A stretch of 15,721 bases of DNA from Candidatus Thalassarchaeaceae archaeon (GCA_030747675.1 JASLKH010000046.1:1-15721), one strand, 5' to 3'. Counted from the stretch's first letter, positions 1 to 15,721 are shown. Notes: generated by a model not told the origin, from the letters alone. Numbers and translations: made by a program.

Positions 1-1
1 A

Positions 2-3000
2 TTCATCCAAAATTCTGCACGAATAACTCTCAGCGACATTCAGATGCAAGATTTAGTTTCAGAAATTGATTCTAGAAATCCAGATATGAATATTATTGGA
101 GAATTGGATGCTCACAAGATTGACGTTTCAGTTTCTTCAAACACTGGAGGCACACTACAGGTGTCTGGTTTGTCGATTCCCTATCGGTATGATGCACATA
201 TTGACGGTGATGCTGCCCTGCCGATAATTGCAGCAATAAACTCCCAATTGTCACAAATTTCATCCTTAAATGGAATGAAAGAAGTCCCAATTCCAGTTGT
301 AATGGAAAATCCTGGAAAATTACTAATTTGGGATTATGGATTACAAACACTAGGGTCACCATTACCTACAGGTATGACAATGACAAACCAAACCGATACA
401 CTGGTCGCAGGTAATGATTGGTATGAATTTAACAGCAGCTTTGATTTGTCCAATATCGGAATTAACGATGCTGCTGCACAGTTTACCAGTGAGGGGTGGT
501 CTTCAGTTTTCACTTTAGGGGGGAGCGAATGGACTCGTTCTCTTCATTGTTCTTTAGTTAGTGATAGTTGCACTGCAGACCAAGGAATTATTGTCGATGA
601 GTTTTCTTATCAATTCACTAATTCGATGGTTGAGTTTTTCCATAGGATTCAGATTTCTTCAATTTGGCCTGATGAAGCCGCATTGATTGCTTCAAGTTCA
701 ATCGACATGAATGGGCCTGCTTCACAGCCAAATCAAATGAGGTTTGGTTCAGGTTGGTCAATGGGTGTAGAACAGGACATAGATGTTGTGGATTGGCACC
801 TTTCATTCATGAATGGAGCAGAATCCACTTGGGATGCTCTGTACTTTGATCCTGCAAAACCCGGTATTGTTGAGGTGGAGTTAGCGTTTGAGAATTTGGA
901 AGATTCTCCACGCTCCTCAACATTCAGCGTCTCTTTGTATGTGGATGGCGCACTTACTGATACTACTCAATCACTAAACAATGGTGTCGCAACTCTAATG
1001 TTTACTCCTAATGCATTATCATCTCAAGTTGATTTACAAATTGGGGTAACCGGCTTGTATGGTCAAGATGTTAATTGGAAAGTACCCAAAAATGCCACAT
1101 TCTTGATAGATGATTTAGCACCGGTTTTGATTTCCACAAATGTAGCACCTTTGGACCATAGGAGTACAGAATTACCATTGCAATTGAGCTTTGAAATAGG
1201 TGACAGACCAGTTTTACCACGACATTCCATTCTACATGTAGAAACTTCTTGGCAAGGTGAGGAATCAATACAATTGGAACAGCCAGCAAATATGAATGGC
1301 TTCCAAGGCACATATTCTACAATTTTTGATATCAGTGATGCAGAATTAGGAGATACAATGTCTGGTTGGCTGGAAGTTTTCGACCCTGCTGGTCACGCAT
1401 TACCAGATTCAGGTACTGAAGAAAACCCATTGTTCATTATCAGCTTTGGACCCGACGGTGCTCCGATAATTATGGAGGATGGACTCGGTTGGACTCATGG
1501 GGATAACTGGCTACATCCTGGGCAGAATTACAGTATGCAAATCCCTATTCGTGATGCCAATGGTTACGGGGATATCGAAAGCGTATCGATTGACCTTTCA
1601 TCAGATTCCAGTGAGAATCTAATTATTGATTGGAATTCTCAATCAGGTTGCTCTTCGTCCATTCCCTCAATAATAATCCAAGATTGTTTCATTGTTGGCG
1701 ATTCACATCATTTCGATCCAATGTTCACACTTGAGGTAGTCATGTCATTTGGCTGGGATTTCAACCCAGACACCTCTTTGGAGAGAAGCATTAGAATCAC
1801 TGCAAGCGATGATTCCGGACAATCACATCGAAGTGAACTTGACTCAGTCTGGCGATATTCTAGTGAGATGGAAATTGATCTTAATTCAGCAGGTTTCACT
1901 CAATCATCAGCATTCGTAGCGCCTGGCCAAACTAGTATACTCAATGCTGACATAGTCTGGACTAGAGGTGGCCAATTAGTCAATACAATTGTAGATGTAT
2001 CTGCATCAGTTGATGGTGTCGAACAATTTGGATTATCACAAAATGGAATGGTTAATCTTACACTAGTTGCACCTAACTCAACTGGAATTCACCCAATTAA
2101 ATTGGATTTAATCAATTTACCATCTGGGGCAATTGATAGAACTGATACTGAGCAAATTGTTGCATGGATGGTTGTTGACAGCAATCAGCCTCGAGTACTG
2201 CAATTATTGTCTCCAGATCCTCTTGATTTGGTTCAAGAAAGGGATTGGAAAAATTTGAGATTTGAAGTAATGGTAAATGAAACTGAAGGACTTAATCTTG
2301 ATTCATTGCGAATGAATTGGCTAATCGTTCCGCATGGCATGGCGATTCCAGAATTGGCACTCCTTGGTGGAAATGTCAGTATGGAAATCATCGCAGGAAC
2401 TGGTGCAGGAAATTCAATACCTTTGTCTGCAACTCTAGATGTAGATTCAATAGTTCCTGAGGTCAGCCGGCAGAATTCTTGGGACCTCTGGGTTTGGGTT
2501 GAGGGCGAAGATTTGGCTGGGCAGCAAATAGTTTCACAATTCAATAGCCGAACTTCTCCACTGGCGATTCTACAGTTAGCAAACCGTGATGCAGACCTTC
2601 GCTTGGATTCTGAAGGAATCATAATTGAAAGCGAATATCCCAAAACAGGTGATGCCATTGTGGTCAATGTAACAGTCTACAACGATGGACAAGTCGATGG
2701 ATTGACAAGTGTTCGAGTTGAGGTAATTGAAGATGGGGACAAGCGCCGCCTTATCGAAATCGTCAACATTGAAGTTCCAGCAAACTCATACGCCTCTTTT
2801 GAAGCAAAATGGGTTCCCGAGGATGAAGGTGCATCTTGGATTGAGATTTCAACACCAGATGGAAAGTTTGCAAGAACTAATCCTATTCAGGTTGAGAGTG
2901 GTGAATCTACTTTCGTTATAGAAAGTCTAGAGGGTGCTAGTGGAGCTATGCTCACAGGATTTGCAGTAATCACCTTTGCAATGATTGGATTGTTAGGTTT

Positions 3001-3061
3001 CTTGGTGGTCTCTGGAAAGAAGCCTCAGGATGATGATTTTGAGGATAGCGAGTTCGCTTGA
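2..3061 (+). CDS. Large membrane-anchored surface/secreted protein, 5'-partial (>1005 aa); beta-rich Ig-like repeats, probable C-terminal CARDB-like domain, C-terminal TM helix
   Basis: The frame is open from base 2 (FIQNSARITLSDIQMQ...), so the true start lies outside the window. The protein is acidic and Ser/Thr-rich. It has a CARDB-like segment (YPKTGDAIVVNVTVYNDG...VPANSYASFEAKW), then hydrophobic AMLTGFAVITFAMIGLLGFLVVSG, KK and a short acidic tail. Confidence 0.85.
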   Translation, partial: FIQNSARITLSDIQMQDLVSEIDSRNPDMNIIGELDAHKIDVSVSSNTGGTLQVSGLSIPYRYDAHIDGDAALPIIAAINSQLSQISSLNGMKEVPIPVVMENPGKLLIWDYGLQTLGSPLPTGMTMTNQTDTLVAGNDWYEFNSSFDLSNIGINDAAAQFTSEGWSSVFTLGGSEWTRSLHCSLVSDSCTADQGIIVDEFSYQFTNSMVEFFHRIQISSIWPDEAALIASSSIDMNGPASQPNQMRFGSGWSMGVEQDIDVVDWHLSFMNGAESTWDALYFDPAKPGIVEVELAFENLEDSPRSSTFSVSLYVDGALTDTTQSLNNGVATLMFTPNALSSQVDLQIGVTGLYGQDVNWKVPKNATFLIDDLAPVLISTNVAPLDHRSTELPLQLSFEIGDRPVLPRHSILHVETSWQGEESIQLEQPANMNGFQGTYSTIFDISDAELGDTMSGWLEVFDPAGHALPDSGTEENPLFIISFGPDGAPIIMEDGLGWTHGDNWLHPGQNYSMQIPIRDANGYGDIESVSIDLSSDSSENLIIDWNSQSGCSSSIPSIIIQDCFIVGDSHHFDPMFTLEVVMSFGWDFNPDTSLERSIRITASDDSGQSHRSELDSVWRYSSEMEIDLNSAGFTQSSAFVAPGQTSILNADIVWTRGGQLVNTIVDVSASVDGVEQFGLSQNGMVNLTLVAPNSTGIHPIKLDLINLPSGAIDRTDTEQIVAWMVVDSNQPRVLQLLSPDPLDLVQERDWKNLRFEVMVNETEGLNLDSLRMNWLIVPHGMAIPELALLGGNVSMEIIAGTGAGNSIPLSATLDVDSIVPEVSRQNSWDLWVWVEGEDLAGQQIVSQFNSRTSPLAILQLANRDADLRLDSEGIIIESEYPKTGDAIVVNVTVYNDGQVDGLTSVRVEVIEDGDKRRLIEIVNIEVPANSYASFEAKWVPEDEGASWIEISTPDGKFARTNPIQVESGESTFVIESLEGASGAMLTGFAVITFAMIGLLGFLVVSGKKPQDDDFEDSEFA

Positions 3062-3073
3062 TGCTTACAATGG

Positions 3074-3081
3074 TTTGAAAT
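3074..3081 (+). promoter_or_regulatory. Possible TATA-like element for the RNase P RNA
   Basis: TTTGAAAT is centred about 26 nt upstream of the predicted P1 5' end. It is a non-consensus box. Confidence 0.35.
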
Positions 3082-3102
3082 GTGAAAGGCTTCACGGTAG
3101 CG

Positions 3103-3407
3103 TGGAGGATGCAGGAGGACTGCTGACAGACTTCGAGTCTGAGGAAAGTCCCCTCTCCGTAGTGCAGGCGGTCGACACAAGTCGAGATACAGAAATGGGT
3201 CGGTCAATGGTGCAGAAACGAACGATGAGTGGTGTGTACGATGAATCCGAAAGGACGAGATTGCCATATTGTCGATGAGACGAGCAACCCCGCTGGAGCA
3301 AGTCCAAACAGTCCCGTTAATGTTGCACGCACAGGGACAGGTAGGATGCTAAGTTGAATGCAGTCGCCGAAAGGTAACAGAAAGGGGCTTACTCCCTGCA
3401 TTCTCCA
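3103..3407 (+). ncRNA. rnpB: Ribonuclease P RNA, archaeal type A
   Basis: Conserved GAGGAAAGTCC (3141-3151) and AACAGAAAGGGGCTTA (3376-3391) form P4 with the bulged U. P1 pairs TGGAGGATGCAGGAG with CTCCCTGCATTCTCCA. P2 is GACTGC/GCAGTC. P3 is the CAGACT/AGTCTG hairpin. P6 is GTGCA/TGCAC. Also present are GGAGCAAG, P16 GTCCC/GGGAC, the L15 GGT motif and a P19 GCC-GAAA-GGT hairpin. Confidence 0.96.
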
Positions 3408-3442
3408 TTATCTCTTGTATTGCACGCCAATTATTTTGGCAA

Positions 3443-6292
3443 TTAATCCAGAATCGCATCAACAGCCTTCATATTTTCATCTGTCAGTACAACGCCTTCA
3501 CCGAAATCTATGAACCCTTCTTCGCCCTTGATTTTTCGCCGTACAGTGTGGTCCAGCGTTATACAAGCGGGTAGTAAGAATACGCTTGTTAGGAAAGCAA
3601 ATCCGATTAGCAACATCATCAAAATGAAGAAATTGACCAATCCAGGGAATGCTACGAAGAACCCGGCACCCAATCCTGCTACAGTAGTGGCAGTCGTTTC
3701 GAAGATAGTCTGCCCAGTACTTTCAACAGCTCGTGAAATTCCAACAGCGGTTTCACCTTCCTCCTGAATTCGGTGCATTACGTGTATTGCATCGTCAACA
3801 CCTATTCCGAAAACAATTGTACCTATCATCGCAGTGAAGATATTTACATTCACATCTCCAGAACTCATCAGTAATGGCTGCCAAATTATGATAGTTGCAA
3901 CCGGTATCATTGTGAGGATTCCAATTCTGGCGGATCTGAATACGAAGCACAATATTATGGTAAGAATGAGAAGAGTCAGTAATGTAGTATGGCTCTGCGT
4001 TTCATGGATTCCCTCATTGATGTCAAGGCTGACTGGTAGACCACCTGTCAATGGTGAAACTCTGATTCCTGACTCCTCCATAGGCTCGCCTAGCATATCA
4101 TCGATGTCATCACGAAGCATGCTGGCGTTGTCTAGATTCATGTAAGGCTGAGTTACATAGACTAGTGCTTTGGTTCCATCAACATTGGTTAACATCCATT
4201 GCACTTCTTTGGATAATGTGTCATAGGCGACGTTTACCATGTCCTTTCGTAGATGCTTTCTTCCTTCACCATCGCTTGAAGTAGCATCAAGTAAAACCCA
4301 AGCTGCGCAATCTGGACTATTGGATTCCCAGCATTCCTCATGTAGTAGACCCCAAAGAGTTCCATCATACAGAGTCACTCCCGTGGTTGGTTCTCCAATA
4401 ACTACAGGAACAGCCTCAAGGAATGTAATCAAACTCGTGGTATTGGTGTAAGGAACTTCAGTAATTTTGTTTTCTAGAGCGTCCATTGCGTCTAACACTT
4501 CAAGCGATCGAATCTTCATGTCTTGATTGTTAATATCTTCATCATTGATATGTTGTGAAGCATCGAAAATGAATAGAGATGTTTGTCCACCAGAGAATGT
4601 ATTTGAATATTCAACCATGGCTTCCATGGAAGGAATATTGTCAGGAGTTTGGTCAGAACCAGTAATTGGTTTGTCTAATTCGTCGAGGTTACTAACTCCA
4701 GCGAGGGTTATTGCACCCGCAAGCAGAAGAACAACTGCGAAATTCTTGACAGGGAATCTCGAAATCGAACCCCACATTGGAGGGTTAGTTCGTTTGTTGA
4801 ATCTAAGTAACCACGATAATACGGGAACCAGAATCATAGAGAATACCAATGTCGCCATTATTCCTGCAACTAGTGTCATTCCGACTGAACGAATTGGGAT
4901 AATCGATACGATATTTGGAAGAATTAGTACCGAGAAACCAATGATTGTAGTTACAGCAGAGACCAATACTGCCACTCCAGTAGTCCTGGACATTTCCATG
5001 ACACAAGAGCGATAGAAATCAGGGTCCCACATGTCAGGGACTTCGTTCGGAACAAGCCCTTTTCGCCTTCTACTTTCATTTTCTTCAACAGCGGCGTCTA
5101 TACGTTTCCGCCGCACTTCTTCGATACGGTTGACCATGTGTAACGCATAATCAACCCCTAGTCCGATTAAAATCGGGAATGTTGCAATAATCATCGGAGT
5201 TAACGTCATTTCGAATAATACGGTTGCCCCAAATGTAACCGCTAAGGCCATCACAATCGGTGTTCCTGAAATGATTACAACTTTCCAGGAACGGTGTAAT
5301 AGAGTGATGATCAAGACCGTAAGGAATAGTGATATGGGCATCATGTTGAGTAAATCTAGATAAATTGCATCGGAAACATCTTCGAGGATTTTGGATAGCC
5401 CCGTTTGTGTCATATTTAGTTGATTTATACTATATTGAGTAGGCCTGTTATCTTCTTCAATGACAGTATCAATATGTGAGAAGAATTCCTTGTAATCACT
5501 CCATACTCCTGTTTCATTAATTTGGTTTGAAGAAATCATTCCTACCAAAACAGCAGTAGTGTCCCAAATACCATCACCATTAGTATCCTTAGCTAAGCCC
5601 TCCAGTGACCCGTTTGACTGATTTACGATTTCGTCGATTCTCTGTTGTTCATCAGGAATTGCGTATAATCCTCCACTAAAGCCAGGGGCTTGGCTAGCAG
5701 TTCCACAATCTACTAGTTGTGCTGTCAACCTCTCTCCAGGGTTTTCACACATCGCACTGTTGAATCTCCCATCACTAGAATTGATCTCTTTGATAATCTG
5801 AGCAATGGAAATAATCCACAATACACCATCATTCTTCCCGTGATCTTCTTTGTCCCAGTCTAATCCTCGTTTAATCTGATTATCTCCGCGATTTTCATCA
5901 TCACCCTCTATCCAAGATATTTCATGTAAAACCGAGACACTTGTGATATTGTAATCCGCTCCGAAAATGTCAGGGTCTTCTGCATTGGGCGTTTTAATGT
6001 AAATGAATGCCACATCTGTGGACCATTCTTCCCTTACCTCTAACAATAGGTCGGTAGATTCTGCTCCTTCTGGAAGGAATACTTCCACATCGTCAACAAT
6101 TTGATCTTGGAAGTTAGTACCAATGTTTCCAAGCCATAGGGACATTATTGCTAACAAAATGAATGTAGTTTTTGGCTGAGCTAAGACTTGAGAATATGCT
6201 GTATCTAGCCCCGAATCTACTTTCTCGCGAACGAGTTGGGAGTACTCTGCAAGTTTCTCTTTTGCATCTCCCATGAGTGGTGGGAAGAGCAT
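3443..6292 (-). CDS. MMPL/RND-superfamily transporter (two internal repeats, about 12 TM helices); alternative start at 6274
   Basis: The protein has two halves, each with one TM, a large extracytoplasmic domain and five TMs. It carries TM4/TM10-type motifs GLGVDYALH and GIGVDDAIH and TM-helix motifs SAVTT and TTATT. Confidence 0.92.
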   Translation of the reverse strand: MLFPPLMGDAKEKLAEYSQLVREKVDSGLDTAYSQVLAQPKTTFILLAIMSLWLGNIGTNFQDQIVDDVEVFLPEGAESTDLLLEVREEWSTDVAFIYIKTPNAEDPDIFGADYNITSVSVLHEISWIEGDDENRGDNQIKRGLDWDKEDHGKNDGVLWIISIAQIIKEINSSDGRFNSAMCENPGERLTAQLVDCGTASQAPGFSGGLYAIPDEQQRIDEIVNQSNGSLEGLAKDTNGDGIWDTTAVLVGMISSNQINETGVWSDYKEFFSHIDTVIEEDNRPTQYSINQLNMTQTGLSKILEDVSDAIYLDLLNMMPISLFLTVLIITLLHRSWKVVIISGTPIVMALAVTFGATVLFEMTLTPMIIATFPILIGLGVDYALHMVNRIEEVRRKRIDAAVEENESRRRKGLVPNEVPDMWDPDFYRSCVMEMSRTTGVAVLVSAVTTIIGFSVLILPNIVSIIPIRSVGMTLVAGIMATLVFSMILVPVLSWLLRFNKRTNPPMWGSISRFPVKNFAVVLLLAGAITLAGVSNLDELDKPITGSDQTPDNIPSMEAMVEYSNTFSGGQTSLFIFDASQHINDEDINNQDMKIRSLEVLDAMDALENKITEVPYTNTTSLITFLEAVPVVIGEPTTGVTLYDGTLWGLLHEECWESNSPDCAAWVLLDATSSDGEGRKHLRKDMVNVAYDTLSKEVQWMLTNVDGTKALVYVTQPYMNLDNASMLRDDIDDMLGEPMEESGIRVSPLTGGLPVSLDINEGIHETQSHTTLLTLLILTIILCFVFRSARIGILTMIPVATIIIWQPLLMSSGDVNVNIFTAMIGTIVFGIGVDDAIHVMHRIQEEGETAVGISRAVESTGQTIFETTATTVAGLGAGFFVAFPGLVNFFILMMLLIGFAFLTSVFLLPACITLDHTVRRKIKGEEGFIDFGEGVVLTDENMKAVDAILD

Positions 6293-6327
6293 TCAACCCA
6301 TGAAGGCTATGCCGTAAAGATTGTGAA

Positions 6328-7260
6328 TCAGGCCAAACCGAATTCCCTAATCAGTAAGTGGCGTAAGAAATTTCTAGCTGCCTGTAAAACTAGTCCTGTT
6401 GCCATCATTGCAAGGCCTAAGACTCCTATCCACACGGCAGTCAGGCCAGGCCCTACCAGGTAATCAACCGAATCCGAGAGTCCATTAACGGCATTAAGGC
6501 CCATGGCTGCACCTGTGGCGAACAATCCAAATCCAGGGAGTCCTAATACCAATAACGGTTTTTTCTGAGATAGTGAAAGCATTGCCCAGGCAAGAACTGT
6601 GAATCCGTGAGACAGTGCAGTAAAACTACTGCCCTTAGGCACATCATAGCGAATCAAAGTAGGAATTTCCTTGATTTTCAAGTCTTTTTCATGAGCATCT
6701 TCGAGCATTTCAAGTGACAATTCCATGCCTTCAGAATCAAACCTCAATCTCTCAATTGCTAATTTGGAGAACGCTCTAAATCCCGATTGTGTGTCTTGAA
6801 TACCAAGGTCACTGGAAAGATTTGAAGCCGCTGTAATCACTTTAATTCCCAATCGGCGATATGCCGGCATGTCTTCACTACCGCCGCCATCAACGAATCT
6901 ACTTCCAATGACGAAATCTGCATCTCCATCTAAAATAGGCTGGAGGATTTTAGGGATGTCATTAGTTTCATGTTGCCCGTCGCTATCTAGTACTATCAAG
7001 CAGTCAGCATCCATTTCTCTTGCTTTAGCAAACAATGATTTCAGAGCACCGCCATATCCACGGTTTACTCTATGTCTGTGAACTAATGCTCCACAGGCTT
7101 CAGCAATTCTTGCGCTTGAATCCGATGAACCATCATCAACACAAATTACTTCATCGACATGTTCGAGAACATTGGTAATCACTGTTCCAATTGTCTCTTC
7201 TTCGTTGTACATGGGTAGGCCTGCTACGATGCGTAGCGGTTGACCATCGGCCTTCTCCAT
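6328..7260 (-). CDS. Family 2 glycosyltransferase, DPM1/polyprenol-phosphate glycosyltransferase-like, with two C-terminal TM helices (310 aa)
   Basis: Motifs include LPMYNEEETI, CVDDGSSD, NRGYGGAL, DSDGQH, DFVIGSRF and DTQSGFRAF. The start is moved from 7380 to ATG 7260 because the upstream 40 codons cover a hairpin and a TATA-like box. Confidence 0.92.
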   Translation of the reverse strand: MEKADGQPLRIVAGLPMYNEEETIGTVITNVLEHVDEVICVDDGSSDSSARIAEACGALVHRHRVNRGYGGALKSLFAKAREMDADCLIVLDSDGQHETNDIPKILQPILDGDADFVIGSRFVDGGGSEDMPAYRRLGIKVITAASNLSSDLGIQDTQSGFRAFSKLAIERLRFDSEGMELSLEMLEDAHEKDLKIKEIPTLIRYDVPKGSSFTALSHGFTVLAWAMLSLSQKKPLLVLGLPGFGLFATGAAMGLNAVNGLSDSVDYLVGPGLTAVWIGVLGLAMMATGLVLQAARNFLRHLLIREFGLA

Positions 7261-7282
7261 GAAATAACGCGTTTCTGGCTCC

Positions 7283-7290
7283 AATATATG
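7283..7290 (-). promoter_or_regulatory. Putative TATA box for the GT2-MMPL unit (leaderless mRNA)
   Basis: Minus-strand CATATATT is centred about 26 nt upstream of ATG 7260. Confidence 0.45.
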
Positions 7291-7330
7291 TGATTCGGCT
7301 ACATTACAGGTCAAATATCGGAAAATAGGT

Positions 7331-7362
7331 GCCAGCCCGCCCTCCGAAAAGGGCGGACTGGC
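7331..7362 (-). terminator. Strong GC-rich RNA hairpin; terminator-like or stabilising element
   Basis: The minus strand reads GCCAGUCCGCCCUU-UUCG-GAGGGCGGGCUGGC, a 14-bp stem with two G-U pairs and a UUCG loop. It lies 10 nt after the stop at 7373 and is followed by ACCUAUUUUC. Confidence 0.55.
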
Positions 7363-7372
7363 TAATATTAGA

Positions 7373-7627
7373 TTAATCATTTAGGTGATTGATCGAAGTT
7401 ACGGCTCGGGAACCGTCTATGATTCCTGCTAGTGCGTTCAAACTTACAACTAATTGTACGTATGTCTGTCCATCGCTGGTAACATATGTGGCACAATCTT
7501 GGAAAGAATTTGTGTTTATCGAAAGCTTAACAGCTCTACCTGCGTTGGATTTTCTGACAAATCCAACTAGGGTGCTGTTTGTGCTTTGCTCGTATTCTGG
7601 CTCTGTGTTTTTTTCTGCTTTTGGCAT
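7373..7627 (-). CDS. Small hypothetical protein (84 aa from ATG 7627; TTG 7636 is an alternative start)
   Basis: SD-like AGGAG lies 9 nt before ATG 7627. The core looks globular (LVGFVRKSNAGRAVKLSIN...DGQTYVQLVVSLNALAGIIDG). It resembles, from memory, an uncharacterised Thermoplasmatota family; this is unverified. Confidence 0.8.
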   Translation of the reverse strand: MPKAEKNTEPEYEQSTNSTLVGFVRKSNAGRAVKLSINTNSFQDCATYVTSDGQTYVQLVVSLNALAGIIDGSRAVTSINHLND

Positions 7628-7761
7628 TTTTTTCAACTCCTGGAACTTCTTGGTTTTGCTGCGTCTTTCCTATCGCAACAATCATCACTGTTTGGTCAAA
7701 ACACCATGTCAATTTCTAACACAGGTCCATTGAAAGTAAATCTAGACGGCGATACTGAGGA

Positions 7762-7767
7762 TTAAAA
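7762..7767 (+). promoter_or_regulatory. Putative TATA box of the epimerase-Trx-VKOR operon
   Basis: TTAAAA is centred about 26 nt upstream of ATG 7791. Confidence 0.4.
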
Positions 7768-7784
7768 CGAATGAATAACGGCGC

Positions 7785-8735
7785 ATGTTCATGCGAGCGC
7801 TAGTTACCGGGGGTGCAGGCTTCATCGGTTCACACCTAGTAGACAGGTTAGTTTCACGAGGCGATGAAGTCTTAGTGGTGGATAACTTGTCCTCGGGAGT
7901 ACTTGAATTTATACAGGACCATATCGATTCAGGTGCCGTTGATTTCCATGAGGTCGACCTCAAAGATTTAGAATCTCTAAAGCCACTGTTGAATGGCGTA
8001 GACATGGTCTACCACTTGGCTGCAAACCCCGATATTCGACTTGGAACGAGAATTACTGATACGGATCTTAAGGAAGGAACCATTGCTACATACAATGTTC
8101 TGGAATCTATGCGGTTAGCTAATGTGGAAAAGATTGCTTTCGCCTCTTCATCAGTAGTTTATGGTGAAAATGCGCCAATGCCGACCCCTGAAAATCATGG
8201 ACCTTGCCTTCCAATCTCTCTTTATGGAGCATCTAAACAAGCTGGAGAGGGTTTGATTGGCTCTTGGGTTGGAACATTTGGACTGCAAGCATGGATATTC
8301 AGATTTGCAAACATCATTGGAGAGCGAGGTACCCATGGTGTCATTTTCGATTTCATTCACAAATTAAAAGCAGATCCAAGCCGTTTGGAAGTTCTTGGGA
8401 ATGGTTTGCAAGAAAAGTCATACATGGAAGTAGGAGATTGTGTTGACGCAATTCTTCATGTAATTGCCAAAACTGATGACAGGATTAATCTTTATAACCT
8501 CGGTTCTAACGATACCTGCAGTGTAAGGAATATTGCAGCAATTGTCGTAAAGGAAACCGGATGTGAGGGTGCTAGTATCGAATATACTGGTGGTGACCGT
8601 GGTTGGGCAGGCGACATTCCAAAGGCAATGCTGGCGATAAATCGCCTCAAAGAACTCGGATTCAAGGTCAACTATGATAGCGAAGAAGCAGTGGCGCACA
8701 CTGCAAGGGTCCTAATCCAGGAGATTATGGGGTGA
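7785..8735 (+). CDS. NAD-dependent epimerase/dehydratase (extended SDR, UDP-glucose 4-epimerase-like); start 7785 or 7791
   Basis: Motifs include ALVTGGAGFIGSHL, HLAANPD, FASSSVVYGE, catalytic YGASK and RFANIIG. The substrate cannot be determined from sequence alone. Confidence 0.93.
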   Translation: MFMRALVTGGAGFIGSHLVDRLVSRGDEVLVVDNLSSGVLEFIQDHIDSGAVDFHEVDLKDLESLKPLLNGVDMVYHLAANPDIRLGTRITDTDLKEGTIATYNVLESMRLANVEKIAFASSSVVYGENAPMPTPENHGPCLPISLYGASKQAGEGLIGSWVGTFGLQAWIFRFANIIGERGTHGVIFDFIHKLKADPSRLEVLGNGLQEKSYMEVGDCVDAILHVIAKTDDRINLYNLGSNDTCSVRNIAAIVVKETGCEGASIEYTGGDRGWAGDIPKAMLAINRLKELGFKVNYDSEEAVAHTARVLIQEIMG

Positions 8736-8739
8736 AATT

Positions 8740-9390
8740 ATGATTCGAAGAAATATTTCAGATGAAGCCGGAGCACGTTCAGACGGATTAATGGTAGTGT
8801 CCCTAATTTTCATTGCAGCATTCACTTACATCGCTTTTACTACAAATCCTGTTTACACTGGAATTGGTGTTGGAGATAGAGTACCTGAACTTGAAGGGCA
8901 AATCTATGATGGAGGAACTTGGACTGATTTCAATTTAGAAGATAGTCTTGACCCTCTATGGGCTGAAGGAGATGGAGGGACCTGGTTTATGATTGAATTC
9001 ATGGATACTAACTGTGGTTACTGTCAACAGCAGGCTGCTGAAGAAATACCAAATCAACAAGCAAAATGGCTAGGTGATAATCCGCCTCGCTCAACACCTG
9101 ACAACGTCACGGTTGAGTTCTTGGCAGTGTCCATATCCTTGTGGGACTCTGGGACTGATGGTAAATCGTATGGAAGAGACGTAATACAAGATTTCCGAAA
9201 TAATAACGGCCACAATTTCCCATACATGGACATGCAAGATAACTCTCATCAAGATGATTGGGGAGGATTTGGGACACCAACATATTTCTTGGTTGCTCCA
9301 AATGGAATCATTGAGTATGTGAATTTAGAAGCCGATGCAGGTTATACTGTATGGGATGCAATGGATGAAAAAATCCCAAGAGGTGAGTAA
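8740..9390 (+). CDS. Membrane-anchored thioredoxin-fold thiol-disulfide oxidoreductase (TlpA/redoxin-like, CGYC)
   Basis: It has an N-terminal TM (LMVVSLIFIAAFTYIAF), GDRVPEL, EFMDTNCGYC and cis-Pro loop GTPTYFLVAPNG. SD GGGGTGA overlaps the upstream stop. Confidence 0.88.
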   Translation: MIRRNISDEAGARSDGLMVVSLIFIAAFTYIAFTTNPVYTGIGVGDRVPELEGQIYDGGTWTDFNLEDSLDPLWAEGDGGTWFMIEFMDTNCGYCQQQAAEEIPNQQAKWLGDNPPRSTPDNVTVEFLAVSISLWDSGTDGKSYGRDVIQDFRNNNGHNFPYMDMQDNSHQDDWGGFGTPTYFLVAPNGIIEYVNLEADAGYTVWDAMDEKIPRGE

Positions 9391-9391
9391 G

Positions 9392-10087
9392 ATGGTGGCC
9401 GGACTAGAATGTTTTGATCTCAGTTTGCTCCCACATCTAGCGATTTTTGCTCTTGGAGTAGCAATGCTTACTCCGTTAGGTGAAAGTTTGTTTTTACCAG
9501 CACTAAAATGGGCTTCACTCGAGACTAAATTGGGGAGAACATTTGCAGGTCTTCTGATGATTTCTTTTAGCGGCTTCACAGTTTCAGCTCACACCCTGTG
9601 GATGCATAACAAGTCACAGGAGATGGGCGGTGGATCATTTTGTTCAGCTGGAGAGGTTTGTGATTGCGCCAGTGTCATTGGTAACAATGATTGGAACACA
9701 ATGCCATTTCTTGACTTGCCTTGGGGGCTTCTAGGAATGTTAGCGTTTGCTATGTTCATGTGGCTGATAATCTCAATGGCCAAGGAACCAACAGCATCTT
9801 GGGTTTTGACACATATAAAAATCGGAACCAACTTTGGAATATTGGGTATTGGTGTAATTCTTTACTTGATGTATGCGGAGTATGAAATTGGAAAGATTTG
9901 CCAGTTCTGTACCACCGCGCACATTGCCCATATTGCTGCAACAATCGGTTTCTTCCGTTTGTCGAATATGTATGGTTCTAGCGATTGGAATGTGGCTGGA
10001 AACACAAAGTTCGTTGATGTGGCTGCTAAAGAACGCAGAAGGCGTGGCGGCTACGTCGCTCCAAAGCAGGCATCTGAGGAGGAATGA
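9392..10087 (+). CDS. Vitamin K epoxide reductase (VKOR) family protein (231 aa)
   Basis: Loop cysteines (FCSAGEVCDCASV), TM2 LPWGLLG, and a CQFC redox motif at the start of the last TM are present. ATG 9392 follows SD GAGGTGA. The ORF-track start at 9335 overlaps the upstream gene. Confidence 0.9.
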   Translation: MVAGLECFDLSLLPHLAIFALGVAMLTPLGESLFLPALKWASLETKLGRTFAGLLMISFSGFTVSAHTLWMHNKSQEMGGGSFCSAGEVCDCASVIGNNDWNTMPFLDLPWGLLGMLAFAMFMWLIISMAKEPTASWVLTHIKIGTNFGILGIGVILYLMYAEYEIGKICQFCTTAHIAHIAATIGFFRLSNMYGSSDWNVAGNTKFVDVAAKERRRRGGYVAPKQASEEE

Positions 10088-10090
10088 TTC

Positions 10091-10612
10091 CTGAACGAAA
10101 ACGGTTGGTGGGGAATCTTCACCATCGTCTGCTTAGTTTCATTACTTGGTTTGATGGAGTATCAAGGACTGATCAATCTAATCGATGACAGTAAATCAAC
10201 TGAATCACCATTGTTTAACACCGCAGATGAGATGCATCCTTTGGGCGAAGAATGCCTAACAACACATGATGTGGCAATGCATTTCCACCCTTATCTTACA
10301 ATAATCATTGATGATGTAGAATTTCCAATTCCAGAGGATACTGGCATAGATACAGAGACTTGCCCAGGAGCTATGCACATGACACATACACATGATGCGT
10401 CCGGTAAGATTCATGTTGAAGGGCATCAAGTTGTTGATGTGCCCTTAGAGGTGTTTTTCGATGTATGGGGCAAACATTTCGATGAAACTGGAATCTTTGA
10501 GTATCGCGATGGAACTGTGGTAATGACAGTCGATGGAGTTGTCAGCAATGAATATCAGAACCTATTGTTGGCAGATGGACAAAATATCGTCATCAAATAC
10601 ACATCGAATTAA
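10091..10612 (+). CDS. Membrane-anchored His-rich hypothetical protein (HxH...HTHDxSGxIHVE); start uncertain (CTG 10091 proposed, TTG 10151 in ORF track)
   Basis: In-frame hydrophobic WWGIFTIVCLVSLLGL lies upstream of the track start. GGAGG is 8 nt before CTG 10091. The soluble domain has 10 His and 2 Cys. Confidence 0.8.
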   Translation: MNENGWWGIFTIVCLVSLLGLMEYQGLINLIDDSKSTESPLFNTADEMHPLGEECLTTHDVAMHFHPYLTIIIDDVEFPIPEDTGIDTETCPGAMHMTHTHDASGKIHVEGHQVVDVPLEVFFDVWGKHFDETGIFEYRDGTVVMTVDGVVSNEYQNLLLADGQNIVIKYTSN

Positions 10613-10878
10613 GGTGCGTATATTCCTTCGAAATATAGTGCGTCAGTGTTTGTAGTTACAGGTTCTATTCGATGCACAGTTACATCAACTCTCTCACTAG
10701 TTTGATACATTTTTCTTAGCTCACTCAACAAGTGATGATGAACATCACTAACATCGCTCGCACTGATCATCGAAAGGTGGCGGTTTGTCTCTCCTCCAAC
10801 TTCAACGGTATATTCTACCATCCAAGACTTAACACCTTGGTTAACCCAGTCTTCGGAAGCATCGTGTGTCGGTTCCAT
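10609..10878 (-). CDS. Hypothetical protein (89 aa)
   Basis: The ATG ORF fills an otherwise empty gap. Its stop overlaps the convergent gene's stop (TTAA). TATA-like TTTGATAA lies about 25 nt upstream. No family was recognised. Confidence 0.7.
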   Translation of the reverse strand: MEPTHDASEDWVNQGVKSWMVEYTVEVGGETNRHLSMISASDVSDVHHHLLSELRKMYQTSERVDVTVHRIEPVTTNTDALYFEGIYAP

Positions 10879-10987
10879 GGTATTACATTAGTCTCTAACC
10901 TTATCAAAGGTTTGGTCAAATGTGCAATTTTTTACCGTAATTCTACAGTTTTCCGACAATTCAGTGTTTTTTCACAGACATGAAAAC

Positions 10988-11791
10988 TCATTCTTCTTCC
11001 GAATTAAGGGATTTTTTCTCAGGAATAAATACCACTAAACCACCCAGTAGAATACAAAATGCAACAATTTGTAGTAGTTCGTTGCTGGAATTATTTTCAT
11101 CTTGAATATTTGAAATTTCAACCACCCCATATGGAGAGCCTCCTTCTACGGGTTCGTGAATCATAATCAGCGACCATAATTCTGGCAACTGCAAATTACC
11201 ATATTCGGAAACATTCCCGTTTGAATCGATAACTTTCATTCCCACCAAAACTCTGTCCCGAACATCCTCGCCTGGATTGTCAACATCTGCAGGAACTTCT
11301 TTGTCATGCTCAACGACCATTAGAGTGATTTGTCCGTATTCAGGAGTGGGTATTTGTACCTCGCCATCCATGACAATCATTGCCATTTCGTCTGGAGTGC
11401 CACGTAAATTTTCCTGTGAAAGAATTCGTTGCTGAACATCACTCCAAGCATCATAACCTTCTGCAGTTTTCACTCCGTCAACGAAGAATGTCGGAGTTCC
11501 GTATGCTGAATCATCTGTCATTTTTTGATATTCTATCCTCGCAAGACTAGCCTCATTTTCGAATGCGTCATCCACATGTAATCCTACAATTGCCGTACGT
11601 GTACCATGAGACTTGGCTACAATCGCTAGTTCGGGGTCAATTTCTGCACAAGACGGACACCATATCGCAGTTCTCTCCTCTACCAGAACTGTCCTCTTCA
11701 ATTGGTGTTCTTCAACATCACCTTCGGCCACCGCTGCAGTTGAAGAAGTCAGGCATAGTACCATGACGAGTGCTGCTAGAAGTGGCCTCAT
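10988..11791 (-). CDS. Secreted, C-terminally anchored thioredoxin-fold protein (WCPSC; Omp28-like N-domain), 267 aa
   Basis: It has a signal peptide (MRPLLAALVMVLCLTSSTAAVA), VLVEERTAIWCPSC, cis-Pro loop YGTPTFFVDG and a C-terminal TM (LLQIVAFCILLGGLVVFI). Confidence 0.85.
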   Translation of the reverse strand: MRPLLAALVMVLCLTSSTAAVAEGDVEEHQLKRTVLVEERTAIWCPSCAEIDPELAIVAKSHGTRTAIVGLHVDDAFENEASLARIEYQKMTDDSAYGTPTFFVDGVKTAEGYDAWSDVQQRILSQENLRGTPDEMAMIVMDGEVQIPTPEYGQITLMVVEHDKEVPADVDNPGEDVRDRVLVGMKVIDSNGNVSEYGNLQLPELWSLIMIHEPVEGGSPYGVVEISNIQDENNSSNELLQIVAFCILLGGLVVFIPEKKSLNSEEE

Positions 11792-11864
11792 TGAACCCTT
11801 GGAACAATATCTTGTCCATGAAGTTATCATGGGGATGCTTTCAGCGGAGTATGGAGGGAGTGCT

Positions 11865-12608
11865 TTGGTAGACCGCTGGGTTCAAGATCACCAGAAAGAT
11901 GCTTGGCGAAAACAAGCCAAAGCTAGTGGCTATCGTGCACGCTCCGCTTTCAAGTTAAAGCAAATACAAGAACGACACAAAATCATCAAACTCGAAGATA
12001 GCGTGTTAGATGTAGGTTGTCACCCTGGGGGCTGGGCTCAAGTAGCCGTCGAATTAGTTGGTTCCAAAGGTAAGGTTGTTGGTGTCGATTTGCAATCCTG
12101 CGTTCCAGTCGAAGGAGCCAATCTAATCGTTGGAGATATTACAGAACCTTTTACCCAGCAAGCCGTTTTAGACGCTATCGATACTGAAGTAATCGACGTG
12201 GTAGTTTCTGATATCTCGCCTCATATTACCGGCAAATGGGATATAGACCAAGCAGTTTCTTTGATGTTAGTCGCTGATGTTTTCGATTTCGCTTTGCCCA
12301 TTTTGAAGTATGGAGGTCATTTTGTAACCAAATTATTCCAAGGTGTGGGGGTTGAGGAATTGATTGAATTGGTTCGCCCCCACTTTCAAACTGTCAAGAG
12401 ATTTTCACCTATGGCAAGTAGAAACTCATCTTCTGAAGTTTACCTTGTCTGTAAGTTTCACACTCCAAAAAGGGGACCTGATTGGGAGATAAGGCCCGCA
12501 TTCGAATCAGCATTAGAAGAGAGGCAAGGAGGACCAGAGCCTTTGGATGATGTTGAGCCTGCAAAATCTACTTTCACTATTCGAAAGAGGAATACTCCAG
12601 AGGAGTAA
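11865..12608 (+). CDS. rlmE: 23S rRNA (uridine-2'-O)-methyltransferase RlmE/FtsJ (247 aa, TTG start)
   Basis: Motifs include GYRARSAFKL, VLDVGCHPGGW, GVDL, SDISP, TKLFQG and SRNSSSEVY (K-D-K-E tetrad). GGAGG lies 7 nt before TTG 11865. Confidence 0.95.
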   Translation: MVDRWVQDHQKDAWRKQAKASGYRARSAFKLKQIQERHKIIKLEDSVLDVGCHPGGWAQVAVELVGSKGKVVGVDLQSCVPVEGANLIVGDITEPFTQQAVLDAIDTEVIDVVVSDISPHITGKWDIDQAVSLMLVADVFDFALPILKYGGHFVTKLFQGVGVEELIELVRPHFQTVKRFSPMASRNSSSEVYLVCKFHTPKRGPDWEIRPAFESALEERQGGPEPLDDVEPAKSTFTIRKRNTPEE

Positions 12609-12769
12609 TTTTCCACTTTCATTTGATGCCAGGGAATCTTTGAATATGGTTGAATCAATCCAGATTGTTTCATGGTGCAATATAGTAAGCCTAACCAGAA
12701 GAATAATTCGAGAGACAAATCAATCCTCTCGCACATGAAAAACGAACCTAGAACTCAGCAGGCAAGTCC

Positions 12770-13066
12770 TTGAGGCAACGAGTTTCAGAATTGGTTGCGA
12801 ATCAAAAATTTCAGCGCCTTGAATTAGTTGTTTTGCGTAGGTATCCTAGAAGATTAGTAAGCTCTCAAAATTTCACCGGCTCTTTAGCTGCAGCATGTGG
12901 TAGAGATGAGACTGGCATAGTAGGAATTGTTCTTTGGGCAAACCAAGTAAAGCAAGTGAAAACGGGCGACATAATACGAATAGAGAATGGTTGGTGCCGC
13001 TCTAGAAATGGCGAATTAGTAGTGTCAACTGGCAAAACTGGAACACTTACAGTGTTGGACAGATGA
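12770..13066 (+). CDS. Single OB-fold nucleic-acid-binding protein (SSB/RPA-like), TTG start
   Basis: RDETGIVGIVLW...VKTGDIIRIENGW...GELVVSTGKTG matches the archaeal SSB/RPA OB-fold pattern. There is an in-frame stop at 12749. Confidence 0.8.
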   Translation: MRQRVSELVANQKFQRLELVVLRRYPRRLVSSQNFTGSLAAACGRDETGIVGIVLWANQVKQVKTGDIIRIENGWCRSRNGELVVSTGKTGTLTVLDR

Positions 13067-13130
13067 TGTTTCATTCCGCGTAAGGATAAAGAGGGAGAGG
13101 TCGTGGCCGTGCTGCACCGAGGTGTATATT

Positions 13131-13298
13131 ATGTCTGAGCGAGCAACCGTCTGCACCGCTTCCGGAGTCCCACTGGTGGACAAAGGATCAACTACTTTCC
13201 CCTGCCCATCATGTGGCGAGCCAATTGGCCGCAGTCCACGATGTAGAAACCAAGGAGTAGCCTATGTATGCTCTTCTTGCGGATTCCAGGGTCCTTGA
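13131..13298 (+). CDS. HVO_2753-family (DUF1610) zinc-ribbon microprotein, 55 aa; not in the ORF track
   Basis: My translation is MSERATVCTASGVPLVDKGSTTFPCPSCGEPIGRSPRCRNQGVAYVCSSCGFQGP. It has the family hallmarks FxCPxCG and YxCxxCGFxGP, SD GAGGTG, and the typical position upstream of aEF-1beta. Confidence 0.92.
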   Translation: MSERATVCTASGVPLVDKGSTTFPCPSCGEPIGRSPRCRNQGVAYVCSSCGFQGP

Positions 13299-13314
13299 AT
13301 TGATTGGTGATATT

Positions 13315-13587
13315 ATGGGAATGGTTGCACTAACTTACAAAGTCATGCCTGATTCTGATGTGGAAGATGTTTCTACAGATGATGTTGTAGAACAGATTAT
13401 GGCATTAAAAGATGATACATACGATGTTCAACTATGTGAGTCCAAGCCTCTGGCTTTCGGTTTGAAATTCATCCAAGTTCATGTTGTAATGAACGATGGT
13501 TCTGGATTGTCCGATATTTTCGAAGAAAACATGCGTGCAATTAGAGGAACCGGCGAGATTGAAGTCCTATCCATGGGACTACTTTGA
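13315..13587 (+). CDS. ef1b: Archaeal translation elongation factor 1-beta (90 aa)
   Basis: It begins MGMVALTYKVMP, has the PLAFGLK motif, and ends EVLSMGLL. SD GGTGA precedes ATG 13315. Confidence 0.95.
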   Translation: MGMVALTYKVMPDSDVEDVSTDDVVEQIMALKDDTYDVQLCESKPLAFGLKFIQVHVVMNDGSGLSDIFEENMRAIRGTGEIEVLSMGLL

Positions 13588-13590
13588 ACC

Positions 13591-14988
13591 TCATAACTGA
13601 TGTAAAGGAGTTCGCATGAACTCGCGAAGTAGCGTAGTTGCATAGCTTCCAGATGGTAAGGTAAACCTGAATCTTATACATGCACCCTCGGGGTTCCAAA
13701 GTTCATCATCCTTTGGCCCTTCAGACCATTTTTCACCCATTGTTTCGTCACCTGCTACTGGAACAGGTTCGTACTGGAAATCACTGAATTTTGTGGCCAT
13801 TGGTCTACGGGTTCCTTTTGTCGTCAATCTAGAGATTTTTTCTACCTGCCAAGTTGTTTCTGCTAGCCCCATTTTTTCTAGGACCCCTGCTTCAATCAAT
13901 CCAAATTCTCCAGATGGTTTATCCATTGTCGAACCTGGTAGTTGTGCAGTGACTGCAAGCCTGCCAAGTGTACAATTACGTGAAATTCGATCTAGTGTTC
14001 TCTCTTCAACTGTGACGATGGAAGAAGTCTCCAATTGTCCATTGTCGTCTATTCTCCCCACAATATCACCAACAATCGGACTAGAGAGAGAAATGCCACT
14101 ATCGATTCTTGCTTCGATAGTTTTGTTGAATGCTACTGATTGTAATGAATGTACAGTCATCAATTGGAGATTATTTGGTAATTTTCGAAATGCACCTACC
14201 CAATCATCAGGGTTATCCAACATGTGTTTCAGCATATCTCTCTCATAACCCAGCCAGTGAGGAACTATCTCCAATGCTTCACTGGTTATTCCATTGTCAC
14301 GAATATTTTTCCTGAAATTGGCCACATCTTCTTTTTCATCACCTTCCATGCTAAGGTATGCCATAACAGCACCTTCCCAATCTTCAGTGATGACATGACG
14401 GCCCACTACCGGTGTGACTGGTCGCCCAGCACCGAATCTTTGAGGTCCAATCCAATTAGGGAATGAATCCGAACCCAATTTTTCTTTCATCGCAGACTCA
14501 ATATCTGCAATTTTTTCCATTGCCTCAGAATTTGTCATTGGGCTGCCGTCAGGGTGACAACACCCTCTTGCAACAATCGTGAAGCGGTTTCCTTTGTGAT
14601 TACCAAAACCAATCTTTTGATGAGTTCTACCTAAAATCTCAATTTCGACATCAGTAATCTCAACTTGAGCAACCTTCTTTGGTGGTGCATCAATAATGAA
14701 TACTTGGCGAGTAACTGCTCGCTTGTCCTTTGTTCCAGCGAAGAAAATTCTGTTACGAGAAATTCCACATGCTTTGGCAAGTTTGCCAATGAATCGATTT
14801 GTTTCCCAATTTGTTAATGTTATATTGGCAGCAGTAAAGCGTCCTCTAGGGTCGATACTAATTTTCGTAGAGATTTCATCCACTCTAAAATCAGCAACTC
14901 TTGATTTTAGAACGCCTCCAATACCAGTAGAATCTACAGCATAGCCGGTCAAACCAATTGTTTTGGCTAAGCCATCCTCAGCGGACAT
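13591..14988 (-). CDS. truD: tRNA pseudouridine(13) synthase TruD
   Basis: Motifs include FAGTKDKRAVTRQ (catalytic Asp), GNRFTI, PNWIGPQRFG and FTLPSGSYATTLLRE. Confidence 0.96.
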   Translation of the reverse strand: MSAEDGLAKTIGLTGYAVDSTGIGGVLKSRVADFRVDEISTKISIDPRGRFTAANITLTNWETNRFIGKLAKACGISRNRIFFAGTKDKRAVTRQVFIIDAPPKKVAQVEITDVEIEILGRTHQKIGFGNHKGNRFTIVARGCCHPDGSPMTNSEAMEKIADIESAMKEKLGSDSFPNWIGPQRFGAGRPVTPVVGRHVITEDWEGAVMAYLSMEGDEKEDVANFRKNIRDNGITSEALEIVPHWLGYERDMLKHMLDNPDDWVGAFRKLPNNLQLMTVHSLQSVAFNKTIEARIDSGISLSSPIVGDIVGRIDDNGQLETSSIVTVEERTLDRISRNCTLGRLAVTAQLPGSTMDKPSGEFGLIEAGVLEKMGLAETTWQVEKISRLTTKGTRRPMATKFSDFQYEPVPVAGDETMGEKWSEGPKDDELWNPEGACIRFRFTLPSGSYATTLLREFMRTPLHQL

Positions 14989-15001
14989 GTGCTAACACAT
15001 C

Positions 15002-15259
15002 TCAAAGCTTTAGGCTGGAGAAATCACCTTGGATGTCACCAACCAATTTCTTCAGCAGTTTCGCAGGGTCGACTCCCTTGTTTGTGCGGATGAAGAACTC
15101 AGGCTCATCTAGATCTGGGTGGCCTGGGAAGTAGTTTGCATAATCGACTCCCTTGTCGCTGTTTAGTCTTTCACGGAGCACTTGTAGAGAGGTGTGAGAC
15201 TCTCCAATAAAGCGTACTCTTAGCTCATTATCGTCGCGGGCTAGAACTTTAACTGGCAT
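15002..15259 (-). CDS. rpoL: DNA-directed RNA polymerase subunit L (Rpo11)
   Basis: The 85-aa protein carries GESHTSLQVLRERL and YANYFPGHP, the RpoL/RPB11 pattern. It lies 13 nt upstream of truD. Confidence 0.9.
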   Translation of the reverse strand: MPVKVLARDDNELRVRFIGESHTSLQVLRERLNSDKGVDYANYFPGHPDLDEPEFFIRTNKGVDPAKLLKKLVGDIQGDFSSLKL

Positions 15260-15323
15260 AGTGAACGATGTCGCCGTTCAGACTCGCCTTCAAGAACCTT
15301 TGGCATCCAAATGCTCAAATCGC

Positions 15324-15340
15324 TACATGCTACGCATGTA
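15324..15340. promoter_or_regulatory. Perfect inverted repeat, candidate operator
   Basis: TACATGC-TAC-GCATGTA lies in the middle of the rpoL/MMPL divergent intergenic region. Confidence 0.35.
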
Positions 15341-15377
15341 AAAACTAATGCAAAATTGATGTTTTGACCCGTTTCGC

Positions 15378-15383
15378 TTTAAG
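15378..15383 (+). promoter_or_regulatory. Putative TATA box for the second MMPL gene (leaderless)
   Basis: TTTAAG is centred about 26 nt upstream of GTG 15406. Confidence 0.5.
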
Positions 15384-15405
15384 CCTAACAGCGCACCCGC
15401 GGAAT

Positions 15406-15721
15406 GTGAGTTCTCCAGCCGTTGAGGATGCGCTGCGGGGTCAGTCAGACCGCTTCCGCAAATTTTCTTGGCCGATTCTCATTTTATCAGCAGTCCTAAC
15501 TGTGGGCTTGGTCGCTGATCTAGCGTTTGTTGACACTCCGGCATTCCACACTGATTTGGCAGATTTCGCACCCGATTCAGAATCAGCAGATGCTCATGAA
15601 AGAATTAGTGAGCACTTCAGCAATGAGACTAGGCCAATGTTCGTACATGTGACGAGAGACGACGGAGGTAACGTTCTCGATATGGCTTCGTTGAATTTGA
15701 TGGATTCCCACCTTGATAAAG
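15406..15721 (+). CDS. MMPL/RND-family transporter, 3'-partial; not in the ORF track
   Basis: The frame is open to the window end: VSSPAVEDALRGQSDRFRKFSWPILILSAVLTVGLVADLAFVDTPAFHTDLADFAPDSESADAHERISEHFSNETRPMFVHV. It shows TM1 followed by the 'D-x2-D/F-x-P' start typical of MMPL extracellular domains. Confidence 0.75.
   Translation, partial: MSSPAVEDALRGQSDRFRKFSWPILILSAVLTVGLVADLAFVDTPAFHTDLADFAPDSESADAHERISEHFSNETRPMFVHVTRDDGGNVLDMASLNLMDSHLDK

Follow-up and report, generated by a model that had tools for sequence, protein, structure and literature searches.

We found that the DNA analysed here (the window, 15,721 nucleotides) carries, on one strand, genes for a sugar epimerase, an anchored thioredoxin-fold protein with the motif CGYC, a VKOR-family protein and an anchored His-rich protein. 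Genes for a small acidic protein and for a second thioredoxin-fold protein, with the motif CPSC, converge on them (Table 1). The contig carrying the operon had been assigned to the wrong bin; the source of the operon is a Poseidoniaceae (Marine Group IIa) archaeon. An earlier note on this DNA had named the epimerase, the CGYC thioredoxin, VKOR, the His-rich protein and the converging CPSC gene, and all were borne out in the places it gave. Its description of the operon, with spacing of 1-4 nt and SD sequences overlapping the upstream stops, was right for the thioredoxin and VKOR genes. The spacers are 4 nt (8736-8739) between epimerase and thioredoxin and 1 nt (9391) between thioredoxin and VKOR, and the SD-like sequences in front of these two genes, GGGGTGA (8729-8735) and GAGGTGA (9380-9386), run into or lie next to the preceding stop codons. 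It does not apply to the fourth gene, for the His-rich protein.

Table 1. Features of the operon and of the genes converging on it, in positions of the window.
Feature	Position	Strand	Evidence
NAD-dependent sugar epimerase/dehydratase, first operon gene	7785 (or 7791)..8735	+	PF01370 E 1e-46
Type II membrane-anchored thioredoxin-fold protein, CGYC	8740..9390	+	profile matches to ResA, StoA, TlpA-like structures
VKOR-family membrane quinone reductase (predicted)	9392..10087	+	PF07884 E 2e-13
VKOR/His-rich junction, TGA-TTC-CTG	10085..10093	+	VKOR stop, one codon, CTG
Anchored His-rich protein, one TM helix then beta-grasp ectodomain	10091..10612	+	alignment, AF2 model
Conserved 89-aa acidic protein	10609..10878	-	orthologues at this position in either family
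Exported two-domain thioredoxin-fold protein, CPSC	10988..11791	-	homologues 267 aa, AF2 model

Homologues of the epimerase align from residue 3, so its start may be the ATG at 7791. Matches of this protein to GalE-like NCBIfam models were below cut-off. Within the order Poseidoniales its identity is 66-80%, and the gene always lies directly upstream of that for the thioredoxin. The 89-aa protein has no TM segment and no Cys, its gene overlaps the 3' end of the His-rich gene by 4 nt, and it matched no Pfam or NCBIfam family.

The CPSC protein starts with a signal peptide and ends in a TM anchor, and its second domain is beta-rich. As most homologues have 267 aa, we placed its start at Met14 of the longest ORF. 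Invariant residues include E38, T41, C45, C48 and P100. A Foldseek search with the AF2 model (pLDDT 84) matched both domains to HBP35 5y1a (E 3.6e-7, 246 columns) and to 2axo (E 1.2e-6, 236 columns); the match to the Omp28 NCBIfam model (23.8 bits) was far under the cut-off of 150. HBP35 from Porphyromonas gingivalis and the DUF1223-like 2axo likewise combine a thioredoxin domain with a beta-rich one, at ~15% identity to the archaeal protein, which differs from them in its C-terminal anchor. We read the CPSC protein as a second exported thiol-disulfide protein, of HBP35/DUF1223 type. The second exported thioredoxin-fold gene of the earlier note is real and does converge on the operon, but by its fold matches the protein is not DsbA-like.

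The anchored thioredoxin is predicted to have an Arg-rich N-terminal stretch, one TM segment (residues 16-34) and then an acidic ectodomain. Its active-site cysteines (C92, C95) and the cis-Pro (P180, in a GTPT motif) are invariant in the alignment of orthologues. The best profile match was ResA 3c71 (E 3e-11, profile positions 64-200), and other relatives by profile were StoA, TlpA-like, DsbE-like and SCO1-like structures. DsbA from S. aureus aligned with the profile around the active site only. Pfam searches gave weak matches to AhpC-TSA and Thioredoxin_2 and no match to PF01323 (DSBA). Across the order, the active sites of orthologues are CGYC, CGHC, CPYC, CPHC, CPFC, CSYC or CSAC, and none is CxPC; that is, the dipeptide is never xP. 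The dipeptides that were found (GY, GH, PY, PH, PF, SY, SA) resemble those of DsbC, PDI, DsbG, DsbA and DsbL. In E. coli, DsbC has CGYC and DsbA has CPHC; PDI has CGHC. As judged from sequence, the protein is a ResA/TlpA fold with a DsbA/DsbC-type active site. It has the thioredoxin fold, CxxC, cis-Pro and predicted export via one N-terminal TM segment of a DsbA-type protein, and we propose it as the DsbA-equivalent partner of VKOR.

The VKOR protein matched PF07884 with 51.1 bits (cut-off 27.5; 52.3 bits in the genome search). It has a loop pair, C84/C92, and a CQFC motif (C170/C173) with which the last TM segment begins. In 16 Poseidoniales sequences the loop pair never varies and the two cysteines of CQFC almost never do; a third loop Cys, C90, is not conserved. 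There is an additional N-terminal hydrophobic segment, and the Arg-rich C-terminal tail contains KERRRR. A conserved Ser/Thr six residues past the second loop Cys (C-x-x-V-x-x-S/T-x-Y/W) is kept as Ser in other Thermoplasmatota VKORs. In the Poseidoniales the loop instead reads C-x-S-V-I-G-N/D-x-x-W/Y, with Asn/Asp in place of Ser/Thr and the next aromatic shifted one position, as mapped by eye without a structural alignment. A profile of Poseidoniales VKORs compared with solved structures reached no solved VKOR at E 0.01. A VKOR match was present in 38 of 41 relatives, and each of five Poseidoniaceae relatives had one VKOR per genome.

We found the thioredoxin and VKOR genes next to each other in 14 of 14 diverse Poseidoniales loci and in every locus of genus g6 that extends as far as the thioredoxin gene, with overlapping or tight spacing elsewhere in the order. 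That is, the adjacency seen in the window recurs in all Poseidoniales loci inspected; throughout the order the pair is kept together and translationally coupled. In other Thermoplasmatota (10 GC-rich loci, rough reading), VKOR tends to adjoin an ORF with a CxxC (CSHC, CGHC, CPHC, CPYC), and several of these ORFs appear to have an Arg-rich N-terminus followed by a hydrophobic stretch. The thioredoxin has Arg before its TM segment and an acidic domain after it, and VKOR has KERRRR in its tail, so the loop cysteines of VKOR and the CxxC would face outside, as judged from charge counts only. In solved VKORs the loop cysteines face outside.

We searched five Poseidoniaceae genomes, two of them at least 96% complete, for related functions. 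No DsbB was found in any of the five, and no Pfam DsbA (PF01323) above cut-off. DsbD/CcdA (PF02683) was found in one; the single-contig, 96% complete genome was among those in which it was not found. All five have MqnA/MqnD-family menaquinone (futalosine) genes, and all five have CcmF- and CcmC-like genes, located away from the VKOR locus. The paired cysteines that the earlier note had seen in neighbouring exported domains were confirmed (C169/C176 and C536/C548 in a 1005-aa CARDB protein, C56/C92 in the His-rich ectodomain). An even-Cys bias in the exported proteome, which that note had suggested as a check, was also present: by crude ORF calling and hydropathy rules, and in a 1.68-Mb bin whose bulk is from the sister family, the number of Cys was even in 92 and odd in 49 predicted exported proteins (binomial p 3.7e-4). 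The cytoplasmic proteins of the same bin had no such bias (350 even, 360 odd; exported versus cytoplasmic, Fisher p 6e-4).

Conservation, coupling, charges, the type of CxxC, genome context and the even-Cys bias all support the extracytoplasmic thioredoxin-VKOR pair that had been proposed, and they suggest that the pair is likely an outward-facing system that forms disulfides in exported proteins. We infer the direction of electron flow, the choice of partner and the orientation as follows. The core would be a two-protein oxidative pathway at the outer face of the cytoplasmic membrane. The CGYC disulfide of the anchored thioredoxin would oxidise Cys pairs of newly exported proteins, VKOR would re-oxidise the thioredoxin via the loop pair C84/C92 and CQFC, and menaquinone would receive the electrons from VKOR.

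Some of our results argue against an oxidative pair: the replacement of the loop Ser/Thr throughout the Poseidoniales, the lack of a solved VKOR within reach of the profile, and a thioredoxin scaffold, that of ResA, TlpA and CcmG, that normally belongs to reductants. The anchored thioredoxin could instead be a ResA/CcmG-type reductant for apocytochrome c CxxCH or for Cys ligands of copper proteins, with VKOR as a neighbour or a counter-balancing oxidant. Its closest structural relatives by profile fit this notion, as do the CcmF- and CcmC-like genes in all five genomes searched and a distant relative of the His-rich protein that is fused to a Redoxin domain with a CcmG-like WCPTC motif. ResA, CcmG and TlpA share their class of fold with the anchored thioredoxin, and they too have one N-terminal anchor and a CxxC outside the cytoplasm (predicted here). 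They are reductants fed by CcdA/DsbD, with CxPC-type sites. In contrast, the Poseidoniales protein has sites of DsbA/DsbC/PDI type, its gene is coupled to VKOR order-wide while the ccm genes are elsewhere, and the electron-supplying CcdA/DsbD was not found in four of five genomes. We consider a reductant very unlikely.

How much of the locus belongs with the oxidative pair is more evenly balanced. Both families share one collinear arrangement of the genes (MMPL-GT2-epimerase-Trx-VKOR-(His-rich)-89aa-CPSC-RlmE-orf98-EF1beta-TruD), housekeeping genes included, and the whole 15 kb from MMPL to TruD keeps its order across the Poseidoniales. Because of this, the presence of the epimerase and CPSC genes carries little functional information, and gene order says little about the role of the epimerase or a link to glycosylation. 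The complete four- or five-gene module tied to glycosylation that had been proposed is thus not supported. It is quite possible, at a little less than an even chance, that the functional unit is the thioredoxin and VKOR alone, and that the epimerase, His-rich, 89-aa and CPSC genes are inherited neighbours with no larger module and no glycosylation link. The His-rich gene lies beside VKOR only in the Poseidoniaceae and was not found there in seven family-f1 loci inspected, nor in G030, and its module is fused elsewhere to many unrelated exported enzymes, all of which argues against it as a core part. However, in 13 of 14 family-f3 genomes (first sample) and in 20 of 20 genus-g6 loci it overlaps the VKOR stop or directly adjoins it, and the short epimerase-thioredoxin spacer, similarly tight in family-f1 loci (approximate tblastn ends), indicates that those two genes are co-transcribed. 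The epimerase is on the same transcript as the pair but probably takes no part in its chemistry.

The His-rich protein (residues numbered from the codon after the VKOR TGA) has invariant H65, H67, H100, T101, H102, H109 and E111 in the alignment, and nearly invariant C56, C92, H60, H97 and H130. The invariant residues include HxH, HTH and HxE motifs. Pfam and NCBIfam searches gave no match, and Foldseek with the AF2 model (pLDDT 92.5) gave nothing below E 1e-3. By structure, the DUF4430-like 3u7z came first (Z 6.8), followed by the beta domains of the transcobalamin/intrinsic factor/haptocorrin group (transcobalamin, Z 6.0-6.7). All have a beta-grasp-like fold and superimposed with rmsd 2.6-4.1 A over 81-88 residues, at Z scores in a range that the tool describes as common among unrelated folds. 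We read the ectodomain as a beta-grasp module of a large, widespread family. In the Poseidoniaceae the protein is co-translated with VKOR; its role, with low confidence, is probably that of an accessory or client that binds metal.

The His-rich frame is that of VKOR, directly behind the TGA, and is open to 10612. Ahead of its membrane helix there is no ATG, GTG or TTG, and the ATG at 10084 (ATGA overlap with the VKOR stop) is out of frame. A GGAGG (10078-10082) lies 8 nt upstream of CTG 10091, where relatives carry ATG, TTG, GTG or CTG. Eight species of one clade have this layout, with the His-rich gene lacking a canonical start, in the VKOR frame and a single TGA between. In this clade the start would have to be CTG 10091, with termination-reinitiation past the VKOR stop probable. 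It is also conceivable that the TGA is read through, giving a single polypeptide, predicted to be a VKOR with five or six TM segments that ends in a metal-binding ectodomain. The common frame and lone TGA are consistent with this, as are the lack of a canonical start, a topology that would fit (cytoplasmic tail, TM segment, outside domain) and the 22 codons past the TGA, which change mostly synonymously in the VKOR frame (222 synonymous versus 106 non-synonymous; 27/328 and 39/306 in the other frames). In sister species, however, the gene starts at an ATG of its own, or has ATG, TTG or GTG aligned to CTG 10091; the two layouts differ by one base, in what would then be untranslated spacer; and no recoding signal is evident. 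Together with the GGAGG, this makes read-through unlikely, and less likely than reinitiation at CTG 10091. The ectodomain of a read-through product would take the place of the thioredoxin-like domain of cyanobacterial VKORs.

We compared the thioredoxin-VKOR pair to known systems. Mycobacterium tuberculosis has the VKOR Rv2968c with the DsbA-like Rv2969c, and another bacterial VKOR/DsbA system is that of actinobacterial MdbA. As in such bacterial systems, the VKOR gene adjoins one for an exported CxxC thioredoxin-fold protein, menaquinone is the likely acceptor, and VKOR replaces DsbB in genomes without DsbB. In contrast, the Poseidoniales partner is of ResA/TlpA type without the DsbA helical domain, the VKOR loop is without the conserved Ser/Thr, and the system is predicted from sequence. 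The Synechococcus VKOR fusion and plant LTO1 also work with a plain thioredoxin-like, membrane-tethered partner, and their fifth TM segment takes the C-terminal domain outside, the geometry of the hypothetical read-through product. Unlike in these, the Poseidoniales thioredoxin is a separate upstream gene and what follows VKOR is a His-rich beta-grasp domain without CxxC. The earlier note knew of no equivalent characterised in this lineage, which holds for Marine Group II, for which our literature search found no paper on such a system, but not for archaea at large: VKORs from Aeropyrum pernix (Hibender et al. 2017, as cited in PMC13486548 and PMC12453122) support disulfide formation when expressed in E. 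coli. Those proteins are archaeal as well but from another phylum, Crenarchaeota, with a different architecture that includes an inward-facing paralogue.

The operon most likely encodes a variant of the known VKOR system with an extra His-rich partner. It seems quite improbable that VKOR of the window's clade is read through into the His-rich ectodomain and that the module is generally a metal-dependent partner, not recognised so far, of extracytoplasmic thiol-redox enzymes. If so, the His-rich module, which is coupled to VKOR here and occurs elsewhere as a fusion with a CcmG-like Redoxin, would tie the handling of metals to disulfide chemistry on the surface of archaeal cells.

We found that the thioredoxin (Trx) and VKOR genes in the window likely encode an outward-facing disulfide-forming system of Marine Group II archaea, as judged from their sequences and those of their relatives. 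The system appears to be of a known kind, with two variant features: a partner with the fold of ResA and oxidase-type active sites, and an altered VKOR loop. In one family there is a further variant feature, a coupled His-rich module.

Genes were identified from ORF calls and scans for Pfam and NCBIfam families (Table). The epimerase and Trx genes are separated by 4 nt and the Trx and VKOR genes by 1 nt, and the upstream stops are overlapped or closely preceded by the motifs GGGGTGA and GAGGTGA. The earlier note described four tightly spaced genes. The genes are there with these spacers; the fourth does not fit as described, since the ATG that overlaps the VKOR stop is out of frame. The CPSC gene starts where that note had put it, a placement that follows from the length of its homologues.

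Table. Features of the window, from ORF calls, family scans and alignments
Feature	Position	Strand	Basis or remark
CARDB-containing exported protein, 1005 aa	44-3061	+	two close Cys pairs, C-terminal anchor
GT2 glycosyltransferase, then MMPL/RND transporter	3443-7380	-	
NAD-dependent sugar epimerase	7785-8735	+	PF01370, E 1e-46
Thioredoxin-fold protein (Trx), 216 aa, CGYC	8740-9390	+	weak AhpC-TSA and Thioredoxin_2 matches
VKOR-family protein	9392-10087	+	PF07884, E 2e-13
VKOR loop	9641-9694	+	
Out-of-frame ATG	10084	+	
TGA between VKOR and His-rich frames	10085-10087	+	
CTG	10091	+	GGAGG 8 nt upstream
First canonical His-rich starts	TTG 10151 or ATG 10154	+	downstream of helix
His-rich frame: membrane helix and His-rich domain	open to 10612	+	ORF listing
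His-rich ectodomain	10220-10609	+	
Acidic, Cys-free protein, 89 aa	10609-10878	-	no family match; overlaps His-rich 3' end by 4 nt
CPSC protein	start at 11791	-	homologues mostly 267 aa

The contig that makes up the window (C46) is mis-binned, as shown by a second, genus-typical copy of the region and by the TruD identities. The second copy of the whole region is in the same 1.68-Mb bin, on contigs C38 and C58, and is similar to the bin's own genus. TruD from the window is 74% identical to that of a genome from another family (family f3, genus g6), and only 55% identical to own-genus copies, including the bin's second TruD. The genomes nearest to the window are G176 and G136, with His-rich proteins of 97% and 91% identity, respectively. 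A scan of genome contigs gave Poseidoniales records almost exclusively. One exception, a contig assigned to an alphaproteobacterial MAG (Yoonia sp.; locus L123), has a Poseidoniales-type VKOR locus with 41% identity to the window VKOR and is probably another binning error.

Both major families of Poseidoniales share the collinear gene order MMPL, GT2, epimerase, thioredoxin, VKOR, (His-rich), 89-aa, CPSC, RlmE, orf98, EF-1beta, TruD. This collinearity confirms Trx and VKOR as an ancient, tightly spaced pair, with overlapping ORFs in several loci. Because the collinearity is order-wide, gene order by itself reveals little regarding the epimerase or the CPSC gene. The proposal of a complete oxidative-folding module, with the epimerase linking glycosylation to disulfides, found no support beyond co-transcription. 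The CARDB, GT2 and MMPL/RND genes are part of the same order-wide block, and the position of the 89-aa gene is kept in both families. By Pfam search, VKOR was present in 56 of 201 genomes across the phylum, nearly universal within Poseidoniales and patchy in the rest. In other lineages, a rough reading of 10 GC-rich loci showed that VKOR tended to adjoin an ORF with a CxxC (CSHC, CGHC, CPHC or CPYC), and several of these ORFs had an Arg-rich N-terminus followed by a hydrophobic stretch.

The cysteines of the VKOR protein are predicted to face outside. The loop pair C84/C92 (spacing x7) is invariant and CQFC nearly so; C90 is not conserved and is specific to the lineage of the window. Hydropathy, charge counts and inspection gave five hydrophobic segments, with Lys and Arg concentrated in the pre-core loop, the loop joining core helices 2 and 3, and a KERRRR tail. 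It is this charge distribution that would place the loop cysteines and the CxxC outside. The Ser/Thr six residues past the second loop Cys, a defining feature of VKORs that is kept elsewhere, also in other Thermoplasmatota, is Asn or Asp in all Poseidoniales VKORs, and in the Poseidoniales loop the next aromatic residue is displaced by one position. The VKOR profile matched no solved structure at E 0.01, so there was no structure on which to place these loop residues. Each of five Poseidoniaceae genomes has one VKOR and two MqnA/MqnD-family genes (futalosine menaquinone pathway); neither DsbB nor Pfam DsbA was found in any of the five. One VKOR homologue, from genome G027 of family f2 (L026:6757-7368), has lost its CxxC and may be degenerate or repurposed; the CPFC thioredoxin upstream of it is kept. 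The earlier note knew of no characterised equivalent in this lineage. That holds for Marine Group II, in that we found no paper that names 'vitamin K epoxide reductase' together with 'Marine Group II'. It does not hold for archaea more broadly: archaeal VKORs able to replace DsbB are already known, according to PMC4555120, and to PMC13486548 and PMC12453122, which cite Hibender 2017.

The thioredoxin scaffold is that of the reductant class. The single sequence matched no solved structure at E 1. A profile of 33 orthologues matched TlpA-like structures, ResA and StoA among them (best E 3e-11), which points to this scaffold; the same profile matched S. aureus DsbA around the active site only. 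Its C92, C95 and P180 (the cis-Pro) are invariant. Although the protein matches the fold of ResA, CcmG and TlpA, their active site, CxPC (also that of thioredoxin), was found in none of the orthologues across Poseidoniales. The dipeptides found there are GY, GH, PY, PH, PF, SY and SA, those of DsbC, PDI, DsbG, DsbA and DsbL. ResA-class reductants are fed by the DsbD/CcdA family, which was present in only one of five Poseidoniaceae genomes searched. These active-site dipeptides, the distribution of DsbD/CcdA and the translational coupling to VKOR, an oxidant, point away from a role as reductant and would favor oxidation.

An excess of even cysteine counts in exported proteins is a literature signature of organisms that oxidize exported cysteines. 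The bias that the earlier note anticipated is present in the bin. In a crude test, with ORFs called in the bin and sorted by simple hydropathy rules, and covering mostly the sister family (in which the Trx-VKOR pair has orthologues), 65% of predicted exported proteins (a hydrophobic segment at the N-terminus and no other except, at most, a C-terminal anchor) had an even number of cysteines (92 even, 49 odd), versus 49% of predicted cytoplasmic proteins (no hydrophobic segment; 350 even, 360 odd). The excess was significant by binomial test (p 3.7e-4) and relative to the cytoplasmic class (Fisher p 6e-4). Two and four were the commonest counts among the predicted exported proteins.

Of 14 family-f3 genomes in the first sample, 13 have the His-rich gene between VKOR and the 89-aa gene, as do all 20 genus-g6 loci, and a match to it was found somewhere in the genome in 177 of 201 f3 genomes. 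It was not found at this position in seven inspected loci of family f1. In G030, the g6 relative whose TruD is closest to that of the window, an unrelated 400-aa membrane-protein gene (L020:6643-7845, minus strand) is present instead. In the window, the His-rich frame is the VKOR frame, with a single TGA between. Genus g6 has two layouts at this junction. In layout A, the VKOR stop is overlapped by an in-frame ATG, or else ATG, TTG or GTG is found two codons on. Layout B, found in the window and seven other species (loci L027, L028, L042-L046), has one extra base: the ATG is out of frame (in five of the eight species its frame closes after four codons), and the His-rich gene is behind the TGA. 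The layout-B loci form one clade (support 89/93), and a single change on the tree accounts for the layout.

Purifying selection acts on the 22 codons that separate the TGA from the first canonical start. Within the clade, changes in the VKOR frame were mostly synonymous (222 versus 106 non-synonymous), whereas the other frames gave 27 versus 328 and, in the frame of the out-of-frame ATG, 39 versus 306. Nineteen of the 33 variable sites were third positions. The mostly synonymous change indicates that the helix is translated, and layout B is neither an assembly error nor a pseudogene. A sequencing error at the junction is rejected because the same layout occurs in eight species-level genomes of one clade, and a frameshift from the ATG by the early closing of its frame and the substitution counts in it. 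Reading TGA as a sense codon is not supported: the epimerase ends at TGA with an out-of-frame gene next, and relatives use TGA or TAA interchangeably as the VKOR stop. With a frame continuous except for the TGA, read-through into a VKOR fusion would be conceivable; we consider it improbable. The CTG aligns with the start codons of relatives and is preceded by GGAGG, and we lean towards initiation at this CTG, or towards termination at the TGA three bases earlier followed by reinitiation, over read-through.

The His-rich protein had no match in Pfam or NCBIfam, and its single sequence gave only chance-level matches to solved structures. In an alignment of 48 sequences, numbered from the codon after the TGA, H65, H67, H100, T101, H102, H109 and E111 are invariant and C56, C92, H60, H97 and H130 nearly so. 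The ectodomain has the invariant signature HxH...HTH...HxE and an invariant five-His/Glu site. An AlphaFold2 model (pLDDT 92.5) has one helix and a beta-grasp-like domain. Its best VIA-align matches were 3u7z (DUF4430-like; Z 6.8, rmsd 2.6 A over 81 residues) and cobalamin-carrier beta domains; Foldseek gave nothing below E 1e-3. As Z values up to 6.8 are within the common range of the tool, we draw no conclusion of homology to DUF4430 or transcobalamin. A domain-only profile found 2752 clusters at 50% identity, 1306 of them at E 1e-10, with members in bacteria (Binatia) and other archaea (Woesearchaeota). Most are anchored proteins of 150-220 aa. Fusions to YHYH, subtilase, esterase, cyclophilin, nuclease, FG-GAP or Calx-beta domains also occur, and one member is fused to a Redoxin domain with WCPTC. 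With low confidence, we suggest that the domain is a general extracytoplasmic metal-binding module, which beside VKOR might buffer metal near reactive thiols, be a client, or serve as a cofactor-bearing partner.

The CPSC protein is an exported thioredoxin-fold protein, in agreement with the earlier note. Its signal peptide is followed by a thioredoxin domain and a beta-rich domain, and the protein ends in a C-terminal anchor. Its model (pLDDT 84) matches P. gingivalis HBP35 (E 3.6e-7) and the 2axo protein (E 1.2e-6) over both domains, and a weak Omp28-family match agrees with these. By these two-domain matches, it is not a DsbA. W-C-x-x-C-A, the cis-Pro, and His, Arg and Asp residues are invariant in the thioredoxin domain; the CxxC varies among relatives (CPSC, CDSC, CDTC, CESC, CEVC, CTSC).

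Two of these results may have wider use. The layout-B junction, with a clade-wide gene maintained by selection in frame behind a stop, is a natural setting in which to study CTG initiation, reinitiation or read-through in archaea. The other is the large His-rich family (~2750 clusters), whose scanned proteins matched nothing in Pfam or NCBIfam. Marine Group II are among the most abundant archaea of the surface ocean and are uncultured. They export large, Cys-containing surface and hydrolytic proteins, and live by them. A conserved VKOR pathway would account for the stabilization of these exported proteins, and its genes would be a concrete set for tests in E. coli dsb mutants.
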